In this document: piece after piece, positions 1-64,000 of the stretch
Position numbering within the stretch: position 1 is the first letter of the stretch
Layout: each line of letters opens with the position of its first letter
Assembly: GCA_965263395.1 (NCBI GenBank)
Contig: OZ253670.1
Location: 1,387,958 to 1,451,957 of the forward strand
Direction: 5' to 3'
Length of the DNA: 64,000 nt
Source of the DNA: Dehalococcoidia bacterium
Lineage (GTDB): Bacteria; Chloroflexota; Dehalococcoidia; Lucifugimonadales; UBA3495
Program-made: the position numbers and the translations under genes
The notes under the pieces: model-generated
What the model saw: only the letters and a program-made list of their open reading frames with translations
Database searches by the model: none
What the model was told of the DNA's origin: nothing

Positions 1-1
1 G

Positions 2-526
2 ATAAACTCGGCCATAATGGAGATTGCCACCGTGCTGCGGCTGCGGCACCGCATTACCCGGGATGACGACTTCATCATTACCAGCCAGCAGGACACGCTG
101 GAAACGCTGGAGCAGACCACCGACACCTTCATCATGTTCCTGGCGTCCATTGCGGGAATCTCACTGCTGGTTGGCGGCATCGGCATTATGAACATCATGC
201 TGGTGTCGGTTACCGAGCGCACCCGGGAAATCGGCATCCGCAAGGCGATGGGCGCCAAGCGGCGGGACATTCTCTTGCAGTTTGTGGCCGAGGCGACGCT
301 GCTCAGCCTGGGCGGGGGCGTGGCAGGGGTGCTGTTGGGCTGGGCGCTGGCGACCCTGCTGAACGGGTCTGCCCTTTTGGGCGGGCGGCCTACACCTACC
401 GCCGCCAACCTGGACATCGCTATACTGGCATTGGCCGTGTCGGCGGGCATCGGGCTTTTCTTCGGGATATATCCGGCCATTCGTGCGGCGTCGCTGCATC
501 CCATTGACGCCCTACGGCACGAATAG
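2..526 (+). CDS. ABC transporter permease, FtsX/MacB family (C-terminal fragment, 5' end outside window)
   Basis: Frame is open to the window edge. Contains VTERTREIGIRKAMGAKRRDILLQFVAEA followed by TM helices and the tail IYPAIRAASLHPIDALRHE, typical of MacB/LolCE-type FtsX permeases. Confidence 0.85.
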   Translation: MNSAIMEIATVLRLRHRITRDDDFIITSQQDTLETLEQTTDTFIMFLASIAGISLLVGGIGIMNIMLVSVTERTREIGIRKAMGAKRRDILLQFVAEATLLSLGGGVAGVLLGWALATLLNGSALLGGRPTPTAANLDIAILALAVSAGIGLFFGIYPAIRAASLHPIDALRHE

Positions 527-549
527 CGGTCGGGACGGGAGAACAAACC

Positions 550-1332
550 GTGAACAAGTCGTTTGTGGCTCTGGCAATAATCGCCCTGGTCCTGGGCGTC
601 AGCCTGGGCGGGGCATTCGTCGGCGGGTCCATCTATGGCCAGTCCACCGCGTCCGACGCTGCGGGCGCCGCCGTTCCGCTGGGGGGCGGCGGGCCGGGGT
701 TCGGTCAAGCCCAGCGCGGGGGGCAGTCTCAGACCGGCGCCGGCGCCGGCTTCCAGGGCCGTCAACCGGGGAATGCTCCCGGCGCCCAGGCACTGGGACG
801 GACCAACGCGCCGGCTGCGGGGGGCGCTCCCGGCGTCGGCGCCAACGCTTCCGGCAGCGATGCGGCGGCCGGTTCCGGTCCGGGAACCCGCTCGGAAATT
901 CCTTCCTCAGAAAGCGCCGCATCCAACGGTGACGCCGCGCCAGACCGACGCCCGGGACAGGACGGCGCACTACGCGGGGGCAGACTGACCGGCGTAATCG
1001 AAAAAATAAAAGACGGTACATTGACCATTCGGACTGCTGACGGCCCGGTGACGGTTACCATGTCCGAGGGCACCAGAGTGGCCACCCTGTCCGCAGCTGA
1101 GACCGCCGATCTTGAGGTGGGCGCAACCGCCATCGCTTTCGGGCGGCTCGGCGAAGGCGGCGTGGCTGCCGTCGCCATCATCCTCAACCCGTCGGAGGTG
1201 GACATTCCGCTGTTGGGCGGACAGCCCCGCAACCGGGCAACCGGTCAAGTCAGTTTGGAAGCCCCGGACGACGGGGGAGATGACGACCGGGACGACGGCG
1301 ACCGGGACGACGGCGACCGGGGAGAGTCTTGA
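550..1332 (+). CDS. membrane-anchored or secreted low-complexity protein
   Basis: GTG start just after the permease gene. N-terminal hydrophobic helix FVALAIIALVLGVSLGGAFVGG, then a ~130-aa Gly/Ala/Pro-rich linker. This is followed by a beta-rich segment LTGVIEKIKDGTLTIRTADGPVTVTMSEGTRV (DUF5666-like pattern, tentative) and an acidic DDRDDGDR tail. Confidence 0.5.
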   Translation: MNKSFVALAIIALVLGVSLGGAFVGGSIYGQSTASDAAGAAVPLGGGGPGFGQAQRGGQSQTGAGAGFQGRQPGNAPGAQALGRTNAPAAGGAPGVGANASGSDAAAGSGPGTRSEIPSSESAASNGDAAPDRRPGQDGALRGGRLTGVIEKIKDGTLTIRTADGPVTVTMSEGTRVATLSAAETADLEVGATAIAFGRLGEGGVAAVAIILNPSEVDIPLLGGQPRNRATGQVSLEAPDDGGDDDRDDGDRDDGDRGES

Positions 1333-1468
1333 CCCTGGTAACGGTGCAACCCCGAGTGTTGATGCAGGGGAAGCCCCGGTCTCCCCCCAATTTGCCCGCA
1401 ATCCGGGGAGTTTCCCGGCGAAATTCCGCCTGATTTTCGTATAGGATATATCAGGTGGAGGGTGCGGG

Positions 1469-2674
1469 ATGAGGAAGTTGGTTTTGTGGGCCGCCTTGAT
1501 TCCCCTGGCGTTGCTGATGGCCTGCATCGGGGTGGATGAGGAAAAGGCGCAGGATGTTGCAGTCTCAGACCCAGCATACTCAAGCTCAGGCCGAGCCGTC
1601 CGCATCCAATCGAACGACTCCGGCGCAGATATGGCCGCCTTCCCCACCCCCGGAGCCGAGTTCTACGACACTGCCGAAGGATCGGCCGGACCGGACACAA
1701 CCGGCGTAACTTCCGGATCGTCGACATCGGACACTTCTCTGCTTGGGGAGCGGCGAGAGGTAATCTCCAACGCGTCGGTTTCAGTAGAAGTTGACTCGGT
1801 GCAATCGGCGGTGGGACGTATCCGAAGCATCACCGAAGGTTACGGCGGTTTCGTTGAGAGGCTTTCCAGCTCCGGCGGCCCCGCCGCCATGCTCGCCGAC
1901 ATGACAGTGCGGGTCCCCCAGGCCCATTTCCTAGACGCGGTGGAGCAGATTCAGGAGTTGGGGGTGGTGCAGGAAATCAACCTCGGCCGGGACGACGTGA
2001 CGGGACAGTTCATTGACCTGGGAGCGAGATTGAAGAGCGCAAAGCGCGAGGAAGAGAGCCTGCTGGCCCTGATGGACCCGGCCCCCGACATTGAATACAT
2101 CCTGACCATTGAGCGGGAACTGTCGCGGGTGCGGTCGGAAATCGAGCGGCTGCAAGGCCGGGTCAACCACCTTCAGCAGCTCACCGACCTGGCCACCATC
2201 CAAGTACATCTGTCCCCGCCGTATGAACTGGTGCGCCGCCCGCCGTCGGCCCACCTCAGCATTGAATTGGACCGGGTGAGCGGCCGGGTGGACCAACTGC
2301 GGAACGTGGTTGCGTCGTTGAACGGCGAACTGGAACGGGTCTTGATTAGCACCTATGAAGACGGGGAAAGCGCCGAGGTCTCGCTGCTGGTGGCGCCCCA
2401 GGACTTTCCCAAGGTTATGGCCTTCCTGGAGAGCGACGGCAAGGTGGTCTACAAAGAGGTGGAGGAAAACACCGGCCCCCCGGAACGGCTTGGAGATGCC
2501 AACTCCCGGATTGATGTGGACTTCCGGCAGCCCGAATCCTTGGGTATGGTGACGGTTATTGCGGGCATTTCGCTGGGGGTAATCCTTGTTATCGGACTGG
2601 CCGTCGCGTTCTTACTGACCTACCAGCGCGGCCGCAGCCGCCGGGACCGCCGGGACCGCTTCGCGCAACTGTAA
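1469..2674 (+). CDS. DUF4349 domain-containing lipoprotein-like protein
   Basis: Lipobox-like N-terminus LIPLALLMACIG. Segments ISNASVSVEVDSVQSAVGRIRSITEGYGGFVERL, MTVRVPQAHFLDAVEQIQELGVV, DDVTGQFIDLGARLKSAKREEESLLALM and ILTIERELSRVRSEIERLQGR match the DUF4349 pattern. C-terminal TM helix VTVIAGISLGVILVIGLAVAFLL. Confidence 0.75.
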   Translation: MRKLVLWAALIPLALLMACIGVDEEKAQDVAVSDPAYSSSGRAVRIQSNDSGADMAAFPTPGAEFYDTAEGSAGPDTTGVTSGSSTSDTSLLGERREVISNASVSVEVDSVQSAVGRIRSITEGYGGFVERLSSSGGPAAMLADMTVRVPQAHFLDAVEQIQELGVVQEINLGRDDVTGQFIDLGARLKSAKREEESLLALMDPAPDIEYILTIERELSRVRSEIERLQGRVNHLQQLTDLATIQVHLSPPYELVRRPPSAHLSIELDRVSGRVDQLRNVVASLNGELERVLISTYEDGESAEVSLLVAPQDFPKVMAFLESDGKVVYKEVEENTGPPERLGDANSRIDVDFRQPESLGMVTVIAGISLGVILVIGLAVAFLLTYQRGRSRRDRRDRFAQL

Positions 2675-2712
2675 CCCGCCGCCGCCCGACGAGGCGCGCC
2701 CGTGAAGGAGCC

Positions 2713-2991
2713 TCAACTATTGGTCTCAATTGTCAACGGCTCAATCCGTTCTCGCCCAATGACCTTGCGGGCGTAGAGCAGGCAAGCCTGAACATCCTCC
2801 GGCTCCAGCCAAGAATAGCCGCTGAGGATAATCTCTGGAGAGTCGCCCGCAGCTAACATTCCCAGAACGTGCTCCACCGCAAGGCGCTTCCCGCGGATGA
2901 TGGGCTTGCCCCCGAAGATGTCGGGGTTGACGATGATTCTGGTTAACAGGTTGGTTTCGTTCATAACTGATAAATCCTGCCATTTGGACAA
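2713..2991 (-). CDS. DUF433 (COG2442) antitoxin-like protein, orphan
   Basis: IIVNPDIFGGKPIIRGKRLAVEHVLGMLAAGDSPEIILSGYSWLEPEDVQACLLYA fits the DUF433 pattern. No DUF5615/PIN partner is adjacent. Confidence 0.8.
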   Translation of the reverse strand: MSKWQDLSVMNETNLLTRIIVNPDIFGGKPIIRGKRLAVEHVLGMLAAGDSPEIILSGYSWLEPEDVQACLLYARKVIGRERIEPLTIETNS

Positions 2992-3080
2992 ACGTTTTCC
3001 GAAGATGCTGACGGAACCGCCGCCTCTGCTGCCGCCGGCCGTGCCCTGATCTGGTGGTAAGCGGGCCTGCGCCGGGCCAG

Positions 3081-3212
3081 GATCTTTTCATTCTCGAAAG
3101 AATCCCCTCTCCCTCTGGGAGAGGGTCAGGGTGAGGGCGTTCCGGCCAAGGGCAACCGTAGTTGATGCGCACGATTCCCCCTCACCCCCGGCCCCTCTCC
3201 CCCTGGGAGAGG
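3081..3212. repeat. Family-1 palindromic MITE/REP-like element, interrupted by IS copy 1 (remainder at 4547-4573)
   Basis: Left arm GATCTTTTCATTCTCGAAAGAATCCCCTCTCCCTCTGGGAGAGGGTCAGGGTGAGGGCGTTCC and right arm CCCTCACCCCCGGCCCCTCTCCCCCTGGGAGAGG, which continues GGAGAATGAAAAGGCC after the IS. Same architecture as the intact copy at 22996-23141. Confidence 0.8.
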
Positions 3213-4546
3213 CTGACAGGGGTATGTATAGGGTTTCATGTAGGGGCATGGCGGGTGACCTCCAGGTTGGGCTTGGGTTCCGGCCAGGGTTCGGGCAGCA
3301 GCCATACCCGGCGCCATAACCGGCCCCGGTGCAGCAAGCGTCTCAGCCAGTCGATGCCGTGCCGGATTACGCTGACGGTCCGTCCCGGCTTCTCCCTGCC
3401 GCTGCGGTGCGTGGGCGCCAGCGCCCGGGGCGGCGCTCGCAAGCTGCCGGGGGGCATCTTCCGGTCATAGGCGTCTTCCACCCTGGTCCCATAGGCCAGG
3501 GTCAGGAGCGTCGCCACCGGCAACACGAACCAATGGCGCGAAATCCGCGCCGGGTCAGTCCTGCGGGTCTTGTGCCATTGCCAACCCAGGCTCTTGACCG
3601 CCTTGAACCCCAACTCGATCCAGAAGCGGAGGGCGTACCAACTCACCCCAACTTGGTCCGGCGGAAGGTCGGTCAGGATGATCCACGGCTCCTCCTGTTC
3701 AACGTACCAGACCGCCAGCAGGGTGCAACGGCGTTTTGCGGCGGCTCCGCCGAAGGCGGTCCCGCTGCCGGTCCAGGCGGTATCCGGACTGGAAACGAAG
3801 GCGCGCGCGGGCAGCCGCCGTCCGCCATCGGCGCAGAAAGTGACGTTTCTCGGATACCTCATGTAGGGATGCCAGCCCTGAGCGAGTATCTGTTTCCACA
3901 ATTTCGGACTGGCCAGGCCCCGGTCGCACATCACAATCACGGTCATTTCCCTGGGGACCGCCGGGGCCAGGGCCTGCAGCAGTTCCACTATTGGGTCCAT
4001 CCAGGCCCCGCGCTGGTTGGCCCGCAGGATTCGCCAGGCCACGGGAATCGCGCAACCCCGGTAGACCACGCTGATGACGATGGCGGTGGTGTCGTCCCCT
4101 TTCAACGTGGGGTCAACCGCCAGCGCCAGCCTATCGGAACGCCACCACGCCAGGACCCACCGGAGCAGCGGCGCGAAGCAGAGACTTACGTCCAGTTCGG
4201 TCTTGCAGGGGCAGGGACGGGCCCGGTCGCCGCCGTCGTACAACCACTCTCTGAGATACTGCCGCAGGTTGTTCCAGTTGCCCCGGGTGGAGAGGGCGGA
4301 CGCGACGGTATTCTGGCAGGCGCTCCCAGCCAGAATGGTCCCGCACCCCCACCAGGCCAGGCCGGTCAACTGTGGCTGAGTGAGGTGCGGTAAATGCGTT
4401 TCAATGACCTGCTGCATCTGGCAGCATTCCCTTGGAAGGCGCATGGGATACCTCCGGCATCCGGTTTCGTCATTACAACCAAGATGACGGATTCCTGTGC
4501 GCTTTCCAAGCTCTCAGACCAATTTCAGTATACATACCCCTGTCAG
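3213..4546 (-). mobile_element. IS4-family insertion sequence, copy 1 (1334 bp)
   Basis: Perfect 18-bp terminal inverted repeats CTGACAGGGGTATGTATA (3213-3230, reverse complement at 4529-4546). 11-bp direct target duplication CCTGGGAGAGG (3202-3212 and 4547-4557). Confidence 0.9.
3236..4444 (-). CDS. IS4-family DDE transposase
   Basis: 402 aa. Candidate DDE residues lie in LALAVDPTL and VMCDRGL, and YALRFWIELGFKAVK gives the Y-x2-R-x3-E-x6-K signature of IS4-type transposases. About 90% identical at protein level to ORF 14972-16174. Confidence 0.9.
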   Translation of the reverse strand: MRLPRECCQMQQVIETHLPHLTQPQLTGLAWWGCGTILAGSACQNTVASALSTRGNWNNLRQYLREWLYDGGDRARPCPCKTELDVSLCFAPLLRWVLAWWRSDRLALAVDPTLKGDDTTAIVISVVYRGCAIPVAWRILRANQRGAWMDPIVELLQALAPAVPREMTVIVMCDRGLASPKLWKQILAQGWHPYMRYPRNVTFCADGGRRLPARAFVSSPDTAWTGSGTAFGGAAAKRRCTLLAVWYVEQEEPWIILTDLPPDQVGVSWYALRFWIELGFKAVKSLGWQWHKTRRTDPARISRHWFVLPVATLLTLAYGTRVEDAYDRKMPPGSLRAPPRALAPTHRSGREKPGRTVSVIRHGIDWLRRLLHRGRLWRRVWLLPEPWPEPKPNLEVTRHAPT

Positions 4547-4654
4547 CCTGGGAGAGGGGAGAATGAAAAGGCCTTGGCGCTGGGCTCGGGAGTGTTGACA
4601 AATTGGGCATACTGTAGTTAGATAATAGCAATGGATAGCGGATTTCCGTTATCG

Positions 4655-4686
4655 GCGCTTACCCTCCTTGAGGGTGAGCGCTTTTT
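4655..4686 (+). terminator. intrinsic terminator-like hairpin plus T-run
   Basis: GCGCTTACCCT (4655-4665) pairs with AGGGTGAGCGC (4671-4681): 11 bp with one G-U pair and a 5-nt loop. TTTTT follows at 4682-4686, and this T-run overlaps the stop codon of the convergent minus-strand gene. Confidence 0.55.
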
Positions 4687-5848
4687 AATTATCTGCTCCC
4701 ATGGATTGATCGCGATGGAGGTCTATCGTTTCCTTGATGTCGGCGTCAGGAAACACTTTTACACCGAATTTCCCCATTCTTCCGTCCCCTCGCCAGTATA
4801 TCTTGCGACTAAACAAATCCCATCTGCCTGGATACTGCTTACAATCCTCTCGGACCCATTCATAGATGTCCCTGGAAATCATGTCAGCTAACTCACAAGG
4901 GTTAGAAGCTGATTTTGGGATAAACCGAAGACCGGTTTCTAACCAGTTGCGAAAAGCTGTGTCTGGAACCCATTGTGTTCCTTCGACCAGAATTCTAGCG
5001 TATTCCAACTGATGTAGGGCATCTTCCTTAGGTCCTTGACTTTCAAAAGTGATTCGTCCCATACGCTTTACACCATCGTTGGCGAGGAAATCAACATATC
5101 GTTCTAAGAGCATCAATATAGCTACCGAGTAAACATCTGTGGGTAAATATGGGTCACCCTCTGCTTCTACGAATTCTTTTTGGAAGGCGGTTTTTCTAAT
5201 CCCTGCACCGAACGCTTTGCAGTCACTCGTGATCACCAATTGTCGTATTGCATCGTCAAACGCCGATTGTTTTCCTTCGTCATTCTCGAAGTAATAGACT
5301 CCCTTCTTCTGTCGCATTTCAGGTTCATGGAAAGTGATTTCGGTGGTTCCAAAAAAATCCCTTTTGATTCTGTCAGCTTCCCTGATGTATGCCTCCTCCG
5401 CTTCTACGGACATAGCGATTCCGCCCAAGGAGAAAAACTGTGGCGAATCCAAATGGGGCTCAGGATTTGACTTGCCATTTTCATCCAGATAAAGGCCGCC
5501 GGTTGGCCGTCGCTCCAACAACGGTTGACTGGCATTACGCTTGAATCGTTTACGGGGTTCAACGTATCCGTAGGACCGTTGAAGTTCAGCTTGTTCGCGG
5601 TTGACGATAAGGTCACCAAGTTCTTTGCACAAGGCTGGATCTACTCCGGCCCTAAGCAATAGCACTTCGAGAGAACGAACAACCCTCGATGCTTCTGCGA
5701 GCAAGAGCGCATTGTTCCTAGCGAGTCTGCGTCCATGAGGGTCCCCGCGTTCTGGTCGGCTGCGTTGATTTTCCATGTCGGCAGTATAACATTTGAGCCT
5801 TTCAAGACCGCGAACGGCGAGGCGTCCTATTTCAAATAGTGCCCCCAA
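4685..5848 (-). CDS. DUF3800 domain-containing protein with N-terminal extension
   Basis: LYLDENGKS (DUF3800 N-terminal DExG-type motif), ITFHEPEM, and near the C-terminus NPCELADMISRDIY (the LQxAD-type motif). Visibly AT-richer than neighbours. Alternative start at ATG 5776. Confidence 0.6.
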   Translation of the reverse strand: MGALFEIGRLAVRGLERLKCYTADMENQRSRPERGDPHGRRLARNNALLLAEASRVVRSLEVLLLRAGVDPALCKELGDLIVNREQAELQRSYGYVEPRKRFKRNASQPLLERRPTGGLYLDENGKSNPEPHLDSPQFFSLGGIAMSVEAEEAYIREADRIKRDFFGTTEITFHEPEMRQKKGVYYFENDEGKQSAFDDAIRQLVITSDCKAFGAGIRKTAFQKEFVEAEGDPYLPTDVYSVAILMLLERYVDFLANDGVKRMGRITFESQGPKEDALHQLEYARILVEGTQWVPDTAFRNWLETGLRFIPKSASNPCELADMISRDIYEWVREDCKQYPGRWDLFSRKIYWRGDGRMGKFGVKVFPDADIKETIDLHRDQSMGADN

Positions 5849-5942
5849 CCCCTTCCTTGTCCCTGGCGGTTCAACCGGGTATCATGGGCGGACAATTCAT
5901 CCGCATTGCCCGACAAATTTCTCAGCTTGGGGAGGTCCTGTT

Positions 5943-7442
5943 TTGCCCGACAAAGTTTACGACGTAGTGGTGGTGGGCGCCGGCAACGCCGCCCTCAGCG
6001 CGGCCATCGCCGCCAGGGAAAACTGCGAAGATGTGCTGGTGGTGGAGAAAGCCCCCGAATACTTCCGCGGCGGCAATACCTACTTCACCGGCGGCATCAT
6101 CCGCTTCGCCTTCAACGGCATCGACGACATCAAGGCCGTCATCCCCGATATGTCCGAGGCCGAGGAAAACTCCATTGAGGTGGGCAGCTACACCGAGGAC
6201 GATTACTACGACGACATGATGCGGGTCACCCACGGCCTGACCGACCCGGAGCTGGCCCAAATTCTGGTAAGCCAGTCCCACCCCACCATGAAGTGGCTCC
6301 AAGAAAACGGCGTCCGCTTCCTGCTGTCCTTCGGGCGGCAAGCCTTCAAGGACGGCGACAAGTTCCGCTTCTGGGGCGGCTTGGTGGTGGAGGCCGTGGG
6401 CGCGGGCAAGGGACTGTCGGACCAGCAATTCGAGGTCTGCCAGCGCCAGGGCGTCGAAGTGCGCTACGCCACCCAGGGCGTCAACCTGATCCAGGACCAG
6501 AAGGGCCGGGTCAGCGGCCTGCGGGTGCTGGGACCCGAGGGGTTCGAGGACATTCACGGCCGCTCCGTGGTGCTGGCCGCCGGCGGCTTCGAGGCTAACG
6601 CAGAGATGCGCTGCCGCTACTTGGGACCGGGCTGGGAGATGGTGAAGGTTCGGGGCATTCCCTACAACACCGGTGACGGCATCCGCATGGCGCTGGACGT
6701 GGGCGCGCAGTCCCACGGCCACTGGAGCAGTTGCCACGCCGTCGCCTGGGACATGAACGCCCCCGCCTTCGGCGACCGGGTCATCACCGAGCTGTTCCAG
6801 AAGCATTCCTATCCCTTTGGCCTGATTGTCAACCTCAACGGCGAGCGGTTCCTGGACGAGGGGTTGGACTTCCGAAACTACACCTACGTCACCTACGGGC
6901 GGGCGCTGTTGACCCAACCCCAGGGACTGGCCTTCCAGGTCTTCGACGAGAAGGTCAAGCATCTGCTGCGGGACGAATACTGGATTTCCCAGGCCACCAT
7001 GGCGCAGGCCGACAGTCTGGAAGAACTGGCCGCACGGCTGGACATCGACCCCGAGGGCCTGGTCAACACGGTCAACGAGTACAACGCCGCCGTCCGCACC
7101 GACATTCCCTACAATCCCACGGTCAAGGACGGGCGCCGCACCGAGGGCCTGGCGGTGGACAAGACCAACTGGGCCGAGACCATCGACACGCCGCCCTACT
7201 ACGGCTGGGCGGTGACCACCGGCATTTCCTTCACCTTCGGCGGGGTCAAGATTAACAACCGGGGCCAGGTGGTGACCAACGCGCAGGAACCCATACCCGG
7301 CCTGTACGCCGCCGGCGAAATGGTGGGCGGGCTATTCTACTACAACTACCCCGGCGGCTCCGGCCTGTCGGCAGGCATGGTCTTCGGGCGTCTCTCCGGC
7401 AACAACGCCGCCGAAGACGCGAATCTGCTGAAGGATATTTAG
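5943..7442 (+). CDS. FAD-dependent oxidoreductase, tricarballylate dehydrogenase (TcuA)/fumarate-reductase flavoprotein-like
   Basis: Dinucleotide-binding motif YDVVVVGAGNAALSAAIAARE. Also VVLAAGGFEAN and the C-terminal LYAAGEMVGGLFYYNYPGGSGLSAGMVFGR. Start placed at TTG 5943, 7 nt after GGGGAGG; the track start at 5793 overlaps the upstream gene. Confidence 0.75.
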   Translation: MPDKVYDVVVVGAGNAALSAAIAARENCEDVLVVEKAPEYFRGGNTYFTGGIIRFAFNGIDDIKAVIPDMSEAEENSIEVGSYTEDDYYDDMMRVTHGLTDPELAQILVSQSHPTMKWLQENGVRFLLSFGRQAFKDGDKFRFWGGLVVEAVGAGKGLSDQQFEVCQRQGVEVRYATQGVNLIQDQKGRVSGLRVLGPEGFEDIHGRSVVLAAGGFEANAEMRCRYLGPGWEMVKVRGIPYNTGDGIRMALDVGAQSHGHWSSCHAVAWDMNAPAFGDRVITELFQKHSYPFGLIVNLNGERFLDEGLDFRNYTYVTYGRALLTQPQGLAFQVFDEKVKHLLRDEYWISQATMAQADSLEELAARLDIDPEGLVNTVNEYNAAVRTDIPYNPTVKDGRRTEGLAVDKTNWAETIDTPPYYGWAVTTGISFTFGGVKINNRGQVVTNAQEPIPGLYAAGEMVGGLFYYNYPGGSGLSAGMVFGRLSGNNAAEDANLLKDI

Positions 7443-7683
7443 AGAGAGCCATTTAGGAGAAGACCCGGTACGCCTTGAGCGAATTTGCCCGCGCCGGGAC
7501 GCAAGTATGCGCTCCGGCGCACTGCACTGGCGCGGAGCTTTGGTTCACCGCCGGAGAATTCGTCCGAATCATATCGTTGAAGCGTGCGCTAAACAGGGGG
7601 AGTTTCAGGGGCCAATAGTGAATCACTGCCCCAGAGGACTATTGCCCCTCGGAAATTTGCAGCCCCCACTCCAGGAGCATCCC

Positions 7684-8538
7684 ATGACCACCCCCACCGA
7701 CCGCATCGCCCTCTTGGAACGTGAAGCGCGCGAGTTACTCGCCTTTCTGCGGGAGTTAAGCCCTGCGGACTGGCAGACGCCCAGCGCCTGCGCCGGCTGG
7801 ACGGTGGCCGATGTGGTGGGCCACCTCACCAGCGTCGACTTCGCGAACCGTATGGTGCGCGGACTGGACGGCGATTACTCTCCGCCCGAGGGTTCGCCCG
7901 CGCCGGAGCAGCACGACGAGGACGTTTTTGCCCAGAGCATTTATCAGCGGGCCATCACCACCAAGGAGCGGCTGGGTGAGGGCCTCCTCGACAACTTCAC
8001 CCAACGCATCGATGAGGCCGTGGCACTCTTCCGGCGGGTGCAGCCGGACCAGTGGGACAACCTGGTCTACTGGCCGCCGGGACCCCTCTCCATCCGCACC
8101 CTGCTGACCCAGCGCATCTCCGAGCTGACCATGCACGGCTGGGACATCCGCTCCCGGTTGGAAGGCGATTACCACCTTTCCGACGGAAGCATCGCCGCTC
8201 TGCTGGACACCGTGGACCGGGCGGCCCGCCGCGCCTTCCGCCCCGACGCTGCTCTGAGCACTCCGTTGCGCTACCGTTTCGACATCGCCCCGCCGGTTTC
8301 GGCCCTGATTGACGTCGTGCTCAGCAGCGATGTCGCCCGGGTGGAGCCGGCCCCTGCTGCTGCCGCCGGGAATGACTCACTCCCGTCAGCTACCTTTAAC
8401 TGCGACGGCGAGACCTGCGTCCTCGTCATGTACGGCCGCCTCAACCCCGAAGACGCCGTCGCAGCCGGACGCCTGACCGTGGTTGAGGGCGATGAAGGGA
8501 TGGCCGCCGAATTTGGCCGCCGGTTCGTGGGCGGGTGA
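7684..8538 (+). CDS. DinB/maleylpyruvate-isomerase-family (mycothiol-dependent-like, TIGR03083-type) protein
   Basis: Begins MTTPTDRIALLEREARELLAFLRELSPADWQTPSACAGWTVADVVGHLT, which fits the MDMPI_N/DinB pattern. Start taken at ATG 7684. Confidence 0.65.
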   Translation: MTTPTDRIALLEREARELLAFLRELSPADWQTPSACAGWTVADVVGHLTSVDFANRMVRGLDGDYSPPEGSPAPEQHDEDVFAQSIYQRAITTKERLGEGLLDNFTQRIDEAVALFRRVQPDQWDNLVYWPPGPLSIRTLLTQRISELTMHGWDIRSRLEGDYHLSDGSIAALLDTVDRAARRAFRPDAALSTPLRYRFDIAPPVSALIDVVLSSDVARVEPAPAAAAGNDSLPSATFNCDGETCVLVMYGRLNPEDAVAAGRLTVVEGDEGMAAEFGRRFVGG

Positions 8539-8648
8539 TTCTTGGCGTCGCTGGCTTCAACCGCTTGAGCGTTACTGACAGATGAGGGTTTCGCCTTGGC
8601 TTGGTTTAGGGTATTCTTTGCCGCAATAGATTACCCTGTGGGCGATTG

Positions 8649-9944
8649 ATGACCACTAAAGTATTCCACGAAATCCGCGACCCAGTCCATGTTTTCATTA
8701 CGCTTGATTCCGATGAGAGGGACGTGGTTGATTCCCTTCCGGTTCAGCGGTTGAGACACATTCATCAATTGGCGATGGAGTACCTGGTCTATCCGGGCGC
8801 CACCCACAAACGATTCGAACACGCTCTCAGGGTAATGGAACTTGCGGGCAGGGTATATGACGTAATAACCCGAACCGACCTGGTCACTGACGAGGTTAGA
8901 AATCTGGTCCCTGACATTGCGAACGACGACCATAGGAGATACTGGCGGAGAGTGCTGAGAATGGCTGCCTTGTGTCACGATATAGGGCATCTCCCATTCT
9001 CGCACGCGGCCGAGCACGAGTTGCTTCCTGATGGGTGGACTCATGAAACAATTACCGCAGAGCTAATCCGAAGCGACGAAATGCAGCAGATTTGGCAATC
9101 TGTGACTCCGCCTCTGCGAGTCGACGACATTGTGAAGCTGTCGGTTGGGCCGGCCAAATCACCGGAGTTGGTCTTTTCAAATTGGGAAGCCGTGCTGTCT
9201 GAGATTGTTGTAGGGGACGCCTTTGGCGTGGACCGCATGGATTATCTACTTCGGGATTCTCTCCACGTTGGGGTACAGTACGGCAGGTTCGACCATTACC
9301 GCTTGATCGATACTCTCAGAATACTACCTGAGACCGACAATTCCGATCGACCAACACTTGGATTGGAGGGAGGTGGAATCCAGTCGGCAGAAGCCTTGCT
9401 GTTGGCCCGATACTCCATGTTCTCACAAGTGTATTTTCATCCGGTTAGGCGGGCCTACGACTTGCATCTCAAGGACTTCTTGCGGGAATGGCTTCCTGGA
9501 GGTGTATTCCAGACCACTACCCAGGAGTTCTTGGAACTGTCTGATGTTGAAGTGTTAGCCGCGATCCGGCAAGAGGCGCAGAAAGGGTCAGATCCGGCAA
9601 TGAGAATAGCCCACAGGCAGCACTTCAAGGTAGCCTACTCACGGAATCCTGATGACCTCAGGTTAAATCAGGGGGCAGGCGAGGCTGTGTGGCAGGCATT
9701 AGTCCAAAGGTACGGTGAGGAAAACGTGAAGCTCGACAATTACGTGCCATCGGGAAGTGTGGTTGATTTCCCAGTGTTGCAACCCGACGGCCGCATCATG
9801 GCTTCTCTAACCGCATCAGACCTGCTGCGTCAAATACCCCCTGCGGCCGTGGACTTCGTTTTCGTAGAACCTTCGATTCGGGACGAAGCGCGGAGGTTCG
9901 TAGTTGCTAATCGCCAGAACATTTTGTCCGGAAAAGGTGAGTAG
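8649..9944 (+). CDS. SAMHD1/EF1143-like HD-domain phosphohydrolase (putative dNTP triphosphohydrolase, COG1078)
   Basis: Motifs FHEIRDPVHVFI, HKRFEHALRVMELA, AALCHDIGHLPFSHAAEH and FGVDRMDYLLRDSLHVGVQYGRFD supply the H...HD...D metal-site pattern of the family. About 431 aa, the typical family length. Confidence 0.8.
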   Translation: MTTKVFHEIRDPVHVFITLDSDERDVVDSLPVQRLRHIHQLAMEYLVYPGATHKRFEHALRVMELAGRVYDVITRTDLVTDEVRNLVPDIANDDHRRYWRRVLRMAALCHDIGHLPFSHAAEHELLPDGWTHETITAELIRSDEMQQIWQSVTPPLRVDDIVKLSVGPAKSPELVFSNWEAVLSEIVVGDAFGVDRMDYLLRDSLHVGVQYGRFDHYRLIDTLRILPETDNSDRPTLGLEGGGIQSAEALLLARYSMFSQVYFHPVRRAYDLHLKDFLREWLPGGVFQTTTQEFLELSDVEVLAAIRQEAQKGSDPAMRIAHRQHFKVAYSRNPDDLRLNQGAGEAVWQALVQRYGEENVKLDNYVPSGSVVDFPVLQPDGRIMASLTASDLLRQIPPAAVDFVFVEPSIRDEARRFVVANRQNILSGKGE

Positions 9945-9959
9945 AAAGGGGGTGTGTCA

Positions 9960-10523
9960 ATGCTGGAGAACGTAGAACGATGGGCGGTTGTTGCCCAGCT
10001 TATCAAGAATATGCGTGCCGAAGGCGGATGGGCAGGCGAGACTCATATCCAAAAAGCCCTGTTCTTCCTGCAAGAACTGCTGAAAGTCCCCAGTGATTAC
10101 AACTTCATGCTGTACAAGCATGGGCCGTATTCCTTCGACCTCCACGACGATTTGGGGAAAATGCGGGCATACTTGGTCCTGGATATTCAACTTCAGCGTC
10201 CTTACGGCGCTTCATTTGGGCTAGGGGACACGGGAGGCAATGTAATCCAGAGGGGTAAAGCGGCCGTTGAGCGGTACGAAGGCCAACTGGAGTTTGTTGT
10301 TGGCGCCTTGGGTACAAAAGACGTAAGAACGCTGGAAAGGTATGGCACCGCTTTATTCGTAAAAGGCCGTCAACCGGAGTTCGATGATGTCGCTATGGCG
10401 AACAAAATTATTGAACTCAAGCCGCACGTTACGGGGGATCTGGCCCTTGAGGCAGTTCGGGAGGTCGCCAAGATTGAAAGTGATGCTAGAGCCAAGGGGC
10501 TAATTGTTCAGCAACCGACATGA
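9960..10523 (+). CDS. hypothetical protein, Panacea(DUF4065)/YwgA-like (tentative)
   Basis: Starts 15 nt after the HD gene stop, preceded by AAAGGGGG. THIQKALFFLQELL...YKHGPYSFDLHDDL follows the KLQKLLYF...W.HGPV...LY pattern of DUF4065. No catalytic motif recognised. Confidence 0.6.
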   Translation: MLENVERWAVVAQLIKNMRAEGGWAGETHIQKALFFLQELLKVPSDYNFMLYKHGPYSFDLHDDLGKMRAYLVLDIQLQRPYGASFGLGDTGGNVIQRGKAAVERYEGQLEFVVGALGTKDVRTLERYGTALFVKGRQPEFDDVAMANKIIELKPHVTGDLALEAVREVAKIESDARAKGLIVQQPT

Positions 10524-10581
10524 GCGGGATGCCGTGGATGATCGGCCCCCGGGTTCCAATCGTAACCAGAACCGTTTGCCG

Positions 10582-10899
10582 CTAATGCCAAAAGCCCTCC
10601 CGCCGGCGGTTGTTGGCCCGCAAGGAACTGAAGACCGGCATGGGGTTCACCGTCACTTCCTTCGCCATGCTTCGGGTGACTTCAACCAGCCTCGAATCGG
10701 GTGACGATGCGCCCCTTCCCATAGCTGCTTCAATCCATCGGAAGGCTGCCATTCTTTGCCAACCCGGCAGGCTGCTTTTCCCGTCTGCTTCCAGGCACAC
10801 CCACCCGTCGGGGTCGGAATTGACCAAAACGCCGGTTTGGGGAGTATAATCCAACCAACGGCCGATGATGGCCGGGGAGTATCCAACCAACCCCATCAA
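10582..10899 (-). CDS. hypothetical protein (weak call)
   Basis: 105-aa ORF in an otherwise unassigned gap, with protein-like composition (GWVCLEADGKSSLPGWQRMAAFRWIEAAMGRG). No recognisable family and no clear RBS. Confidence 0.25.
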   Translation of the reverse strand: MMGLVGYSPAIIGRWLDYTPQTGVLVNSDPDGWVCLEADGKSSLPGWQRMAAFRWIEAAMGRGASSPDSRLVEVTRSMAKEVTVNPMPVFSSLRANNRRREGFWH

Positions 10900-10926
10900 C
10901 GATTCTACCTAAGGAGGTACGGAGCT

Positions 10927-11373
10927 ATGACTCAGGAGGCAATGCACACCCGCATGGGCGGAGATGTGGCCGGCTCGGAAGAGCTGATCCCCGCGGGAGC
11001 CGTAACCTTCGGCTTGATGTACCGCACCGGCGTGGGTGAGAAGAACGACGAAGGCATCTGCATCCACGTCTACGGCAACGACATCCCCGGTGACGACAAG
11101 GAGCTGCTCCGCCTGGACTGCTTCAAGTACGACCCCCACTACCACTACCGCAACGCCACCGTCAAGCAGAACGAGCGCCTGATGCTCGACTACACCGCCG
11201 AGGGCGGCTCGGTGGAGTGGGCGCTGGACAAAATCCAGAACCGTCTGCCCGCCATGCTCCTGCGGTGCCAGGCCGGCTCGACCGCCCGCGGCCTGGACCA
11301 GCGGGATGTTGACGCGGCCCTGCCCAAGATTGCCGCGTGGGCCGAGAGCAAGACCCGGGAGAGCTACGGCTAA
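10927..11373 (+). CDS. hypothetical protein
   Basis: ATG 10927 is preceded by AAGGAGG. 148 aa, GC and codon style like the backbone. No family recognised. Confidence 0.55.
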   Translation: MTQEAMHTRMGGDVAGSEELIPAGAVTFGLMYRTGVGEKNDEGICIHVYGNDIPGDDKELLRLDCFKYDPHYHYRNATVKQNERLMLDYTAEGGSVEWALDKIQNRLPAMLLRCQAGSTARGLDQRDVDAALPKIAAWAESKTRESYG

Positions 11374-11614
11374 ACGACTCCCGGTTGGGCCGGTCAACAC
11401 CGGTCCGACCCTGACCAATGGCGCAGGCGAGGGCCTCGGAGCGCTCCGAGGCCCTCAATTTTGCCCAAACCCTGCCCTGCCGCCCTGTCCGCTTCTGACC
11501 GGGCCGGTTAGAGGCTCCCCAGCAGTCAATCAAAACCCCGGGCAACGAACCAGCAGCAAGCTGGGTTGTCATCCGGTTATGGTTGGCGCCCGATTAAATC
11601 GAAAGGAACGAATT

Positions 11615-12163
11615 ATGCCGCCGAAACAGTACCAACACGCTCCCAGCCTGATTCTCAACCCCGAAATGCGCTACACCGCCACCATCAAGACCAATCAGGG
11701 CGATATGACCCTGGAGTTGTTCCCTACCGAGGCCCCGCGGGCGGTCAACAACTTCGTCTTTCTGGCCCGGGACGGCTACTACCAGGGAAACAGCTTCCAC
11801 CGGATAATCAAGGACTTCATGATTCAAGGCGGCTGCCCCAAGGGCGACGGCACCGGCGGGCCAGGCTACCGCTTCCCGGATGAGAAGGGCAACCGTTCCT
11901 ATACCAAGGGAACGCTGGCGATGGCCAACGCCGGCCCCGACACCAACGGCAGCCAGTTCTTCATCGTCCACGGCCAGAGGGCAGGTCTGCCCCCCAACTA
12001 CACCATCTTCGGGCAACTGCTGGTGGGCGAAGAGACCCTGGACGCCCTGGCCAATTCCCCGGTCCAGGCCGGTTCCGGCGGCGAAAATTCACGGCCCGCC
12101 GAGCGTCTGGAAATCAACGACATCGAGATTGTAGAGCAGCCCCACGAACCCCGCTCGTCCTGA
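11615..12163 (+). CDS. peptidyl-prolyl cis-trans isomerase, cyclophilin type
   Basis: NNFVFLARDGYYQGNSFHRIIKDFMIQGGCPKGDGTGGPGYRFPDE and LAMANAGPDTNGSQFFIV are the cyclophilin signature. Confidence 0.9.
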   Translation: MPPKQYQHAPSLILNPEMRYTATIKTNQGDMTLELFPTEAPRAVNNFVFLARDGYYQGNSFHRIIKDFMIQGGCPKGDGTGGPGYRFPDEKGNRSYTKGTLAMANAGPDTNGSQFFIVHGQRAGLPPNYTIFGQLLVGEETLDALANSPVQAGSGGENSRPAERLEINDIEIVEQPHEPRSS

Positions 12164-12304
12164 GCGCCTCGAAGCGCTTCCTCGCTGACTCCTTGGGGGC
12201 CTCGATAGACTTCCCGGTTGATCGGCCCACCCGGAGCGGACCGGGGATGGTTCGGGTTTTCAACGTCTTTCGAGTCCCCCAAGACGAGCGGGTTCAACGG
12301 CCTA

Positions 12305-13512
12305 GTACTACTTCCAGATAGATTTACAAGAATATGAGAAGGCAGCCATACTTGGGTATGATCTTTCTGTGGGGGAGTATCCAGACATGGCTGCCATCAA
12401 GTATAAAGTCAAGCTGGCTGAATCCGAACGAGCCCGTCTCAATGAGGTTTCCCACCGGGGCAAGCTGTCAGTCCGCACCGTCAAGCGGGCGCTGGCGCTG
12501 CTCAAAGCAGATGAAGGACTACGGGACGGTGAGATAGCCGGTGTGCTTTTGATCAACGCGGCCACCGTTGCCAGAGTGCGGAAGCGGTTCGTCGAGGAAG
12601 GACTTGAGGCCGCCATCAATGACAAGCCACGGCCGGGCCGGGAGCGCAAGTTGGACGGCAAGCAGGAAGCGCACCTGGTTGCCATCGCGTGCAGCAGTCC
12701 ACCCGAAGGACATGTAAACTGGACGCTCCATCTGCTGGCGGACAAGGTGGTGGAGATGGAGTTTGCCGGGAGCATTTCCCTGGAGACGGTGCGCCAGATA
12801 CTCAAAAAAACGAACTCAAGCCGTGGCGGAAAAAGGAATGGTGCATCCCCAAGCTGAGCGGGGAGTTCGTCGCCCGGATGGAGGAAGCGCTGGACCTTTA
12901 TCACGAAGAGTACGACCTGGAGCGTCCGGTGGTGTGTTTTGACGAGTCCTCCAAGCAGTTGCTCGGGGATGTGCGGCCTCCCATTGAGGCCGCTCCTGGA
13001 CGGGTGGAGCGCTATGACACCGAGTACCAGCGGAACGGGACCCGGAATCTGTTCATGTTCTGTGAACCGAAGGGTGGGTGGAGGCACGTCGAGGTGACTG
13101 GGCGCCGGACTGCTGTGGACTTCGCTCAACAGATGAAGTGGCTGGTGGACGAGGCATATCCTGACGCCACAGAGATCCGGCTGGTGCTGGACAATCTCAA
13201 CACCCACAAGCTCGGCTCGCTCTACGAAGCGTTTGCACCGTCCGAGGCGCGCCGCATCGCCAAACGCCTGGAGCTTCACCACACACCCAATCACGGAAGC
13301 TGGCTGAACATGGCTGAAATCGAGTTCAGCGTCTTCAGCAGACAGTGTCTGAACCGCCGGGTCGGCGATGAAGCGTTGCTGAGACGGGAGGTCGCGGCGC
13401 TCGAACGCGAACGCAACGAGGCCGCCGCCATCATAGACTGGCGGTTCTCCACCCAGGACGCTCGCAGTAAGCTCAAACATATCTATCCAATAGATTTAAA
13501 TTGAAACGGTAC
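12305..13512 (+). mobile_element. IS630-family insertion sequence (boundaries +/-10 bp)
   Basis: About 1.2 kb, with GTAC at both termini and flanking TA dinucleotides (12303-12304 and 13513-13514), as expected for TA-targeting IS630/Tc1-mariner elements. The terminal inverted repeats are only imperfect. Confidence 0.65.
12387..13504 (+). CDS. IS630-family transposase, two frames joined by a -1 shift in an A7 run
   Basis: The HTH part (12387-12857 frame) reads ...VRQILKK. The DDE part (12689-13504 frame) continues NELKPWRKKEWCIP...VVCFDESS...VLDNLNTH...HHTPNHGSWLNMAEIEF. The frames meet at CTCAAAAAAAC (A7 at 12804-12810). Confidence 0.8.
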
Positions 13513-14726
13513 TAGACGGTCAACTCCAGGATGTACAGGCCGCCCTTGAGACGGTCCACCACGTACATGATGCCGTTCTCGTCAACATATACGTCGTTGA
13601 TGCCGGTGGAGGGCGCGCCCTCGGCAAGCTCCGGCACGAAGTAGGCCACCTCTTCCGGCTGGAAGGGATTGCTGGTGTCGAACACCCGGACGCCGCCGTT
13701 GAAGAAGGTGCCGTAAATCAGGGTATCCGAGAAGAAGCAGGTCGGCCCCGGCTGGTTCTCGTAGATGTTGTGCGCCCCGAACCGTCCCGGACGCTGGAAG
13801 AAGTCGTCGGTATCTCCCATCGGGAAGGTGCTGATGATGACCGGCTTGGTCTCGTCCCGAATGTCCATCATCCAAATCAGCTTGGGGTAGTCCTCGCCGT
13901 TCATCCGCACCGCCTCCTGCGTCACGACCATCAGGTCCCGGTTGAACAGGGGCAGCACGGTATGGGTAAAGCCGGGGAAGGGCGGCGCGTAGTTGATGTG
14001 GCTGATCATGGACGGGTTTGCCATGTCGGAAACGTCCAGAATGACCACGCCCGAGTCCATGTAGGCACAGTAGGCCCGGTCCGGCCGATCCGGGTAGACA
14101 TTGGCGTTGTGCAGCCGGTGCCCCGAGTCGAATTGGGGATGCCGGGCTACCGGCGGCGCGTCGTCGCCTTCCCTGACGCCGGGGAACCACCAGCGGCCCG
14201 CCTCGACGGGGTTGGTCGGGTCTGCCACATCTACAATCATGTAGAACTGGTCGTCTTTCTGGTCCCGTGGCTGGAAATCCGCCGCCCCGGTGGACAGGTG
14301 GGCGTACCTGCCCTCGACCCACCAGAGGCAGTGGCAGCCCCGGGAGTAGGGGCCGGAGGTATCCAGCCACCCGATGCGCCGCGGCTCTTCCACGTTGCTG
14401 ATGTCGTACACGCCCATGCCGCCGCCGGGCTGCCCCGGGTTCAGCGACTGGTAGGCCACCAGCATGGTGTCGTCAACAATGGACAGCGAGTTGGAGCGCA
14501 GGTGGGGGTAGGCCAGCTCGGTCTGGACCATAACTTTCGGGTTGGCGATGTCGGTCACGTCGACGCTGGTAATGTCCTTGGGCGCGCTTTCGTGGGCCAG
14601 GTAAAGGATGCGGCGGCCATCATTGGACTGGTGCAGGTGCATACCCTCGCCGATATTGCCGAACCCGTTGAGGCCGTGGTGGGAGATTAGCCGCATATTC
14701 CTGATTTCCTGTGTCTGCGTAACCAT
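13512..14726 (-). CDS. LVIVD-repeat beta-propeller protein
   Basis: Recurrent blades SVDVTDIANPKV, GVYDISNVEEPRRI, MIVDVADPTNPVEA, VVILDVSDMANPSMI, VRVFDTSNPFQPEEV and YVVDRLKGGLYILEL fit the LVIVD (COG5276) pattern. Confidence 0.7.
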   Translation of the reverse strand: MVTQTQEIRNMRLISHHGLNGFGNIGEGMHLHQSNDGRRILYLAHESAPKDITSVDVTDIANPKVMVQTELAYPHLRSNSLSIVDDTMLVAYQSLNPGQPGGGMGVYDISNVEEPRRIGWLDTSGPYSRGCHCLWWVEGRYAHLSTGAADFQPRDQKDDQFYMIVDVADPTNPVEAGRWWFPGVREGDDAPPVARHPQFDSGHRLHNANVYPDRPDRAYCAYMDSGVVILDVSDMANPSMISHINYAPPFPGFTHTVLPLFNRDLMVVTQEAVRMNGEDYPKLIWMMDIRDETKPVIISTFPMGDTDDFFQRPGRFGAHNIYENQPGPTCFFSDTLIYGTFFNGGVRVFDTSNPFQPEEVAYFVPELAEGAPSTGINDVYVDENGIMYVVDRLKGGLYILELTV

Positions 14727-14867
14727 AACGACTCCTTCTCAAAATGGGCGGCTCGGTTTTTGTTGGGTTGAGTATACCCTAACGGTTTACTTGAACGGTT
14801 TACTTGGGACGGTTGCAAAGTCGCGGGCTTCATCGGGACGGGGCATCGTCTTTCCCCCGTCTCCACG

Positions 14868-16197
14868 CTGACAGGGGTATGTATGGACTGAAATTGGTCT
14901 GAGGGCTTGGAAAGCGCACGGGAATCCGGCATCTTGGTTGCAATGACGAAACCGGATGCCGGAGGTTTCCCATGCGCCTTCCCAAGGAATGCTGCCAGAT
15001 GCAGCAGGTCATTGAAACGCATTTGCCTCACCTCAGCCGGTCACAATTGGCCGGGCTGGTCTTGTGGGTGTGCGGGACTATCCTGGCCGGGAGCGCCTGC
15101 CAGAATGCCGTCGCCGCCGCTCTCTCCACCAAGGGAAACTGGGACAATCTGCGGCAGCGCCTTCGGGAATGGCTCTACGACGGCGGCGACCGGGCGCGTC
15201 CCTGCCAGACCGAACTGGATGTGAGTCTCTGCTTCGCGCCGTTGCTCAGGTGGGTCCTTGCGTGGTGGTGTTCTGACCGGCTGGCCTTGGCGGTTGACCC
15301 GACGTTGAAAGGGGACGACACCACCGCCATCGTCATCAGCGTGGTCTACCGGGGTTGCGCGATTCCCGTGGCCTGGCGCATCCTGCACGCCAACAAACCT
15401 GGGGCCTGGATGGACCCGATAGTGGAACTGTTGCAGGCGCTGGCCCCGGCGGTCCCAGAAGACATGACCGTGATTGTGCTGTGCGACCGGGGCCTGGCCA
15501 GTCCGAAATTGTGGAAACAGATACTCGCTCAGGGCTGGCATCCCTACATGAGGTATCCGAAAAACGTCACTTTCTGCGCTGAGGGCGGTCGGCGGCTGCC
15601 CGCGCGCGCCTTCGTTCCCCGTCCGGATACCGCGTGGATCGGGAGCGGGACGGCGTTCAGCAAGGCAACAGTAAAACGCCGTTGCACCCTGCTGGCGGTC
15701 TGGTACGTTGAACAGGAGGAGCCGTGGATCATCCTGACCGACCTTCCGCCGGACGAAGTTGGGGTGAGTTGGTACGCGCTCCGCTTCTGGATCGAGTTGG
15801 GGTTTAAGGCGGTCAAGAGCTTGGGTTGGCAATGGCAAAAGACCCGCAGGACTGACCCGGCGCGGATTTCGCGGCATTGGTTCGTGTTGTCGGTGGCGAC
15901 GCTGCTGACCCTGGCCTACGGGACCAGGGTGGAAGACGCCTATGACCGGAGGCTGGCCCCCGGCAGCTTGCGAGCGCCGCCCAGGGCGCTGGCGCCCACT
16001 CACCGCAGTAGCCGGGAGAAGCCGGGACGGACCGTCAGCGTAATCCGTTACGGCATTGCCTGGCTGAGGTGGTTGCTGCACCGGGGCCGGTTCTGGAGCC
16101 GGGTATGGCTGCTGCCCGAACCCTGGCCTGAACCCAAGTCCGACCTGGAGGTCACCCGCCATGCCCCTACATGAAACCCTATACATACCCCTGTCAG
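14868..16197 (+). mobile_element. IS4-family insertion sequence, copy 2 (1330 bp)
   Basis: Terminal repeats CTGACAGGGGTATGTAT (14868-14884, reverse complement at 16181-16197). 11-bp direct target duplication CCGTCTCCACG (14857-14867 and 16198-16208). Confidence 0.9.
14972..16174 (+). CDS. IS4-family DDE transposase
   Basis: 400 aa and collinear with ORF 3236-4444, carrying the same LAVDPT, LCDRGL and YALRFWIELGFKAVK motifs. Scattered substitutions and a 2-aa indel (ARPCQTELD versus ARPCPCKTELD). Confidence 0.9.
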   Translation: MRLPKECCQMQQVIETHLPHLSRSQLAGLVLWVCGTILAGSACQNAVAAALSTKGNWDNLRQRLREWLYDGGDRARPCQTELDVSLCFAPLLRWVLAWWCSDRLALAVDPTLKGDDTTAIVISVVYRGCAIPVAWRILHANKPGAWMDPIVELLQALAPAVPEDMTVIVLCDRGLASPKLWKQILAQGWHPYMRYPKNVTFCAEGGRRLPARAFVPRPDTAWIGSGTAFSKATVKRRCTLLAVWYVEQEEPWIILTDLPPDEVGVSWYALRFWIELGFKAVKSLGWQWQKTRRTDPARISRHWFVLSVATLLTLAYGTRVEDAYDRRLAPGSLRAPPRALAPTHRSSREKPGRTVSVIRYGIAWLRWLLHRGRFWSRVWLLPEPWPEPKSDLEVTRHAPT

Positions 16198-16307
16198 CCG
16201 TCTCCACGGGGGCAGGCCCTGCGCAGGCAGGAATCCACGGCAGTCTTGTCGGCAGCGGCGTTTGCTACCGCAGCGACGTATGGATTCCCGCTTTCGCGGG
16301 AAAGACG
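16198..16307. repeat. Family-2 palindromic REP-like element (left end at 14847-14867, split by IS copy 2)
   Basis: Reconstituted sequence is CGTCTTTCCCCCGTCTCCACGGGGGCAGGCCCTGCGCAGGCAGGAATCCACGG...CGTATGGATTCCCGCTTTCGCGGGAAAGACG. Same arms as the copies at 38680-38777 and 59365-59456. Confidence 0.8.
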
Positions 16308-16863
16308 AAGAGGGCGCACCGGCATGACCGAGGCGGTGTACTCCAGAATGATAGTTTTGCACAACGGACCGTAACTGTTCAGACTGGGGGATTTGAGCCA
16401 CGGGAGGCAGTTAAGCGCTAAAAAATAAAAAGTGGGGCATTTTGTGTCATTTTCTGTAATTTACGCTTGGCGATGGGGCGCTGACGGCGGGTCTTGGCGT
16501 CTTTTTGTCCCATTTGTGTGTCACCTTTGTGCCATTGTGAGCCGGTTTTGACGCACTTTGGGACGCTTGTCTTTCCGCCACAATCGCGATCGCAATTAAA
16601 TCCGGGAGCGGCCGGGGCCGGCAATTCCGGCGCAGGGGCCCGGCTCAGGATGATTGATGGTCATGGTAGGGTAGAGCTACCGGGCTTGGCAAGGGGCAGG
16701 TGTCAGCAGGGGCAATCAGGAAACCCTTGGTCTGAACAGTTACAACGGACCTGCGCCGGTTGACGGGGGCCGGTCGGCTGGGTACACTCGGCGCAACACC
16801 AAAATCCGACACCTTTTACCGCCGCTTTGTCCCGAAGTTGCGGCAGTTGAAGGAGAGGAATAT

Positions 16864-17268
16864 ATGCCGAGAATCAAGCACATTGCCATCAGGACATCGG
16901 ACCCGGCCAAGACCGCCGCTTTCTACAAAGAGGTCTTTGGGCTGGAAGAAGTGGGGCTGGCCCGCGCCGGCTATTACCTGTCCGACGGATACATCAACCT
17001 GGCCATCCTCAAGTCCAACGAGGATGCCGTTGGCGAAAGCCCCCGGGACGCCGCCGGGTACGCCGGCATCGACCACCTGGGTTTCGTGGTGGAGGACCTG
17101 GATGCGATGTGCGAGAAGCTGGAGGAGAACGGCGCCCAGGCCACCAACCAGCGCATCGACATGGTGCATCCCTCCGGCTCCGACGCCGTATCCTACTACG
17201 AGCTGAAGTATCGCGGCCCGGACAACCAGGTAATCGACATCACCGAGTCCGGTTGGATTGGCTCCTGA
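16864..17268 (+). CDS. VOC-family (glyoxalase/bleomycin-resistance/dioxygenase) protein
   Basis: MPRIKHIAIRTSDPAKTAAFYKEVFGLEEV and GIDHLGFVVEDLDAMCEKLEENG. RBS GGAGAGG lies upstream of the start. Confidence 0.8.
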   Translation: MPRIKHIAIRTSDPAKTAAFYKEVFGLEEVGLARAGYYLSDGYINLAILKSNEDAVGESPRDAAGYAGIDHLGFVVEDLDAMCEKLEENGAQATNQRIDMVHPSGSDAVSYYELKYRGPDNQVIDITESGWIGS

Positions 17269-17314
17269 GCCGCCCGGTGACTGCGGTGAAACACCACCCG
17301 GACAAATCTCCGCC

Positions 17315-18469
17315 GTGACCGGCCGAAAGGTACTGCTGCAACGGGCCAGGAAGTTGGCGCCGTTGCTCCGGGAGCGGGCGGGGGAGACCGAGCGGCAGAG
17401 GCGGCCGTCCCAGGACCTGGTCGACGCGCTGGTGGACGCCGATTTAATCCGCGCCGCCCAGCCGGAGCGGTTCGGCGGGCTTGCCCTGGATTTCGACGCC
17501 ACCTTTGACGTCGTGGCCGAACTGTCTCGGGGCTGCGCCTCCACCGGCTGGTGTTACTCCATCTGGTCCAGCCACAACTGGATTGCCGGTATGTTCCCGG
17601 AGCAGGCCCAGGAAGAATACTGGGCCGAGTCGCCCAACACCCTGTCCTCCACTTCCTTCAACCCATCGGGAGGGTCGGTTGTCCCGGTGGCGGGCGGCTA
17701 CCGGGTCTCTGGGCGGTGGGACTTTTCCAGCGGGTGCGACGCCGGAACCTGGGTAATGCTCATCGGCAACGCTCCCGAAGGGCCGTTGATGCTGATGCTG
17801 CCCCGGCGGGACTACCGCATTGACGACACTTGGTTCGTTTCCGGGCTGCGCGGGTCGGGGAGCAAAGACATCCTGGTTGACGACGCCTTCGTCCCCTGCT
17901 GCCGCAGCGTTTCGATGAACGACCTGCGGGAGGGCCGCTCTCCCGGACGGCTGATTCACGACACGCCCAACTACCGCATTCCCATGCGCAGCATCCTGTC
18001 TTTCACCCTGTCCGCCGCGGCGCTGGGAATGGCGCAGGGCGCGTTGGACGTTTTTGCAGACACGATGCGGGAGATGGTCTCAGGGCGCAACGGCGGCAAG
18101 CTGGCGGAGTCGGTGGGGCTGCAACTCCGGCTGGCCGAGGCGGACGCCGAAATCCGGGCGGCGCGGGCCTTGCTTCACGAGGACAGCCGGGAAATCTTCG
18201 ACCGGGCCCGGGAATGCCGGATGCCCACGCTGGAGGAACGGGCGCGCTACCGGCGGGACCAGGCATTCATCGCCAAGCTCAGCGTTCAGGCCGTCAACCG
18301 GATTTTCGAGGCAGCCGGCGGCCGCACCCTGTTCGATTCTCATCCGCTGCAACGGTTCCACCGGGACATTCACGCCGCCTCACACCATGTTTCCCTGGCC
18401 TGGGACTCGCCGGCGGAGCAGTACGGCAAGGCAAGGCTGGGCATCGAATTGGAGCGCCCCGATCTGTAA
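17315..18469 (+). CDS. acyl-CoA dehydrogenase-fold flavin-dependent monooxygenase (HsaA/HpaH/DszC-like)
   Basis: LIRAAQPERFGGLALDF, WFVSGLRGSGSKDILVDDAFVP and C-terminal LQRFHRDIHAASHH. Start uncertain (GTG 17315 or TTG 17258). Confidence 0.7.
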   Translation: MTGRKVLLQRARKLAPLLRERAGETERQRRPSQDLVDALVDADLIRAAQPERFGGLALDFDATFDVVAELSRGCASTGWCYSIWSSHNWIAGMFPEQAQEEYWAESPNTLSSTSFNPSGGSVVPVAGGYRVSGRWDFSSGCDAGTWVMLIGNAPEGPLMLMLPRRDYRIDDTWFVSGLRGSGSKDILVDDAFVPCCRSVSMNDLREGRSPGRLIHDTPNYRIPMRSILSFTLSAAALGMAQGALDVFADTMREMVSGRNGGKLAESVGLQLRLAEADAEIRAARALLHEDSREIFDRARECRMPTLEERARYRRDQAFIAKLSVQAVNRIFEAAGGRTLFDSHPLQRFHRDIHAASHHVSLAWDSPAEQYGKARLGIELERPDL

Positions 18470-18527
18470 CAGCCCGGGACCGAACACTGGCCGCGTCTTG
18501 CCATTCCTGCCAAGGCGGACCGACCCT

Positions 18528-18557
18528 CGTCTTTCCTGCGGAGGCAGGAATCCACGG
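18528..18557. repeat. Family-2 REP half-element
   Basis: CGTCTTTCCTGCGGAGGCAGGAATCCACGG lies immediately after the stop of the upstream gene. Confidence 0.7.
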
Positions 18558-18649
18558 ACGGCTTGCTGAGGCATAGTTGACCTTATACGATTACGCGAGC
18601 AACCCAAACCTCGGTCGCTGACTTGAGGGTTTAACCATAGAGGTTAACC

Positions 18650-19990
18650 ATGATGAACGCTGCCGCCGCCTGGCGGGTAAGACTGGCCCATTCCCTTCCC
18701 TTCTACTACGGATGGGTCATCCTGGGCAACGGCGTGGCGGTCAGCCTCTCCACCCGCACCGTCATGGCCGTGGCGACCCTGTCCGTCTTCGTCGTGCCGA
18801 TGACCGAATCGCTGGGATGGTCGCGGGGGTTGTTCTCCGGCGCCGTCAGCCTGGGCGGGCTGTGCGCCGTTTTCGCATCGCCGCTGGTGGGACGCTGGCT
18901 GGACAAGCACGGGGCCGGGGTTATCCTGGGCGTTGGCTCGCTTGCCACCGGAATCCTGGCCATTGGGCTGGCCTTCGTCACCAGCCCCCTGGCGTTCTAT
19001 TTCCTCTACGTCCCCGGACGGATGATATTCGCCGGGCCGATGGAGTTGGGGCTGCCCACCGCCGTCAGCAACTGGTTCATCCGCCGCCGTCCCAGGGGCC
19101 TGGCCATTGACCACATATCCAAGGGGGCGGGGCTGGCTATCATGCCCCTGGCGGTGCAGATAATCATCAGCGGATACGACTGGCGGACGGCCTGGATTGC
19201 GCTCGGCTGCCTCACCTTTGCTCTGGGGATTGTTCCATCCCTGCTGTTGGTGGCCCGCCGCCCGGAAGACATGGGCCTGGAGCCGGACCCTGCGCCCGCC
19301 CGGAGCAATGCCGACGCGGATAAGCCGGGGGCGCCGGCAGCCGGGGGCAATTCGGGCGCATTGGCCGAAACCAACTTCACCGTGCGGCAGGCGCTTCACA
19401 CCCGCGCCTTCTGGATTCTCTCCGTATTTTCCGGGGCCGGGCTGATGGTACAGGCCGGGGTGAGCCTGCACCAGGTCCCCCATTACATCAACCAGGGCAT
19501 CGACGGGCCGATGGCCGCCCTGAGCGCCAGCACTTTCGCCCTGGCCCAGATGCCCGCCAGCCTGTTCTGGTCGGCGCTGGCCCGGCGGGTGCCGGTGCGG
19601 TTCCTGATGACCGCCGCCGCCTTCGTGGTGGGGATTGCCACGGTGGGGACGATTGCCAGCGATTGGGTGCTGCCCAGCCTGGTTTCCGCCGCCGGCGTGG
19701 GGTTCGGGGTGGGCGGCCTGCACCTGCTGATACGGCTGGTCTGGGCCGACTACTACGGGCGGCAGAACCTGGGGACGATTCGCGGTCTCACCATGTCGGT
19801 GCAGGTTGGAGGACAGGCGCTGGGGCCGGTGATTGCCGGGAGAATGTTCGACTCGTTTGACAGCTACCGCGTTCCCTTCACCATGTTCGCCGCCGCCGTA
19901 TTCCTGGCCGGACTGCTGGCCCTGGCCGCCATACCGCCCAAAGCTCCCACGCCGGCGCCTTCCGGAGAACCGGCAGCGGTGTCGGGCTGA
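18650..19990 (+). CDS. MFS transporter
   Basis: 446 aa with about 12 hydrophobic helices. MFS loop motif in PLVGRWLDKHGAG. Confidence 0.8.
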   Translation: MMNAAAAWRVRLAHSLPFYYGWVILGNGVAVSLSTRTVMAVATLSVFVVPMTESLGWSRGLFSGAVSLGGLCAVFASPLVGRWLDKHGAGVILGVGSLATGILAIGLAFVTSPLAFYFLYVPGRMIFAGPMELGLPTAVSNWFIRRRPRGLAIDHISKGAGLAIMPLAVQIIISGYDWRTAWIALGCLTFALGIVPSLLLVARRPEDMGLEPDPAPARSNADADKPGAPAAGGNSGALAETNFTVRQALHTRAFWILSVFSGAGLMVQAGVSLHQVPHYINQGIDGPMAALSASTFALAQMPASLFWSALARRVPVRFLMTAAAFVVGIATVGTIASDWVLPSLVSAAGVGFGVGGLHLLIRLVWADYYGRQNLGTIRGLTMSVQVGGQALGPVIAGRMFDSFDSYRVPFTMFAAAVFLAGLLALAAIPPKAPTPAPSGEPAAVSG

Positions 19991-20035
19991 CCCTGCCCCG
20001 CTCATTCTCAGCTTGTAGCAGGACTTACCCAATTT

Positions 20036-20075
20036 ACGGGGTACGTTAGGGGATGCATCCCCTAACGTACCCCGT
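20036..20075. repeat. Family-3 perfect 40-bp palindrome between convergent genes (possible bidirectional terminator hairpin)
   Basis: ACGGGGTACGTTAGGGGA-TGCA-TCCCCTAACGTACCCCGT gives an 18-bp stem and 4-nt loop. No U-tract. Related copies at 32225-32262 and 61045-61082. Confidence 0.7.
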
Positions 20076-20141
20076 CCTAACCTTGTCCCAACCCTGCCCG
20101 TTCCCAGACCCTCAAAGGACTTCCATAATTAGCGGCGGCAG

Positions 20142-21494
20142 CTACGACGCTGCCGGCGACGCCTCCGTTTCCCGGGGCAGCGAGTCTTCCCAGTTGGGAA
20201 TCAGGACGCGGGAGCTCGACTCCAGAAGCAGGATAAACACGACCCCCGCCAGGCTGGCGGCGATGGATACGATCCAGGCCAGGTCGTAGGAGCCGCCGCC
20301 GATGGTGATGAATCCGAACAACTCCGTGGGTGTGGCGTCGTTGAGGCGGAAGTCGTAGACCAACCCGCCAATCAGCCCGCCCGCGGCCATGCCCAACCCG
20401 GAACCCAGGTGCTGGAACCCGAATATGGAGCGCACCGGCCCCATGCCGTAATACTGGCGGTTGGCGATGAGGAAGGCGGACATCTCCCCGCCGAACCCGA
20501 TGCCGAAGAGAACGGCAAACAGGTAAAACTCCCACGGACTTTGCGCCCAGAACAGCATCAACACCGTGACCCCTTGCAGGAAGTAGGGCAGGATCATGGT
20601 AGCCTTGGCCCCCCACCGGTCGGCCAGGATGGGAACGAACAAACGGCTGCTGACGCTGGCCATGGTGTAGACGGTGACTATCCAGGACGCTGCCGCCAGG
20701 GACAACCCCTGCTCGGTGGCGTGCAACACGATGTGCCACATGACGACGGAGTGGCCCATGCATCCCAGGTAGTGGATGAAGGGCAGGTTCCAGAATGCCC
20801 GGGTGCGGCGGGCGTGCTGCAGGAAGACCTTGCTGCGCAGCTTGGCGGTGGCCGGGTCGAGGCGTACCGGCGCCGGGTCGTCGGCGTCGGCTCCCAGGGG
20901 CTTCATGCCCCGGTCCGCCGGTTCGCTGTGGAAGAAGGCCAGCAGCGAGAACAGTATTACGCCGCCCACTGCGGGAATAATCCAGAAGGCCACCTGCCAG
21001 CCGGTCTGGGACACCAGCAGCGCCAGCGCCGGGGCGGTGATGGATGCGCCCATGCCCCCGATGGACTGCTGGATTCCGACGGCGACGCCCAGCTTCTTCT
21101 TGAACCAGGCCGCCACGGTGGTCGGGATGTTCACGCTGAAGAGGGCCTGAGCCAACCCCAAAAGCAGGCTGTAGTAGATGTAAAGCTGCCATAGCTGGTC
21201 CATGGTGCTCAGCAGCAGCATTCCGCCGACGTACAGGGTGGCGGCCACCAACAGCGACCGGCGCGCCCCGTAGCGGTCGCCGACCCACCCGGCGGCGGGG
21301 GACAGCAGGGCGCTGCACACACTGCGGAACACCTGGGCCAGGACAATGGCCGTCACGCCCCAGGCAAAGTCCTGCTGGAGCACGACGAGGATGACGGCGA
21401 AAGCCTGGCTGACAAAGTTGGAGGTGACCCGGAGCATGGTGCCCATGCCCACCACCACCCAGGCGTAGTGGTACTGTTCCCGCAACGAGTCCAT
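20142..21494 (-). CDS. MFS transporter
   Basis: Start taken at ATG 21494 (MDSLREQYHYAWVVVGMG). MFS motif A in GWVGDRYGARRS. About 12 TM helices. The track's N-terminal 79-aa extension looks non-coding. Confidence 0.8.
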   Translation of the reverse strand: MDSLREQYHYAWVVVGMGTMLRVTSNFVSQAFAVILVVLQQDFAWGVTAIVLAQVFRSVCSALLSPAAGWVGDRYGARRSLLVAATLYVGGMLLLSTMDQLWQLYIYYSLLLGLAQALFSVNIPTTVAAWFKKKLGVAVGIQQSIGGMGASITAPALALLVSQTGWQVAFWIIPAVGGVILFSLLAFFHSEPADRGMKPLGADADDPAPVRLDPATAKLRSKVFLQHARRTRAFWNLPFIHYLGCMGHSVVMWHIVLHATEQGLSLAAASWIVTVYTMASVSSRLFVPILADRWGAKATMILPYFLQGVTVLMLFWAQSPWEFYLFAVLFGIGFGGEMSAFLIANRQYYGMGPVRSIFGFQHLGSGLGMAAGGLIGGLVYDFRLNDATPTELFGFITIGGGSYDLAWIVSIAASLAGVVFILLLESSSRVLIPNWEDSLPRETEASPAAS

Positions 21495-21744
21495 CCGGGT
21501 TGACCAGTCGATATTCAAACCGAATCCCTCCACTCTGCCAGGGAATGCCCCCCGTCCGGCGCAAGCTCTGGGCCGGAAGCCGCCGAAGTTAACCGCCGCA
21601 GGACAGGACATCTGCAATTGAAGCATTGTACCCACGGGCGGGGCCGCTGGCAAATGCCCGTCCGCTCCCGTCCAATTGACCCGTGGCCTATAATTGGCCG
21701 TACTTGATACACCGATTGGGCACACCACCACACGGGAGGCTCCT

Positions 21745-22875
21745 ATGGGCTGGTCGCAGCATCACCGCAACGGGTTGATTTACTACGCTCCGCAGCACAG
21801 TTTTCGGGGGTACACCCTGACCACCAACGTCGGCGGGTCGTGGGCCAACCTGATTGACATGGAGGGGCGGGTGTGCCACCGCTGGCATCTGAACGAGGGC
21901 ATCGAGTACGCCCGCCTGCTGACCTACGGGACGCTGCTGGTCCGCACGGCCCCGGCCGAGGACGCCGGCGGCGCGGAACGCATCGGCGGTTCGTCCGCTG
22001 CTATCGTCGAATTGGACTGGGACAGCCACGTTGTCTGGAGCTACCGCAACCCGCTGCTGCACCACGACTACCAGCGCCTGCCCAACGGCAACACCCTGGT
22101 CCTGTTGTTTGAGCGCATTCCCGCCGAGCTGACGGTGCAGGTGCAGGGCGGTATGCGGAATGACACGAACCCGGAGCAGATGTTCGGCGACGTGGTAAAG
22201 GAGATTGCCCCGGACGGCGCCGTCGTCCACGAGTGGCGGTCGTGGGAACACCTGGACCTTGCCGGGGACGTGATCTGCCCGCTGGAAGAGCGGCGCGAGT
22301 GGACCCACGGCAACTCGATTAACCTGACGGCGGAAGGCCATCTGCTCATCAGCTTCCGGCTGACCAGCACCATCGGCATCGTTGACCGGGGCGACGGGCA
22401 TTTCCGGTGGAAGTGGGGCCCCGGCGAGGTCTACCACCAGCATCATCCCACCGAACTGCCCAACGGCCGCATCCTGCTGTTTGACAACGGCGGCCACCGG
22501 CCCCGGTCCACCTGGTCGCGGGTGCTGGAGGTTGATCCGGCGACCAACTGCATTGAGTGGCAGTACCGGGGCGACCCGCCCATATCCTTCCACAGCCCCA
22601 ACATCAGCAGCGCCGACCGGCTGCCCAACGGCAACACGCTGGTCTGCGAAGGCGCTCCCGGCAGGGCCTTCGAGGTGACCCCCGGCGGACAGATAGTTTG
22701 GGAGTACGTCAACCCCTTCTTCGCCCCCGGCGGCGGGGTGGCCGGCGGCAATCCGGGGGACATGACCAACTCCATGTTCCGCGCCCACCGCTACGCCCCG
22801 GACCATTCGGGGTTGAGCGGCCGAGACCTGGACCCGGGACGTTACGGCAACCTGAACCGGCTTTACCAAGCCTGA
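21745..22875 (+). CDS. arylsulfotransferase (ASST)-like beta-propeller protein
   Basis: ATG 21745 follows GGGAGG. Blades HHDYQRLPNGNTLVL, ELPNGRILLFDNGGH and RLPNGNTLVCEG. Confidence 0.6.
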   Translation: MGWSQHHRNGLIYYAPQHSFRGYTLTTNVGGSWANLIDMEGRVCHRWHLNEGIEYARLLTYGTLLVRTAPAEDAGGAERIGGSSAAIVELDWDSHVVWSYRNPLLHHDYQRLPNGNTLVLLFERIPAELTVQVQGGMRNDTNPEQMFGDVVKEIAPDGAVVHEWRSWEHLDLAGDVICPLEERREWTHGNSINLTAEGHLLISFRLTSTIGIVDRGDGHFRWKWGPGEVYHQHHPTELPNGRILLFDNGGHRPRSTWSRVLEVDPATNCIEWQYRGDPPISFHSPNISSADRLPNGNTLVCEGAPGRAFEVTPGGQIVWEYVNPFFAPGGGVAGGNPGDMTNSMFRAHRYAPDHSGLSGRDLDPGRYGNLNRLYQA

Positions 22876-22995
22876 GTGTTGTCTCCTAGCCCTTCCTTAA
22901 ATTCCCTGGGGCTGCACGTTTTACGTTGAGCTTCACTTCGCTCCATGATTCCGGCCTGCCTCACCGCGTAGGAGGCGCCCTCCGGTAGAGCTTGG

Positions 22996-23141
22996 GGTCT
23001 TTTAATTCTCGAAAGAATCCCCTCGCCCTCTGGGAGAGGGTGAGGGTGAGGGTGTTCCCTCCAAGAGCAACCGTTGCCGGTGCGCGGGGGGGCCTCACCC
23101 CCGGCCCCTCTCCCGCGGGGAGAGGGGAGAATTAAAAGACC
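22996..23141. repeat. Family-1 palindromic MITE-like element, intact copy (146 bp)
   Basis: Termini GGTCTTTTAATTCTCGAAAG...GAGAATTAAAAGACC. Internal arms CCCCTCGCCCTCTGGGAGAGGGTGAGGGTGAGGG and CCTCACCCCCGGCCCCTCTCCCGCGGGGAGAGGGG. Flanked by 16-bp direct repeats CTCCGGTAGAGCTTGG and CTCCGGTAGAGCCTGG. Confidence 0.85.
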
Positions 23142-23312
23142 CTCCGGTAGAGCCTGGCTGAATTGACAGGAATCAGCGCAATGGGTAGCATTGCGCCAAT
23201 GTCCGGGTGCGGGCAAAACCGGATCAGCCGACGCATTTCCACGACCGGCAACCGCAGCGAAGTCCGCACCGCACCACCAGCGCAATGCAAGAAACAATTA
23301 CGGAGGGAACCA

Positions 23313-24113
23313 ATGTTTGTCCGACGCAACCTTAGCGATTCAGTTCCTACGCCGGAAGGCGATATGCACTTCGTCAAGCAGGGGAGCGGTTATCCCCTGG
23401 TGATGCTGCATCCCCTGGGCACGTCCACCTGGGCGTGGCACACCGTCATCGACTCGCTGAGCCAGCACTTTACCTGCTATGCCTTCGATATGCTGGGGCA
23501 CGGCGAATCCGACAAGCCCAACCGTCACTTCAACATCCCCGACTATGCCCGCGCGCTGGACCACGCCTGCCAGCTGATGAACATCCACCGCGGCCACTAT
23601 GTCGGCAACTCGGTGGGGGCCTGCCTGGCCACCGAAATGGCCGCCAGCTACCCGGAGCGGCTGGACAAGCTGGCCCTGGTCGGCTGTCCGGTGTGGGACC
23701 CGCGCACCGCCGCCGCGCGTTTGGCCGAAGGCGCCGCCAACTTCAACGAGAACGGCCTGCCCACTCCAAGGACGCTGGAACAAATGAAGGACCAGACCAC
23801 TTTCGCCGAGCCCAGGCAGGAATGGGTGGACGCCACCAACGAGACCCGCGCCCAGGCCGGCGTGTGGGTCAAGAACCTGATGGAGTCGCTGGCCCACTAC
23901 GACATCATGTCGCGCCTGCCCCGCATCCAGGCTTCCGCCACGCTGGTTATGTACGGCGAGCACGACCGCCTGCGGGACGGCGAGGAATTGCTCCACAACA
24001 ACATCGCCAACGCCAGCAAGGCGGTCCTGCCCGGGTTGGGCCACATTCCCCAGATTGAAGACCCGGAAATGTTCGTTGATTCCCTGCTGGCTTTCCTGGA
24101 GCCCCACCGGTAA
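23313..24113 (+). CDS. alpha/beta hydrolase
   Basis: GSGYPLVMLHPLGTSTWAWH, nucleophile elbow GNSVGA, and GHIPQIEDPEMF. Start at ATG 23313 after GGAGGGA. Confidence 0.8.
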   Translation: MFVRRNLSDSVPTPEGDMHFVKQGSGYPLVMLHPLGTSTWAWHTVIDSLSQHFTCYAFDMLGHGESDKPNRHFNIPDYARALDHACQLMNIHRGHYVGNSVGACLATEMAASYPERLDKLALVGCPVWDPRTAAARLAEGAANFNENGLPTPRTLEQMKDQTTFAEPRQEWVDATNETRAQAGVWVKNLMESLAHYDIMSRLPRIQASATLVMYGEHDRLRDGEELLHNNIANASKAVLPGLGHIPQIEDPEMFVDSLLAFLEPHR

Positions 24114-24187
24114 CCGGCCGGTCCACCCTGGCGCAGGCCGGCGCCGGCGCTTAATCGTTAACCGAAATAAACTGTGGAGTAAGCCAA

Positions 24188-24637
24188 ATGCCAGACAATT
24201 CATTCACTTCGTGGGTCCACGGCTCCAGTATGCAGGTGGAATACCCCAACCGCATCACCGCGGTGCGTCACACCGGCCCCTTCGTCCGTATTGAAGGCTC
24301 GGAAGGGCAGAATACGTGGGTGCATTTTCCGGTGCCGACGCCCACGGTCAGCAACGGGAACAAGGTCAAGGCCGAGGCGGCTCTGGTCAGCTTCCGCACC
24401 CAGTCCTTTGCTGCCGTGAAGGAGGTCATCGTCTACGACGGCGAGAAGCGCATCGCCGAGCACATGGACATTGACCTGAAGGGCAACCATCTGGACGCCC
24501 GCTTTGAGGTGCCCGGCACGCCCGAAGTGGAAAAGGGCATCAACATCGTGGTGGGCGTGGTATTCGACTACAACTCGCCCAACGTGCGCTCGATGCAGAT
24601 TGAGATTGTGGGGGCGGGAATCGAATTCCAGGGATAA
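24188..24637 (+). CDS. hypothetical protein
   Basis: 149-aa ORF with backbone-like composition, lying between two same-strand genes. No family recognised. Confidence 0.5.
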   Translation: MPDNSFTSWVHGSSMQVEYPNRITAVRHTGPFVRIEGSEGQNTWVHFPVPTPTVSNGNKVKAEAALVSFRTQSFAAVKEVIVYDGEKRIAEHMDIDLKGNHLDARFEVPGTPEVEKGINIVVGVVFDYNSPNVRSMQIEIVGAGIEFQG

Positions 24638-24713
24638 CCGCACCTAAACGTCTAGCGGAAACCGTCCCCGTTCCCAAACCGCCGCGGACGCGGACACACC
24701 GGGAGGCAGCGAT

Positions 24714-25784
24714 ATGAAGTTCGGCCTGATGTACGAAATCCAGGTGCCGGAACCCCACCATCCCGGCATTGAGCAGGAACGCTACCAGCAAGTGCTGGCC
24801 CAGGTGGATCTCGCTGACGAGATGGGGTTCGACTACTTCTGGACGGTGGAGCACCACTTCCTGCGGGAGTTCTCCCACTGCTCCGCTCCCGAAGTGCTCT
24901 ACGGGGCCATCTCCCAGCGCACCAAGCGCATCCGCATCGGCCACGCCGTCGCGCTGCTTCCCGGCCAGTACAACCATCCGGTGCGGGTGGCGGAGCGGGC
25001 CGCGGTGCTGGACATCCTCAGCGGCGGCCGCGTGGACTTGGGCACGGGCCGGTCCACCACCCTCATCGAAATGGACGGGTTCGAGGTCAACCCGGATGAA
25101 ACCCGGGCGCAGTGGGAAGAGGCTGTCCGCATGATTCCCCGGATGTGGACCGAAGACCCCTTCTCCCACGAGGGACAGTTCTACACCATCCCGCCCCGGT
25201 CCGTAATCCCCAAGCCGGTGCAGAAACCCCACCCGCCGATGTGGGTGGCCTGCAGCCAGCCCGACAGCTTCCGCTCCGCCGGCGAGATGGGTCTGGGTGT
25301 CCTGTGCTTCAACCTGGGCGGCTATGCCCAAATGGAAGAGCGGGTCAGCGCCTACCGGGAAGCGGTCAAGACCGCCAACCCGGTGGGGAAGTTCGTCAAC
25401 GACCAGGTGGCGGCCCTCTGCCTGATTCACGTCGCCGAGGATGACGAAGAAGCCCGCCGGGTGGCCTCCCCGGAAGGGGAGTGGTTCGTCAACAAGGCCG
25501 AGGACCTCTACCAGCCCTGGCAGGGAAGGCAGGTCCCGGACTCTTACCAGTTCGCCGTGTCAGCGGTGCAGCAAGAGCGGGTCAACAAGACCGCCGCCGA
25601 CCACATCGAGTCCGGCGCCTTCGCCATGGGAGACCCGGACACGGTAATCAAGGTGCTGAAAAACTACGAAGCAGCCGGCGTCGACCAAATCCTGTGTTTC
25701 ATGCAAATGGGCAACCTGGCCCACTCCCGCATCATGGACTCCATCAAGCTCTTCGCCCGCCACGTAATCCCCTACTTCAAGTAA
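24714..25784 (+). CDS. LLM-class (luciferase-like) flavin-dependent oxidoreductase
   Basis: MKFGLMYEIQ, FDYFWTVEHHFLREFS and RIRIGHAVALLP fit the luciferase-like monooxygenase pattern. Confidence 0.85.
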   Translation: MKFGLMYEIQVPEPHHPGIEQERYQQVLAQVDLADEMGFDYFWTVEHHFLREFSHCSAPEVLYGAISQRTKRIRIGHAVALLPGQYNHPVRVAERAAVLDILSGGRVDLGTGRSTTLIEMDGFEVNPDETRAQWEEAVRMIPRMWTEDPFSHEGQFYTIPPRSVIPKPVQKPHPPMWVACSQPDSFRSAGEMGLGVLCFNLGGYAQMEERVSAYREAVKTANPVGKFVNDQVAALCLIHVAEDDEEARRVASPEGEWFVNKAEDLYQPWQGRQVPDSYQFAVSAVQQERVNKTAADHIESGAFAMGDPDTVIKVLKNYEAAGVDQILCFMQMGNLAHSRIMDSIKLFARHVIPYFK

Positions 25785-25915
25785 GGGAACGGGGAAGGAT
25801 GCACAATGCCCGTAACGCGCCGTGACGTGGTAATTTGCTATGCTGTTCATACATCGTTGTCCCGCTGGGAGTAATCAAGAGAACAAAAAAACCCCACAAG
25901 GAACGTAGGATCACT

Positions 25916-26164
25916 GTGGCCGCTAAACTACAGAAAGAGTTTGATTTTTACCTTGCCAATCAAGATTGGATGGTGGAGCAGTACGACGGAAAATGCGTTG
26001 TCATCAAAGACGGAGAGGTTCTCGGCGCATACGACAACGAGCTTGCCGCTGTAACTGAGACACAGAAGCATCACCCACTCGGGACATTCCTGGTTCAGAG
26101 GGTGAGCGAGGGTAACGAAGCCTACACAGTCATCGTTAATTCTCCCGGTGTGCGGATTCCTTAA
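25916..26164 (+). CDS. DUF5678-like small protein
   Basis: KLQKEFDFYLANQDWMVEQYDGKCVVIKDGEVLGAYDNELAAV fits the DUF5678 pattern. AT-richer than the flanks. GTG 25916 taken as start. Confidence 0.55.
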   Translation: MAAKLQKEFDFYLANQDWMVEQYDGKCVVIKDGEVLGAYDNELAAVTETQKHHPLGTFLVQRVSEGNEAYTVIVNSPGVRIP

Positions 26165-26648
26165 TGCAGCCTCCGGGCCCATACAGCTTCACCGTTGCTG
26201 GCGACCATCTACTGAACGTTTTGCAGAGCGAGTGTCATTTCTCTCGCTCCTGGGACTCTGGCAGCAGTGAACCCGCCCCTCCAACCCAGCCCTTCACTGC
26301 CACTTGGGACACGGGGACCACAATTTGTGTGATTACCCAGGCCGTCATTGATGCCTGTGGCTTGGCGCCAATAGGGGTCGCTACTGCCTATCATGCTCAA
26401 GGCGAAACCCCGAACGTAGACATATATTGGTTAACATTGGACTGCCAAACAGAATCATGTTCACCGGAGTCCCTGCTATGGTGGGCGTCGTCAAGAATAC
26501 CGACGCGCTGATTGGGATGAATATCATCAACCAGGGGGATTTCGCTGTAACCAACCTGAACGGCAGGACGAAATTCTCGTTTCGCTACCCGTCCATAAAC
26601 GACATCGACTTCGTAGAGGAAGAGAGAAACACCCAAACGCCGGAATAG
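26164..26648 (+). pseudogene. retropepsin-like aspartic protease, split by a frameshift near 26425
   Basis: Frame 1 has the catalytic TWDTGTTICVIT (D-T-G). Frame 2 continues ...VGVVKNTDALIGMNIINQGDFAVT (the ILGMD-type second motif). The frames change within GACATATATTGGTTAACATTGG. Confidence 0.65.
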
Positions 26649-26745
26649 CCGGCAATCCACGGCAACGGAAATTAAAGGCCCATGCACCTCGGTGAGTGCA
26701 TGGGCTTTTAATTTCCGTGGGTTACTCTTGAAAGGGGTGACCAAC

Positions 26746-27624
26746 CTATACCCCCGCCCCCTCAACCTCAAGGGCGCCGAACCATTGCAGCACCGCTTCC
26801 GAGGCTTCGGCGGGGCGGTTGGTGAGGGCGTGGCTGCCGCCGGGGATGATGACGTACTCGGCCCTGGGACAGTTGACGGCGGCGGTCACCATGTCCCGCG
26901 GGCAGTCCCGCAGCCGGACGTGAGTCTCCAACTCTCCCGCCACCACCAGCATGGGAATGCGGATGCGGGGCGCCAGCGTCACCAGGTTGTAGCGTTCGGC
27001 GGGGCCGTGCTTGTCCAGGTAGGAAGCGGCGCTGAACATCTGCGGAATGGGGAAGTTGACCGTCATCAGGTCCAGGGCCCGGTCCTCGGCCTCCATCTCG
27101 TCGGCACGGCGGATGTTGTCCTGAAACTCCTCGGCCGCTTCCGACTCCATGTAGTAGGAAAAGGACAGCCGCACCGGCGAAATGGGGATGACGGTGAACA
27201 CCCGCGGGTCGTCCTCGGCGGCGGCATAGTAGCCCACCTTGACCGCTCCCATGCTGTGGCCCACCAGCGCGATACGGCGATAGCCCCGCCCCCACAGGAA
27301 GTCCACGCCGGCTCTCAGGTCAAGGCGGCTGTTGTCCAGAATCTCATTGGCGTTGCCGTAATACCGGCCATCGCTGGTATCGGCCCACACCGTATCGTGG
27401 CCCTTGGTGTTCATGGCCAGACAGGCGTACCCCTGACGGCGCAGGTCCTCGGCCATAACCGTGGTAGACGGACGATAGAAGTTGCCCCCGCTGCCATGAA
27501 TCAACAGCGCCGCGTCCACCGGCCCCTGCCGGGATGCTGCTGAATCCGGCTCGCAGAAAATGCCGTCCAGGACAACGCCGTCGCCGGTGGTCACGGATAT
27601 CAGGTCTACCAACATGGGAATCAC
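26746..27624 (-). CDS. alpha/beta hydrolase
   Basis: LLIHGSGGNFY and nucleophile elbow GHSMGA. Confidence 0.75.
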   Translation of the reverse strand: MIPMLVDLISVTTGDGVVLDGIFCEPDSAASRQGPVDAALLIHGSGGNFYRPSTTVMAEDLRRQGYACLAMNTKGHDTVWADTSDGRYYGNANEILDNSRLDLRAGVDFLWGRGYRRIALVGHSMGAVKVGYYAAAEDDPRVFTVIPISPVRLSFSYYMESEAAEEFQDNIRRADEMEAEDRALDLMTVNFPIPQMFSAASYLDKHGPAERYNLVTLAPRIRIPMLVVAGELETHVRLRDCPRDMVTAAVNCPRAEYVIIPGGSHALTNRPAEASEAVLQWFGALEVEGAGV

Positions 27625-27666
27625 CTCGTCAACGTCAGATTGCGGGTAGTCCGGGCCTGCTGTAGG

Positions 27667-28425
27667 TCAGCCGCGCCCGATGAAGGGCATCTTGGTCGCC
27701 ATGACCGTCATAAACTGCACGTTGGCGTCCAGAGGCAGGCCGGCCATGTAGACCACGGCTTTGGCCACGTTTTCCACGTCCATTGTCGGCTCGACGGCGA
27801 TGGCGCCGTAGGGTTGGGGAACGCCGGTCTTGAAGATAGCGGCCATTTCCGTGTCGGCGTTGCCAATGTCAATCTGCCCGCAGGCGATGTCGTACTTGCG
27901 TCCGTCCAGGGATGTGGAGCGGGTCAGCCCGGTCATGGCGTGCTTGGTGGCGGTGTAGGGCGCGGAGTTGGGCCGCGGGACATAGGCCGACACCGAGCCG
28001 TTGTTGATGATGCGACCGCCCCGGGGGGCCTGCTCCTTCATAATGCGAAAGGCTTCCTGGGTACACAGGAAAGCGCCGGTGATGTTCACGTCCACCACCG
28101 CCTGCCACTGCTGGAAGGTCAGGTCTTCCAGCGGGATGGGCGGCGCGCTGATGCCGGCATTGTTGAACAGCAGGTCCAGCCGGCCGAACCGCTCCTTGGC
28201 AGCCGCGAACAGGGCCGCCACCGACTCAGGCTGGCCGACGTCGGTGGGGACGGCCAGCATCCGTTCAGCGGCGTCCCTGGCCCTGGCGATGGTATCTTCC
28301 AACAATTGGGCCCTGCGCCCGGCCAGCGCCACCGAATAACCCTCAGCGGCCAGCGCCAGTGCGGCGCTGCTGCCGATTCCGGTGCCGGCCCCGGTGACAA
28401 TCGCCACCCGTACTTGCTCGCTCAT
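27667..28425 (-). CDS. SDR-family oxidoreductase
   Basis: [17 protein letters not shown] and YTATK (YxxxK). Confidence 0.9.
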
Positions 28426-28470
28426 TTTACGACCTTTTCCAAAATGAAATTCACACCTGGAATTACCACC

Positions 28471-28722
28471 TTACCGGTCTGCTTTTCGGGGAAGTTCGTT
28501 ACGCACGATTTCCATTTCTGTCCGTAATTGTTTCACCCTGTCCTCAGCGAGGGTCAACCGCTCCCGCAGTTTTTGATAGTCCCGCAATTGTTCGGTGTTA
28601 GTCTTCACCTGGTTGGCCAGTCCTCCGTACTTGAAGGTCTGGGAAACTACAAAGATACCCACCAGAACCAGGACGGTTATTCCCGACGCGATGATAGGGG
28701 TTACAAAGGCGGTTGCATCCAT
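28471..28722 (-). CDS. small single-pass membrane protein with coiled-coil tail
   Basis: TM helix PIIASGITVLVLVGIFVV followed by a charged helix. AT-richer patch. Confidence 0.4.
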   Translation of the reverse strand: MDATAFVTPIIASGITVLVLVGIFVVSQTFKYGGLANQVKTNTEQLRDYQKLRERLTLAEDRVKQLRTEMEIVRNELPRKADR

Positions 28723-28731
28723 TCCGCTTGG

Positions 28732-29043
28732 CTACCCGTTCACGCCGGGTTTGATTCCCAGACAGTCGTCCAGTGCATACAGCAGTTTCTGACGGCGATG
28801 GTACTCTTCCCCTGGACCTGTTGACCGCAACTCCTCTGCCGTCGTGCAAGCCCACTCCACGGCTTCCCGCGGCGATGAAAAACGTTTTGATATATGCTCT
28901 TGCAAATGTTCCCGAGGCGGCGCTACGACGACATAGTAGGAATCATCATCCATCAATTGGATGTTAAGGTAAAACCCCTCCCAGAATGCCGACCTGGTAA
29001 GGCCATCCTTCCCGCTCCACTTCAAATCTTGCGGTTTCAACAT
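28732..29043 (-). CDS. hypothetical protein
   Basis: 103-aa ORF directly upstream of, and co-directional with, 28471-28722. No family recognised. Confidence 0.4.
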   Translation of the reverse strand: MLKPQDLKWSGKDGLTRSAFWEGFYLNIQLMDDDSYYVVVAPPREHLQEHISKRFSSPREAVEWACTTAEELRSTGPGEEYHRRQKLLYALDDCLGIKPGVNG

Positions 29044-29170
29044 ACGTCACCTCCTTCTCGAACCAAGTATCGCCTGCGCAACCGGCTCACGACTGCCACC
29101 CCCGGATTCCTGCGTGTGGCAATTGACGGCGCCCCCACGAAGAACGTGGTCTTACCAAGGGCCGCCGGCT

Positions 29171-29998
29171 CTACTCCTCGCCGGTCAGGTGGGGGAACAT
29201 GGCCAGCGGGGTGGCGGCCAGCAGGCCGGCATCCACCGGCAGGGTGACGCCGGAGACCCACCGCGCCTCGTCCGAGGCCAGGAACAGGGCAGCGTAGGCC
29301 ACGTCCCAGGCGGTGCCTTCAATGCCCAGCGGGCCGGCCCGGCGGCGCAGGGTCAGCATTTCTTCCGACGAGTGGCGGGCGACCATCGGGCTGCGGACGT
29401 GGCCCGGCGCGATGCAGTTGACCCGCACGTTGTCTCGTCCGTAATGCACCGCCATCGAGTTGCTGAGGCCGATGATGCCCCCCTTGGAAGCGGCGTAGGG
29501 ATGGCTTGGCCGGCCGCTGCCGGCGCGCAGGCCAACAATAGAGGACAGGTTCACGATAGAACCGCCGCCGGCGCTGATCATCTGCGGGATGGCGTGCTTG
29601 CTGGTAAGCATGACGCTCTTCAGGTTAACGTCGATTACCGTGTCCCAAAAGTCTTCATCCACGTCGGTGACGGAGCCGGGGCCGCTGATGCCCACGTTGT
29701 TAATCAGGACGTTTAGTTGGCCGTACCGGGACACCGAGGCTTCGGCCATTTCCTTGCAGGCATCATTGCTGGTAACGTCGCCCAGGAAAACCGATGCCTC
29801 GCCGCCTTCTTCCCGGATGGTTGCCAGAGTGGCATCCGCGTTGGCCTGGTCCCGGTCAACCAACAGGACTTTGGCGCCGTTCCGGGCGAACAGAATGGAT
29901 ATTGCCTGGCCGATGCCGACAAAATCGCCGCTGCCGGTGGCTCCGGCGCCGGTAACTATGGCGACCTTGCCGCTCAACCTGCCGGTCTGGTTCTGCAT
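29171..29998 (-). CDS. SDR-family oxidoreductase
   Basis: Start taken at ATG 29998 ([24 protein letters not shown]). NNVGI and YAASK present. The track's 150-aa N-terminal extension is not SDR-like. Confidence 0.85.
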   Translation of the reverse strand: MQNQTGRLSGKVAIVTGAGATGSGDFVGIGQAISILFARNGAKVLLVDRDQANADATLATIREEGGEASVFLGDVTSNDACKEMAEASVSRYGQLNVLINNVGISGPGSVTDVDEDFWDTVIDVNLKSVMLTSKHAIPQMISAGGGSIVNLSSIVGLRAGSGRPSHPYAASKGGIIGLSNSMAVHYGRDNVRVNCIAPGHVRSPMVARHSSEEMLTLRRRAGPLGIEGTAWDVAYAALFLASDEARWVSGVTLPVDAGLLAATPLAMFPHLTGEE

Positions 29999-30195
29999 TG
30001 CTCCACCAATCCTTACTCTGAAAATATGGGACTCTGTGAAAAGGGCCACCGGGCCGTTCGTCTTGGGGGCCTTGAAGGACTTCCTTGTTGGCATCCCCCT
30101 GAGCCTGGCGCACCCTGGATTTGAGACAGATTCCAAGAGTGTCCAGTATAAAGGGGGCGCAACCTGGGGCCAACCCGGAATCCAGACCTCCGCAA

Positions 30196-30462
30196 TCACT
30201 CCACGCGCTGGAAGTAGATTCGGTTCACCACTTCTTCCAGTTGGTTGTTGATGAAAGCCTCGTCGGGTTCGACCTCCATGGTCCAGTTCAGGTATGGGTT
30301 GGAGGGGTGGGAGAAGACGAGGACGAAGGTGTCGTAGGCAGCGCCCCCGTCGTTGGGCGTGATGGACGTTTGCTCCACTTCCACCTCCAACTCCGGGTCC
30401 AGGGCGGGGAGGAACTGCTCCACGCGGGCCTTGGCCTGTTGGTACCACTGGAAGGTGCTCAT
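30196..30462 (-). CDS. hypothetical protein
   Basis: 88-aa acidic ORF. No family recognised. Confidence 0.4.
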   Translation of the reverse strand: MSTFQWYQQAKARVEQFLPALDPELEVEVEQTSITPNDGGAAYDTFVLVFSHPSNPYLNWTMEVEPDEAFINNQLEEVVNRIYFQRVE

Positions 30463-30978
30463 GCTATGCTCCTCTCCGATTCGGGTTTCCGAGACGGGTT
30501 TCCCGGAAGTTTGCCCGCCGCCAACCGGCAGCGGCCATCGAACTTGAGCATATCACAAACAAAGGAATTCCTTCGATGCGCTTGGGCTACGCGCGCCTCA
30601 ACTTCTGGCCGGGTCAACCTTGGCGGCGATTTGGGGATATAATGCCGTTGGCAACTTGATCGGCCCGGTATATTGCGGCCGGAAACCGCGGCTGAAAATG
30701 CCAACGGCTTGGACTAATTCGCCGGCCGGACCGGAGACCACCGGATTGTGAGTCCGTAAGCCCGTGAGACCATCAAGGAGGCGCCCCAACGTCAACACCA
30801 GAGCAACCCGGGAACCAGTACAACTTCCTCAGAAAGCCAGACTCCCAGACCAAGCCCCCGGCGCCGGGCCCGTTTCGACACCTTTGCATCGCTGCGCCAC
30901 CGCGACTTTCTGCTGCTCTGGCTCAGCAATCTCTGCAACGCCTCGGCGGTCTGGTTCCAGCAAATCACGATTCCCTGG

Positions 30979-32091
30979 GTGGTGTGGGAAATCTCCGACT
31001 CCGCCTTTCTGGTGGGAATCGCCGCGGGAATGCGCTCGATTCCCTTCCTGGTCATCGGTCCCTGGGCCGGCGTCATCGCCGACCGCATCGACCGGCGCAA
31101 GATGGTGCTGGTGGTCCAGACCGCCATCGGAGTGGTGGTGGTGGCCTTTGCCGTGGCCGTCCACCTGGGGTATGTGGCCGGGGGATGGGGAGTCTTCTAC
31201 GCCCTGGTGTTTTCCTTCATCACCGGCGTCATGCACTCCCTCATCCAGCCGGTGCGGCAGGCTATGGTGGCCAACACGGTGCCTCGGGAAGACTTGTGGA
31301 ACGCCATCGCCCTTAACTCCGTTGCCGGCAACGTCGCCCGGGTGGTGGGGCCGGGACTGGGCGGAGTGCTAATCGCCTGGCTGGGGCCGGCGGTCAACTT
31401 CTACATCGAGGGCGTCTTCTACTTCCTGATGGCCCTGGCGCTGGTGCCCATATCGCTGCCCTACCGGGAAGCGGTGACGGCCACCCATTCTTCGATGCTG
31501 GCCAACCTGAAGCAGGGATTCGCATACGTGGTCTCCGAACAACGGGTGCTCCGGCTGCTGCTGGTGGCCTGCATTTCGGACATTCTGATTGCGCCCATCA
31601 TCCACCTGATGCCGGTGATTGCCGACAAAGTGCTGGGTCATGGGTCCGAAGTCTACGGGTTCCTGGTGCTGGCCACGGGCATCGGCGGAATCATCGCGAC
31701 CCTGTCCTTCGCCTCGCTGGGCGGCGCCTTCCGCAAGGGTTCCACCGGGCTGCTGGCGCTGCTGCTGTTGTCGGGTTCCGCCATCGTCCTGGGCGCGTCC
31801 ACCTGGTTGTGGGTGTCGCTGGCCGCCATGTTCGGACTGGGGTTCTTCCGGCTGGTGTTCAAAATCAACAACAACACCCTGGTGCAGAGCACCATCCCCG
31901 ACGGACTGCGGGGCCGGGTCATGTCCATCTACCACCTGGACCACGGGCTTACGCCGCTCGCCAGCATGACGCTGGGGTTAATGGCCGAATTCTGGCCCGC
32001 CAACCTGGTGGTGTTGATGGTTGGCGTGCTCAGCCTGGTCCTGACCATTTACGCCTTTGTGGCCTTCTCCGACGTGCGGCGGATGTCGTGA
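30979..32091 (+). CDS. MFS transporter (MFS_3/EntS-like); N-terminal helix is encoded upstream without a canonical start
   Basis: IADRIDRRKMVLV motif and about 11 TM helices downstream. In the same frame upstream (from about 30862) the sequence reads FDTFASLRHRDFLLLWLSNLCNASAVWFQQITIPW, the usual N-terminus of this family. No ATG/GTG/TTG occurs between the in-frame stop at 30757 and 30976. Confidence 0.75.
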   Translation: MVWEISDSAFLVGIAAGMRSIPFLVIGPWAGVIADRIDRRKMVLVVQTAIGVVVVAFAVAVHLGYVAGGWGVFYALVFSFITGVMHSLIQPVRQAMVANTVPREDLWNAIALNSVAGNVARVVGPGLGGVLIAWLGPAVNFYIEGVFYFLMALALVPISLPYREAVTATHSSMLANLKQGFAYVVSEQRVLRLLLVACISDILIAPIIHLMPVIADKVLGHGSEVYGFLVLATGIGGIIATLSFASLGGAFRKGSTGLLALLLLSGSAIVLGASTWLWVSLAAMFGLGFFRLVFKINNNTLVQSTIPDGLRGRVMSIYHLDHGLTPLASMTLGLMAEFWPANLVVLMVGVLSLVLTIYAFVAFSDVRRMS

Positions 32092-32112
32092 CCCGGTTGC
32101 TGAGCAGGCATG

Positions 32113-32363
32113 GGACGCCCTCACCCTAGCCCTCTCCCAGAGGGAGAGGGGATTTTTCGAGAATCGAAAGACCCTGTGCCTGGGCGCCAGGGTCTTTTAA
32201 TTGTCCAAGAAAACCGTTGGGTAAACGGGACACGTTGGGGGATTCATCCCCCAAACCCCCTGAGTTCAGGGGTTTGTTATGCTTGGCAAATATGCCGGAG
32301 TATTCACTGTGAACGGATTATCCAGCGGCTGCCGAGAATTAAAAGACCCTGTGCCTGGGCGCC
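32113..32363. repeat. nested family-1/family-3 MITE-like repeats
   Basis: A family-1 right arm (GACGCCCTCACCCTAGCCCTCTCCCAGAGGGAGAGGGGATTTTTCGAGAATCGAAAGACC) comes first. It is followed by a 158-bp element with the same termini (GGTCTTTTAATT at 32191, AATTAAAAGACC ending 32348) that encloses a family-3 palindrome. That element is flanked by perfect 15-bp direct repeats CTGTGCCTGGGCGCC (32174-32188 and 32349-32363). Confidence 0.8.
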
Positions 32364-32524
32364 GCCCGGTATGCGTCCCTGCGGGGTTTGTGGCATAATA
32401 TCCAGCGTCCCAAGGCCGAACAATACGGAATGAATACTCTGTACGCCGCCGTCGTAAGCCCCTTGCTGCGATGCGGCGCCAAGTTAATCGGGAACTAACC
32501 CGTCCCTTTCAGGAGCAGCAAGCA

Positions 32525-33346
32525 ATGTTCGACAAAATTCAGCACATCGGTTATCTGGTGGACGACCTGGATGCCGCCGTGGCGTGGTTCCGGGACACTT
32601 TCGGCGGAGAAAACGCCGGCGGCAGCGACCTCAACCCCAGCGTGGCCGTTCCCAGCGGCGGCCGCAACGCCTTCGTCCACTTCGGGCAGGTCGAAGCCGA
32701 GTTAATCGAACCCAACGACAAGACCGGCCTGGCCTCGGGCGCTCTGGTGATGCACCACGTCGCCTATGTCGTCTCCGACATTGACCAAGCCAAATCGGAG
32801 CTGGAGGCCCGGGGATTCCGGTTCGCCACCGAGCGGGCCTTTACCAACGTGCTGGGCCAGGGCGTCCTGTACTTCGACCCGGCCACCACCAACGGCTGCC
32901 TGATGCACCTGACCCAGCAGCCGGAGACGCCCAACGCCACCGGCGTCGGCCAGGGCGTAAACATTGCGAAAATCGTCCACGCCGGCTACCTCGTCCCCAA
33001 CCTGGAAGACGCCATCGCCTGGTACCGGGACAACCTGGACGGCGTTCACATCGGCGGGGGCGCATCCCGCCGCGGCGGGCGCAACGCTTTCGTCAATTTC
33101 GGCCAGGTCCAGGTCGAGCTTATCGAGCCCGGAGACCCAGCGGCCCTGGGCGGCAGTCTGAGCATGGACCACGTTGGCTACGTGGTTGACGACATCGGCG
33201 CCGGGATCGCCGACTGTTGCAGCCGCGGCTTCCAGTTCGTCGCCGACGCTCCCAACACCAACTCGGTTGGGCAGCAGGTGCTCTACTTTGAGACCGACAC
33301 TACCCAGGGCAGCCGGATGCACCTGACCCAACTGCCGCCGGATTAA
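32525..33346 (+). CDS. tandem VOC-domain protein (methylmalonyl-CoA epimerase/glyoxalase-like)
   Basis: Two repeats of the pattern: MFDKIQHIGYLVDDLDAAVAWFRDTFG...ELIEP...HHVAYVV, then KIVHAGYLVPNLEDAIAWYRDNL...ELIEP...DHVGYVV. Confidence 0.8.
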   Translation: MFDKIQHIGYLVDDLDAAVAWFRDTFGGENAGGSDLNPSVAVPSGGRNAFVHFGQVEAELIEPNDKTGLASGALVMHHVAYVVSDIDQAKSELEARGFRFATERAFTNVLGQGVLYFDPATTNGCLMHLTQQPETPNATGVGQGVNIAKIVHAGYLVPNLEDAIAWYRDNLDGVHIGGGASRRGGRNAFVNFGQVQVELIEPGDPAALGGSLSMDHVGYVVDDIGAGIADCCSRGFQFVADAPNTNSVGQQVLYFETDTTQGSRMHLTQLPPD

Positions 33347-33362
33347 ATCCGGTTCGCCCGTT

Positions 33363-33956
33363 GTGTCTTCAGACGTGACTTATCCCGATGCCCAACCGCA
33401 AAACATCATCCTGGTTGGATTCATGGCCACGGGCAAGACTCAGGTGGGACGCCTGCTGTCCGACCGCACCGGCTGGCCGCTACGGGATGCCGACGATGAG
33501 ATTGTCCGCCGAGCCGGCCGACCCATTGATGACATCTTCGCCCGGGACGGCGAGGCGTCCTTCCGTGACTTGGAACGCCGGGTTATCGACGACCTTTGCG
33601 CCGGTTTCCGCCAGATAATTTCCGCCGGCGGGGGCGCCTTCATCCCGGCGGGAAACCGGGACTTGATGCTGCGCCGCGGGGTGGTGTTCTGCCTGTTGGC
33701 GACGCCGGAGACGATTTATTCCCGGGTGCTTGCGGAAGCCGATCCCGACCCCCCGGTGCGGCCGCTTTTGGCAGGAGCCGACCCCTTGCAGCGCATTCAG
33801 GAGTTGCTGGACAGCCGGGCCGAAGCCTACTCCCACGCCCACCACACCATCCCCACCGACGCCCTGACGGTAGCGGAAGTGGCCGCCCGGGTAATGGCCC
33901 GCTGGGAAGAAGCTAGTGTCCCCTTGGAGGACTCCAATGGAGGTGGACTAAGTTGA
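33363..33956 (+). CDS. aroK: shikimate kinase
   Basis: Walker A NIILVGFMATGKTQVGRLLS, then DADDEI and ISAGGGAF. Confidence 0.85.
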   Translation: MSSDVTYPDAQPQNIILVGFMATGKTQVGRLLSDRTGWPLRDADDEIVRRAGRPIDDIFARDGEASFRDLERRVIDDLCAGFRQIISAGGGAFIPAGNRDLMLRRGVVFCLLATPETIYSRVLAEADPDPPVRPLLAGADPLQRIQELLDSRAEAYSHAHHTIPTDALTVAEVAARVMARWEEASVPLEDSNGGGLS

Positions 33957-35482
33957 TCTTCCACCGTTGGCGGCCAATCGAACCCCCCGGAAAGGAAATT
34001 GAGCAGTACGATTTCAGCGAAATTGACTCGTTGCAGCGGCAATGGTTAAACGTAAAGCGGGATAAAGAAGCGGCCAACCCCAACGCTTACCAACCGTTTC
34101 TCGAACGTCTGGAGCGCCGTTGGGCTATTGAGACCGGGATTATCGAAGGCATCTACGACATCAGCCGGGGGGTGACTCAAACTTTGGTTGAGAACGGTCT
34201 CGCGGCCGACCTGATTGAAGCCGGGTCCACCAATCGGGACCCGCAAGAACTAATCAAGGTGTTGAGAGACCATCAGAATGCGGCCGAGTTTGTGACCGAA
34301 AGTATCCGTCGGCAGACTCCATTTTCCAAGCATTACATCAGGGAACTGCACCAAATCTTGACCCGAAACCAGCCCACTTATACTGCGGTGGACCAATTCG
34401 GGACCGTGTTTGAGACCACACTGGACCGTGGCGGCTTCAAGGTTCTGCCCAACAACCCCACCAGACGCGACGGGGCGGTCCATGAGTATTGCCCTCCCGT
34501 CCAGGTGGACAGTGAACTGGACAACCTGGTTTACTTTTACGAGGAATCCGGCAAGGCGAGGGACGACTTTCATCCGCTGTTGGTTGGAGCCTGGCTGCAC
34601 CACGCATTTACCCAGATTCACCCCTTCCAGGACGGAAACGGCCGGGTAGCGCGGGCGATTCTGACCTGGCATCTGGTCAAAGAAGGATACTGGCCCATCG
34701 TCGTTTCCAGGGATGACCGCGAACACTACATCACGTGCCTCGAACAAGCCGATGCGGGCAACTTGACGCCCTTCGTCGAATTCTTGGTTCAACAAGAGAA
34801 GCAGACTATCTTGCAGGCCCTTAGCGAACCTGAATCTGCCCCCGCATTGCAGGCATTCGACCAAGTCCTCGACCACCTGGTCCAGGGCATCCATCGAAAA
34901 CAGTGTGCCCAGGAAGAACAACTCCGTGCGGTCAACCACGTAGCAGAATACCTCCAAAGCGCAGTAAGGTACTATTTGGCTGATCGTCATGAACAAATAA
35001 GCCGTCGATTGGGTGAGGCCGGTATGGTTATCCAACCATCTATAAGTGCTGGAGGCCCATACGATGGAAGGGAACACTGGTACGGACGAGAGGTAAACAC
35101 AACCGCACAAAATGCCGGTCATTGGGCATCTTCAAACGAAGCGCGTTATTTTGCGGCCCTATTGCTGCGGGGTTCTGCAGATAACCCCGCCAATGCCCGT
35201 TTGCCCGTTCTTCGCTTCGTGGTTTCTCTGCACCATGTCGGTAAGGAACTCTCAGGCGTAATGGCAGCCACGGCATTTGCCCGGATCGAGAGACCTCAGG
35301 GAACAGCGGATGATGACGAAGTAGGAGCGAAGTCTGGCGAACTTCACTTCCACGATTGCACCGTTAGCCCGTTCACCTTCACAAACGATGAATCCGATGA
35401 TGCCATACGGCCTCGGTTCACCCGATGGGTCGAAGAACACCTAACAATCGCGTTAACGAAATGGGGAGAGTATTTAACATGA
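33953..35482 (+). CDS. Fic-family protein (class II, internal inhibitory motif) with ~200-aa uncharacterised C-terminal region
   Basis: Fic motif HPFQDGNGRVARAIL (34619 onward). N-terminal TGIIEG (34133-34150) fits the (S/T)xxxE(G/N) inhibitory-helix motif. TTG start overlaps the aroK stop (TTGA). Visibly AT-richer than the flanks. Confidence 0.85.
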   Translation: MIFHRWRPIEPPGKEIEQYDFSEIDSLQRQWLNVKRDKEAANPNAYQPFLERLERRWAIETGIIEGIYDISRGVTQTLVENGLAADLIEAGSTNRDPQELIKVLRDHQNAAEFVTESIRRQTPFSKHYIRELHQILTRNQPTYTAVDQFGTVFETTLDRGGFKVLPNNPTRRDGAVHEYCPPVQVDSELDNLVYFYEESGKARDDFHPLLVGAWLHHAFTQIHPFQDGNGRVARAILTWHLVKEGYWPIVVSRDDREHYITCLEQADAGNLTPFVEFLVQQEKQTILQALSEPESAPALQAFDQVLDHLVQGIHRKQCAQEEQLRAVNHVAEYLQSAVRYYLADRHEQISRRLGEAGMVIQPSISAGGPYDGREHWYGREVNTTAQNAGHWASSNEARYFAALLLRGSADNPANARLPVLRFVVSLHHVGKELSGVMAATAFARIERPQGTADDDEVGAKSGELHFHDCTVSPFTFTNDESDDAIRPRFTRWVEEHLTIALTKWGEYLT

Positions 35483-35528
35483 CCGATGCAGATTTGGCTG
35501 CAACCGTAAATCATTCCGGCGGCAGCTA
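35459..35528 (+). repeat. decayed duplicate of the aroB ribosome-binding site, start and first codons
   Basis: AAATGGGGAGAGTATTTAACATGACC...GATTTGGCTGCAACCGTAAATCATTCCGGCGGCAGCTA versus 35855-35945 AAATGGGGAGTATTCTCATGACC...GACCTGGCCGCAACCGTACATCATTCCGGCGGCAGCTA. The upstream copy encodes a 16-codon relic, MTDADLAATVNHSGGS-stop. Confidence 0.8.
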
Positions 35529-35542
35529 AAGGAATCACAGAA

Positions 35543-35815
35543 ATGTTTGCCCGTCTCCCCGCCTCCGTTTATGGTATGCCGGAGCGCGCTTCCCGCCGGT
35601 GGGTTATTGAAAACTCCGACCTGTCGGGGCAGATAATGATGAAGACCCCCGATTTCGCCGACGTGCCGATCCCCCAAGAACGGCGAGATGGGAAGTTCAC
35701 TCACGCAGCCTATCTGGTCGATTGCGACCACGAAGAGGTATGCGCCTGTTCCGACGACGATTCCGTGGAGTGGATGTTTGTGGAGTTCCTGAATTTTGAC
35801 AGACCGGGCCCTTAA
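35543..35815 (+). CDS. hypothetical protein (weak call)
   Basis: 90-aa ORF between the two aroB-5' repeats. No family recognised and the start is uncertain. Confidence 0.3.
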   Translation: MFARLPASVYGMPERASRRWVIENSDLSGQIMMKTPDFADVPIPQERRDGKFTHAAYLVDCDHEEVCACSDDDSVEWMFVEFLNFDRPGP

Positions 35816-35871
35816 GCCATAATCGGCTCCGGCTCCGTCCATAACCCTATCGATAAATGGGGAGTATTCTC

Positions 35872-36996
35872 ATGACCAACACTACGACAAATCCAGGCGT
35901 CGACCCCGACCTGGCCGCAACCGTACATCATTCCGGCGGCAGCTATCCCGTGGTGGCCGGCTGGGGCCTGCTGGACCGGCTGGGGGAGCGGCTGCTGGAG
36001 CTGGGCGTGAAAAGCCCGGCCTACATCATCACCGACGAAAACGTCATGCGGCTGTACGGACGGGCGGCCCAGTGGTCGCTCCAACGGGCCGGCATCGCCG
36101 CCCACTGCTTCGTTATCCCGCCCGGCGAACCCAGCAAGACTTTCGGGTTGGCCCAGTCCATCTACGAGTGGCTGGTCGGTCTCAAGGCCGAGCGCGGACA
36201 GGCCATCATCGCCGTCGGCGGCGGCGTCGTCGGAGACCTGGCCGGATTCGTCGCGGCCACCTTCCTGCGGGGTGTCCCGTTCATCCAGGTCCCCACCAGC
36301 ATGGCCGCCATGGTCGATGCCTCTATTGGCGGCAAGGTGGCGGTCAACCTGCCCCAGGCCAAGAATCTGGTGGGCGCCTTCTACCAGCCCCAGGCCGTGC
36401 TGGCCGACGTGCAGGCCCTGTCAACCCTGGGCAAGCGGGAGCTTTCCGAGGGCTGGGCCGAGGCCATCAAGCACGGGCTGATTCTTGACGCCAGCCTGCT
36501 GGACGTTTTCGAGGAACACGCCGAGGCGTTGATGGACGTGGAGCCGGAGATTTCCACCGAGGTCATTCGCCGCAGCATGGCTATCAAGGCCGAGGTGGTC
36601 AGCCAGGACGAGCGCGAGACCCTGGGCATCCGCATCCTGCTGAACTACGGCCACACCATCGGCCACGCCCTGGAATCTTCCACCGAGTACGGCCGATTCA
36701 TGCACGGCGAGGGCGTGTCCATTGGCATGATGGGGGCCGCCGGGATGGCCTGCGAGTTGGGCATGATTCCGCAGGAATTGGTGGACCGGCAGCGCGGCCT
36801 GCTCCGGCGGTTCAACCTGCCCATCAAGGCGGCAGGGGTGCCGGTGGACGACATCCGCCGGGCCATGGCCCTGGACAAGAAAGTCCAGTCGGGCACCAAC
36901 CGCTGGGTCATGCTGGAAGGCGTGGGCCGGGCCGTCGTCCGCCAGGATGTTCCCTGGGACCTGGTTGAAGCAACCCTGGGCGAATTGGTGGGGTAG
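35872..36996 (+). CDS. aroB: 3-dehydroquinate synthase
   Basis: IIAVGGGVVGDLAGFVAATFLRGVPFIQVPTSMAAMVDASIGGKVAVN, LNYGHTIGHALE and HGEGVSIGM. Alternative start at ATG 35857. Confidence 0.9.
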   Translation: MTNTTTNPGVDPDLAATVHHSGGSYPVVAGWGLLDRLGERLLELGVKSPAYIITDENVMRLYGRAAQWSLQRAGIAAHCFVIPPGEPSKTFGLAQSIYEWLVGLKAERGQAIIAVGGGVVGDLAGFVAATFLRGVPFIQVPTSMAAMVDASIGGKVAVNLPQAKNLVGAFYQPQAVLADVQALSTLGKRELSEGWAEAIKHGLILDASLLDVFEEHAEALMDVEPEISTEVIRRSMAIKAEVVSQDERETLGIRILLNYGHTIGHALESSTEYGRFMHGEGVSIGMMGAAGMACELGMIPQELVDRQRGLLRRFNLPIKAAGVPVDDIRRAMALDKKVQSGTNRWVMLEGVGRAVVRQDVPWDLVEATLGELVG

Positions 36997-37112
36997 CCCG
37001 TCAATTCTTTCGTCCCCAAGCTATCGAAGGATCATCCTGCGATTGTCCGCAAGAAACCCTGCGGCAGCCGAATCCCGTCACTCACCCGTCACTCAAAGGA
37101 ACGTGCATCTCC

Positions 37113-37721
37113 ATGACGACTGACCCGGCATCTCCGTCCCAGGACAACCCCGCGGAAGACTCAAACGAGGACTACATCCGGCAGTTGCTATCTCCGGAGC
37201 GGGACCGCCGCGAGGACGTCGTTGCTATCCTGGGCCTTTCCGGCATCAACGACGGGGACACCGTGGCCGACATCGGCTGCGGCCCCGGCTACTACACCGT
37301 CCCGCTGGCCCGGATGTTGAGCAACGGCAAGGTGTACGCCCTGGATGTTGATGAAGAGATGCTCGACGCCTGCCGGCAGCAGTTGGCCGAGGCCGGCCTG
37401 GACAACGCCGAGGTCCTGAAGTGCGAAGAGTACGAGTTTCCGCTGGAGGACGGCTCCGTGGACGGGCTGTTTCTGGCTTTCGTCGTTCACCATTCGGAAG
37501 ACCGGGTCCGGTTCCTGCAAGCGGTGCGCCGGGTGCTGACGCCCCTGGGCTGGTGTACGGTACTGGAGTGGAGCCGCAAGGAATCGAACGACGGCCCGCC
37601 TCTGGAATACCGCATTGACCCCGGCGAACTGCGGCGGTTAGTCGCTGATGCCGGGTTCCGCTACCTGGATACCCGAGAACTGAACGACGGTCAGTACATG
37701 ACCACCCTGCGCAACGGGTAA
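37113..37721 (+). CDS. class I SAM-dependent methyltransferase
   Basis: Motif I VADIGCGPGYYTVPLA, with motifs DGLFLAFVVHH further downstream. Confidence 0.8.
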   Translation: MTTDPASPSQDNPAEDSNEDYIRQLLSPERDRREDVVAILGLSGINDGDTVADIGCGPGYYTVPLARMLSNGKVYALDVDEEMLDACRQQLAEAGLDNAEVLKCEEYEFPLEDGSVDGLFLAFVVHHSEDRVRFLQAVRRVLTPLGWCTVLEWSRKESNDGPPLEYRIDPGELRRLVADAGFRYLDTRELNDGQYMTTLRNG

Positions 37722-37732
37722 CTGTCCCGCCC

Positions 37733-38536
37733 CTAGCTCCCTGCTTCCAGAGACTGGATTTCGGCTTCCAGGTCGCGGGCGGAGCCGGAGTCTCCGGCGG
37801 ACAGGCGGAAGCAGCGGTCGAGGTAAAGCTGGGCCAGCCTGGACCCTCTCTGGGAAGCGTCCTGGGCCGCGGCCAGCAGGCCGGGCAGCCGGAACTCTTC
37901 AGGCAAATAGCGTCCCAGCGAGCTAATCTCGGTGGTGGCCTCGGTGACCATTCCCGAGTCGCTGCCTTCCTGGGCAAAACGCAGCTTCCCCAGCAGCCGG
38001 GACAACTCCGTCAGCTTGTCGTTTTCGCTCATCAGGCTGAACAGGACCTCGTTAACCTGGAAGGACGTATCCTCTTCTTCCAACCCCCTCGGCAATTCCA
38101 CCGCCGGGGCTGTCCCGCCGGCCGGTTCCGCAGGCTGATCCCCTGCTTTGGCCGTTTCCAGGAATTGGCCGCAGATGCGGGAATACTCCTGCACCGCCTC
38201 GGTCACCGCCTCCATCATGCGGGGCAGGTCGAAGGAGAACATACTGTCTGCGTAAATCAGGTCGTCGTCCCGCAGGCGGCACAGGTTGTCCAGCGTTTGA
38301 TAGCTGTCCACCGGCTCGGGCACCGGCGGCATGGCAAAGGCCGAAAATTCGCTCAGCGGCGCCGCTCCCAAATGGGATGCCAGGAAGGGCGGCACGTACT
38401 TGGTCAGGTCGGCCTGAATCGGCAGGGTCACCACATAGGTGGCATAAACCTTGTCCGGCTCGGTGGAAACGCGAAAATAAACCAGCGCGTGCCCCTTGGG
38501 CCGCTGCGGGCTGCCTTGGTCGAATGCCAGGTTCAT
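37733..38536 (-). CDS. hypothetical protein
   Basis: Start taken at ATG 38536 (MNLAFDQGSPQRPKGHALVYFRV). The upstream part of the track ORF runs into repeat DNA. No family recognised. Confidence 0.5.
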   Translation of the reverse strand: MNLAFDQGSPQRPKGHALVYFRVSTEPDKVYATYVVTLPIQADLTKYVPPFLASHLGAAPLSEFSAFAMPPVPEPVDSYQTLDNLCRLRDDDLIYADSMFSFDLPRMMEAVTEAVQEYSRICGQFLETAKAGDQPAEPAGGTAPAVELPRGLEEEDTSFQVNEVLFSLMSENDKLTELSRLLGKLRFAQEGSDSGMVTEATTEISSLGRYLPEEFRLPGLLAAAQDASQRGSRLAQLYLDRCFRLSAGDSGSARDLEAEIQSLEAGS

Positions 38537-38679
38537 ATTGGGGCTCACTACTGCGGAAGCGTTATGTACTAGGACTGCCAGCCTATTATAGTGTAAATCG
38601 CCCGGACTTAACCAGCCGTGTTTGCGGCAGGACGATTGCAAAATCCGCCCTCTGGTCCCGGGCAGGGGCAGCTTCTCCT

Positions 38680-38777
38680 CGTCTTTCCCGCGAACGCGGG
38701 AATCCACGGCGGTCTTGCCAACAGCGGCGTTTGCTGCCGCAGCGACGTATGGATTCCTGCTTTCGCAGGAAAGACGA
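38680..38777. repeat. Family-2 palindromic REP-like element (98 bp), nested inside a 17-bp inverted-repeat pair
   Basis: CGTCTTTCCCGCGAACGCGGGAATCCACGG...CCGCAGCGACGTATGGATTCCTGCTTTCGCAGGAAAGACG. Bracketed by CAGGACGATTGCAAA (about 38627) and TTTGCAATCGTCCTG (about 38821). Confidence 0.8.
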
Positions 38778-38852
38778 TGTGTGCGGTGCCCGCAATGGGG
38801 CTTCTCTACTAAGAAAGACTTTGCAATCGTCCTGGCGTCCCCAGGACCTTTC

Positions 38853-39079
38853 TATTCTCCCCTCTCCCCGCGGGAGAGGGGCCGGGGGTGAGGGCGAACC
38901 CCTATGACAGTAGGCCGTTGACGGCTGCCGCCAAGTCCCGTTAACGTTAATATCAGCCGGTGAACATCTCGTTTCCTGCGGGAAGGGGCTTGCTCCCGTA
39001 CCAGGTGAAGGGCGCGGTCAAGTGACACCCCTCTCCCGTGGGGAGAGGGGCCGGGGGTGAGGGCGTTCCCCTATGACAA
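38853..39079. repeat. two direct copies of a family-1 half-element
   Basis: CTCCCCTCTCCCCGCGGGAGAGGGGCCGGGGGTGAGGGCGAACCCCTATGACA (from about 38856) and CACCCCTCTCCCGTGGGGAGAGGGGCCGGGGGTGAGGGCGTTCCCCTATGACA (from about 39026). Confidence 0.75.
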
Positions 39080-39190
39080 AAGCGGACAAAACCAGGACAT
39101 TTCCATGACAAAAGCGGACACTGACCGGACATTTCAGGACAAAATCCCCCCTGGCCCACGCTTAAATGTCCGGAAATGTCCGCTTTTGTC
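39073..39190. repeat. tandem 32-bp direct repeat plus an inverted partner
   Basis: ATGACAAAAGCGGACAAAACCAGGACATTTCC (39073-39104) and ATGACAAAAGCGGACACTGACCGGACATTTCA (39105-39136). The reverse-complement word GAAATGTCCGCTTTTGTC lies at 39173-39190. Confidence 0.75.
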
Positions 39191-39448
39191 CGGTATTCCA
39201 GGAAGCGCTCCCCGTCCTGTGAAATTAGCGGCTTCGCAATCGTCCTGCCCGGGATTCGAGACGATTGCCTGTTGGACGGGGCGGCCCGTTCAATCCGTTT
39301 ATGCCGCGGGCCACGAGGGGTTTGCCGGGGAATTGCCCCGGCCCAAAACCGCGTTGACTTGCCTGGGGAATTACAGTAATGTATACGCGATTCCATTGGC
39401 CGGGGCCGTGCCCGTCCGTGGGCGCTTTCCCCGAAAGGAGTTGGATAA

Positions 39449-39874
39449 ATGGCCGAACAGCAACTGCCGGAACTGGTCTACGACAATCTTGAGATTGGCG
39501 AAGAACTGGGTTCCTACGAGTATGTCCTGACCCAGGAGATGGTCGACGAGTACCGCAAGTCGGTGGACGACCCGGAGGGCGTGTTCCCAACCATTGCGGT
39601 CAAGCACGACGCCACCGCCCTTGGAATGGCTTACGAGGACAACACCGGAGGAGTCAACGCCGGCAATGAAATGGAGTTTTACAACCCCCCCATTCCCGGC
39701 AAGGTTATACGAGTGACCGGACGCATCCACGACAAGTATTCCCGTCGCGAAAAGCCGTACCTGGTCATCGAGGCCACCGCCACCGATGAAGATGGCCGGC
39801 TGATTGAAAAGATGCGGACGTACCAGATGAAAAAACCGGATGAGGTGGGAAAGAAATGGCATCCACAGGGCTAG
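39449..39874 (+). CDS. MaoC/FAS1-like hotdog-fold dehydratase subunit
   Basis: 141 aa, overlapping the next hotdog gene by 19 nt. The pairing resembles heterodimeric HadAB/ChsH-type hydratases. Confidence 0.65.
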   Translation: MAEQQLPELVYDNLEIGEELGSYEYVLTQEMVDEYRKSVDDPEGVFPTIAVKHDATALGMAYEDNTGGVNAGNEMEFYNPPIPGKVIRVTGRIHDKYSRREKPYLVIEATATDEDGRLIEKMRTYQMKKPDEVGKKWHPQG

Positions 39875-40275
39875 AGGAAAAGACCATCCCCGCGCTGACC
39901 AAGACCATCAGTCAGGTCAAGATTAACCAGTTCGAATCGTGCGGAATCCGGGAGCGGGAGAACATTCACAACAGCCCAGAACTGGCAAAGCAGCGGTTGG
40001 GCACCACCTATCCCATCGCCTCCGGGCGTATGTCGGTGGCCTTCGCCTCCGAGCTTCTGCGGCGGTACTTTGGGGCCGAGAACTTCCACCACAGCGGCGT
40101 GGTCAACCTGAAGTTCCTGCGCCCGGTCAAGGAAGGCGACACCGTAACCATCAGCGGCGCTTACAACAGCAGCCAGGGTGTCGAGGACGGGACGCTGGTC
40201 ACGGTAGACATCTCCTGCCAGAACCAGAACGGCGACACCACCGCCGTAGGCCAGGGCAGCGCCGTCGTAAAATAG
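39856..40275 (+). CDS. MaoC-like hotdog-fold dehydratase subunit
   Basis: IHNSPELAKQRLGTTYPIASGRMSVAF and VVNLKFLRPVKEGDTVTISG fit the MaoC dehydratase pattern. Confidence 0.7.
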   Translation: MASTGLEEKTIPALTKTISQVKINQFESCGIRERENIHNSPELAKQRLGTTYPIASGRMSVAFASELLRRYFGAENFHHSGVVNLKFLRPVKEGDTVTISGAYNSSQGVEDGTLVTVDISCQNQNGDTTAVGQGSAVVK

Positions 40276-40386
40276 CCTCGCAGAAGTGTCCAGAGGCTTT
40301 GTTGGGGATCCCCGCGTCCTTCGTGTTGGGGGGGGATAGCCTCGCCCAGGACAGGATTTCGTAAGATAATTCCGCTAAGGAGCGCC

Positions 40387-40686
40387 ATGCCGGGAGCAGA
40401 GTTCGGAAAAGTTGAAGTCGAAGTAGTCTATTGCGTACCTTGAGGGTACCATGCAGTCGCCATGTGGCTGGCGGCAGAATTCTGGCGGTCTCAGGAACCG
40501 GGCGACATCGCCATCAAGCTTACCCCCGCCGGTGGCGGCCGGTTGGAAGTCAACCTCGACGGAGAGAAGATTTTCGACGTTAAGGAAGAGGGCGGAGTCC
40601 ACCCCAACCTGTCCAAGGCCAACGAGTTGAAGATGGTCATCGCCGAAAAGGTTTTTGAGGTCGAAGAGGCCATCACCGCCAACTAG
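40387..40686 (+). CDS. SelW/Rdx-family selenoprotein candidate (in-frame UGA at 40441-40443)
   Basis: ATG 40387 lies 4 nt after AAGGAG. Reading through the TGA gives MPGAEFGKVEVEVVYCVPUGYHAVAMWLAAEF...LTPAGGGRLEVNLDGEKIFDVKEEGGVHPN. This is the IEYCxxU...P..gG.FEV..dG pattern of the Rdx family. The ORF track reports only the part after the TGA (40462-40686). Confidence 0.7.
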
Positions 40687-40806
40687 CGGGCAGGTCCGGC
40701 GCTAAAGTCCGCTGCATCAACTCAGCAGCCCGGGCCCGCGTGTCTGGGCTGTATGCTTTTGGCCCGGACTTGGCAACTGTCTCAAAGCAACTGTTCAGCC
40801 AAAAAT

Positions 40807-41553
40807 ATGCCGGCCGCGTCCCACCGGGACGGCCGGGTTGGAGCTAGGAACTTGGCTAATCCAGAGCACGTAGAGCTACTCAAACAGGGTCCCGCCGGGT
40901 TTGCCCAGTGGCGCAAGGAAAACCCCAACGCTGCGCTGGACCTGGAGGGCGCAGACCTTTCCCAAATGGACCTCACCGGAGCCAGAATCCGCAACGCCAA
41001 TCTCAAGGACGCTAATCTGACCGGGGCGAAGCTGTCCCGCGCCAGTCTGGCCAAAGCCGACCTGCGGGGCGCCGACTTCACCGGCGCCGACCTGGGCCGG
41101 GCCAGCCTGGCCGACGCCAACTGCCGCGGCGCCAACTTCACCAACGCAAACCTGCACTGGGCCGACTTCCGGGGGGCCAACCTGGAAGGGGCGCTGCTGC
41201 GGCACGCCCGCACCATGCGGACATCGTTCTTCAACGCCAACATGTCCCGCGCCGATGCCAGCCAGTCCACCATGATTGAGGTGGACCTGCGCAATGCCAA
41301 CCTGACGGGCGCCAATTTCACCGCGTCCAACATGAACGGCGCCGACATCAGCCGGGCAGTGCTGGAAGGGGCCAACTTCACCCAGGCCATGATCCGGGAT
41401 TCCATGTGGATTATGACCGATATGCGCCACGCCAACTTCGACAAGGCCAGCCTGCATCGGGCCGACATGACCATGGCCAGGTACGACAACACCACCCGTT
41501 TCCCCAACAAGTTCGACCCCACCAACACCGGCCCCAAGGAAGTAACCGATTAG
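40807..41553 (+). CDS. pentapeptide-repeat protein
   Basis: A long run of A(D/N)LxX pentapeptides: ADLSQMDLTGARIRNANLKDANLTGAKLSRASLAKADLRGADFTGADLGRASLADANCRGANFTNANL... Confidence 0.9.
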   Translation: MPAASHRDGRVGARNLANPEHVELLKQGPAGFAQWRKENPNAALDLEGADLSQMDLTGARIRNANLKDANLTGAKLSRASLAKADLRGADFTGADLGRASLADANCRGANFTNANLHWADFRGANLEGALLRHARTMRTSFFNANMSRADASQSTMIEVDLRNANLTGANFTASNMNGADISRAVLEGANFTQAMIRDSMWIMTDMRHANFDKASLHRADMTMARYDNTTRFPNKFDPTNTGPKEVTD

Positions 41554-41641
41554 GGACCGGTGCTCCCAACCCATTTAGAATCGCGCCAAGCCGCCGGTGT
41601 TCCCGGTTTATCCTGGCGCATGGTGGCAATGTCAGGTAGCC

Positions 41642-41671
41642 CCGTGGATTCCTGCCTGCGCAGGAACGACG
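41642..41671. repeat. Family-2 REP half-element
   Basis: CCGTGGATTCCTGCCTGCGCAGGAACGACG is the reverse-orientation arm of the 18528 copy. Confidence 0.7.
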
Positions 41672-41808
41672 AAAATAGCGCCGGAATAACGGCGATCCCA
41701 ACACGAATGACGAATACCCCGCCACTGCAGCGGCTGAGTCCGCCCCCGGTTACGTGTTAAAATTCCTACCGAACCCGACAGCAACGAGGACCCGGTGGGA
41801 GTAATACA

Positions 41809-42852
41809 ATGGGCGTAGTACAAGTCGCTGCCAATCAGCCCGGCGCGGGCAAGACCTGCCTGATTGCCGCCATGCTCCGGCGCTTAACTCAGGCTGGACG
41901 CCGGGCCGGTTACTACAAGCCCTTTTCCGCCACCCCCGGGTCCGACCCCGACCGGGCTTTTCTGGTCCAAATGCTGTCGGAAACCGCTTCCCCGGATGCG
42001 CCGGCAGTACCGGTCCCGGAACCCCATTCGTTGCCGGAGCCAGAAGAGGGCTTCGCCAACGGTGGAGCGGCGCAGGCGATTGGCGCGGTGGTGGCCGGAA
42101 TAGAGGCCGACGCGGGAACGGTGTTGGTCGAAGCCCCTGACCTGACCGTTTCCGGCGGCGCAGACTCCCCTCTGGCGGTCGAGCTGTCCGCAGCGATCAA
42201 CTCCGCCATAATCGTGGTCTTGCGGTGGCGGCCGGAGTTGGATGCAGCTGCGGTGAAGTTCTTAATCGAAGGCTGGGAGGAGCGCGTGGCCGGCGTGGTG
42301 TTCAACCAATGCCCGGTCTACCGCGGCCGGGAGTTGGCGCTGACGGTCATCGCGCCGCTGCGGGAGGACGGGATTCCGGTCTGGGGGGCGATTCCTGAAG
42401 ACCGGGCCATGCTGTCGGTAACTGTCCAGCAGATTGCCGACCACCTTGCCGGAAGCTGGGTGCAGGAACCGGCCAACGTGGAAGCTCCGGTTGACCACTT
42501 CCTGATTGGCGGCAACATCATGGACTCCGGCCCCAACTACTTTGGACGCTACGCCAACCAAGGGATCATAACCCGGGCCGAGCGTCCCGACATTCAGTTG
42601 GCCAGCCTGATGTGCGACATCCGCTGCCTGGTACTCACCGGCGGGGGCGAACCGGCGGAGTACATTCGGGTCGAAGCGTCCAAGCGCGATGTGCCCCTTA
42701 TTTCGGTGGCTGGGGACACCATCAGCACCGCCGAGGCCCTCAACGGAATCCTGGATGAAGCAACCGCACACACCCACGGCAAGGCCGAACGGTTCGCCCA
42801 ACTCATGGAGCAGTTCCTGGACATGGACGCCGTAATGGCTGCCCTGGAATGA
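41809..42852 (+). CDS. phosphotransacetylase-N-terminal-like protein (P-loop BioD/CobQ-type domain plus DRTGG domain)
   Basis: VQVAANQPGAGKTCLIAAMLRRL at the N-terminus and IRCLVLTGGGEP in the C-terminal half. Confidence 0.6.
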   Translation: MGVVQVAANQPGAGKTCLIAAMLRRLTQAGRRAGYYKPFSATPGSDPDRAFLVQMLSETASPDAPAVPVPEPHSLPEPEEGFANGGAAQAIGAVVAGIEADAGTVLVEAPDLTVSGGADSPLAVELSAAINSAIIVVLRWRPELDAAAVKFLIEGWEERVAGVVFNQCPVYRGRELALTVIAPLREDGIPVWGAIPEDRAMLSVTVQQIADHLAGSWVQEPANVEAPVDHFLIGGNIMDSGPNYFGRYANQGIITRAERPDIQLASLMCDIRCLVLTGGGEPAEYIRVEASKRDVPLISVAGDTISTAEALNGILDEATAHTHGKAERFAQLMEQFLDMDAVMAALE

Positions 42853-42954
42853 TGCCCCGCCATCCCAATTTTTCCTGCGGGAGAGGGAACACCGGCCAAT
42901 AGACCCGTTCGGCCCGCTGCCCGGTAAGCGCTGCCCCGGACTCTTGGGACAGCG

Positions 42955-43242
42955 CTACTCCACCACCTCGAATCTTTCGGACTCGGGCGGCTGGGACCAC
43001 ATTTCCCCGGCGCCGGCCATGGCCGCGGCCCGTTCCGGGCTGGCGCGCCAGGCGTCGTAAATCTCGTTGCTGTCCCAAGTCACCAGGGTGGTAATCTTGG
43101 TGGCATTGCTCAAGGAATAAAGGGTCTCCCGGCGGCCAAAGCCCGGAGCCTTGCTCTGGGCCAGACCGTTGCCGTCGAGCAGCTTTTTTGCTGCCTCCAC
43201 CTGGTCTTCTTTGGCCCAATGATGGGTTAATACGCCAATCAT
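42955..43242 (-). CDS. antibiotic-biosynthesis-monooxygenase (ABM)-like small protein
   Basis: 95 aa with a ferredoxin-like pattern: MIGVLTHHWAKEDQVEAAKKLL...ITTLVTWDSNEIYDAWRASPE. Confidence 0.55.
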   Translation of the reverse strand: MIGVLTHHWAKEDQVEAAKKLLDGNGLAQSKAPGFGRRETLYSLSNATKITTLVTWDSNEIYDAWRASPERAAAMAGAGEMWSQPPESERFEVVE

Positions 43243-43364
43243 ACTTCGCAGTCCTCCGCTAGTTCGTTCTTGATAAGGAAGTCTTTTTAGTGTCTCGGGG
43301 CCAACCGCTTTGGCCGGGAAATTCCTGGATGCCTGACCATCAAAAGACTTCCCGGCAGCCCGCG

Positions 43365-44744
43365 TCAGTGACTCCCTTGGGCTTCACCCGTCGGCATGGC
43401 CGTGCCGTCCGGGCCCGTCTCAGGGCGGCGGGTGCCGCTGCCCCCGCTTTTGAACAGGGGTATCAGGGCCATGGGAGCGAGCAAGGTGGTCAACACGGTC
43501 ATCATGATGGAGACGCCGAACAGTTCCTGACCGATAATCCCCTGGCTCAGGCCGATTCCGGCGATAATCAGGGCGACTTCTCCCCGGGGCATCATGCCGA
43601 ACCCGATGCGGCTGCTGCCCCGCAGGTTGAAGCCGCTGAAGAAGGCGGGAATGCCCGACCCGAACACCTTGGACCCCGCGGCCAGGACCGATACCACCAA
43701 CCCGAACACCACCGAGGCGCCCATTTCGGCGACGTTGACCTGCATCCCCATGACCACGAAGAACACCGGCACTATAACCTGATTCAACGGCACGAGTTCC
43801 CGCTCGACCCGGTGGGCCATGTCCGTGTTGGACAGCGCCAGCCCGATGGAGAAAGCGCCGATAATGAAAGCCAGCCCGAACGCTTCGGCTAATCCTGCCG
43901 CCAACAGCGCCAGGGCTACGGTGAGAACCAGGGCAGAGCCGGGTACCCGCAGGTGGCCGATGCCTTTCTCCAGGTAGGGCGCGGCCAGGATTCCCACCGC
44001 GGACAACCCCAGCCAGAAGGCGATGGCCTTGAACGCCACCCAGCCGATGCCGCCCAGGGAGAAGGCGCCCACGGTGCTGATTCCCACCACCATAGTCAGC
44101 ACCAGAATGCCGATAACGTCGTCCACCACCGCCGCAGCCAACACCGTCACGCCCTCCGGCGAGTCGAGGCGGTTCAGGTCGGCCAGCACCCGGGCGGTGA
44201 TGCCCACCGAGGTCGCGGTTAACAGGGCGCCCATGAACAGGGCCGGGGGCGCGAAAATCCCGCCGCCGCCGTCAAAACCGAAGAAGACGGTCGCCCCCAC
44301 TCCCAGGACGAAGGGCACAATCACGCCGCCCAGGGCCACGGCGGTGGCCGGGCCGACGTAGCGCAGGAACTGCCGCAGGTTGGTCTCCAACCCGATGCCG
44401 AACAAAAGCAGAACGGAGCCGATTTGCGCTATGGAAAACAGCTCGTGGCCGATGGGGACCAGCTCTGGGTGTCCGTCGGGGGTCAATGGCAGGGGGAAAA
44501 GAGGTCCGAAACCGGGTATGGGCAACGCTCCCAGGGCAAAGGGACCGATGGCAACCCCGATGGCCAACTCTCCCAGCACCGGGGGCAGCTTCAGGAAGCG
44601 GATGCAAATTTCGCCGGCCATCTTGGCGGCAAAGAGAATAATCGACAGTTGAATGAGCAGCTTGAGGATTACTTCGGTAAGTTCTCCGTCCCCGGCTGGC
44701 AGGACGGACAGCAACGGAGCGGCGCCAAATATGTGGTCAAGCAT
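43365..44744 (-). CDS. cation:proton antiporter (CPA2/Kef-NapA type)
   Basis: 459 aa with about 12-13 TM helices and Na+/H+-exchanger-family sequence style (LPPVLGELAIGVAIGPFALG, MMPRGEVALIIAGIGL). Confidence 0.8.
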   Translation of the reverse strand: MLDHIFGAAPLLSVLPAGDGELTEVILKLLIQLSIILFAAKMAGEICIRFLKLPPVLGELAIGVAIGPFALGALPIPGFGPLFPLPLTPDGHPELVPIGHELFSIAQIGSVLLLFGIGLETNLRQFLRYVGPATAVALGGVIVPFVLGVGATVFFGFDGGGGIFAPPALFMGALLTATSVGITARVLADLNRLDSPEGVTVLAAAVVDDVIGILVLTMVVGISTVGAFSLGGIGWVAFKAIAFWLGLSAVGILAAPYLEKGIGHLRVPGSALVLTVALALLAAGLAEAFGLAFIIGAFSIGLALSNTDMAHRVERELVPLNQVIVPVFFVVMGMQVNVAEMGASVVFGLVVSVLAAGSKVFGSGIPAFFSGFNLRGSSRIGFGMMPRGEVALIIAGIGLSQGIIGQELFGVSIMMTVLTTLLAPMALIPLFKSGGSGTRRPETGPDGTAMPTGEAQGSH

Positions 44745-44783
44745 TCCTATACCCCGGGTACCTGCGCTAAAGCGGCGCCCCCG

Positions 44784-44792
44784 ATTATATCA
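44784..44792 (-). promoter_or_regulatory. extended -10 element (TGATATAAT) upstream of the antiporter gene
   Basis: The minus strand reads TGATATAAT about 40 nt upstream of ATG 44744. The -35 is weak. Confidence 0.35.
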
Positions 44793-45016
44793 CCGGCCCC
44801 AAACGTTGCGTAACCGCGCCGGAGGCCCCGGTTTGTCCTGTTTGGATGGTGGGAATGGTGGAGACCTTGAAAGCTCCTGCCGGAACCTGCTTGCCCGAAA
44901 CGACCTTGATAGAGCCGGACCAACCGTAACTCTAACACAGGCAGGGAGCGCCTCCGCCATCAGGGTCTTTCGGTGCCTTGCCCTCGAGAGCCTCCTGCCC
45001 GCCGCCATCACGTTTC

Positions 45017-45045
45017 TTGACAACAAATAGGGCCTTTGTTAACAT
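45017..45045 (+). promoter_or_regulatory. sigma70-like promoter upstream of thrC
   Basis: TTGACA (45017-45022), 17-nt spacer, TAACAT (45040-45045). About 70 nt upstream of GTG 45116. Confidence 0.4.
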
Positions 45046-45115
45046 CGGCCTTGCCTTGACCTTCCGGTCAACTGCCCCTCAGCCTCTCTTCCAATCCTCG
45101 GAGGTAGCCTACGCT

Positions 45116-46405
45116 GTGTCTTTTGTAAGTGGACTGAAATGTCGGGAATGCAGCCGGGAATACCCTGCTGAGGCCATCAACGTTTGCGACTTCTGCTTCG
45201 GCCCTTTGGAAGTTGTCTACGATTACGACGGCATATCCGAGACCATCAGCGCCGGCAGTATTTCCGCCGGGCCGCTGAGCATCTGGCGCTACCAGGACCT
45301 GCTGCCCGCCAGCGGCGAAGACCCGGTGGACATTATGGCCGGGTTTACCCCCCTGATTAAGGCCCGCAACCTGGGCCGGCGGCTGGGACTCAACAACCTG
45401 TACATCAAAAACGACAGCGTCAACCCCTCCTTTTCCTTCAAGGACCGGGTGGTTTCCGTGGCGGCGACCAAGGCGGTGGAATTCGGGTTCGAGACGCTGG
45501 CCTGCGCCTCCACCGGCAACCTGGCTTGCAGCGTCGCAGCCCACGCCGCCCGCGCCGGGGTGCGGTCGGTGGTCTTCATTCCCTCAGACCTGGAGCGCGG
45601 CAAGGTCATCGGAGCCGCGGTCTACGGCCCCACGATGGTGGCGGTGGACGGCACCTACGACGAGGTTAACCGCCTGTGCAGCGAGGTGGGCGACAACTAT
45701 CCCTGGGCCTTCGTCAACATCAATATGCGCCCCTACTACGCCGAGGGCAGCAAGACCCTGGGCTACGAGGTGGCCGAGCAGTTGGGGTGGCGCCTGCCGC
45801 AGCACGTTGTGGTGCCGTCGGCGTCCGGCGCCATGTTCACCAAGATTTGGAAGGGCTTCAACGAACTGGCCTGCCTGGGCTTGCTCGACGGCGTGAATGC
45901 CATGTCTTTCGGCCCCGACCAGAACACAGTGCATCATCCCGCCGTCACCACCAAAATGCACATGGCGCAGGCTGAAGGGTGCTGTCCCATCGTGACTGCC
46001 TGGAAGGAAGGGCAGACCCACGTCCGGCCGGTGCGTCCCAACAGCATCGCCAAGTCGCTGGCCATCGGCAACCCGGCCGACGGCATTTACGCCCTGCGGG
46101 TTATCAAGAACTCCGGCGGCAGCGGCAGCATCGTGCCCGAGTCCGAGGTCGTGGACGGCATCAAGACGCTGGCCGAAACCGAGGGCATCTTCACCGAGAC
46201 TGCCGGCGGCGTGGTAATCACGGCGCTGCGGGACTTGGCCCTTTCCGGGGCCATCAAACCCGACGAGTTGACCGTTGCCTACATCACCGGCAACGGGTTG
46301 AAGACCCAGGAAGCGGTGGAGGAAGTGGTCAATCCCTTGTTAATCAAGGCCACCCTAAGTTCCTTTGAAGAGGCACTGCAGGGCCGGGCCGTGGTTGGGT
46401 TGTAG
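45116..46405 (+). CDS. thrC: threonine synthase-family PLP enzyme with N-terminal zinc ribbon
   Basis: CRECSREY...CDFCFGPLEV zinc ribbon, PLP-lysine motif NPSFSFKDRVVS, and ACASTGNLA. GTG start lies 11 nt after GGAGG. Confidence 0.8.
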   Translation: MSFVSGLKCRECSREYPAEAINVCDFCFGPLEVVYDYDGISETISAGSISAGPLSIWRYQDLLPASGEDPVDIMAGFTPLIKARNLGRRLGLNNLYIKNDSVNPSFSFKDRVVSVAATKAVEFGFETLACASTGNLACSVAAHAARAGVRSVVFIPSDLERGKVIGAAVYGPTMVAVDGTYDEVNRLCSEVGDNYPWAFVNINMRPYYAEGSKTLGYEVAEQLGWRLPQHVVVPSASGAMFTKIWKGFNELACLGLLDGVNAMSFGPDQNTVHHPAVTTKMHMAQAEGCCPIVTAWKEGQTHVRPVRPNSIAKSLAIGNPADGIYALRVIKNSGGSGSIVPESEVVDGIKTLAETEGIFTETAGGVVITALRDLALSGAIKPDELTVAYITGNGLKTQEAVEEVVNPLLIKATLSSFEEALQGRAVVGL

Positions 46406-46532
46406 CAGTAGGGTTATAGTCGTCGGGTTGCAGCCCCAGGGTTGCCGTCGGCGCCAGTCGCCGCCGCATCGGCCATCGGGCCGTTAACCGGGATTGGCGC
46501 TTTGGATGATGGGAGCGGGAAGGTAGCTGAAC

Positions 46533-46775
46533 ATGGACCGTCAACGAGTCCGGTTCACCTTCGAAGGTGAGCAGGTCAAAGAGCCTATAATCTACCGGCT
46601 GGGACAGGACTTCCACATTGTTACCAACATTCGCCGCGCCGACGTGCGGGACCGCATCGGCTGGGTGATACTGGAGTTGGACGGGGAAAAGGAAGAGATA
46701 GAACGCGGCTTGCAGTGGGTCAGTTCCACCGGCGTCCGCGTAGACCCGGTGGGCGGAGACGTAATCGAGGGCTGA
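46533..46775 (+). CDS. NIL-domain protein
   Basis: 80 aa. EPIIYRLGQDFHIVTNIRRADVRDRIGWVILELDGEKEEIERGLQWV fits the NIL (MetN C-terminal-like) pattern. Confidence 0.65.
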   Translation: MDRQRVRFTFEGEQVKEPIIYRLGQDFHIVTNIRRADVRDRIGWVILELDGEKEEIERGLQWVSSTGVRVDPVGGDVIEG

Positions 46776-46888
46776 GCAGGATGAGTCCGCCGGCTTGATG
46801 CGCTCAAAGGACTACTTCATTGACCGCCCGTCCTGAGTTTATCGAAGCACCCGAAGTCCACCATGCAATCAGAATAAGGAGTTCCCAC

Positions 46889-47164
46889 ATGGGCGTCTTA
46901 GTTCGCATCCCCACCCCCCTGCGGCGCATGACCAACGGCCTGGACAAGGTTGAAATGGACGAATCCAACTTGTCGGAGATGATTGACAAGCTGGAGTCGG
47001 ACTACCCCGGCTTCAAGGAGCGCCTCATCGACGAGGATGGCGAGTTGCGCTACTTCGTCAACATCTACCTGAACGGCGAAGATGTGCGCTTCCTCGACGG
47101 CCTGGCAACCTCCACCAAAACCGGCGACGAAATCAGCATAGTCCCTGCCGTAGCCGGGGGGTAA
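46889..47164 (+). CDS. MoaD/ThiS-family ubiquitin-like sulfur-carrier protein
   Basis: 91 aa, with ATG after AAGGAG. Contains YFVNIYLNGEDVRFLDGLATSTKTGDEISIVPAVAGG and ends directly in Gly-Gly-stop. Confidence 0.75.
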   Translation: MGVLVRIPTPLRRMTNGLDKVEMDESNLSEMIDKLESDYPGFKERLIDEDGELRYFVNIYLNGEDVRFLDGLATSTKTGDEISIVPAVAGG

Positions 47165-47368
47165 ACCCAGCGCAACCCGGCCCCGGCATCCTCCGCTACG
47201 CATTCCCGCAGAGCCCGCCGAAACGCTATTGCTCCCCGGGATCCCGCAGTTCTGACGATCCTTGCAAGGCAACTGCAAGGCTCGTCTTATCTCGGTAACC
47301 ATCCGGTAATTGCAGCCCAGGGCTGCCACCCACTGACCTTGCTTCGAAAATCCCACGGAGTTGAGCCG

Positions 47369-50300
47369 ATGGTTACAGCAGAACACCTGGACGTAAACGA
47401 CCCCCAATATCCGTCGCTGGCCGCCAGCATCCTGCGGCGGCACGACGACGGCGACCTGGAAGCCAACATCACCAGCGCCGTCCGGGATTTCCTGATTCAG
47501 ACCGGCCTGGCCAAAAGCGATGAGATTTCCGAGGAAAACCCGCCTTCCGACACCTCCCGTTGTGCCGTTGACCTGACCGCACTGGACACCTTCATTGAGG
47601 TCAAGCGGCGGATTGGCACCCAGGGCGGTCTGAACCCCAACCCAGAGTACATCGCTCAACTCGACGATTACCTGTCCCAATCGGAGAAGCAGCAAGGGCG
47701 GGTTCGCATGGGCGTACTTACCGACGGCAGGCATTGGCTGCTGCGCTGGCCCGGCGCCGGGGAAGTCAACACGGCCCAACCCTACGCCTTCACCCTGGAC
47801 TCTGCCGGCCGTTGGCTCCCTTTATACGAGTGGCTGCGCGATAATGCCCTGGAATCCCGGGTCAACATACCGTCGGATCGGGACAGCATCGCCGCCCACT
47901 TTGGCCCCAACAGCCCCAACTACCAACGGGACATAACCGCCCTTGCCGCCCTGTACCGGCAGGCCGCGGACTACGAGACCGTCAAGGTGAAGCGGCAGCT
48001 TTGGCAGGACTTGCTCCGCACCGCTCTGGGGGAAATTGCCCGCACCCCGGCGGAAATGGACGACCTGTTCATCCGTCATACCTACCTCGGCGCCGTCATC
48101 GGCATGGTGGTGCAGGCTTCCTTTGGCATAGACATCCGCCAACTGGCGGCCATCGAGCCGGAGGACCTGCTCTACGGACGCCGCTTCCGCAACGATACCG
48201 GTCTGCAAGGAATTGTGGAGTCGGACTTCTTCACCTGGCCCGCCGAGGTTGGCGGCCGGCCCCTGCTGCAAACCCTGGCCCGCCGGATTGCCAGGTTCGA
48301 CTGGCCCGCGGCCCCGGCAGACATCGGGGCAATTCTTTACGAGACCGTAATACCGCCGGAAGAGCGGCGGCAGCTTGGCGAATACTACACTCCCGACTGG
48401 CTGGCCCGCATCATGGTCCGGGAACTGGTGTCCGACCCGCTGCGCCAGCGCGTCCTGGACCCGGCCTGCGGCTCCGGCACCTTCATCGCCCAGGCGGTGG
48501 CCCACTTCATTTCGGCTGCCCGACAAACCAGGTGGGAACCCAAAGAAGTCCTGGACCGTCTGCGGGGCGCCGTCACCGGCATTGATATTCACCCCGTGGC
48601 CGTTCACCTGGCCCGGTCTGCCTGGACTCTGGCCGCCCGCCCCGCCATCAAAGCCGCCGCCGATGCCGGTTTCGACGCTTCCCTGTCCATCCCCGTTTAC
48701 CTGGGCGACGCCCTGCAACTGCGCTTTCGCACCGGCGATATGTTCGCTCAGCAGAACGTAACCATCCAGGTGGACGATGACGACAACACCGAGTTGGTTT
48801 TTCCCATGGCCCTGGTGAGCCGGGCCGAGAACTTCGATTCCGTGATGGGCCAGGTGGCCGAGGCCATCGAACGCGGCGAAGACCCCGCCTTTGTCCTGGA
48901 CGACCACCGCATAGACGACCCCGGCGAGCGGCAGACCCTTCAGGCGACCATTGCCGCCATGCAGGAACTCCACCGCCAGGGCCGCGACCACATCTGGGCC
49001 TACTACACCCGCAACGTGGTGCGGCCGGTGGCCCTGTCCCAGGACCAGGTGGACGTGCTCATCGGCAACCCGCCCTGGCTGAACTACAACCAGACCGCCG
49101 ACGTGCTGCGGGAAGAGCTGCGCAGCTTGAGCCGCGACCGCTACGGCATATGGGCGGGAGGGCGCTACGCCAGCAATCAGGACGTGGCCGGGCTGTTCTT
49201 TGCCCGCAGCGTTGACCTGTACCTGAAGGACGGCGGCGTCATTGGCTTCGTGATGCCCCACAGCGCCCTGCAGGCCGGCCAGTACAGCAAATGGCGCAGC
49301 GGACGCTGGCGGGCGGGGAACTCGGGCCAGAGCGTCCAGGTGGACTTTGAGGTCAAACCCGCCTGGGACCTGGAGCGGCTGGAACCCAACACCTTCTTCC
49401 CGGTGCCGGCCTCGGTGGTCTTTGCTGCCAAATGCCGTCCCGACACTCCGGGTAAAGCCCTGGCTAAGTCAGTAGAACAATGGCTCGGAACGGCCGGCAC
49501 TGAAGATGTGCGTCGGGTAGACAGAGGTATCACTGATACGTCCAAAAGTGGGGATTCCCCTTATGCCGATCTATCACGGCAAGGAGCGGCAATTCGGCCT
49601 CGGCGGTTTTTCTTTGTGCAGGAAACGGAAAACACGGCAATCATCCAGGCAGGCCGGACTGTCACCGTCAACCCCCGCCGCGGCGCGCAGGACAAAGCGC
49701 CCTGGAAAAGCCTCGACCTGACCGCCATCAGCAGTCAGACCATTGAGAGGGACCACCTCTTCGACGTGCATCTGGGCGAAACCGTTGCGCCATACGTCAC
49801 TCTTGAGCCGTTGAAGGCGCTGCTGCCGTTGAAACAGGGAGACGTTGCCATTCCCGCCGACGATGACGGCCCGGGAGGAATCCGTCTGGGCGGCCTGGAA
49901 CGACGTATGCGGGGCCGCTGGCGCACGGTGAGCGATCTTTGGGAGAAAAACCGGCAAGTCTCCACCAAACTGGACTTGCTAGGTCAGATAGATTACTTGC
50001 ACAAACTCACGGCGCAATTAGATTGGCAAAGTGACCATCTCTTGAGGCCGCTACGCGTAGTATATACTTCCGGCGGTGAACCGACGGCGGCGTTGCTCAG
50101 AGATGACGACTCTATCGTTGACGAAAGGTTATATTGGACAACCTGCAAAGGTATAGAAGAAGCCAATTATCTGCTGGCTGTTATCAACAGCGAAGCGCTC
50201 TATAAAGCAGCAACCCCTCTGATGTCTAAAGGGCAATTCGGTGCCCGAGACCTGCACAAACACCTTTGGAAACTGCCGATACCGGAGTATGACCCTGAGC

Positions 50301-50512
50301 AGAAGCTCCATGCGGCTATCGCCAGGGCCGGGGAACGGGCGGCGGCGGGAGCGGCGGGCAGGCTGGAGCAGCTTCGCGAGGAACGGGGCGCCAAGCTGAC
50401 CGTGACCGTCGCCCGGCGGGAACTGCGGGCGTGGCTGCGTTCATCCCCGGAGGGCAAGGAGGTTGAAGCGGCGGTGGCGGCGGTGGCGGCGCTGCTGGGG
50501 CCGGCGGGGTAG
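47369..50512 (+). CDS. single-polypeptide type IIG/IIL (MmeI-like) restriction-modification enzyme
   Basis: N-terminal PD-ExK-like motif VDLTALDTFIEVKRR. gamma-class N6-adenine methyltransferase motifs: motif I VLDPACGSGTFI (about 48452) and motif IV VLIGNPPWLNY (NPPW at 49067-49078). About 400-aa C-terminal region, a presumed target-recognition domain. Confidence 0.7.
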   Translation: MVTAEHLDVNDPQYPSLAASILRRHDDGDLEANITSAVRDFLIQTGLAKSDEISEENPPSDTSRCAVDLTALDTFIEVKRRIGTQGGLNPNPEYIAQLDDYLSQSEKQQGRVRMGVLTDGRHWLLRWPGAGEVNTAQPYAFTLDSAGRWLPLYEWLRDNALESRVNIPSDRDSIAAHFGPNSPNYQRDITALAALYRQAADYETVKVKRQLWQDLLRTALGEIARTPAEMDDLFIRHTYLGAVIGMVVQASFGIDIRQLAAIEPEDLLYGRRFRNDTGLQGIVESDFFTWPAEVGGRPLLQTLARRIARFDWPAAPADIGAILYETVIPPEERRQLGEYYTPDWLARIMVRELVSDPLRQRVLDPACGSGTFIAQAVAHFISAARQTRWEPKEVLDRLRGAVTGIDIHPVAVHLARSAWTLAARPAIKAAADAGFDASLSIPVYLGDALQLRFRTGDMFAQQNVTIQVDDDDNTELVFPMALVSRAENFDSVMGQVAEAIERGEDPAFVLDDHRIDDPGERQTLQATIAAMQELHRQGRDHIWAYYTRNVVRPVALSQDQVDVLIGNPPWLNYNQTADVLREELRSLSRDRYGIWAGGRYASNQDVAGLFFARSVDLYLKDGGVIGFVMPHSALQAGQYSKWRSGRWRAGNSGQSVQVDFEVKPAWDLERLEPNTFFPVPASVVFAAKCRPDTPGKALAKSVEQWLGTAGTEDVRRVDRGITDTSKSGDSPYADLSRQGAAIRPRRFFFVQETENTAIIQAGRTVTVNPRRGAQDKAPWKSLDLTAISSQTIERDHLFDVHLGETVAPYVTLEPLKALLPLKQGDVAIPADDDGPGGIRLGGLERRMRGRWRTVSDLWEKNRQVSTKLDLLGQIDYLHKLTAQLDWQSDHLLRPLRVVYTSGGEPTAALLRDDDSIVDERLYWTTCKGIEEANYLLAVINSEALYKAATPLMSKGQFGARDLHKHLWKLPIPEYDPEQKLHAAIARAGERAAAGAAGRLEQLREERGAKLTVTVARRELRAWLRSSPEGKEVEAAVAAVAALLGPAG

Positions 50513-50538
50513 GCGTGGTAGTGGCCCTCCTGCTCTAA

Positions 50539-50715
50539 GCCAAGGGTGAGCGCCGCGGCCAGCCCTGCATCCGCTATATCCGCATGACCGTTAAAGACGT
50601 GATGGAATACCTGGCCGGAGGTGAAACCTGGGCGTCAATGCTCTATCACTTCGACAATCTGACCGCGGAAGATATGTACGCGTACCTATCCTTTGCGGCG
50701 GCTGAGAAAATGTGA
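50539..50715 (+). pseudogene. 5'-truncated DUF433 gene remnant
   Basis: Reads AKGERRGQPCIRYIRMTVKDVMEYLAGGETWASMLYHFDNLTAEDMYAYLSFAAAEKM-stop. This is the DUF433 core without its N-terminus or a usable start. It begins 27 nt after the RM gene stop, and a short PIN/DUF5615-like scrap (IDRSDEAVLAISRGCI) follows. Confidence 0.6.
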
Positions 50716-50763
50716 TTGACCGCAGCGATGAAGCGGTTTTGGCAATTTCCAGAGGCTGTATAT

Positions 50764-51222
50764 CTACCGGCGACCGGTCATTCTGCCGAGGCCGAAGCCG
50801 GCGCCAAGCCCGGCAACTCCGGTAATAATGGCGGTGAGCAGGTCAAACTGCTCTCGTAAAGTAAAGAATACCAATAGAGACAACAAACCGACAATGGTCA
50901 CGATGAAATAGGAGAATTGATAGCGTCGGTTCGATTTCTCGGCTTCGGCATCCCGGCTACTCTGAGCTTCGGCATTGCCCAGCATCTGGGTAAGATGTTC
51001 CGAGGTAATCCGTTGCAACACTGGGTTGACAACCGGCCCTGGGAATTGGGTTATGTGTGAAAATGAGCGGACAACCCTCCCGCGCGACTCCGGGGGCATA
51101 CGCTCCAGGATTTCGGGAGAGAGTCCGGTTTCTTCCGCTGGATTTTGTCCCTCCGTCTCAAGAGGGGCGTCCGGGTCTGTATCGCGGTTATCTTCTTCCA
51201 TTTCGTCCGCCCGCTCCGGCAA
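50764..51222 (-). CDS. hypothetical two-TM membrane protein
   Basis: Acidic N-terminus, then helices YQFSYFIVTIVGLLSLLVFFTL and LLTAIITGVAGLGAGFGLG. No family assigned with confidence. Confidence 0.5.
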   Translation of the reverse strand: MPERADEMEEDNRDTDPDAPLETEGQNPAEETGLSPEILERMPPESRGRVVRSFSHITQFPGPVVNPVLQRITSEHLTQMLGNAEAQSSRDAEAEKSNRRYQFSYFIVTIVGLLSLLVFFTLREQFDLLTAIITGVAGLGAGFGLGRMTGRR

Positions 51223-51532
51223 TCGTCAGTCCCGCAGCCCAATCCTGAAAGAAAGCGTTGATTTGCTGGTTGATTGTTGCCGCGGCATAGGCAGCCACGA
51301 ATGAATCAATGAGCGCGGCGGCCTGACCTTCAGACAAGTTCCCGGCTTTCATTTCGGCTATGATGGTTTTGACCCCGTCGTGAAAGGCACTGTCAAGCGA
51401 CTCATAAACCGGCTCTGCCAATCCGAAGGCTTGGGAGAGGGCAGCGGCAACATTGGATTCTATGGGGGGTGGTGTTTGCCGGGAACTATGCCCGGTTGTC
51501 TCTCTGGCTGTCATAACAGGACACCGCCGCAC
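51188..51532 (-). CDS. hypothetical protein
   Basis: 114-aa ORF overlapping the start of the downstream membrane-protein gene by 35 nt. No family recognised. Confidence 0.4.
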   Translation of the reverse strand: MRRCPVMTARETTGHSSRQTPPPIESNVAAALSQAFGLAEPVYESLDSAFHDGVKTIIAEMKAGNLSEGQAAALIDSFVAAYAAATINQQINAFFQDWAAGLTIAGAGGRNGRR

Positions 51533-51801
51533 TGATTCTAAAAGGGCCTGTGCTATGGATAAAAGCGCAGTAAATGGACGCTAGTAGCGCAGGCTCTAAC
51601 CATCATACCACTACCTGAGTTTCAATGGCGCCGCCGGCGTCGGCAGCGTCCCGTTTTAGGTGGGTTGGCCAGTCGGCTACGGTAAATCTGATGCTGATGC
51701 CTGCCACGCCGGCAATAACATGTACGGCTGACGAAACCACCTGAATTGCAACGCTGCCCGATTCAATTCGCCGCCTTGCCCACCCAAGATGCTATCATTG
51801 C

Positions 51802-52425
51802 TTGACGGCAGGAGCGATTGCAGAGGGCATTGTGAGAAAGAAAACTTACCAAATTGACCGGGTCCTGGAGCAGCACTGGGCCGAGCAGGATGCCGCCCTG
51901 GGCTTGGATCGGGTACTGGACCGGCAAAAAAAGGCGCAGCAAGCTGCCGCTGAGTTGGACCGGACACTGGAACAACAACTGAAAGCGTCGCTGTCCGGCG
52001 ATCTGAGCAGGAGCCTGGAACAACAAAAAAATGAATTGGCGGCCGCCGGCGGCCTCGGCCAAATCATACAGCAGCACCAGGACGCCCTGGCGGCTTTCGC
52101 CGAGGCAGGCCAGGAACTGAAACGATACAAAGATACCCTGGAAGCCGCCGGAGGCCTGGAGCGGATTTGGGAGCGGCACCAGATATTCATGGCCGCCGCC
52201 CGGGAGTTCAGCCCCCTCTTCACCATCGAACCGGGCAAGCGCAGCGGGCAACCCTGCCTCCGTCGCATACGCATGACAATCTACGACGTGCTGGAATACC
52301 AGACGTCGGGAATGACCGATGCGGAAATACTCCACGAGTTCTCCAACCTGACCCAGGAAGACCTGGACGTTTGCTGGGCCTTCGGGACCTACATGGAAGA
52401 GCGCTTCAAGTCCATCGAATCCTGA
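51802..52425 (+). CDS. DUF433 antitoxin-like protein with long coiled-coil N-terminal extension
   Basis: C-terminus GKRSGQPCLRRIRMTIYDVLEYQTSGMTDAEILHEFSNLTQEDLDVCWAF is DUF433. It is preceded by about 130 aa of repetitive LEQ/LDR-rich helix. Start uncertain. Confidence 0.7.
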   Translation: MTAGAIAEGIVRKKTYQIDRVLEQHWAEQDAALGLDRVLDRQKKAQQAAAELDRTLEQQLKASLSGDLSRSLEQQKNELAAAGGLGQIIQQHQDALAAFAEAGQELKRYKDTLEAAGGLERIWERHQIFMAAAREFSPLFTIEPGKRSGQPCLRRIRMTIYDVLEYQTSGMTDAEILHEFSNLTQEDLDVCWAFGTYMEERFKSIES

Positions 52426-52757
52426 TGAAGCTGCTCTTCGACCAGAACCTGTCGCCGGACTTGCCGCGACTGCTGGAAGACCTTTTCCCTGAATCGCTCC
52501 ACGTCATCGGCATCGAATTGGATGCAATCGAGGATGGCATTATTTTGGCCTACGCCAAAGCCCACGACTTCATCGTAGCGACAAAGGATAAGGATTACCG
52601 AGAATTAAGCAGGATTTTGGGACCGCTGCCGAAAGTCATCCTGATTACCTCGGGCAATGGCCCCACCTCGGACGTGGCGTCGCTGCTGCGGGAACGCCAC
52701 GCTGAGGTGATTGCTCTGCAACAAGACGACGGACGGGGATTGCTGGAATTGCCCTGA
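52425..52757 (+). CDS. DUF5615 (PIN-like, COG4634) toxin-like protein
   Basis: ATG overlaps the DUF433 stop (TGATG). MKLLFDQNLSPDLPRLLEDLFPESLHV...DGIILAYAKAHDFIVATKDKDY fits the DUF5615 pattern. Confidence 0.75.
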   Translation: MKLLFDQNLSPDLPRLLEDLFPESLHVIGIELDAIEDGIILAYAKAHDFIVATKDKDYRELSRILGPLPKVILITSGNGPTSDVASLLRERHAEVIALQQDDGRGLLELP

Positions 52758-52785
52758 CCGCCTTTGCTATGCGGACAAGCTCTCG

Positions 52786-52813
52786 TTGCCCACCACGCTT
52801 TTCCTGCTACAAT
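52786..52813 (+). promoter_or_regulatory. sigma70-like promoter with extended -10
   Basis: TTGCCC (52786-52791), 16-nt spacer, TGCTACAAT (TACAAT at 52808-52813). About 250 nt upstream of the TauE-like gene. Confidence 0.4.
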
Positions 52814-52936
52814 GAGCGGCGCCATGCCACGTATTGCTTACCCCCGGAGGCCTTCCCCTGCCCGCTCCACCACGGACTGCCGCAACGGTCTGAAGCCGCG
52901 CGAAAACGGCATCTTTGCCGAGGGAGTAACCTGGCG

Positions 52937-52981
52937 GCAACTCTCCGTGATGCAACTCCCCGGAATGCAACTCTCAGAGAT
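52937..52981 (+). repeat. 3 x 15-bp tandem repeat
   Basis: GCAACTCTCCGTGAT, GCAACTCCCCGGAAT and GCAACTCTCAGAGAT. Confidence 0.8.
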
Positions 52982-53067
52982 GATGGAACAGGCTGGCATG
53001 GCTGAGACTGCCGGTTCACCGTGACCAACGTCACTCCTGAATATGCAGGGTCCCGCCAGGGCGCGCG

Positions 53068-53907
53068 GTGATGCTCCTTTCCGACTGGGGGCTGCCGTCT
53101 GAGCTGGCTGTATGGCTGGCGGCGCTGCTGCTGGCGTTGTCGTTCGGCATCGGCCTGCTGGGCGGAATGATCGGCTTATCTCTGGGCACCATGAGGCTGC
53201 CGGCGATGCTGCTGCTCGGGGTGCCGCTGCCGCTCGCCGCCAGCGCAAATATCCTGGTCAGCAGCCTGACCGCCATTTCGGGCAGTTATCGTCACCTGCG
53301 CGACGGCCGGGTAAAATTCCCCATCGTCCTGGCCGTGGGCCTGCCGGCTTTTGCCGCCGGATTCCTGGGAGGTTTCTTCAGTGGCCGCGCCCCGGTAAAC
53401 CTGCTTATCGGAATAGCCGGTGTCCTGATTCTGTGGCAAGCCGCCGAGCTGCTCCTGCTGGCAAAACGCCGGATCCGTGGCGGCGAGCGCGCATCGGACG
53501 ACGAATTAACCGGGTCTGAGGGCCATTTCACGGCGGCCCGCCTTATCGGCGGCAGCAGCGCCAGCTTCGGAATCGGCCTGTTGGCTGGGGCCATCGGCCT
53601 GGTGCTGGGTTCCGTTCGGCTGCCGTTGTTGATACGCATATTGCGGGTGGACCCGCGCATAGCCGCCGGCTCCAACCTGTTCATCGGCATGGCCATGGGC
53701 GCGCTGGGCTGGGTGGGGCACTTGTTCAATAGCCCGCCCGACCTGGCGCTCCTGCTGATATTGGGTTTGCCTGCCCTGGTTGGCAGCTACCTGGGCGCCA
53801 GGCTGACCGGCCGCATCAGCGTTAACGCCCTCCTATTGCTGATGGGGGCACTGCTGACGGGTTCGGGAATAATGATGCTGTGGCGGGCCGCCAGCGCGCT
53901 GTTCTAA
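53068..53907 (+). CDS. TauE/SafE-family sulfite-exporter-like membrane protein
   Basis: About 8 TM helices with an internal duplication (GIGLLGGMIGLSLGTMRLP and GIGLLAGAIGLVLGSVRLP) typical of TauE/SafE. Confidence 0.75.
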   Translation: MMLLSDWGLPSELAVWLAALLLALSFGIGLLGGMIGLSLGTMRLPAMLLLGVPLPLAASANILVSSLTAISGSYRHLRDGRVKFPIVLAVGLPAFAAGFLGGFFSGRAPVNLLIGIAGVLILWQAAELLLLAKRRIRGGERASDDELTGSEGHFTAARLIGGSSASFGIGLLAGAIGLVLGSVRLPLLIRILRVDPRIAAGSNLFIGMAMGALGWVGHLFNSPPDLALLLILGLPALVGSYLGARLTGRISVNALLLLMGALLTGSGIMMLWRAASALF

Positions 53908-53935
53908 CACTACTCTTCCGTCCGACGCTGCGTCC

Positions 53936-54469
53936 CTATCCCTCAACCTCGGTGCCGCCCAAGCCCTCTTCCTTGAAGAGTTGCGCCTTCCGGGCGTAGT
54001 TTTCCGCGGTGCGGATAATCATGGCGTGGTGGCGTTCGTTGGTCGGTTCTTCGCGGGCCGACGCGGGGACGCCCACCACGAAGGAGTTGGGGCCGAACTC
54101 CTTCCGTTCCAGGACCACCGCGCCGCTGGCGATGATGGAATTCTCCCCCAGAATCACGCCGTCGTTGAGCGTTGCGCCGTTGCCGATGAGGCAGTGGGTC
54201 TTGATGTGCTTGGCGTGGCTGGTAACGCCGTGGCCCAGCGTAACGTAGTCCTCGTAAATGGCGTCGCTGTCGGCGTGGAGCACACAGTTGTCCTGAATGT
54301 CCACGTATTCGCCCAGGGTGATTTTGATGGTGTCGGCGCGGATGACCGAGCCGGGCCACACGCTGGAATAAGCGCCGATTTCCACGTCGCCCACCACATA
54401 GGCGGCCTCGCTGACCCAGGCCGTGGGGTGAATCTTGGGGGTCTTGCCCTGATAGCTGCGAATGGTCAT
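53936..54469 (-). CDS. gamma-class carbonic anhydrase-like hexapeptide-repeat (LbH) protein
   Basis: MTIRSYQGKTPKIHPTAWVSEAAYVVGDVEIGAYSSVWPGSVIRAD...LGHGVTSHAKHIKTHCLIGNGATL. Start at ATG 54469. Confidence 0.85.
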   Translation of the reverse strand: MTIRSYQGKTPKIHPTAWVSEAAYVVGDVEIGAYSSVWPGSVIRADTIKITLGEYVDIQDNCVLHADSDAIYEDYVTLGHGVTSHAKHIKTHCLIGNGATLNDGVILGENSIIASGAVVLERKEFGPNSFVVGVPASAREEPTNERHHAMIIRTAENYARKAQLFKEEGLGGTEVEG

Positions 54470-54538
54470 GTTCTCCTCTTCGGCTGGTTTATCGAAGTTT
54501 ACCATTGACGCGGGGACCGGGGGCCTTTGGGGGAGGCT

Positions 54539-55738
54539 CTACGATTGCGCTGATTCGCGGGCGGCCAGCCACTTTTCCTTTTGACGGCGGCGGGTATCCT
54601 CGTCGGTGGGCCGGTATTCGGCCCAGAAGGACCGGCGAAACTGCTCGAACCGGTCCTGCAAGATGGCCTCCCGCGCCGCCTGCATCAGCCGGAAGATGAA
54701 CCGCAGGTTGTGGACGCTGGCCAGCCGCAGCCCCAACACTTCCCGCGCCTTGAACAGGTGCCACAGATAAGCCGCGGTGAAGTTCTGACAGGCGTAGCAG
54801 TCGCAGTCCGTCTCCAGGGGGGCATCCCAATCAGCGAACCGCCGGTTGGTGATGTTGACCCGTCCCTGCCGCGTGAACAGCGCCCCGTTGCGGGCCACCC
54901 GGGTGGGCAGAACGCAGTCGCACATATCCACGCCCGCGGCCACTGCTTCCACCAGGTCTTCCGGCGAGCCGACTCCCATCAGGTAGCGGGGTTTGCCGGC
55001 GGGCAGCAGGGCGGCCACCTGCTCCGTCATCTCATACATCTGGGCCTTGGACTCGCCCACCGCCAGCCCGCCTATGGCGCAGCCGTCGAAGGGAATGGAC
55101 GTGATGAACTCGGCCGACTCGGCCCGCAGGTCGGGGAAGGTGCCGCCCTGAACGATGCCGAACAACGCCTGGGAAGCGGCCGTGTCCGATGCGGCGTGGG
55201 TCTCGTAGCACTCCCCGGCCCAGCGGTGGGTGCGGTCCATGGCCCGGGTTATCTCGCCCCGCTCGGCCCCGAAGGCGATGCACTGGTCGAGGCACATGAT
55301 GATGTCTGCGCCCAGCCCTTCCTGGTTTTGCGTCGCCAGCCGGGGCGTGAACCGGTGCTCGCTGCCGTCAACGTGGGAGCGGAAGCTGATGCCGTCGTCG
55401 TCCACCTGCTTCAGCGAACCCATACTGAACGCCTGAAACCCGCCGCTGTCGGTGAGGATGGGACGGTCCCAGCCCATGAAGCGGTGCAGGCCGCCCAGCC
55501 GCTCCACCATGGCCACGCCGGGCCGCAGGTAAAGGTGGTAGGCGTTGCTCAGCACGATGTCTGCCCCCACTGCCGCCACTTCTTCGGGCGTCAGCGTCTT
55601 GACGGTGGCCTGAGTCGCCACCGGCATAAACGCCGGGGTTGCCACCGTCCCGTGGGGAGTGCTGAGCTCCCCGGCCCGGGCGGCGGTCCCGCCGTTGTCC
55701 TGGTGGTGCAGCTTGAAGGAAAATTCAGGTTCGGTCAT
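54539..55738 (-). CDS. tgt: tRNA-guanine transglycosylase (queuine tRNA-ribosyltransferase)
   Basis: LTDSGGFQ, GGLAVGE, DCVLPTRVARNG and the zinc site CDCYAC...H. Confidence 0.92.
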   Translation of the reverse strand: MTEPEFSFKLHHQDNGGTAARAGELSTPHGTVATPAFMPVATQATVKTLTPEEVAAVGADIVLSNAYHLYLRPGVAMVERLGGLHRFMGWDRPILTDSGGFQAFSMGSLKQVDDDGISFRSHVDGSEHRFTPRLATQNQEGLGADIIMCLDQCIAFGAERGEITRAMDRTHRWAGECYETHAASDTAASQALFGIVQGGTFPDLRAESAEFITSIPFDGCAIGGLAVGESKAQMYEMTEQVAALLPAGKPRYLMGVGSPEDLVEAVAAGVDMCDCVLPTRVARNGALFTRQGRVNITNRRFADWDAPLETDCDCYACQNFTAAYLWHLFKAREVLGLRLASVHNLRFIFRLMQAAREAILQDRFEQFRRSFWAEYRPTDEDTRRRQKEKWLAARESAQS

Positions 55739-55739
55739 A

Positions 55740-56339
55740 TTATTCCATGATTAGTTTGACTGATATTGCTTTCAACCGTGGAATGGTTACGAAGTTACCA
55801 AATATCGCCGAGTAAGTTTCCAGCCCTACCGATTCTCCGATGAACTCTATTTTGTCATCTTCCAACAAACGCTCTCCTTTGTAATCTGCCAAGTAAACAA
55901 CTTCATCTTCGGTCCAATCGTCGCCCAAGGTGACACGAAAATCGTAGCCATCATCCAAGATATGCTCCATTACCTGAACTACCGTTCCTTCAAAATAGAA
56001 GACTTGGGATTCGTATTTTTCGTTATACCTGAACAATTCTTTGTAGTCGATTGTTTTGGCACTGTCTTTGAGTTGGGCGAGTGTCGGGGTTGGAGTCGGT
56101 ATTGAGGTTGGAGTTGATACAATAGCAACATCCACATCATCTCCAACAATTGCTCCCAAGATTACCAGAACTATGAAAATTCCGAATAAACTACCGCCGA
56201 TAATAGAACCCCACTTCAGAAACCCTTTATGAGAAGTATGGGGCTTGGTTCTATTGATTGGGTTACCGCACTGGGTGCAAAAACTTGCACCTGCGCTTAT
56301 TCTGTTACCACACTGAGTACAATAGCTTATAATAGACAT
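55740..56339 (-). CDS. zinc-ribbon single-pass membrane protein
   Basis: N-terminal double CxxC (YCTQCGNRISAGASFCTQCGNPI), TM helix IIGGSLFGIFIVLVILGAIV, and a ~120-aa extracytoplasmic beta-rich domain. Strongly AT-rich. Its stop lies 1 nt from the tgt start. Confidence 0.65.
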   Translation of the reverse strand: MSIISYCTQCGNRISAGASFCTQCGNPINRTKPHTSHKGFLKWGSIIGGSLFGIFIVLVILGAIVGDDVDVAIVSTPTSIPTPTPTLAQLKDSAKTIDYKELFRYNEKYESQVFYFEGTVVQVMEHILDDGYDFRVTLGDDWTEDEVVYLADYKGERLLEDDKIEFIGESVGLETYSAIFGNFVTIPRLKAISVKLIME

Positions 56340-56508
56340 ATTGGTTACTTTCCTCTACGACTGTTGCCTTCAGCGGAATCAGGACGAACGGATTAAGTAA
56401 CTAACCGTGGGAGATCCCCCCACGTTTTACTGGCATACGGAACCAAGAATATGCAATACGCCTGATTTGAAAATTACGGTTCACAAGGCGTATCAGGTTG
56501 CAGGATTT

Positions 56509-58044
56509 CTAGGAGTCACGATTGAGCCTCTGTATAGACCCGGGATAGTCGATAAACGGCTGGCTGCCTCGAACAACAAAAAATATCTGTTGTTCAATCT
56601 TCGACAGATTACCTTCATGATACACGTCTTCCTTGATTTCACGGTCCCTTTCGCCAATTAGATGATCTGCCAGTCTCTCTCCCCATTTGGCTCCTTTGCT
56701 CAGCTTGAATTGCTCCGCATGTTTGTGCAGAACATCGTTGAACGCCTTCTGAAATCCTACCTGTTTGTCACTGATACGCTCCTTTATTTCTTGTACCAAG
56801 GTATCTTGATCTAAGGTTACGGGTTGAGACAAGTCTGATGCCCAAGCCACAGCAACTGCTACCAATTGCTCCACCTTGAAATTCTTAAGCTCAAAATCCG
56901 GGTCATTCAAGACACAGGGTAAATTGACGAGCCCATCTTGTTCCAGTTTTTCCGCACGTGTACGTACTTGGGGTGAATCGCTATCAAACGTCAAGGTCAC
57001 GAAGCATTGTTCCTCTCTGGCGGTATTAAGGGCAGCGTCCAGATCTGGACGCTGTTTTCCTAATGCTCCTTCTCCACCAAAATTTCTGATAGTAACAAAT
57101 TCTAAGGCACTCGATCCAATCGCCTTCGCGTATTCGAGAATAAATCCTTCTTCGGTTGCACCCTCTACAAGCCACAGCACCCTAAATGCAGGGTCAAGCC
57201 CATAATGTCGAACCACCGGCCTCAAGAATCCGGGGGAGCCGAACTTCGGTTGGCTTCCAAAGTTCCGCTCGACCCAAATCGTATCTGGATGCCCAGTGGG
57301 GTCCCATTCCTTGGTCACCGGGTTGTCAGAAACCTGCTCCAGGCACATCCTAGTAATCTCAGCTAGTTCATACAAATCGTGAGCTAATCTAAGCCGTCCC
57401 TTGAATTTGCTTCGTTGTGCGAAAGGCATTGACCTAAGGAGGAGGTATAAGTCTGGAGTCGGGTCAATAGTTGATGTGCCAAAGAGCAAGTCACTTCTCC
57501 ATTCGGTTAGACGCTCAACTGAGATTGAATGCTTATCAAGCCAGTCTTGGATTTTGGTTTCCTCTTTCCACCTCATCCAACTGTCGGGATCGTCGCTTGC
57601 ATAATTAACAACGCCGGGTCGTGGCCCCCGCACGGTTGGCAAAAAGTATGGTTCCAACCATAGCAAAAGTGGTAGGAATTGTTGATTGAATTCTCGGCAG
57701 GCGCCGCTTTTTGGCCAGTCAGTCAAATGCTGCGCACAATAGGACCAATTCTGGTCAATGAATTCCTTCAACCTTGCCGGCTCAAGTCCGCAAAAATTGA
57801 TTCCGGAATCAATTCTGGTCTCTAAACCGCGACATGACATTCTTATTGGCCAGATCTGGAAGGGATGAAAGTCTCCGAGTTCAGTATCAAGTTTTTCAAT
57901 TAACCCAGCATCTACAAATGCCCGAACTCCTTCAACCCCTACATTCAAATCGCGATCCCGCAGAAAAGTGTTAAACTGGCGCTCGGACATGAAAGGGATT
58001 TGATGAAAAAGTCTGTTTGTTACTGCCTCTTCAATGAGAGTCAT
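56509..58044 (-). CDS. hypothetical protein: novel N-terminal region fused to a Toprim-like (RloB/DUF4276/OLD-type) C-terminal domain
   Basis: VLWLVEGATEEGFILEYA (Toprim Glu), TLTFDSDSP (DxD) and NDPDFELKNF (resembles the SNPcFElW motif of RloB-like proteins). The first ~290 aa are unassigned. Strongly AT-rich. ATG 58044 lies 2 nt after the stop of the upstream TauE-like gene; alternative start at 58083. Confidence 0.6.
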   Translation of the reverse strand: MTLIEEAVTNRLFHQIPFMSERQFNTFLRDRDLNVGVEGVRAFVDAGLIEKLDTELGDFHPFQIWPIRMSCRGLETRIDSGINFCGLEPARLKEFIDQNWSYCAQHLTDWPKSGACREFNQQFLPLLLWLEPYFLPTVRGPRPGVVNYASDDPDSWMRWKEETKIQDWLDKHSISVERLTEWRSDLLFGTSTIDPTPDLYLLLRSMPFAQRSKFKGRLRLAHDLYELAEITRMCLEQVSDNPVTKEWDPTGHPDTIWVERNFGSQPKFGSPGFLRPVVRHYGLDPAFRVLWLVEGATEEGFILEYAKAIGSSALEFVTIRNFGGEGALGKQRPDLDAALNTAREEQCFVTLTFDSDSPQVRTRAEKLEQDGLVNLPCVLNDPDFELKNFKVEQLVAVAVAWASDLSQPVTLDQDTLVQEIKERISDKQVGFQKAFNDVLHKHAEQFKLSKGAKWGERLADHLIGERDREIKEDVYHEGNLSKIEQQIFFVVRGSQPFIDYPGSIQRLNRDS

Positions 58045-58046
58045 TT

Positions 58047-59120
58047 TTACCTCAAAATTTTCCTGACTCCAGGCAGGCCCCATACCCTAAGGCGAGCCCG
58101 CGCCAGCAGTGCGGCGATTACCAGGCACATGGTCCCGGATACGCCCAGCAGCACGTAGGCGGCGATGTCTCCCAGGAATTCCAGGCCGGGCAGGGTGGCG
58201 GCTGCCTGCTCCAACGCCACCGCCGCGCAGCCGCTGAGCACCGTAATCCCGTACAGGATGCGGATTCGTCCGGCGTCCACGAACCGGGTGGCCGTGGCGC
58301 CAATCTGCGAACCCACCGAGGCCGCCCCCAGAATGATTATCGCCATCAGCGGGTCAACCCGGTTGCCCAGCGCGTAGAAGAAGGTTCCCACCGAGCCGGT
58401 GATGATGACCTGGAACAGGTCGGTGCCGATGGCGACGGTGGTTGGTATGCCCACTACGAACACCAGCACCGGCATCAGGATGAAGCCGCCGCCGGCCCCG
58501 AGCAGTCCGGCAAAGAAGCCGATGCCGAATCCCACCAGTACCGGGATGAAAACGGATATGCGGTCGATGCCCGACACGGGCAGGGCGATGTAGGTGGACC
58601 GAGCCGACAGTCCCGGCAGGTTTATCGAGTGGGGGGGAATCCGCAGCGACTGTACCCGCCGGGCCAGCCGCGCCGTGGACACCGCTTCGCCTTCCGCATT
58701 CCCGGCGGCGCGGCGCCGGGTCTTGATGTAGTCGTACACCAGGAAGCACCCCAGTATCAGCAGCACGGCGACGTAGACATAACGGATGACCGGCCCGGCC
58801 AGACCCGCCGCTGCCAGGGCGCTGTTCAGCCGCTCGGCTAGGAACACCGCCGGAATGGTGCCGCACACCATCAGGCTCCCCAGCTTGAAGTCCACGTTGC
58901 CCAAGCCCCGGTGCTTGAGCATATTGATAATGGACGAACCCATTATCAGGGTCAGGCCGGTGCCGACGGCGAAGATGGGCGGCACCCCGAACACCAGCAG
59001 TCCTCCGGTAATCAGGAAGCCGCCGCCCACGCCGAAGAACCCGCCCAGGGTTCCGACAATCACTCCCAGCAGCGCCAGCAGAACCGGATTCACCACCACG
59101 TCGGCGTTGGGAAAGAGCAT
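58047..59120 (-). CDS. TauE/SafE-family membrane protein
   Basis: Start taken at ATG 59120 (MLFPNADVVVNPVLLALLGVIVGTLGGFFGVGGGFLITGG). The motif recurs at GFFAGLLGAGGGFILMPVLV. The track's 212-aa N-terminal extension runs through repeat DNA. Confidence 0.8.
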   Translation of the reverse strand: MLFPNADVVVNPVLLALLGVIVGTLGGFFGVGGGFLITGGLLVFGVPPIFAVGTGLTLIMGSSIINMLKHRGLGNVDFKLGSLMVCGTIPAVFLAERLNSALAAAGLAGPVIRYVYVAVLLILGCFLVYDYIKTRRRAAGNAEGEAVSTARLARRVQSLRIPPHSINLPGLSARSTYIALPVSGIDRISVFIPVLVGFGIGFFAGLLGAGGGFILMPVLVFVVGIPTTVAIGTDLFQVIITGSVGTFFYALGNRVDPLMAIIILGAASVGSQIGATATRFVDAGRIRILYGITVLSGCAAVALEQAAATLPGLEFLGDIAAYVLLGVSGTMCLVIAALLARARLRVWGLPGVRKILR

Positions 59121-59122
59121 AT

Positions 59123-59323
59123 CTATCCCTGCCGCTCCTGCCCGCTGCCGTTCCGGTTCCGCGAGCCGCCGGAGAAGGCCAGGGCCAAGCCCCGCAGCGC
59201 CAACTCCCAGAACCAGTACAGGACCAGGCCGGTCGAGGCAATGACCACCATGACCAGCAGGGACCACAGCAAGGGAGACTCGGCGCTGAAAGTCTTGAAG
59301 AAGTGGGCCAGCGATTCGTACAT
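59123..59323 (-). CDS. small membrane protein, translationally coupled to the TauE-like gene
   Basis: 66 aa with TM helix [22 protein letters not shown]. Its stop lies 2 nt before the TauE-like start. Confidence 0.45.
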
Positions 59324-59364
59324 TTACCCAGTATAACCCACAGGAGCGGAGGGAACAGGCACCC

Positions 59365-59456
59365 CGTCTTTCCCGCGCAGGCAGGACGGCGTTTTGGCAA
59401 AGGAACGCTGTCCTTTCCTGGCGATTTCCTGGATTCCTGCCTGCGCAGGAAAGACG
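59365..59456. repeat. Family-2 palindromic REP-like element
   Basis: CGTCTTTCCCGCGCAGGCAGGACGG...CTGGATTCCTGCCTGCGCAGGAAAGACG. Confidence 0.8.
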
Positions 59457-59540
59457 AAGAGGGTGTAGGAGTGATGAGGAAGGCTCCAGATTGACGGTAA
59501 AACCAACACAACTACGGGATACCTGCGCCCCGGGTTTTCC

Positions 59541-59588
59541 ATTCTCCCCTCTCCCCGCAGGAGATGGGCCGGGGGTGAGGGCGTTCCC
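59541..59588. repeat. Family-1 half-element
   Basis: ATTCTCCCCTCTCCCCGCAGGAGATGGGCCGGGGGTGAGGGCGTTCCC. Confidence 0.75.
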
Positions 59589-59754
59589 GCAGTTTTTGAC
59601 TGGCCAAATCGCCGGGGTTATACTGGTACGGTTGCCGCGACCCCCTGCTTGGGCCACCCCCCTGCGGGCCTTCCCCGGCTTGACGACCCCGCCGCAACCT
59701 TCGTCTTTACGGCGAATTTGCTTACAACCCAGTTTTTTGCAACCAGGAGTATCC

Positions 59755-60999
59755 ATGCCCTTCTTGAAGGACCAAGACCCGGATGTCGCCCGGGCTATTG
59801 AGCAAGAGAACGACCGCCAGCGGGACAGCGTGGTCCTGATTGCTTCGGAGAACTACGCCAGCCGGGCGGTGCTGGAAGCCCAGTCCGGCGTGATGAACAA
59901 TAAGTACGCCGAAGGCTACCCCGGCCGCCGCTACTACGGCGGATGCGAGTTCGTCGACGTGGTGGAACAGTTGGCCATCGACCGGGTGAAGCAGCTCTTC
60001 GGCGCCGAACACGCCAACGTGCAGGCCCACAGCGGCGCCCAGGCCAATATGTCGGTCTACTTCGCCCTGCTGGAACCCGGCGACACCGTTATGGGGATGC
60101 AATTGGACCAGGGCGGCCACCTGACCCACGGCGCATCGGTCAACTTCTCGGGCAAGCTGTACAATTTCGTCCCCTACGGCGTGGACCGGGACACCGAGAC
60201 CATTGACTATGACGAGGTGGAGCGGCTGGCCAAGGAATGTCAACCCAAGCTGATTGTCGCCGGATGCAGCGCCTACGCCCGGGTAATTGACTTCCCGCGC
60301 TTCCGGGCCATCGCCGACGAAGTGGGCGCGATGCTGATGGTGGACATGGCCCACATCGCCGGTCTTATCGCCGGCGGCGCGCATCCGTCGCCCTTCCCTC
60401 ATGCCCACGTCGTGACCTCCACGACGCAGAAGACCCTGCGCGGACCCCGGGGCGGGTTGGCGCTGTCCCAGGAAGACCTGGCCCGCAAGATAGACTTTGC
60501 CGTGTTCCCCTTCATGCAGGGCGGGCCGTTCATGCACGTCATCGCCGCCAAGGCGGTCTGCTTTGGCGAGGCGCTGCATCCCGATTATGCCCGGTACGCG
60601 GCCCAGGTGGTGGCCAACGCCCAGGCCATGGCCCGGGAGCTTTCCGAAGCCGGTCTGCGGCTGGTGTCCGGCGGCACCGACAACCATCTGCTGCTGGTGG
60701 ACCTGACCCCGCTGGGCCTCACCGGCCGCGAGGTGGAGGTTGCCATGGAAAACGTGGGAATCAGCGCCAACAAGAACGCCATACCCTTCGACCCCAAGCC
60801 GCCCCGGGTCACCAGCGGCCTGCGGCTGGGGACTCCGGCCATCACCAGCCGGGGTTTCAAGGAAGAGGATTCCCAGCGGGTGGCCCAGTTGATTCTCCGG
60901 CTCGTGACCAACATGGGCGACGATTCGGTCAAGAAAGAGGTTGCGGACGGCGTAAAGGAGCTAACCGCCAACTTCCCGGTGCCTGGGTTGGACCTGTAG
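59755..60999 (+). CDS. glyA: serine hydroxymethyltransferase
   Basis: [23 protein letters not shown], and PLP-lysine region [15 protein letters not shown]. Start at ATG 59755. Confidence 0.92.
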
Positions 61000-61044
61000 G
61001 CCGGATGTATCCCGCGGATGGTGAATTGATCAAGCCGTATATAA

Positions 61045-61082
61045 GGGGGTTTGGGGGATGACCCCCCCCAACGTTCCCCGTC
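61045..61082. repeat. Family-3 palindromic repeat
   Basis: GGGGGTTTGGGGGATGACCCCCCCAACGTTCCCCGTCC is the reverse orientation of the 32225 copy. Confidence 0.7.
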
Positions 61083-61119
61083 CTGGCATACAATTGCCCG
61101 TAACACCCATTGCGGCGTG

Positions 61120-61148
61120 TTGAGCCTGTTCCCAGCCAATGCTATAAT
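61120..61148 (+). promoter_or_regulatory. sigma70-like promoter of the rpsF-ssb-rpsR operon
   Basis: TTGAGC (61120-61125), 17-nt spacer, TGCTATAAT (TATAAT at 61143-61148). About 34 nt upstream of the rpsF start. Confidence 0.55.
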
Positions 61149-61181
61149 CTGCCCTAGTGTGAATTTGTAGAGGAGTCCTGC

Positions 61182-61763
61182 TTGCGTAACTACGAACTGG
61201 TAGCCATCCTCAGCCCCATGCTTAACCAGGATCAGGCCAGCGAAGCCTGGGGCCAGATTAAGGATTTCATAACCAACCGCGAGGCCGAGATTACCCGGGA
61301 GCAGGCTTGGGGCACCCGTCGGCTGGCTTACCCCATCCGCAAGGGGTCGTACAACTTCCTTGAGGGAAGTTATTACCTGACCCAGTTCGCCACCGAAAGG
61401 CCCTTCAACGTCGAACTGGAGACCTTCCTGCGGCTGGACGAGCGCGTCCTGCGGTCGCTGGTGACCCTGACCGACCCCAGCCTTCCGCTGGCCCAGCCGG
61501 GCATGGCCGCCGCGCGCGCCGCAGCCCAGGCCCAGGCGCAAGCCGCGTTGGCCGCAGCCCAGGCTGCCGCCGAAGCGACGGCTGCCCCTGATGCGGAAGC
61601 TGCGGCCGATACTGACGCGGCCACGCCCGAAGCCGCCGAAGGTGAGGCGTCTCCCGCCAGTGAAGCAGCGCCGGTTGCGGAAGTTCCCGTTGCGGAAGCT
61701 GCTCCGTCCGCCGAGGCCCCCGCTCCCGCCGAGGCGTCTCCCGAGCCGGAAACCGGAAGCTAA
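61182..61763 (+). CDS. rpsF: 30S ribosomal protein S6 with ~95-aa Ala/Glu/Pro-rich C-terminal extension
   Basis: MRNYELVAILSP...WGTRRLAYPIRKGSYNF. TTG start after GAGGAG. The tail reads AAQAQAQAALAAAQAAAEATAAPDAEAAADT... Confidence 0.9.
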   Translation: MRNYELVAILSPMLNQDQASEAWGQIKDFITNREAEITREQAWGTRRLAYPIRKGSYNFLEGSYYLTQFATERPFNVELETFLRLDERVLRSLVTLTDPSLPLAQPGMAAARAAAQAQAQAALAAAQAAAEATAAPDAEAAADTDAATPEAAEGEASPASEAAPVAEVPVAEAAPSAEAPAPAEASPEPETGS

Positions 61764-61774
61764 GAGGAAAGACG

Positions 61775-62314
61775 ATGAACAAAATCATCGTAATCGGCAA
61801 CTTGGGCCGCGACCCGGAAATGCGCTACACCCCCAGCGGACAGACTGTTACGTCCTTCAGCGTCGCTTCCAACCGGAAGTACACCGTCAACGGCGAGCAG
61901 CGCGAGGAAACCGAGTGGTTCAATGTCAGCGCGTGGGGCCGCCTCGCCGAAACGTGCAACCAGTATCTGACCAAGGGCCAACAAGTGTACGTCGAGGGCC
62001 GGTTGCGCAGTCGTACTTATCAGGGGAACGATGGCCAAACCCGTTTTTCCAATGACATTAATTTGACCGAAATGCAAATGCTGGGCCGAGGCGGGGACGC
62101 TGGTGGCGGCGGTGGCGATCAAGCCCCTTACGGAGAAGACCAGGGGCAGGGTTACAGTGGCCCCGGCAGCGATAATCCCCAGGGCGGCGGCGGTTATGAC
62201 CGTGGACCATCCGGTAGCCCATCCGGCAGTCCTTCCGGCGGTGGCTATGGGGGAAACCAGGGCCGGGGCCATGACCGTTCACCCCCCGACGACGTGGACG
62301 ATCTGCCTTTCTAG
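61775..62314 (+). CDS. ssb: single-stranded DNA-binding protein
   Basis: MNKIIVIGNLGRDPEMRYTPSGQTVTSFSVASNR...WFNVSAWGRLAE, then a Gly-rich linker and an acidic tip DDVDDLPF. Confidence 0.92.
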   Translation: MNKIIVIGNLGRDPEMRYTPSGQTVTSFSVASNRKYTVNGEQREETEWFNVSAWGRLAETCNQYLTKGQQVYVEGRLRSRTYQGNDGQTRFSNDINLTEMQMLGRGGDAGGGGGDQAPYGEDQGQGYSGPGSDNPQGGGGYDRGPSGSPSGSPSGGGYGGNQGRGHDRSPPDDVDDLPF

Positions 62315-62347
62315 CCCAGGCAATTATTTGGGAGGAACATCCCGTTT

Positions 62348-62836
62348 ATGACGACGACACAACAGCCGACCCCCGCTGCGCCCCAGCCCCAACCGGGTGT
62401 TGCGCCGCAGCCCGGCGCCCCACCCCAGCCCGGCGTCCCGCCCCAACCCGGAGCGGCCCCTCAACCCGGAATGGCTCCCCGGCCTCCCGGCCCCCGTCCG
62501 GGTGGATTTCGTCCCGGCGGTGGCGGTGGCTATCGTCCCGGCGGCGGTCCCCGTCCCGGCGGCGGGACGCGCCAGGGAGGGCGGCCCCGCGGCCGCTACG
62601 GCCCCCGGCGGCGGGTATGTTCCTTCTGCGTCGAGCACATCAAGCACATCGACTACAAGGATGTTGACCGCCTGCGCCGGTTCGTGTCCGACCGGGCCAA
62701 GATTGAGCCCACCCGCAAGACGGGCGTTTGCGCCAAGCACCAGCGTCTGCTGAGCACCGCCATCAAGCGGGCCCGGCATCTGGCCCTGCTGCCCTTCGCG
62801 CCCACGCCGTCCATCAGCATGGGCTACCGCCGCTAG
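62348..62836 (+). CDS. rpsR: 30S ribosomal protein S18 with ~85-aa Pro/Gln/Gly-rich N-terminal extension
   Basis: Core [61 protein letters not shown]-terminus has five PQPGxx hexapeptides followed by RPGGG repeats. Confidence 0.88.
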
Positions 62837-62963
62837 GGCGGTGGTAGCCGGCGCCGTAACGGTTCCCTCCGCGCTGTACTGAATCCTGTCAGTCCGGTAC
62901 GGTTCCTGTACGGCGTCAATTTCCGTGTCATTCCCGCAGGTTTTTCGCAGAGGTTTGTTCACT

Positions 62964-64000
62964 ATGGCCTTCCCGTGGCAACGCCGGGATAATCCCCCGG
63001 AAGAGACGCTCGACCCGCGTCGGCGTTCTCGCCGACGGCAGCGGGGTTCCCAGCGCGCGTCCGTGGAAGAGGCCCGCCGGCAGACCGCCCGGGCCCAGGA
63101 AGAACGCCGCCGCCAGCGTCTCGCTATCACCGTCGGCGTCATGCTCATTCTGGTTATCATCGGCATCGTGGGCGTGGGCTATTACCGGGAGTTCTACGAA
63201 CCTCCCCGGGTTATGGCCGGCGAAATTCGCGGCGTCCGGTTCACCATGGGCAACCTGGTAGACCGGATACGGGTGCTCCAGGGAATCAACCGCTACCAGG
63301 GCGGTTTCGTGGACCTGAGCGTGGTCCCCTTCGAGTATCTCCAGGATCTGCTCCATGCCGAGATTCTCCGGCAGGCCGCCCCCGGCTTGGGCATTACCAT
63401 AACCGATGAGAACATTGACGAGGCGCTGAAGGACCAGTTTTATCCCACTCCTCCCGACGGCCAGACAGTCGGCACGGAGCAGTTGGACCGGGAGTTCGAC
63501 AACAATTACACTTCCCTCCTGACCCAGGTGCGGCTCACCGAAGACGAGTACCGCGACTTGGTGTCGGAGCAACTGCTTCGCCGCAACCTGACCCTGATGT
63601 TCGCATCCACCGTCCCGGAAACGGCCGAGCAGGTGGATGTGGGGTGGATTCGGATAGGTCTCCAGGACAACACGGTGGACCCCCGGGAAGTCCGGGAGCG
63701 GTTGGACGAGGAAGAGTTTGCCAACGTCGCCGCCGAGGTTGGTCAGTCCGCCGGGTTTGCCGGCTTCGACGGCTACGTCGGCTGGATACCCGAGGGGGCA
63801 TTTCCCGACCTGGACCCGGTGATTTATGGAGACCCGGAAAACGAGGAGGAAGCCTTGGCGGTGGGCGGCATCAGCGAGCCGGTGTTCCTTCAGGAAGGCG
63901 TTTACATCATACACAAAATTTCCGGCCCGGAAGAGCGGGAACTGGAACCCATTATGCAAGTAAAGGTGGCCAACGAGTTGGTGGAAAAGTGGCGCAACGA
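62964..64000 (+). CDS. SurA-N/PpiC-type peptidyl-prolyl isomerase-like membrane-anchored chaperone (3' end outside window)
   Basis: Not in the ORF track because it has no stop within the window. The ATG 62964 frame reads MAFPWQRRDNPPEE...TM helix LAITVGVMLILVIIGIVGVGYY...HAEILRQAAPGLGITITDENIDEAL...VGGISEPVFLQEGVYIIHKISG. The 343-aa minus-strand track ORF is its antisense shadow. Confidence 0.7.
   Translation, partial: MAFPWQRRDNPPEETLDPRRRSRRRQRGSQRASVEEARRQTARAQEERRRQRLAITVGVMLILVIIGIVGVGYYREFYEPPRVMAGEIRGVRFTMGNLVDRIRVLQGINRYQGGFVDLSVVPFEYLQDLLHAEILRQAAPGLGITITDENIDEALKDQFYPTPPDGQTVGTEQLDREFDNNYTSLLTQVRLTEDEYRDLVSEQLLRRNLTLMFASTVPETAEQVDVGWIRIGLQDNTVDPREVRERLDEEEFANVAAEVGQSAGFAGFDGYVGWIPEGAFPDLDPVIYGDPENEEEALAVGGISEPVFLQEGVYIIHKISGPEERELEPIMQVKVANELVEKWRN

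Follow-up and report, generated by a model that had tools for sequence, protein, structure and literature searches.

Does the SAMHD1-like HD-domain hydrolase that this Dehalococcoidia genome encodes beside a small YwgA-like protein form a conflict module with that partner, or does the pair tend the nucleotide pools of its host? Animals (with SAMHD1) and bacteria (with dGTPase, dCTP deaminase and Clover) both counter viruses by nucleotide depletion, and to our knowledge there is only one bacterial system in which it is understood how the cell keeps such an enzyme safe before infection. An earlier note on the window (the whole stretch of 64,000 nt analysed here) had proposed the pair as a candidate nucleotide-depletion conflict module. 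We put at about an even chance that it is a toxin–antitoxin-like, restrained nucleotide-depletion module, in which a predicted (d)NTP triphosphohydrolase would be held in check by a protein homologous to an antitoxin domain. The features of the locus are collected in Table 1.

Table 1. Features of the HD–partner locus and its surroundings (positions in the window).
Feature	Position	Strand	Remarks
DDE_Tnp_1 transposase	about 3236–4444	-	IS-rich surroundings
Non-coding leader	8539–8648	+	two short boxes and an imperfect inverted repeat
AT-richer stretch	8540–10560	.	GC about 0.53; spans both genes and the leader
Box ACTGACAG	8574–8581		position kept in Dehalococcoidia relatives
Imperfect inverted repeat	8608–8617 / 8628–8637		10 nt, 90% complementary; overlaps box GGTATTCT
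Box GGTATTCT	8610–8617		position kept in Dehalococcoidia relatives
HD-domain enzyme gene, 431 aa	8649–9944	+	alternative starts TTG 8646 / ATG 8649; public gene call starts at ATG 8649; TAG stop at 9942–9944
Spacer between genes, 15 nt	9945–9959	+	ribosome-binding site AAAGGGGG at 9945–9952
Partner gene, 187 aa	9960–10523	+	ATG 9960; TGA stop at 10521–10523
IS630-type HTH_32 + DDE_3	12369–13504		IS-rich surroundings
DDE_Tnp_1 transposase	14972–16174		IS-rich surroundings

Both open reading frames are present as described in the earlier note, as two co-directional genes 15 nt apart. They share a reading frame, meet at the junction TAG-AAAGGGGGTGTGTCA-ATG and are most likely co-transcribed; the start that had been given for the module, 8560, falls within the 5′ non-coding leader, outside the HD gene. 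Elsewhere, the gap between the two genes is mostly 60 nt or less, with a 4-nt overlap in several loci. The stretch is indeed AT-richer than both flanks, with a windowed GC of 0.52–0.54 over 8501–10500 against 0.60–0.68 on either side and a GC of 0.527 for the pair against 0.599 for its flanks (4 kb each side). This is a general property of the pair, which lies below its flanks in 66 of 69 loci (mean −8.3 GC points), and its AT-rich base composition is foreign. The surroundings are IS-rich, as the note had it, with three transposase loci (two DDE_Tnp_1 and one IS630-type). The picture of an ‘islet’ that was recently inserted does not hold, since relatives with about 65–78% protein identity show the same order, FAD oxidoreductase–DinB–HD–partner, in synteny. 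The closest relatives are Dehalococcoidia MAGs. Defence genes typically show rapid turnover; the shared synteny means that the pair is long resident, and such turnover is not obvious.

The first gene carries the full H...HD...D signature that had been read from it, and the motifs HKRFEHALRVM, LCHDIGHLPFSH and FGVDRMDYLLRDS are all found in its product. Pfam assigns an HD domain (1.5e-7, above the cut-off) followed by a C-terminal HD_assoc_2 domain (1.9e-15). By sequence, the closest solved structure in the PDB is Aquifex 2hek (2.9e-48), annotated there only as ‘hypothetical protein’, followed by the EF1143 structures 2o6i/3irh/4lrl (1.5e-31) and SAMHD1 (about 7e-21). Alignment to SAMHD1 and EF1143 shows that the metal-binding H...HD...D residues and the catalytic H-E dyad are conserved, and that all catalytic residues of this type are present, with the equivalents of SAMHD1 R164, H167, H206, D207, H210, H215, H233-E234, D311, Y315, D319, R366 and Y374 kept. 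The equivalents of allosteric-site-1 residues D137, Q142 and R145 are kept as well, while allosteric site 2 is partly kept (H376 retained; N119, Q375 and K377 replaced by R, F and P, respectively). Judged by sequence, the enzyme is of the SAMHD1/EF1143/YwfO type, COG1078-like, and is predicted to be a (d)NTP triphosphohydrolase, the effector or ‘toxin’ of the pair, with dNTPs as its probable substrate. It stands apart from the Dgt-type housekeeping dGTPases, with which grouping would have spoken against the earlier proposal: its TIGR01353 score is 26.9 bits against a cut-off of 152. Identity with the antiphage_dGTPase family (NF041026) was likewise rejected (12.1 against 400 bits), and the PADLOC dGTPase match (E 8.9e-6) covers residues 53–126 only, which is the HD motif region. 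The HD protein is 51–81% identical across phyla, a conservation unusually high for a defence gene.

The second gene product had been likened to Panacea/DUF4065 by the motif pattern of its N-terminal half. The motif THIQKALFFLQ...YKHGPYSFDLHDDL is confirmed in the sequence, but the membership did not survive. The partner has no Pfam match, with none to a macrodomain and none to PF13274 at E ≤ 1, and 0 of 41 members of its family match PF13274 at E ≤ 10. Its AF2 model (pLDDT 95.6) was compared with the PDB by Foldseek, and the best match, over the full length, is to the DarG C-terminal domain (7yk3_B, E 3.8e-5; 7yk3_D, E 6.5e-5; probability 1.0; TM 0.66–0.68 over 189–191 columns). The NCBIfam DarG profile also matches the partner (3.4e-5) at profile positions 169–234 of 338, the start of the C-terminal domain, with 23 bits against an equivalog cut-off of 250, and the PADLOC profiles return DarG (3.5e-5) and PDC-M19A (4.3e-7). 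Identity with PDC-M19, for which the supplements of Payne et al. give no annotation, was rejected: only the first 60 partner residues match the 294-position PDC-M19A profile, and the HD protein matches none of the PDC-M19 components. Searches of PDB sequences with the partner or its profile gave nothing useful. In the model, a winged-helix-like N-terminal half is joined to a helical C-terminal half, and the protein is homologous to the DarT-binding C-terminal domain of DarG; its predicted role is to inhibit or regulate the HD enzyme.

Between Panacea and the partner there is at most a remote relationship. The Panacea pattern xQKxxaF, then G-P-[VY], is in register with the partner family, and the G-P-[VY] signature is critical for neutralisation in Panacea (PMC8832971). 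A Panacea alignment and AF2 model were built, with the validated PanA from Burkholderia phage phi52237 fetched as a reference. The partner family aligns only weakly to 30 true Panacea proteins in hhalign (E 0.0018, probability 14.7%, 64 columns), the top PDB hit of the Panacea model is a weak match to the same 7yk3_B (E 0.22, TM 0.40), and a BFVD fold search with the partner gave no Panacea-named match in the top 50. A 2026 paper describes DUF4065 proteins as homologous to the DarG C-terminal domain (PMC13621843). The suggested link to YwgA stands, in that the partner belongs to a family whose homologues P0005, P0105 and P0111 are named ‘uncharacterized protein YwgA’ by JGI. The family maintains the invariant motifs GETHIQK, YKHGPYSFDL, PYGPSF, LER..TA and KPH, and its invariant polar residues (E27, T28, H29, K32, K53, H54, D60, E126, K154 and H156) could serve ligand binding or catalysis instead of simple plugging.

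The N-terminal half of the model resembles the winged-helix proteins MarR, PadR and F93, and the partner might accordingly be a winged-helix transcription factor of the operon, with the HD enzyme regulated at the level of expression only. The leader offers a conceivable site, as its small inverted repeat shares positions with the −10-like box that is conserved ahead of the HD gene. The two leader boxes recur, as xxTGACAx at −69 to −74 from the start codon and GGTATxxT at −34 to −37, in six loci whose upstream genes differ (L002, L005, L007, L010, L011 and L083); the leader is a putative promoter/operator. In a scan of 8300–11000, the sigma-70 consensus gave no promoter-like site, and terminator-like sites occurred at chance level. 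The sequence of the repeat, however, is not conserved among relatives, and the winged-helix matches are weak (E 0.01–1, TM 0.2–0.36) compared with the full-length DarG match. The partner is near neutral (pI 6.1; family median 6.7), not basic, and for this reason its charge is uninformative on DNA binding versus DNA mimicry. We regard the transcription-factor reading as very improbable.

The pairing itself also bears on this reading. The adjacency is found in other genomes: in about 74 of 80 partner-anchored species genome loci the HD gene comes immediately before the partner on the same strand, and all 69 informative metagenome loci anchored on HD have the partner immediately after it, even at 34% HD identity. 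A YwgA-like gene still follows the distant HD members (34–38% identity). The pairing is thus close to obligate, and a partner without an HD neighbour is rare (Fic takes its place in L055, for example). The two genes are inherited together, and the distance matrices of their proteins are correlated (Mantel r 0.69, p 0.001). No third conserved gene occurs at these loci. The 150 best representatives include no fusion protein, and the one case that looked like a fusion (L020) is an HD remnant with an internal deletion. In one viral contig (L096) the order is reversed, partner then HD, directly upstream of an SPP1-type portal gene. Obligate pairing to such low identity, together with this reversal, fits a protein–protein partnership better than a transcription factor and its target.

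Genomic context in other loci fits a conflict module. At no fewer than four loci, archaeal and bacterial, the pair stands between HmaA and HmaB and is translationally coupled there. The order HmaA–HD–partner–HmaB comes with 4-nt gene overlaps in L040, L076 and L080 and recurs in L054, a locus of the cultured strain Desulfobulbus alkaliphilus DSM 24258; in L037 only the HmaA side is present. The Hma profiles score E 4.5e-191 (HmaA) and 1.7e-126 (HmaB). This flanking is a case of the ‘guilt-by-embedding’ criterion, by which seven systems were discovered and validated (bioRxiv 10.1101/2024.01.29.577857). The pair has type I RM genes next to it in L015, L046, L053 and L074 and an ApaLI RM system in L089, and the 149 nearest neighbours include 8 AAA_21/AAA_15 ATPases, 4 DNA methylases and 1 BsoBI endonuclease. 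The context fits a conflict role elsewhere (Hma, RM) and finds no counterpart at home, where 0 of 9 neighbours match PADLOC models: context indicative of anti-phage defence is present in other loci, not in the window itself. An orphan partner in L055 lies between XRE plus ImmA and Fic. In L073, HicA-like and RelE-like ORFs, recognised by eye from translations, lie near another orphan partner.

The two genes decay unequally. In 11 of 76 informative loci an intact partner stands beside an HD gene that is missing, reduced to a remnant or broken up by an IS or another insert, whereas an intact HD gene with a lost partner occurs in 0 of 69 (Fisher p 7e-4 for the asymmetry, which is a comparison across two different databases, with a frameshift class that may include assembly errors). 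This one-sided decay is a toxin-like asymmetry, and it would also suit a selfish toxin–antitoxin (addiction) pair without antiviral function, which would persist because loss of the partner kills the cell. The homology of the partner to an antitoxin domain, the toxin-then-antitoxin order as in darT-darG, and the occurrence of some orphan partners amid TA systems and mobile elements (L055, L073) lean the same way. Addiction modules thrive on plasmids and phages, however, and the pair is almost absent from both, with 1 distant partner-family hit in 72,556 plasmids, 0 in 50,697 sequenced phages and only 8 loci in IMG/VR. Proteins of 431 and 187 aa would also be large for a classic type II pair, and the embedding in Hma systems points specifically to defence. 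We find pure addiction quite unlikely; since many TA systems prove to be defence systems, it overlaps with the restrained nucleotide-depletion module.

The near absence from plasmids and phages agrees with a housekeeping nucleotide-pool enzyme and its regulatory subunit, with no conflict role. The HD enzyme would then trim or sanitise (d)NTP pools or remove 5′ triphosphates, and the partner would act as an allosteric regulator or specificity subunit. The synteny of the locus in related genomes and the strong conservation of the HD protein are in keeping with this, as is the resemblance of the invariant polar residues of the partner to a ligand site. Many loci are metabolic, with glycosyl hydrolases and luciferase-like oxidoreductases as neighbours, and in one (L091) the pair sits inside a purine-biosynthesis cluster, purF–[pair]–purM–purH. 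The B. subtilis pair ywfO-ywgA presumably sits in the core chromosome. A YwfO-like HD gene is kept in the minimal cell JCVI-syn3.0, where a sanitising or RNA 5′-end role has been speculated (PMC4993169).

Several properties of the pair are at odds with a housekeeping role. Its distribution is patchy: a pattern search of 185,579 species genomes gave only 439 hits, which come from many phyla in two domains, and the pair has no conserved metabolic neighbour. Copies have passed between archaea and bacteria: HD copies from Methanosarcinales and from deltaproteobacteria are 66–70% identical, a likeness that exceeds that among some deltaproteobacterial copies. Two copies occur in one MAG (L004 and L007). 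The GC content below that of host flanks, the repeated loss or IS disruption of HD, the embedding between HmaA and HmaB and the adjoining RM systems likewise count against it, and the pair is a self-contained operon of two genes with a history of horizontal movement among bacteria and archaea. On this balance, the housekeeping reading is unlikely, though far from negligible.

The comparison with known systems places the pair between several of them. The suggestion that it is undescribed is borne out: our literature search found no paper describing an HD plus YwgA-like system and no published function for ywfO-ywgA, and PADLOC-DB v2 holds no model for the pair. The architecture of B. subtilis ywfO-ywgA is apparently the same, a link that rests on JGI naming. 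Clover, which consists of the dGTPase CloA and the nucleotidyltransferase CloB (Yamaguchi et al. 2025, PMC12265719), is likewise a two-gene operon, and its effector belongs to the HD-family dNTP triphosphohydrolases and has an HD motif and H-E dyad. In Clover, the defence dNTPase is toxic if nothing restrains it, and a dedicated partner is needed to do so (PMC12265719); the second gene here would similarly serve to curb an enzyme that is otherwise toxic. CloB, a nucleotidyltransferase of the Pol-beta type with a [D/E]h[D/E] motif, produces the inhibitory nucleotide p3diT (PMC12265719). A Clover-like nucleotidyltransferase identity was rejected for our partner, which has no such match in Pfam, NCBIfam or PADLOC. 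As a DarG-C-terminal-like binding protein, the partner would itself do the restraining, in place of the small molecule of Clover. The HD protein differs too, in its HD_assoc_2 C-terminal region, closest to Aquifex 2hek and EF1143.

With DarTG the pair shares the fold of the DarG C-terminal domain (PDB 7yk3) and the order of effector gene first, binder second. That domain binds and inhibits DarT, according to a passage in PMC13621843 that cites Deep et al. 2023. The partner here lacks a macrodomain, and the upstream gene encodes an HD hydrolase, not the ADP-ribosyltransferase DarT. PanAT also places a small stand-alone protein beside an effector, and its Panacea/DUF4065 antitoxins are ‘hyperpromiscuous’ in their partners (Kurata et al. 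2022, PMC8832971). Our partner family, in contrast, is almost monogamous with one HD subfamily. The Dgt-type dGTPase that Tal et al. reportedly found to be anti-phage in 2022, and E. coli Dgt, resemble the HD enzyme as HD-superfamily dNTP triphosphohydrolases used for nucleotide depletion, but they belong to another HD clade and form a single-gene system without a partner. SAMHD1 is an antiviral dNTP depleter that, with EF1143, has the catalytic core and allosteric-site-1 residues in common with the HD enzyme here, which differs in the lack of a SAM domain, in its HD_assoc_2 C-terminal half and in its dedicated protein partner.

In the restrained nucleotide-depletion module, the HD enzyme would most likely hydrolyse dNTPs (possibly NTPs) to nucleoside and triphosphate, and the partner, a stand-alone homologue of the DarG C-terminal domain, would bind the enzyme physically and keep it off. 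A virus may then perturb the partner, with partner loss, titration or direct sensing as the candidate triggers. The freed HD enzyme would collapse the dNTP pool, so that viral DNA replication stalls, and the pair would thereby exert its presumed antiviral effect.

A wider reading, which we offer tentatively and hold to be somewhat doubtful, is that the HD plus YwgA-like pair is a widespread unnamed antiviral system, in which a DarG-C-terminal/Panacea-superfamily protein would be both stoichiometric inhibitor and infection sensor of a SAMHD1-like dNTPase. The partner might occupy the nucleic-acid/allosteric interface that SAMHD1-type enzymes need for assembly. If true, this would make the pair a protein-gated prokaryotic counterpart of SAMHD1 restriction, give a function to the long-unexplained ywfO-ywgA gene pair of B. 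subtilis, and make the orphan partner genes in two viral contigs (L093 and L095) candidate anti-defence decoys. The pair would add a second, protein-based solution to the restraint of nucleotide-depleting enzymes. Since the same domain neutralises the DNA ADP-ribosyltransferase DarT, it would also link the DarG/Panacea antitoxin superfamily to SAMHD1-type enzymes. The module is common enough to study: clustering at 50% identity gives 2,238 representative partner proteins, and the module occurs across bacteria and archaea and in at least one cultured strain. Should the housekeeping reading be right, the two genes would still constitute a strictly coupled enzyme–regulator pair in dNTP homeostasis.

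The two co-directional open reading frames of the pair are confirmed in the window sequence. They encode a SAMHD1/EF1143-type HD enzyme (HD gene) and, across the spacer AAAGGGGGTGTGTCA, a YwgA-like protein (partner). As the earlier note had claimed, the pair occupies an AT-richer islet (windowed GC of 0.52-0.54 across 8501-10500, compared with 0.60-0.68 in both flanks) within an IS-rich setting, with two DDE_Tnp_1 transposase genes and one IS630-type element nearby. Two overlapping ORFs make up the IS630-type transposase, a split that fits a programmed or fixed frameshift. A DUF3800 gene without a PADLOC model match sits where AT content is highest within the first 22 kb (GC of 0.45-0.50 over 4501-5750), and this stretch looks like a second foreign islet, distinct from the HD pair. 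The 105-aa ORF that follows the partner has no Pfam or PADLOC match and is not kept in relatives, whose pairs are followed by an MFS transporter. Two short boxes and an inverted repeat precede the HD gene. Because the distances of the boxes to the start codon (about -70 and about -35) are constant in Dehalococcoidia relatives with differing upstream genes, the module seems to bring its own leader. The spacing of 32 nt between these putative boxes exceeds that of a standard -35/-10 pair.

Features of the window around the HD-partner pair
Feature	Window position	Strand	Remarks
DDE_Tnp_1	~3236-4444	-	transposase
DUF3800 gene	~4685-5848	-	387 aa; adjoins the DDE_Tnp_1 gene
First upstream box	8574-8581		ACTGACAG
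Second upstream box	8610-8617		GGTATTCT
Inverted repeat	8608-8617 / 8628-8637		upstream of HD gene
HD gene	ATG 8649 (alternative TTG 8646) to TAG 9942-9944	+	431 aa in public gene call (identical ENA contig)
Partner gene	ATG 9960 to TGA 10521-10523	+	187 aa
105-aa ORF	10582-10899	-	convergent with partner gene; gene in public record
IS630-type element, HTH_32 + DDE_3	12369-13504	+	transposase
IS630-type ORF, HTH_32/HTH_29	12369-12857
IS630-type ORF, DDE_3	12689-13504
Antisense ORF	12308-13480		390 aa; probably spurious
Second DDE_Tnp_1	14972-16174		transposase

The HD protein matches Pfam HD and HD_assoc_2, both above cut-offs, and its sequence matches in the PDB comprise Aquifex 2hek (2.9e-48), the E. 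faecalis dNTP triphosphohydrolase EF1143 (1.5e-31) and human SAMHD1 (about 7e-21). Alignment to SAMHD1 shows that it keeps the equivalents of R164, H167, H206, D207, H210, H215, H233-E234, D311, Y315, D319, R366 and Y374, as well as the allosteric-site-1 residues D137, Q142 and R145, while several allosteric-site-2 positions differ. The full H...HD...D signature of SAMHD1/EF1143-type enzymes, first noticed by eye, is thus borne out by profiles and aligned residues. The substrate and activity of the enzyme are predicted from these conserved residues. Assignments to the Dgt-type dGTPases (TIGR01353, 26.9 bits vs a cut-off of 152) and to the anti-phage dGTPases (model score of 12 vs a cut-off of 400) were ruled out.

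No Pfam family matches the partner, nor 40 of its relatives even at E<=10; several homologues carry the JGI name 'uncharacterized protein YwgA'. Matches to DarG profiles are weak yet consistent (NCBIfam 3.4e-5, PADLOC 3.5e-5) and cover profile positions 169-234 of 338, the start of the C-terminal domain. An AlphaFold2 model of the partner from a 41-sequence alignment is very confident (pLDDT 95.6, pTM 0.91), and just two PDB chains match it significantly, 7yk3 B and D, both of which are the M. tuberculosis DarG C-terminal domain complexed with DarT (E 3.8e-5 and 6.5e-5, probability 1.0, TM 0.66-0.68). This alignment spans 189-191 columns, corresponding to the entire protein. Weaker, partial structural matches of the N-terminal half are to the winged-helix proteins MarR, PadR and F93. 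We read the partner as a member of the YwgA/DarG-C-terminal family. According to the summary of Deep et al. (2023) in PMC13621843, the DarG C-terminal domain binds and inhibits the toxin DarT.

The N-terminal half of the partner had previously been proposed to follow the Panacea/DUF4065 pattern; when tested, the protein falls outside PF13274. Starting from PanA of Burkholderia phage phi52237, a Panacea protein validated by experiment (PMC8832971; locus L082), we gathered 47 PF13274 relatives and compared Panacea and partner-family profiles. The hhalign comparison gave E 0.0018 with a probability of 14.7% over 64 columns, with the xQKxxaF and G-P-[VY] motifs in register; G-P-V is the Panacea signature, critical for neutralisation (PMC8832971). 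The best PDB match of the Panacea AlphaFold model (pLDDT 95.5) is also 7yk3_B, but at E 0.22 and TM 0.40. A 2026 paper (PMC13621843) states homology between DUF4065 proteins and the DarG C-terminal domain. In our reading, Panacea is no more than a remote offshoot of the partner's superfamily.

A partner-anchored scan of GTDB, with each species represented by one genome, returned 439 loci, the best 80 of which were analysed. The HD gene lies directly upstream on the same strand in about 74 of these 80, usually with a gap of <=60 nt, in taxa that include Dehalococcoidia, Desulfobacterota, Bacillota, Planctomycetota, Acidobacteriota, Verrucomicrobiota, Methanosarcinales and Methanomicrobiales. 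Beside the pair no further gene is conserved, the next commonest neighbour family occurring in 6 loci. An HD-anchored scan of metagenomes gave 80 loci (HD identity 34-68%), and a partner homologue follows immediately in all 69 with enough downstream DNA. The adjacency is thus conserved in other genomes from either anchor, and co-inheritance of the two proteins shows in their correlated distance matrices (Mantel r 0.69, p 0.001). Of 1.84 billion cluster representatives, 2,238 match the partner family at E<=1e-3; the best 150 of these are all stand-alone proteins of ~180 aa. A Halanaerobiales MAG (L035 1971-6549) has an intact pair and, 2.2 kb further downstream, a second partner copy, an orphan, in a locally duplicated block.

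IMG/VR holds eight related loci in all, among them L092 and L094 with the pair and L093 and L095 with an orphan partner. On a 46-kb viral contig (IMGVR_UViG_3300045988_155446; L096 5980-7983), a divergent pair has its order reversed, with a 159-aa partner-like gene ahead of a 503-aa HD gene, and an SPP1-type portal gene follows immediately downstream. The association survives this changed gene order, and therefore a functional partnership is favoured over mere linkage. The orphan partners (L093 4425-5006, L095 6001-6558) lie on putative viral contigs with no HD gene nearby. Phage-borne orphan DarG-like antitoxins exist (PMC11825919); that these orphans could, by analogy, be anti-defence decoys is pure speculation.

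Gross HD lesions beside an intact partner occur in 11 of 76 informative partner-anchored loci, where the HD gene is absent (L055, L059, L065, L075), reduced to a remnant (L020, L048, L073, L081) or split by an insert of >1 kb (L018, L023, L028; the L018 insert ORFs look IS630-like by eye). A frameshift or stop splits the HD gene in 11 further loci, some of which may be assembly errors. The partner is missing or broken in none of the 69 HD-anchored loci. This asymmetry in gross lesions (Fisher's exact p = 7e-4, the two locus sets coming from different databases) is as expected if the HD enzyme is harmful without its partner. In Ca. Magnetocorallium paracelense (L055 4876-7940), the orphan partner is flanked by an HTH-type ORF (XRE-like by eye) with an ImmA/IrrE peptidase (M78), and by a Fic/DOC protein, a rare instance of the partner family beside a different toxin-like gene.

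The islet in the window is a property of the module rather than of this genome, because the GC content of the pair lies below that of its flanks in 66 of 69 loci (mean -8.3 GC points, maximum -21). This offset speaks for mobility, as do two further observations: HD copies from archaea (Methanosarcinales, Methanoperedens) share 66-70% identity with deltaproteobacterial ones, which exceeds the identity among some deltaproteobacterial copies, and one MAG contains two copies (L004, L007). The gene order FAD oxidoreductase-DinB-HD-partner is common to the window and relatives with about 65-78% identical proteins, which counts against a recent insertion in the window. Partner homologues are nearly absent from plasmids (1 distant match in 72,556) and absent from 50,697 deposited phage genomes. 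In two relatives (L083 6180-7690, L084 6178-7688), an AAA_15/AAA_21 ATPase gene, AriA/GajA/AbiLi-like by PADLOC, and a 155-aa gene lie between FAD oxidoreductase and DinB; the window lacks this insert (~7442-7680). Defence-like genes may have a small hotspot just 5' of the pair. On Methanomethylovorans hollandica plasmid pMETHO01 (L088 3126-11282), a gene annotated 'DNA polymerase elongation subunit' directly precedes a distant partner relative (28% identity), with an ATP-dependent DNA helicase three small genes further on; this setting hints that YwgA-like proteins are linked to DNA replication genes in archaea.

The pair is embedded in the Hma defence system (HmaA-HD-partner-HmaB; profile E-values 4.5e-191 for HmaA and 1.7e-126 for HmaB) in a Methanosarcinales locus (L040), a deltaproteobacterium (L076) and Methanolinea (L080), with 4-nt overlaps between consecutive genes; Desulfobulbus alkaliphilus DSM 24258 (L054) shares the gene order, and L037 has the HmaA side only. 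Since the embedded HD copies have diverged to 50-66% mutual identity, about the family average, this embedding is old or repeated. Embedding in Hma is the criterion behind seven validated systems of Payne et al. (bioRxiv 10.1101/2024.01.29.577857). Elsewhere the pair borders on restriction-modification (RM) genes, of type I in L015, L046, L053 and L074 and of an ApaLI system in L089. The 149 nearest neighbours include 8 AAA_21/AAA_15 ATPases, 4 DNA methylases and one BsoBI endonuclease. In the window, none of the nine neighbours of the pair matches a PADLOC model, and many other loci are metabolic. The main rival reading, which we hold to be clearly less likely than a depletion module, is that the HD protein serves housekeeping of the dNTP pool and the partner is its regulatory subunit. 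One Dehalococcoidia-type genome carries the pair inside a purine-biosynthesis cluster (purF-[pair]-purM-purH; L091 7122-13245), which may reflect a chance insertion or a link to nucleotide metabolism.

Our literature searches yielded no account of what ywfO/ywgA do, nor of an HD system with a DarG-like or Panacea-like component, and PADLOC-DB v2 contains no model for the pair, in keeping with the earlier claim that such a combination is not described. In Clover, the defence dNTPase is toxic on its own and depends on dedicated restraint (PMC12265719); there an NTase makes the restraining nucleotide, whereas here a protein would take that role. We consider it the most likely reading, at about even odds, that the pair acts as a restrained module for nucleotide depletion. 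The partner would bind the SAMHD1-like enzyme as the DarG C-terminal domain binds DarT, infection would relieve this block, and the released enzyme would hydrolyse dNTPs and thereby stall viral replication.

Follow-up and report, generated by a model that had tools for sequence, protein, structure and literature searches.

A low-GC Fic gene as a probable exchangeable cassette at the aroK-aroB junction of a Chloroflexota family

The Fic gene that lies between aroK and aroB in the 64-kb stretch of DNA analysed here (the window) is, with a probability of roughly 0.7, a polymorphic low-GC cassette that has been exchanged between lineages at a fixed slot. It is neither simply ancestral nor newly inserted, because relatives share its position, yet in none of them is its composition backbone-like. 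The gene order at the locus is aroK, Fic (509 aa, class II), a 16-codon relic of the aroB 5′ end, a small gene that we call orf90, and aroB (Table 1). The TTG start of Fic overlaps the TGA stop of aroK (TTGA), and Fic interrupts a normally tight aroK-aroB junction; on the gene order, the coordinates and this interruption, a previous sequence-only reading of the window was correct. Judged from relatives, the true aroB start is probably the ATG at 35872, not 35857. The hexamers of a promoter candidate upstream of aroB were conserved in G072 and G087, but shuffled sequence is expected to yield 1.4 such matches, so that the single one here does not exceed chance. Contigs from runs of the probable source sample covered 33300-35668 with 0 differences, and the Fic/relic/orf90 joint was reproduced by a second assembler, likely from the same data and so as not fully independent support.

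Table 1. Features of the aroK-aroB slot and its flanks in the window
Feature	Position	Strand	Basis
aroK (shikimate kinase), conserved left flank of slot	33363..33956	+	PF01202 (Pfam SKI), E 6e-35
Fic gene, class II, 509 aa, low-GC cassette	33953..35482	+	PF02661, E 1.9e-17
Fic inhibitory helix motif TGIIEG, (S/T)xxxE(G/N), residues 61-66	34133..34150	+	read from sequence
Fic catalytic motif HPFQDGNGRVAR, residues 223-234	34619..34654	+	read from sequence
Fic C-terminal domain, residues ~296-509, family-specific	34838..35479	+	AF2 model, fold/cluster searches
Fic tail AAATGGGGAGAGTATTTAACATGA (KWGEYLT*), doubling as RBS and start region of original aroB	35459..35482	+	same tail overlaps aroB ATG in G005, L091
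aroB′ relic MTDADLAATVNHSGGS*: first 16 codons of short-type aroB, then TAA	35479..35529	+	compared with relatives' aroB
Direct repeat copy A	35495..35528	+	32/34 vs copy B
Apparently imported orf90 cassette: donor aroK-end/intergenic remnant, orf90, orf90-aroB spacer, long-type aroB start	35529..35905	+	nucleotide identity to g6 genomes
orf90, small conserved protein, ~90 aa, alternative slot cargo	35543..35815	+	orthologues between aroK and aroB
Sigma-70-like promoter candidate TTGACA-16-CATAAT, just 5′ of aroB	35796..35823	+	11/12 consensus match
aroB (3-dehydroquinate synthase), conserved right flank	35872..36996	+	Pfam DHQ_synthase; start by comparison with G072, G087
Direct repeat copy B, inside functional aroB	35912..35945	+	32/34 vs copy A

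Relatives were sampled as 201 genomes of one Chloroflexota family (close homologues are labelled Caldilineaceae in source records). Among these, we identified 38 intact Fic orthologues (46-72% identity) and one split copy, all of which lie between aroK and aroB and which are spread over several genera; the position was read at 26 of 26 fetched family loci and in 3 relatives, and for 9 more by coordinates. Fic is thus not a lineage-specific hitch-hiker. Of the condition that the sequence-only reading had named as its own refutation, the shared position holds in these relatives, whereas the backbone-like composition does not. Intact Fic occurs in about 19% of the family genomes, copies in G081 and G012 are split or decayed, and the one in G012 survives as a decayed Fic tail 5′ of aroB. 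The paralogues seen outside the slot are all either diverged, with at most 39% identity, or truncated or interrupted by stops, with 36-56% identity over partial matches. The order glyoxalase-aroK-slot-aroB is kept at most family loci examined, and the slot was found empty, with Fic, with orf90, or with both cargoes in both orders. Fic is separated in most loci by -14 to +53 nt from its upstream neighbour and by -22 to +56 nt from its downstream neighbour. With the same flanks, alternative cargo, patchy occupancy and a cargo phylogeny discordant with the flanks, the aroK-aroB junction behaves as a cassette slot or hotspot. No recombinase, integrase, transposase or mobile-element gene was recognised among the ORFs from the glyoxalase gene to the methyltransferase gene (five proteins Pfam-scanned), and no defence gene adjoins the slot. 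A 50%-identical Fic relative is wedged between purM and purH (GC 43% vs 60%), and a distant one is flanked by genes for a nucleoside phosphorylase and a peptidase M50. The neighbours of the off-slot relative L095, judged by eye and not by a family scan, resemble a transposase and a DNA methyltransferase, the only such case.

Fic is compositionally foreign to its flanks. Its GC content at this locus is 51-58% against 64-68% in the flanks, about 10 points lower, in line with the earlier remark that it is AT-richer than its neighbours; the gene has 54.4% GC and 59.7% GC3, and the flanks have 65-66% GC and 75-87% GC3. The mean difference between Fic and its flanks was -13.8 GC points and -26.4 GC3 points, and each of the 30 loci measured, which span several genera, gave a negative value. 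If alleles are exchanged among genomes that are all GC-rich, this alone does not account for the persistent AT-richness. Omega was 0.07-0.22 in the eight orthologue pairs compared, indicating purifying selection on Fic.

We then compared the trees of cargo and flanks (quick-search trees, 31 taxa). The AroB and AroK trees recovered genera, whereas the Fic tree did not. The AU test rejected monophyly in Fic of g37 (p 7e-7), g1 (3e-5) and g12 (4e-69), as well as, in Fic, that of three taxa which group tightly in the trees of the flanking genes (4e-70). Given this conflict between the tree of Fic and those of its two neighbours, Fic alleles appear to move between genera at the fixed slot. The Fic studied here shares 72% identity with a copy from g12 but only 56% with that of G002, a genome of the same genus with 92-94% identity in AroB.

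The duplicated aroB 5′ end behind Fic is, judged from the alignments, a real recombination scar, as had been claimed. The two 34-nt blocks match at 32 of 34 positions with a local alignment score of 58, while the shuffle control gave a mean of 15.1 (sd 2.3, maximum 28) and no other site in the window scored above 29, indicating a similarity far beyond chance. An upstream block, AAATGGGGAG..CATGACC, is common to both repeat copies too. The ATG of the relic overlaps the Fic stop (ATGA), and the same ATGA joint connects Fic with aroB in G005 and L091. The relic MTDADLAATVNHSGGS* compares with the short-type aroB N-terminus MTDTDLAATVHHSGGS of G001, G004, G005, G007 and L091, and its 7-codon length difference from the aroB N-terminus arises because there are two allele types (short vs long), not from decay. 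Among about 30 relatives' blocks, the 34-nt block of the relic is nearest to aroB of its own genome (32/34; next best 31/34). The cassette between the repeats showed 80-97% nucleotide identity to G072 and G087 of genus g6 vs 55-82% to its own genus, and from about 35890 the best match switched to same-genus G002 (90-95%), which places the breakpoints of the nucleotide mosaic at ~35528 and ~35890-35905. aroB itself is a mosaic, with its first ~12 codons of donor type and the rest of resident type. Because the native ATGA joint is kept and the inter-repeat DNA is an apparently imported orf90 cassette, the scar would not stem from the arrival of Fic, contrary to what the sequence-only reading had assumed. 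Relics also occur in other loci: an aroK 3′ relic lies between orf90 and Fic in G005, and a 58-codon aroK 3′ relic between Fic and aroB in G058.

The 90-aa ORF had been taken for an orphan. Our comparisons indicate that orf90 is a second, conserved alternative cargo of the aroK-aroB slot, and that the copy here was imported from another genus. All 11 of 11 close orthologues (47-85% identity) occupy the aroK-aroB junction, and the copy here is 83-85% identical to that of genus g6 vs 58-62% to its own genus. We found orf90 without Fic in at least 9 genomes, and the two together in only two sampled Fic-bearing genomes, the present one and G005, which has orf90 on the upstream side of Fic. It has no Pfam, NCBIfam, PADLOC or PHROG match and forms only 5 clusters in a 5.8-billion-protein database.

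Based on the above results, we propose that the aroK-aroB junction in this Chloroflexota family serves as a cassette slot of fixed position within an operon. The cargo is co-directional with overlaps or very short gaps, and would most likely be served by the aro operon promoter and be partly translationally coupled. Fic alleles may represent old, deeply diverged lineages that cross species and genera via recombination in the conserved flanks, a mechanism suggested by the observed fixed position and tree conflict. At this locus, the starting state may have been a resident aroK-Fic-aroB with the native ATGA overlap of Fic and aroB. About 380 bp from another genus, carrying orf90, the donor aroB leader and its first codons, would then have arrived, its left end joined illegitimately behind codon 16 of resident aroB, its right end homologously in the conserved DLAATVHHSGGS block. 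The outcome would have been a duplicated 34-nt block and a 16-codon aroB relic left behind Fic. From the few informative sites, it is quite probable that the orf90 segment entered the resident aroK-Fic-aroB second; the reverse order of arrival needs one extra event.

Pfam, motif and fold tests placed the Fic protein among the Fic/Fido AMP-transferases (PF02661; HxFx(D/E)GNGRxxR). In the classification of Engel et al. 2012, class II comprises Fic proteins whose (S/T)xxxE(G/N) helix precedes the Fic core on one and the same polypeptide; TGIIEG at residues 61-66 lies here within model helix 47-64. In 64 orthologues, H223, P224, F225, D227, G228, N229, G230, R231 and R234 were invariant, as were T61, G62, E65 and G66 of the inhibitory motif, and the protein is likely an auto-inhibited AMP-transferase. 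The full-length AF2 model had a pLDDT of 87.5, with BT_2513 and FICD as the best PDB fold matches. The C-terminal domain modelled alone (AF2 pLDDT 87.0, pTM 0.82) consists of a long helix, an antiparallel sheet and a long C-terminal helix; no PDB or viral fold match had E below 0.03, and the best PDB match, CapZ, had E 0.03. This domain was found in only 108 clusters of 1.84 billion 50%-identity clusters, at the C-terminal end in every full-length (~500-aa) match, with about half of the matches being short fragments. The earlier description as a class II Fic with an unassigned C-terminal region agrees with both the motifs and the absence of a fold match for that domain. Sensing a signal or selecting a target is the probable task of this unique domain. 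For the protein as a whole, we only tentatively favour a toxin-like or abortive-infection (defence) role as the likeliest; that a reversible regulator is among its nearest folds (FICD and BT_2513) counts against it. A reversible regulatory AMPylase/de-AMPylase comes next and is a weaker candidate. No paper characterising this ~500-aa Fic subfamily was found in the literature.

Among known systems, SoFic is a single-gene Fic anti-phage system of Shewanella oneidensis and E. coli (Millman et al. 2022; PMC12249575), with a 47-aa downstream antitoxin, AS1, in E. coli (PMC12249575). The Fic studied here resembles SoFic in being a low-GC single gene of class II layout, with the N-terminal (S/T)xxxE(G/N) helix, HxFx(D/E)GNGRxxR and an extra C-terminal domain, which is said to regulate activity. 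The PADLOC SoFic model PDLC03963 matched it with E 6.4e-25 in the core only (model positions 52-303 of 361), and an automatic pipeline would probably label it SoFic. However, it has 509 aa vs about 370 aa, its PDB sequence match to SoFic reaches only E 1e-6 over the core, no AS1-like antitoxin is present, and it lies in a biosynthetic operon, not in a defence island. As a SoFic orthologue it was rejected by the NCBIfam equivalog NF046030 (33.3 bits vs a cut-off of 550), and its C-terminal domain modelled alone had no match to 3eqx, 3zcn or 9tc* chains. The earlier link to SoFic thus holds for the Fic core, but neither for the equivalog nor for the C-terminal domain.

The best sequence and fold matches were the class II Fic proteins FICD/HYPE and Bacteroides BT_2513 (PDB 4u04 / 6i7g / 3cuc), which have the inhibitory Glu and the core in common with the Fic studied here. 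The sequence match to 3cuc had E 9e-19, and Foldseek gave E 2e-13 with TMt 0.78. They differ in that identity is only ~21%, no TPR or membrane anchor is present here, and the C-terminal domain is different. Defence hotspots of the core genome, and variable sites flanked by conserved genes, are known from E. coli and Pseudomonas surveys. The aroK-aroB slot shares with them its conserved flanks, the choice of cargoes, the patchy occupancy, the low GC of the cargo and exchange by way of flanking homology. Unlike them, it separates two translationally linked biosynthetic genes of one operon and holds one or two tiny cargoes, of two types so far, without integrase or mobile-element genes. Fixed-locus cassettes of the Vibrio cholerae T6SS reportedly enter via one-side homology, leaving relics and duplicated neighbour-gene ends. 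Our locus shares the one-sided homology entry at a fixed locus and the relics left, but concerns other genes in another phylum, and its relics are pieces of housekeeping genes (aroB 5′, aroK 3′). [quoted passage not shown]

A position fixed across several genera, purifying selection and an invariant inhibitory Glu would also fit a Fic gene that is an ancestral, vertically inherited part of the aro operon and serves in housekeeping or regulation (e.g. reversible AMPylation of a metabolic or proteostasis target), its absences being simple losses. FICD reversibly AMPylates BiP, the inhibitory Glu is needed for de-AMPylation in FICD-type enzymes, and FICD and BT_2513 are the best fold matches. Moreover, Fic identity broadly tracks AroK identity, and the closest pair, G198/G091, has equal dS in Fic and flanks; the flanks are strongly biased in GC3, which confounds dS comparisons. 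However, the Fic tree is in strong conflict with the flank trees and genera, intact copies are limited to a minority of genomes beside split or decayed ones, GC3 is ~26 points under neighbours of the same mutational environment, and close relatives in unrelated operons such as purM-purH argue against a specific shikimate tie. We regard vertical ancestry as unlikely. The recent, lineage-private insertion of the sequence-only reading, with the duplicated aroB 5′ end as its scar, agrees with the low GC, the sharp composition boundary and the duplication directly 3′ of Fic, but Fic orthologues fill the same slot in 38 other genomes, mostly without duplication, the Fic/relic joint is the native Fic/aroB joint of G005 and L091, and it is the g6-like inter-repeat DNA that is foreign, making such an insertion very improbable.

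A toxin-antitoxin pairing of Fic with orf90 is only slightly less improbable. At this locus orf90 directly follows Fic, as the small antitoxin does SoFic in E. coli (PMC12249575). Yet the two co-occur on opposite sides of Fic in 2 genomes only, roughly the chance expectation, the Fic-aroB gap of <=56 nt in most other loci leaves no room for orf90, orf90 exists without Fic, and the two genes here have different origins. No consistently adjacent small antitoxin gene, as in class I FicTA or SoFic-AS1, was found, which speaks against membership in either group. For the repeat as a chance similarity or an assembly artefact speaks its short length and nothing else; its score is ~18 sd above shuffles, the second-assembler contigs, likely of the same data, span the joint with 0 differences, and homologous joints in relatives make biological sense, so that this explanation can practically be dismissed.

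The exchangeable-cassette reading can be extended, as a doubtful speculation, to the whole Fic subfamily as a recombinase-less 'operon lodger', a toxin/defence gene between tightly linked essential biosynthetic genes (aroK/aroB, purM/purH, nucleoside phosphorylase/M50 protease). Such a Fic would borrow the operon promoter, and its last codons (KWGEYLT*) would give the RBS and overlapping start of the downstream essential gene, so that only base-precise deletions would be tolerated; in G004 and G007, the empty sites have exactly the appearance of an excision between two GGAGAATA RBS repeats. The alleles would be lasting, ancient polymorphisms that cross genus boundaries, and the low GC of the Fic interior would be kept because only the flanks are reached by homologous recombination and by any GC-biased gene conversion.

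Taken together, these results suggest that a conserved biosynthetic operon can conceal a long-lived exchangeable slot for conflict-type genes, which surveys keyed to islands, integrases or neighbouring defence genes would miss. The series of slot states (empty, Fic, orf90, both orders, three independent flank relics) makes recombinase-free cassette replacement reconstructable. The Fic subfamily (~500 aa, with a fold-orphan C-terminal domain) is uncharacterised and thinly spread over many phyla, and its gene offers a test case for what keeps accessory genes AT-rich, be it low-expression selection, escape from GC-biased gene conversion or constant re-import.

We found that a 509-aa Fic gene lies between aroK and aroB in the 4.72-Mb single-contig genome that carries the window (G000:C1:1387958-1451957), and that its start codon, TTG, shares bases with the stop of aroK (TTGA). 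This arrangement had been described in the sequence-only reading, and the ORF list, the sequence and the Pfam matches agree on both the gene order and the overlap. The Fic stop in turn overlaps the ATG of a 16-codon ORF (ATGA), a relic of the aroB 5′ end, behind which a 90-aa gene, orf90, is located. The GC content was 0.51-0.58 over Fic and orf90 compared with 0.66-0.68 in aroK and 0.64-0.68 in aroB, confirming that Fic is richer in AT than its neighbours. AroK is evolving far more rapidly than the proteins encoded next to it, being 72% identical to that of the same-genus genome G002, versus 92-94% for AroB and 90% for the glyoxalase protein. Outside the window, at G000:C1:1884511-1884681, the genome has another Fic/Doc-like gene; the similarity is distant, with 46% identity over 62 residues in a 267-aa open frame.

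Genes and open reading frames around the aroK-aroB junction of the window
Feature	Position	Strand	Evidence
Two-domain glyoxalase gene	32471-33346	+	ORF list and sequence
aroK	33363-33956	+	Pfam shikimate kinase
Fic, 509-aa ORF	33953-35482	+	Pfam Fic, E 1.9e-17
16-codon ORF (aroB 5′ relic)	35479-35529	+	ORF list and sequence
orf90, 90-aa ORF	35543-35815	+	No Pfam match
aroB	35872 (probable start)-36996	+	Pfam 3-dehydroquinate synthase

The Fic gene is not private to this lineage. A full-length orthologue was present directly 5′ of aroB in three of 40 relatives (G005, G024 and G002; 56-70% identity), and of 201 genomes sampled from the same Chloroflexota family, 51 gave a Fic match at E ≤1e-20. 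The order aroK-Fic-aroB was found in 26/26 fetched loci, and comparison of Fic with aroB coordinates placed nine further copies in the junction (G069, G120, G151, G180, G206, G189, G181, G216 and a split copy in G081). In total, this slot held 38 intact Fic genes and one split copy among the 201 genomes, all with at least 46% identity; the cross-check by hand, from the aroK and aroB coordinates of these genomes, covered the Fic-bearing genomes only. Outside the slot, the full-length copies were only 36-39% identical, and the others were fragments that were truncated, lacked the C-terminal domain or were interrupted by stops. For the closest known protein (P0002, 81%) the order is likewise aroK-Fic-aroB, with an ATGA overlap, and the source names of homologues place the group in Caldilineaceae (Chloroflexota). 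In most loci the genes were tightly packed: the spacing ranged from -14 to +53 nt between the aroK stop and Fic, and from -22 to +56 nt between Fic and the aroB start. In G002 (locus L005), the 82-nt Fic-aroB spacer holds about 16 nt repeated in tandem (TTCTTGACGTAGTTTC two times), the Fic stop codon included. In at least a dozen genomes (G004, G010, G020, G059 and G103, for example), the open frame holding aroB was 550-600 aa long, which may represent an in-frame aroK-aroB fusion or an open frame that arose by chance in GC-rich DNA. Our literature searches yielded no paper that linked Fic with shikimate kinase or dealt with Fic in Caldilineaceae.

Comparison of the junction in relatives, proposed in the sequence-only reading, showed that they share the position of Fic but that its composition is not backbone-like: Fic GC was below that of aroK and aroB in 30/30 loci with both flanks (mean -13.8 points), as was GC3 (mean -26.4, range -10 to -36). 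The AroB and AroK trees recovered the GTDB genera. In the Fic tree, by contrast, genus g37 was split into at least four clades, the two g12 copies stood apart, and the window Fic grouped with a g12 copy and G005 while that of same-genus G002 fell in another deep clade. The AU test rejected Fic monophyly of g37 (p 7e-7), g1 (3e-5) and g12 (4e-69), as well as that of G198, G091 and G127 (4e-70), a trio nearly identical in both flanking genes. Therefore, Fic alleles have been exchanged between lineages while keeping to this one slot. The catalytic and inhibitory motifs were invariant in 64 orthologues and omega was 0.07-0.22, similar to AroK; by these measures the gene is maintained. In several pairs Fic dS exceeded that of the flanks, a comparison confounded by strong flank GC3 bias, and the larger values would fit older alleles. 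Fic has also been lost, as seen in the split copy of G081 and in G012 (L023), where the aroK-aroB junction retains a decayed Fic C-terminus (CAVNPFTLTPDSP...YWQ*) about 190 nt 5′ of aroB, providing direct evidence of loss from the slot.

The second cargo of the slot is orf90, which had been called an orphan. Instead, close orthologues (47-85%) were found in 11 other genomes, and all 11 lie between aroK and aroB. The junction thus exists as empty (e.g. G004 and G007), with orf90 only (G001, G003, G072, G087 and others), with Fic only (most genomes), or with both cargoes, as orf90-Fic in G005 and Fic-orf90 in the window genome. No family could be assigned to orf90 in Pfam, NCBIfam, PADLOC or PHROG. 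Its domain also forms the C-terminal module of larger paralogues, Cys-rich proteins of 215-630 aa in genus g2 genomes (L074-L087), one of which showed a sub-threshold HNH match. The reading of Fic and orf90 as a toxin-antitoxin pair was rejected on their co-occurrence. A near-consensus candidate sigma-70-type promoter (TTGACA-16-CATAAT, 35796-35823) spans the end of orf90 just 5′ of aroB, and its hexamers are kept in G072 and G087, the g6 donor genomes; in orf90-type slots it may provide aroB with a promoter of its own.

We then examined the direct repeat on either side of orf90. The 34-nt blocks at 35495-35528 and 35912-35945 were identical at 32/34 positions, and the local alignment score of 58 lay far beyond 2000 shuffles (mean 15.1, sd 2.3, max 28), with no score above 29 anywhere else in the window; the similarity thus exceeds chance. 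A search for RNA runs retrieved only DNA-type assemblies of the probable source sample and two runs with under a tenth of the sampled words in common. Assembly of this sample's runs gave contigs that covered 33300-35668 with zero differences, indicating that the Fic/relic/orf90 joint was reproduced by a second assembler, a support that is not fully independent. At 35668-35772, inside orf90, the short-read contigs of this sample break or lose depth (27x to 5x or 0), possibly a sign that strains differ at the cassette.

The duplicated aroB 5′ end had been read as the scar of Fic insertion. The scar is real, but the DNA between the repeats points to another origin. At the nucleotide level 35540-35860 was 80-97% identical to g6, including the orf90-aroB spacer with its 'ATAAATGGGGAG' leader, and window orf90 was 83-85% identical to that of g6 (G072, G087) versus 58-62% to that of its own genus. 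From about 35890, the best match of aroB was same-genus G002 (90-95%). On the left, g6-like DNA begins directly after the relic (GGCAGCTA followed by AAGGAATCACAGAAATG in the window, versus AAGGGAAGAATAGAATG at the aroK end of G087). The relic is a short-type aroB N-terminus (MTDTDLAATVHH), typical of G001, G004, G005, G007 and L091, while the start of the functional aroB is of the long g6 type (MTNTTTNPGVDPDLAATVHH). The relic 34-nt block matched its own-genome aroB at 32/34 positions and the blocks of about 30 relatives at 31/34 or fewer, and a rare GTA valine codon is common to both repeat copies. In the simplest history, the orf90 cassette would account for the scar and the relic would record the later arrival of this second cassette: roughly 380 bp of g6-like DNA with orf90 would have entered a resident aroK-Fic-aroB locus, joining illegitimately behind aroB codon 16 on the left and recombining within the conserved block on the right. 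A circularised fragment with a single crossover could have done this, as could homology-facilitated illegitimate recombination. Had Fic instead entered an orf90-type slot, one additional event would be needed, which makes this reverse order less likely.

Similar marks were found in other genomes. In G058 (L037), the stretch between Fic and aroB contains a duplicate of the aroK 3′ end, 58 codons long, still open and about 80% identical to the aroK of that genome; it mirrors the aroB relic of the window. In G005, the 70 nt between orf90 and Fic resemble, at about 88% identity, the aroK 3′ end plus aroB leader of the empty-type G004. Removing everything between two GGAGAATA repeats from the G005 sequence, one repeat 5′ of the Fic start and the other forming the Fic tail, yields the empty site seen in G004 and G007 (CCAGGGAGAATACCTGACATGACC), which suggests precise loss between two ribosome-binding-site repeats.

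The Fic protein was modelled with AF2 (pLDDT 87.5, pTM 0.87). As had been proposed, it is a class II Fic with an unassigned C-terminal region: the best structures for the N-terminal 290 residues were class II proteins, BT_2513 (3cuc; Foldseek E 2e-13) and FICD (3e-10), whereas SoFic structures matched the core more weakly, at only about 1e-6. A fold search with the full-length model recognised the Fic core alone. Residues 296-509 modelled alone (pLDDT 87) form a long helix, an antiparallel sheet and a long C-terminal helix, with no significant match in PDB and BFVD; likeness to CapZ was rejected (TM about 0.4, E 0.03 or worse), a topology resemblance at most. By sequence, this domain occurred in 108 of 1.84 billion 50%-identity clusters; about half of the matches were short fragments, and in full-length (about 500-aa) matches it occupied the C-terminal end. 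Full-length relatives with 30-37% identity were scattered in Acidobacteriota, Cyanobacteria, Proteobacteria, Verrucomicrobiota and others. Identity with SoFic, described as a class II Fic that is toxic, has a C-terminal domain with a regulatory role and is paired with a 47-aa antitoxin (PMC12249575), held for the core in the PADLOC model (E 6e-25) but failed the NCBIfam equivalog (33 vs 550 bits); in contrast to SoFic, most loci here have no room for an antitoxin-sized gene beside Fic. The protein is a putative auto-inhibited AMP-transferase, for which a toxin- or defence-like role is our tentative first choice, and a reversible regulatory role a somewhat less likely alternative.

Relatives of Fic also lie in other operons. 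A 50%-identical Fic sits between purM and purH in a Dehalococcoidia-labelled MAG (OY762956.1; L099, 2462-3991), with a GC content of 43% versus 60% in the flanks, and a distant relative is flanked by genes for a pyrimidine-nucleoside phosphorylase and a peptidase M50. One relative adjoins transposase-like and DNA methyltransferase-like genes, as judged by eye without a family scan. A specific functional tie to the shikimate pathway was rejected as the main reading, given these relatives in purine and other operons; therefore, co-directional lodging in housekeeping gene strings is recurrent and not shikimate-specific. Altogether, the original observation stands and its interpretation does so in part. 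The aroK-aroB operon contains a polymorphic cassette slot whose contents are exchanged laterally, and the relic was probably left by a second cassette that came later.

Follow-up and report, generated by a model that had tools for sequence, protein, structure and literature searches.

The window analysed here, a stretch of 64,000 nucleotides from a Dehalococcoidia (Chloroflexota) genome that is assembled as a single contig of 4.72 Mb, carries on its forward strand a short Rdx/SelW-like gene whose reading frame is crossed by one UGA codon (Table 1). The start codon is the ATG at 40387-40389, and the TGA at 40441-40443 is the sole in-frame interruption before the closing TAG. Both points had been made in the initial annotation and are borne out by translation, and the ribosome-binding site AAGGAG that it placed 4 nt before this ATG is present. 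A listing of open reading frames under genetic code table 11 yields 40462-40686 only, a frame of 74 aa, and so reproduces the truncated call that had been reported for this position. When TGA is translated as U the product is MPGAEFGKVEVEVVYCVPUGYHAVAMWLAAEF...LTPAGGGRLEVNLDGEKIF..., 99 residues in full from MPGAEF to the terminal ITAN, with the redox motif Cys16-Val-Pro-Sec19 (CVPU).

Table 1. Coordinates of features at the Rdx/SelW-like locus and of related or candidate loci elsewhere. Plain numbers are window positions; all others carry their locus or genome handle.
Feature	Position	Strand	Basis or remark
MaoC-like hydratase gene	39856..40275		upstream neighbour
Shine-Dalgarno AAGGAG	40377..40382	+	4 nt 5' of the start codon; sequence inspection
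Complete CDS, Rdx/SelW-like selenoprotein	40387..40686	+	99 residues plus TAG 40684-40686
Cys16 codon, opening residue of the CxxU redox motif	40432..40434	+	TGC/TGT in 30/30 orthologues
UGA codon 19, read here as selenocysteine	40441..40443	+	TGA in 30/30 orthologues
Bacterial SECIS hairpin (predicted)	40456..40475	+	folding, synonymous constraint, orthologue and paralogue comparison
Intrinsic terminator of the selenoprotein gene, stem-loop GCAGCCCGGGCC...GGGCUGU then U-rich tail	40725..40762	+	consensus scan
Pentapeptide-repeat protein gene, ORF	40753..41553	+	downstream neighbour
Second Rdx/SelW-like paralogue	L094 129-419 (= G000:C1:4194628-4194918)	+
selD with in-frame TGA	L019 ~1471-2571 (= G000:C1:4174044-4174961 region)	+
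Locus related to public records	L097 386-685
Locus related to public records	L098 47-352
Candidate UGA-split gene, TGA	G000:C1:66407	+	outside the window
Candidate UGA-split gene, TGA	G000:C1:3719906	-	outside the window
Candidate UGA-split gene, TGA	G000:C1:3997352	-	outside the window
Candidate UGA-split gene, TGA	G000:C1:4513706	+	outside the window
BtuF-like Peripla_BP_2 protein, CEVU (CxxU)	G000:C1:4615874-4616812	-	outside the window
BtuF-like Peripla_BP_2 protein, CEVU (CxxU)	G000:C1:4710137-4711060	-	outside the window

The gene lies between a MaoC-like hydratase gene upstream, which is adjacent in 19/41 loci examined, and a pentapeptide-repeat protein gene downstream, which is the same-strand neighbour in 41/41 loci examined (54-88% identity). 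Homology of the pentapeptide ORF begins at about residue 29-36, which puts the probable true start near 40852. The intrinsic terminator separates the selenoprotein gene from the pentapeptide-repeat gene, and its pattern, CAGCCC(N)GG...CC(N)GGGCUG followed by a U-tract, can be found downstream of most orthologues, with compensatory changes in the stem. Because this terminator is conserved and the MaoC-like gene is adjacent in fewer than half of the loci, we treat the gene as monocistronic; judged from its sequence it looks to be so, with its own Shine-Dalgarno, ATG and intrinsic terminator. An operon with either the MaoC-like or the pentapeptide gene was considered and rejected on the same two grounds.

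Protein family and conservation of the reading frame

For profile searches the U of the product was replaced by C. The protein scores 44.6 bits with the Pfam Rdx model (PF10262; cut-off 22.6), residues 10-71 being aligned to profile positions 1-62, and 38.6 bits with NCBIfam TIGR02174 (CXXU_selWTH; cut-off 34.2). Since the PF10262 alignment begins at residue 10, the family domain starts upstream of the UGA. The NCBIfam equivalog NF041051 (SelTWH_Campy) was matched at 41.5 bits, under its 88-bit cut-off; the 99-residue protein is related to this narrow subfamily but lies outside it.

Searching the PDB with a profile of 28 homologues, in which the Cys16 and U19 columns are both invariant among the aligned protein sequences, recovered the bacterial Cys-form SelW-related proteins 2P0G, 2OBK, 2FA8, 2OKA, 3DEX and 2OJL at E-values of 1e-11 to 1e-7, with their CxxC aligned to CVPU. 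The same search also matched mouse SelW (2NPB) and MIEN1 (2LJK). An AlphaFold2 model built on the homologue alignment (mean pLDDT 89.9, pTM 0.82) has the order beta1(9-16), alpha1(22-34), beta2(41-48), beta3(53-57), beta4(60-64), alpha2(75-98), which is the thioredoxin-like beta1-alpha1-beta2-beta3-beta4-alpha2 arrangement and an exact match to the Rdx family, and places the CxxU between beta1 and alpha1. When the model was compared with the PDB by Foldseek, the 23 top matches were all Rdx-family proteins, led by 2fa8, 2obk and 2p0g and then 2npb, with thioredoxins following. The assignment to the Rdx/SelW family, originally made from the letters of the sequence, thus stands on both family profiles and on the SelW fold of the model.

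The bacterial Cys-form structures, which include 2FA8 (Agrobacterium Atu0228), 2OBK (Pseudomonas fluorescens) and 2P0G (Vibrio cholerae) as well as 2OKA, 3DEX and 2OJL, share the fold of the window protein (Foldseek E 3e-7 to 6e-5, target-normalised TM 0.66-0.87, rmsd 1.5-3.6 A) at 24-35% identity. However, they carry CxxC and have neither a UGA nor a SECIS, and the C-terminal helix of the window protein (residues 75-98) is longer than theirs. Mammalian selenoprotein W (mouse SelW, 2NPB) and MIEN1 (2LJK) have the same Rdx fold and the same position of the CxxU/CxxC (PMC3527542). Eukaryotic SelW is decoded with a 3'-UTR SECIS and eukaryotic factors, whereas the window gene would use a hairpin within the coding region, read by SelB. 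Mammalian SelW is ~22% identical to the window protein, and its 14-3-3 and glutathione interactions are not transferable.

A six-frame protein search across 61 related genomes, from among Dehalococcoidia (Chloroflexota) MAGs and including SAR202-labelled bins, found the protein in 54 of them. The ~110 matches include paralogues, in two or three groups, as well as orthologues, and almost all contain exactly one in-frame TGA with similarity across both sides of it (~100 with the TGA vs 2 without). We aligned the window DNA with 29 orthologues, down to 57% identity. The TGA occupies one alignment column in all 30 sequences, the start ATG is kept in 29 and a Shine-Dalgarno core (GGAG/GAGG/AGGA) lies at the same place in 27. 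Amino acids are conserved and third positions variable on both sides of the TGA. Moreover, the TGA aligns with the second Cys of the CxxC in 2p0g and 2obk, and a Cys-form homologue from JGI metagenomes (P0004/L095, "selenoprotein W-related protein") has TGT where the window has TGA. The U is therefore aligned to the second redox residue, as had been predicted from the position of the interruption.

The UGA at 40441 could instead be an ordinary stop, the true protein being the 74 residues from ATG 40462 and the upstream 18 codons a leader peptide or non-coding DNA. This is what table-11 ORF calling returns, and most public orthologue records likewise appear as proteins of 70-76 aa. We nevertheless regard it as very unlikely. 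Codon 26, at which this shorter frame starts, is ATG in only 11/30 orthologues and ACG in 16, and a Shine-Dalgarno precedes it in none of the 30, which tells against the downstream Met that the initial annotation had itself raised as a possible true start; the ATG and Shine-Dalgarno that are conserved are those upstream. The 74-residue product would also be without beta1 and the entire CxxU motif, which the Rdx profile and fold require. Finally, codons 2-18 have conserved residues and free third positions, the signature of translation.

The hairpin downstream of the UGA

The initial annotation had pointed to a small hairpin after the UGA at about 40457-40472. The hairpin is real but slightly longer than described. 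Its 7-bp stem pairs 40456-40462 with 40469-40475 (GUCGCCA/UGGCGGC) around a 6-nt loop at 40463-40468 (UGUGGC), with an MFE of -10.1 kcal/mol. Counted from the UGA, the loop begins at a distance of 19 nt; its second nucleotide is G and its third is U. The rules for bacterial SECIS elements, as given in the legend to Fig. 2 of PMC13188914, comprise a loop of 3-9 nt with G in its first two positions, a stem of 4-16 bp, a UGA-to-loop distance of 16-37 nt and an MFE <= -7.5 kcal/mol, and the window hairpin lies within all four constraints set out there.

Taken alone, the hairpin is modest and only moderately informative evidence: the window is G+C-rich, and 8.4% of all its TGA trinucleotides pass this perfect-stem test. 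Among the orthologues 25/30 pass, 24 of them with this same hairpin, and 5/30 fall under the strict perfect-stem threshold. A TGA at one column in every orthologue together with a hairpin frequency of 25/30 vs 8.4% is far more than chance would give. Applied to the 30 orthologues, RNAalifold finds no consensus structure 3' of the UGA other than this hairpin, and 93.8% of cells are paired across them.

The silent sites of the gene carry a further signal. Four-fold synonymous entropy in codons 24-29 is 0-0.56 bits, compared with ~1.2-1.9 bits elsewhere in the gene; the third position of GCC-25 is C in 30/30, and the third positions of Leu-28 and Thr-26 are invariant. Constraint of this kind on silent positions means that the RNA is under selection. 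Among the 30 orthologues the stem is almost uniform, and its covariation is weak for that reason: one pair shows double changes, a score reached by 33/500 shuffles. The hairpin also overlaps the conserved peptide V-A-M/T-W-L-A. For these two reasons we base the argument for a SECIS on synonymous constraint and on paralogue comparison. Ten paralogues of greater divergence have the hairpin 2 nt further on, with the loop UGGAU, and pairing is kept via double-sided changes (GGCGGCC/GGUCGCC, GCAGUC/GACUGC, CUGCC/GGCAG). None of 500 shuffles attains the covariation score found here, which is also above every slid control. Under the same test, no such hairpin is seen in the Cys-form homologue. Folding of the RNA thus comes out in favour of a SECIS, the hairpin agreeing with the bacterial consensus, being conserved and coinciding with the constraint on synonymous sites.

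Our claim is confined to the 7-bp upper hairpin. For the window copy, folding also predicts a lower stem between the UGA region and 40490-40496; it was dropped by RNAalifold in the orthologues and we do not retain it. The fold of the 63 nt at 40438-40500 is not unusual (z = -0.8), and no Rfam model matched 40300-40800 at E <= 10.

The reference bacterial SECIS is that of E. coli fdhF. It is likewise a stem-loop immediately 3' of the UGA inside the ORF, and its apical loop carries a G(U/G) whose spacing from the UGA is fixed. The window hairpin differs from it in sequence and is without the bulged U.

A separate observation concerns the Pro codon at 40438-40440, directly before the UGA. It is CCU in 24/25 orthologues that have Pro here (0.24 bits), unlike other four-fold sites, which are free to vary, and in most paralogues, too, the nucleotide preceding the UGA is U. 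The bias suggests a codon-context requirement for Sec insertion.

Selenocysteine decoding and alternative readings

The genome encodes a complete set of selenocysteine genes. A tRNA-Sec was found at 66.4 bits and is called by ARAGORN as tRNA-SeC with anticodon tca, and selA (554.6 bits), selB (319 bits, or 347 with its C-terminal piece) and selD (395.8 bits) are all above curated cut-offs. The organism would therefore use the Sec machinery, as it had been expected to if the recoding was genuine. Among related genomes, selA is present in 57/61. The SelD of the window genome itself has an in-frame TGA (LTELSHCAGUAAKLS), the U of which stands where E. coli SelD has Cys17.

About as improbable as termination at the UGA is a reading in which this codon is translated but not as Sec, either through a genetic code in which TGA is sense (Trp or Gly) or through read-through by a near-cognate tRNA (Trp, Cys or Arg). 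Its support comes from public entries: three full-length ones (P0002, P0003 and P0007) have W at the Sec position, and P0001 has R. Of the three W entries, the one checked, P0002, is a gene-caller artefact, obtained only when TGA is translated as W; the R entry comes from one 878-bp contig, in which AGA replaces TGA. TGA is the commonest ordinary stop among the long frames of the window (29/69) and many orthologues of the gene end in TGA, and therefore a TGA-sense code is excluded. The full and specific Sec machinery of the genome, and a constrained SECIS at the canonical distance from the UGA, both argue against non-Sec read-through. Least plausible of all is that the TGA is a recent nonsense mutation in a pseudogene or an assembly error, given that the same TGA is present in every orthologue, from independent assemblies and down to 57% identity, and in paralogues, with purifying selection on both sides of it.

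Taken together, the homology, the conserved TGA, the hairpin and the Sec machinery support the central claim of the initial annotation, that a Sec-recoded SelW/Rdx-like gene had been missed by ORF calling. We put the probability that 40387-40686 is a Sec-decoded Rdx/SelW-like gene, with the UGA at 40441-40443 specifying selenocysteine, at about 95%. By analogy with Sec decoding in other bacteria, a ribosome arriving at this UGA would meet the hairpin at 40456-40475 in the coding mRNA, which would serve as the SECIS. The hairpin would be bound by the SelB.GTP.Sec-tRNA(Sec) complex, and Sec would be placed at position 19 rather than translation being terminated. From the motif and the fold, Cys16 and Sec19 would be expected to form a reversible selenenylsulfide that cycles with the selenol/thiol form, and the product is most likely a small thiol-dependent oxidoreductase. 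The Cys form P0004 adjoins glutaredoxin and OsmC genes, a neighbourhood that hints weakly at an antioxidant role.

Related genes, family context and annotation

Other UGA-split genes, which the initial annotation had anticipated elsewhere in the genome, do occur. They comprise selD, one Rdx paralogue besides the window gene and at least six further candidates with domains spanning the TGA. The second Rdx/SelW-like paralogue (MEGKVQVEITYCVPUQHLATATWMANEFF...) is 46-47% identical, and has a hairpin, CGCCA-CGUGGA-UGGCG, at the same distance from its UGA.

A genome-wide filter for ORFs and hairpins returned 388 matches; it is very noisy, and could be used only once sites had been picked by hand and checked against Pfam. 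Six candidates with Pfam domains spanning the TGA were left. Four of these comprise two Prx/Redoxin-like proteins (WUPTC and TUGVC), one DsbA-like protein (UPWC) and one Trx-like protein with NHL repeats (CUINC). The other two are BtuF-like Peripla_BP_2 proteins with a CEVU motif, which we consider the most interesting side lead among the UGA candidates. Their TGA is conserved in ~37 matches across 29/41 relatives, and there are more distant BtuF-like paralogues without a TGA, of which the two in the window genome have Cys at this position. Visual inspection of the CEVU proteins shows no evident N-terminal signal sequence. We found no fitting NCBIfam selenoprotein model for them and, in a narrow literature search, no paper on BtuF-like CxxU proteins. 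The pair may represent an under-described selenoprotein family. Within the window, the crude ORF and hairpin filter gave 15 sites. Eight of these, other than the selenoprotein gene, were tested and rejected as recoded genes; seven have no Pfam match, and in the eighth a cyclophilin domain starts well downstream of the TGA, so that at none of them is the TGA spanned by a domain.

The catalogues of the Sargasso Sea and GOS selenoproteomes (PMC1088965, PMC2398784) include prokaryotic SelW-like CxxU selenoproteins, which are also listed in many bacterial selenoproteomes (PMC1794560). Among prokaryotic selenoprotein families they rank first in abundance in marine metagenomes (PMC2398784), and in GOS the Sec forms number 427 vs 56 Cys forms. 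The window protein resembles this family in its length of ~100 aa, in the CxxU near the N-terminus and in the thioredoxin-like fold, and its gene has, as theirs do, a bacterial SECIS within the coding sequence, shortly 3' of the UGA. Cys forms are far fewer than Sec forms in the family, as they are among the relatives of the window gene. Nothing essential differs from the catalogued proteins. Since the features of the Rdx family and of a bacterial selenoprotein gene that could be tested were all found here, the gene is an ordinary, already-known kind of selenoprotein gene, and the present work is an annotation repair and not a discovery.

The window copy belongs to a Dehalococcoidia (Chloroflexota) lineage with 2-5 Sec paralogues per genome, and the gene always adjoins a pentapeptide-repeat gene. 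It might be supposed that the Rdx selenoprotein is a partner of the downstream pentapeptide-repeat protein, rather than a free-standing housekeeping redox protein, and that it is part of a lineage-specific, Sec-only redox network in this order, in which there are almost no Cys forms. We hold this to be a speculative and rather unlikely proposal.

The public records of this orthologue group illustrate a failure of annotation. JGI names members of the orthologue group "predicted Rdx family selenoprotein". Among proteins P0001-P0120, however, the public orthologues are mostly stumps of 70-76 residues that start MWLA.. or MEFW... and are without the active site. The 878-bp contig behind P0001 has ACT AGA replacing CCT TGA, with the hairpin still present.

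In summary, the value of this case is practical and lies in annotation; it holds nothing new on selenocysteine biology. The correct reading of the gene restores the CxxU centre that is missing from the public fragments. Moreover, this genome, and with it the whole order, is flagged as Sec-decoding, and therefore every TGA-split redox gene there needs re-inspection.
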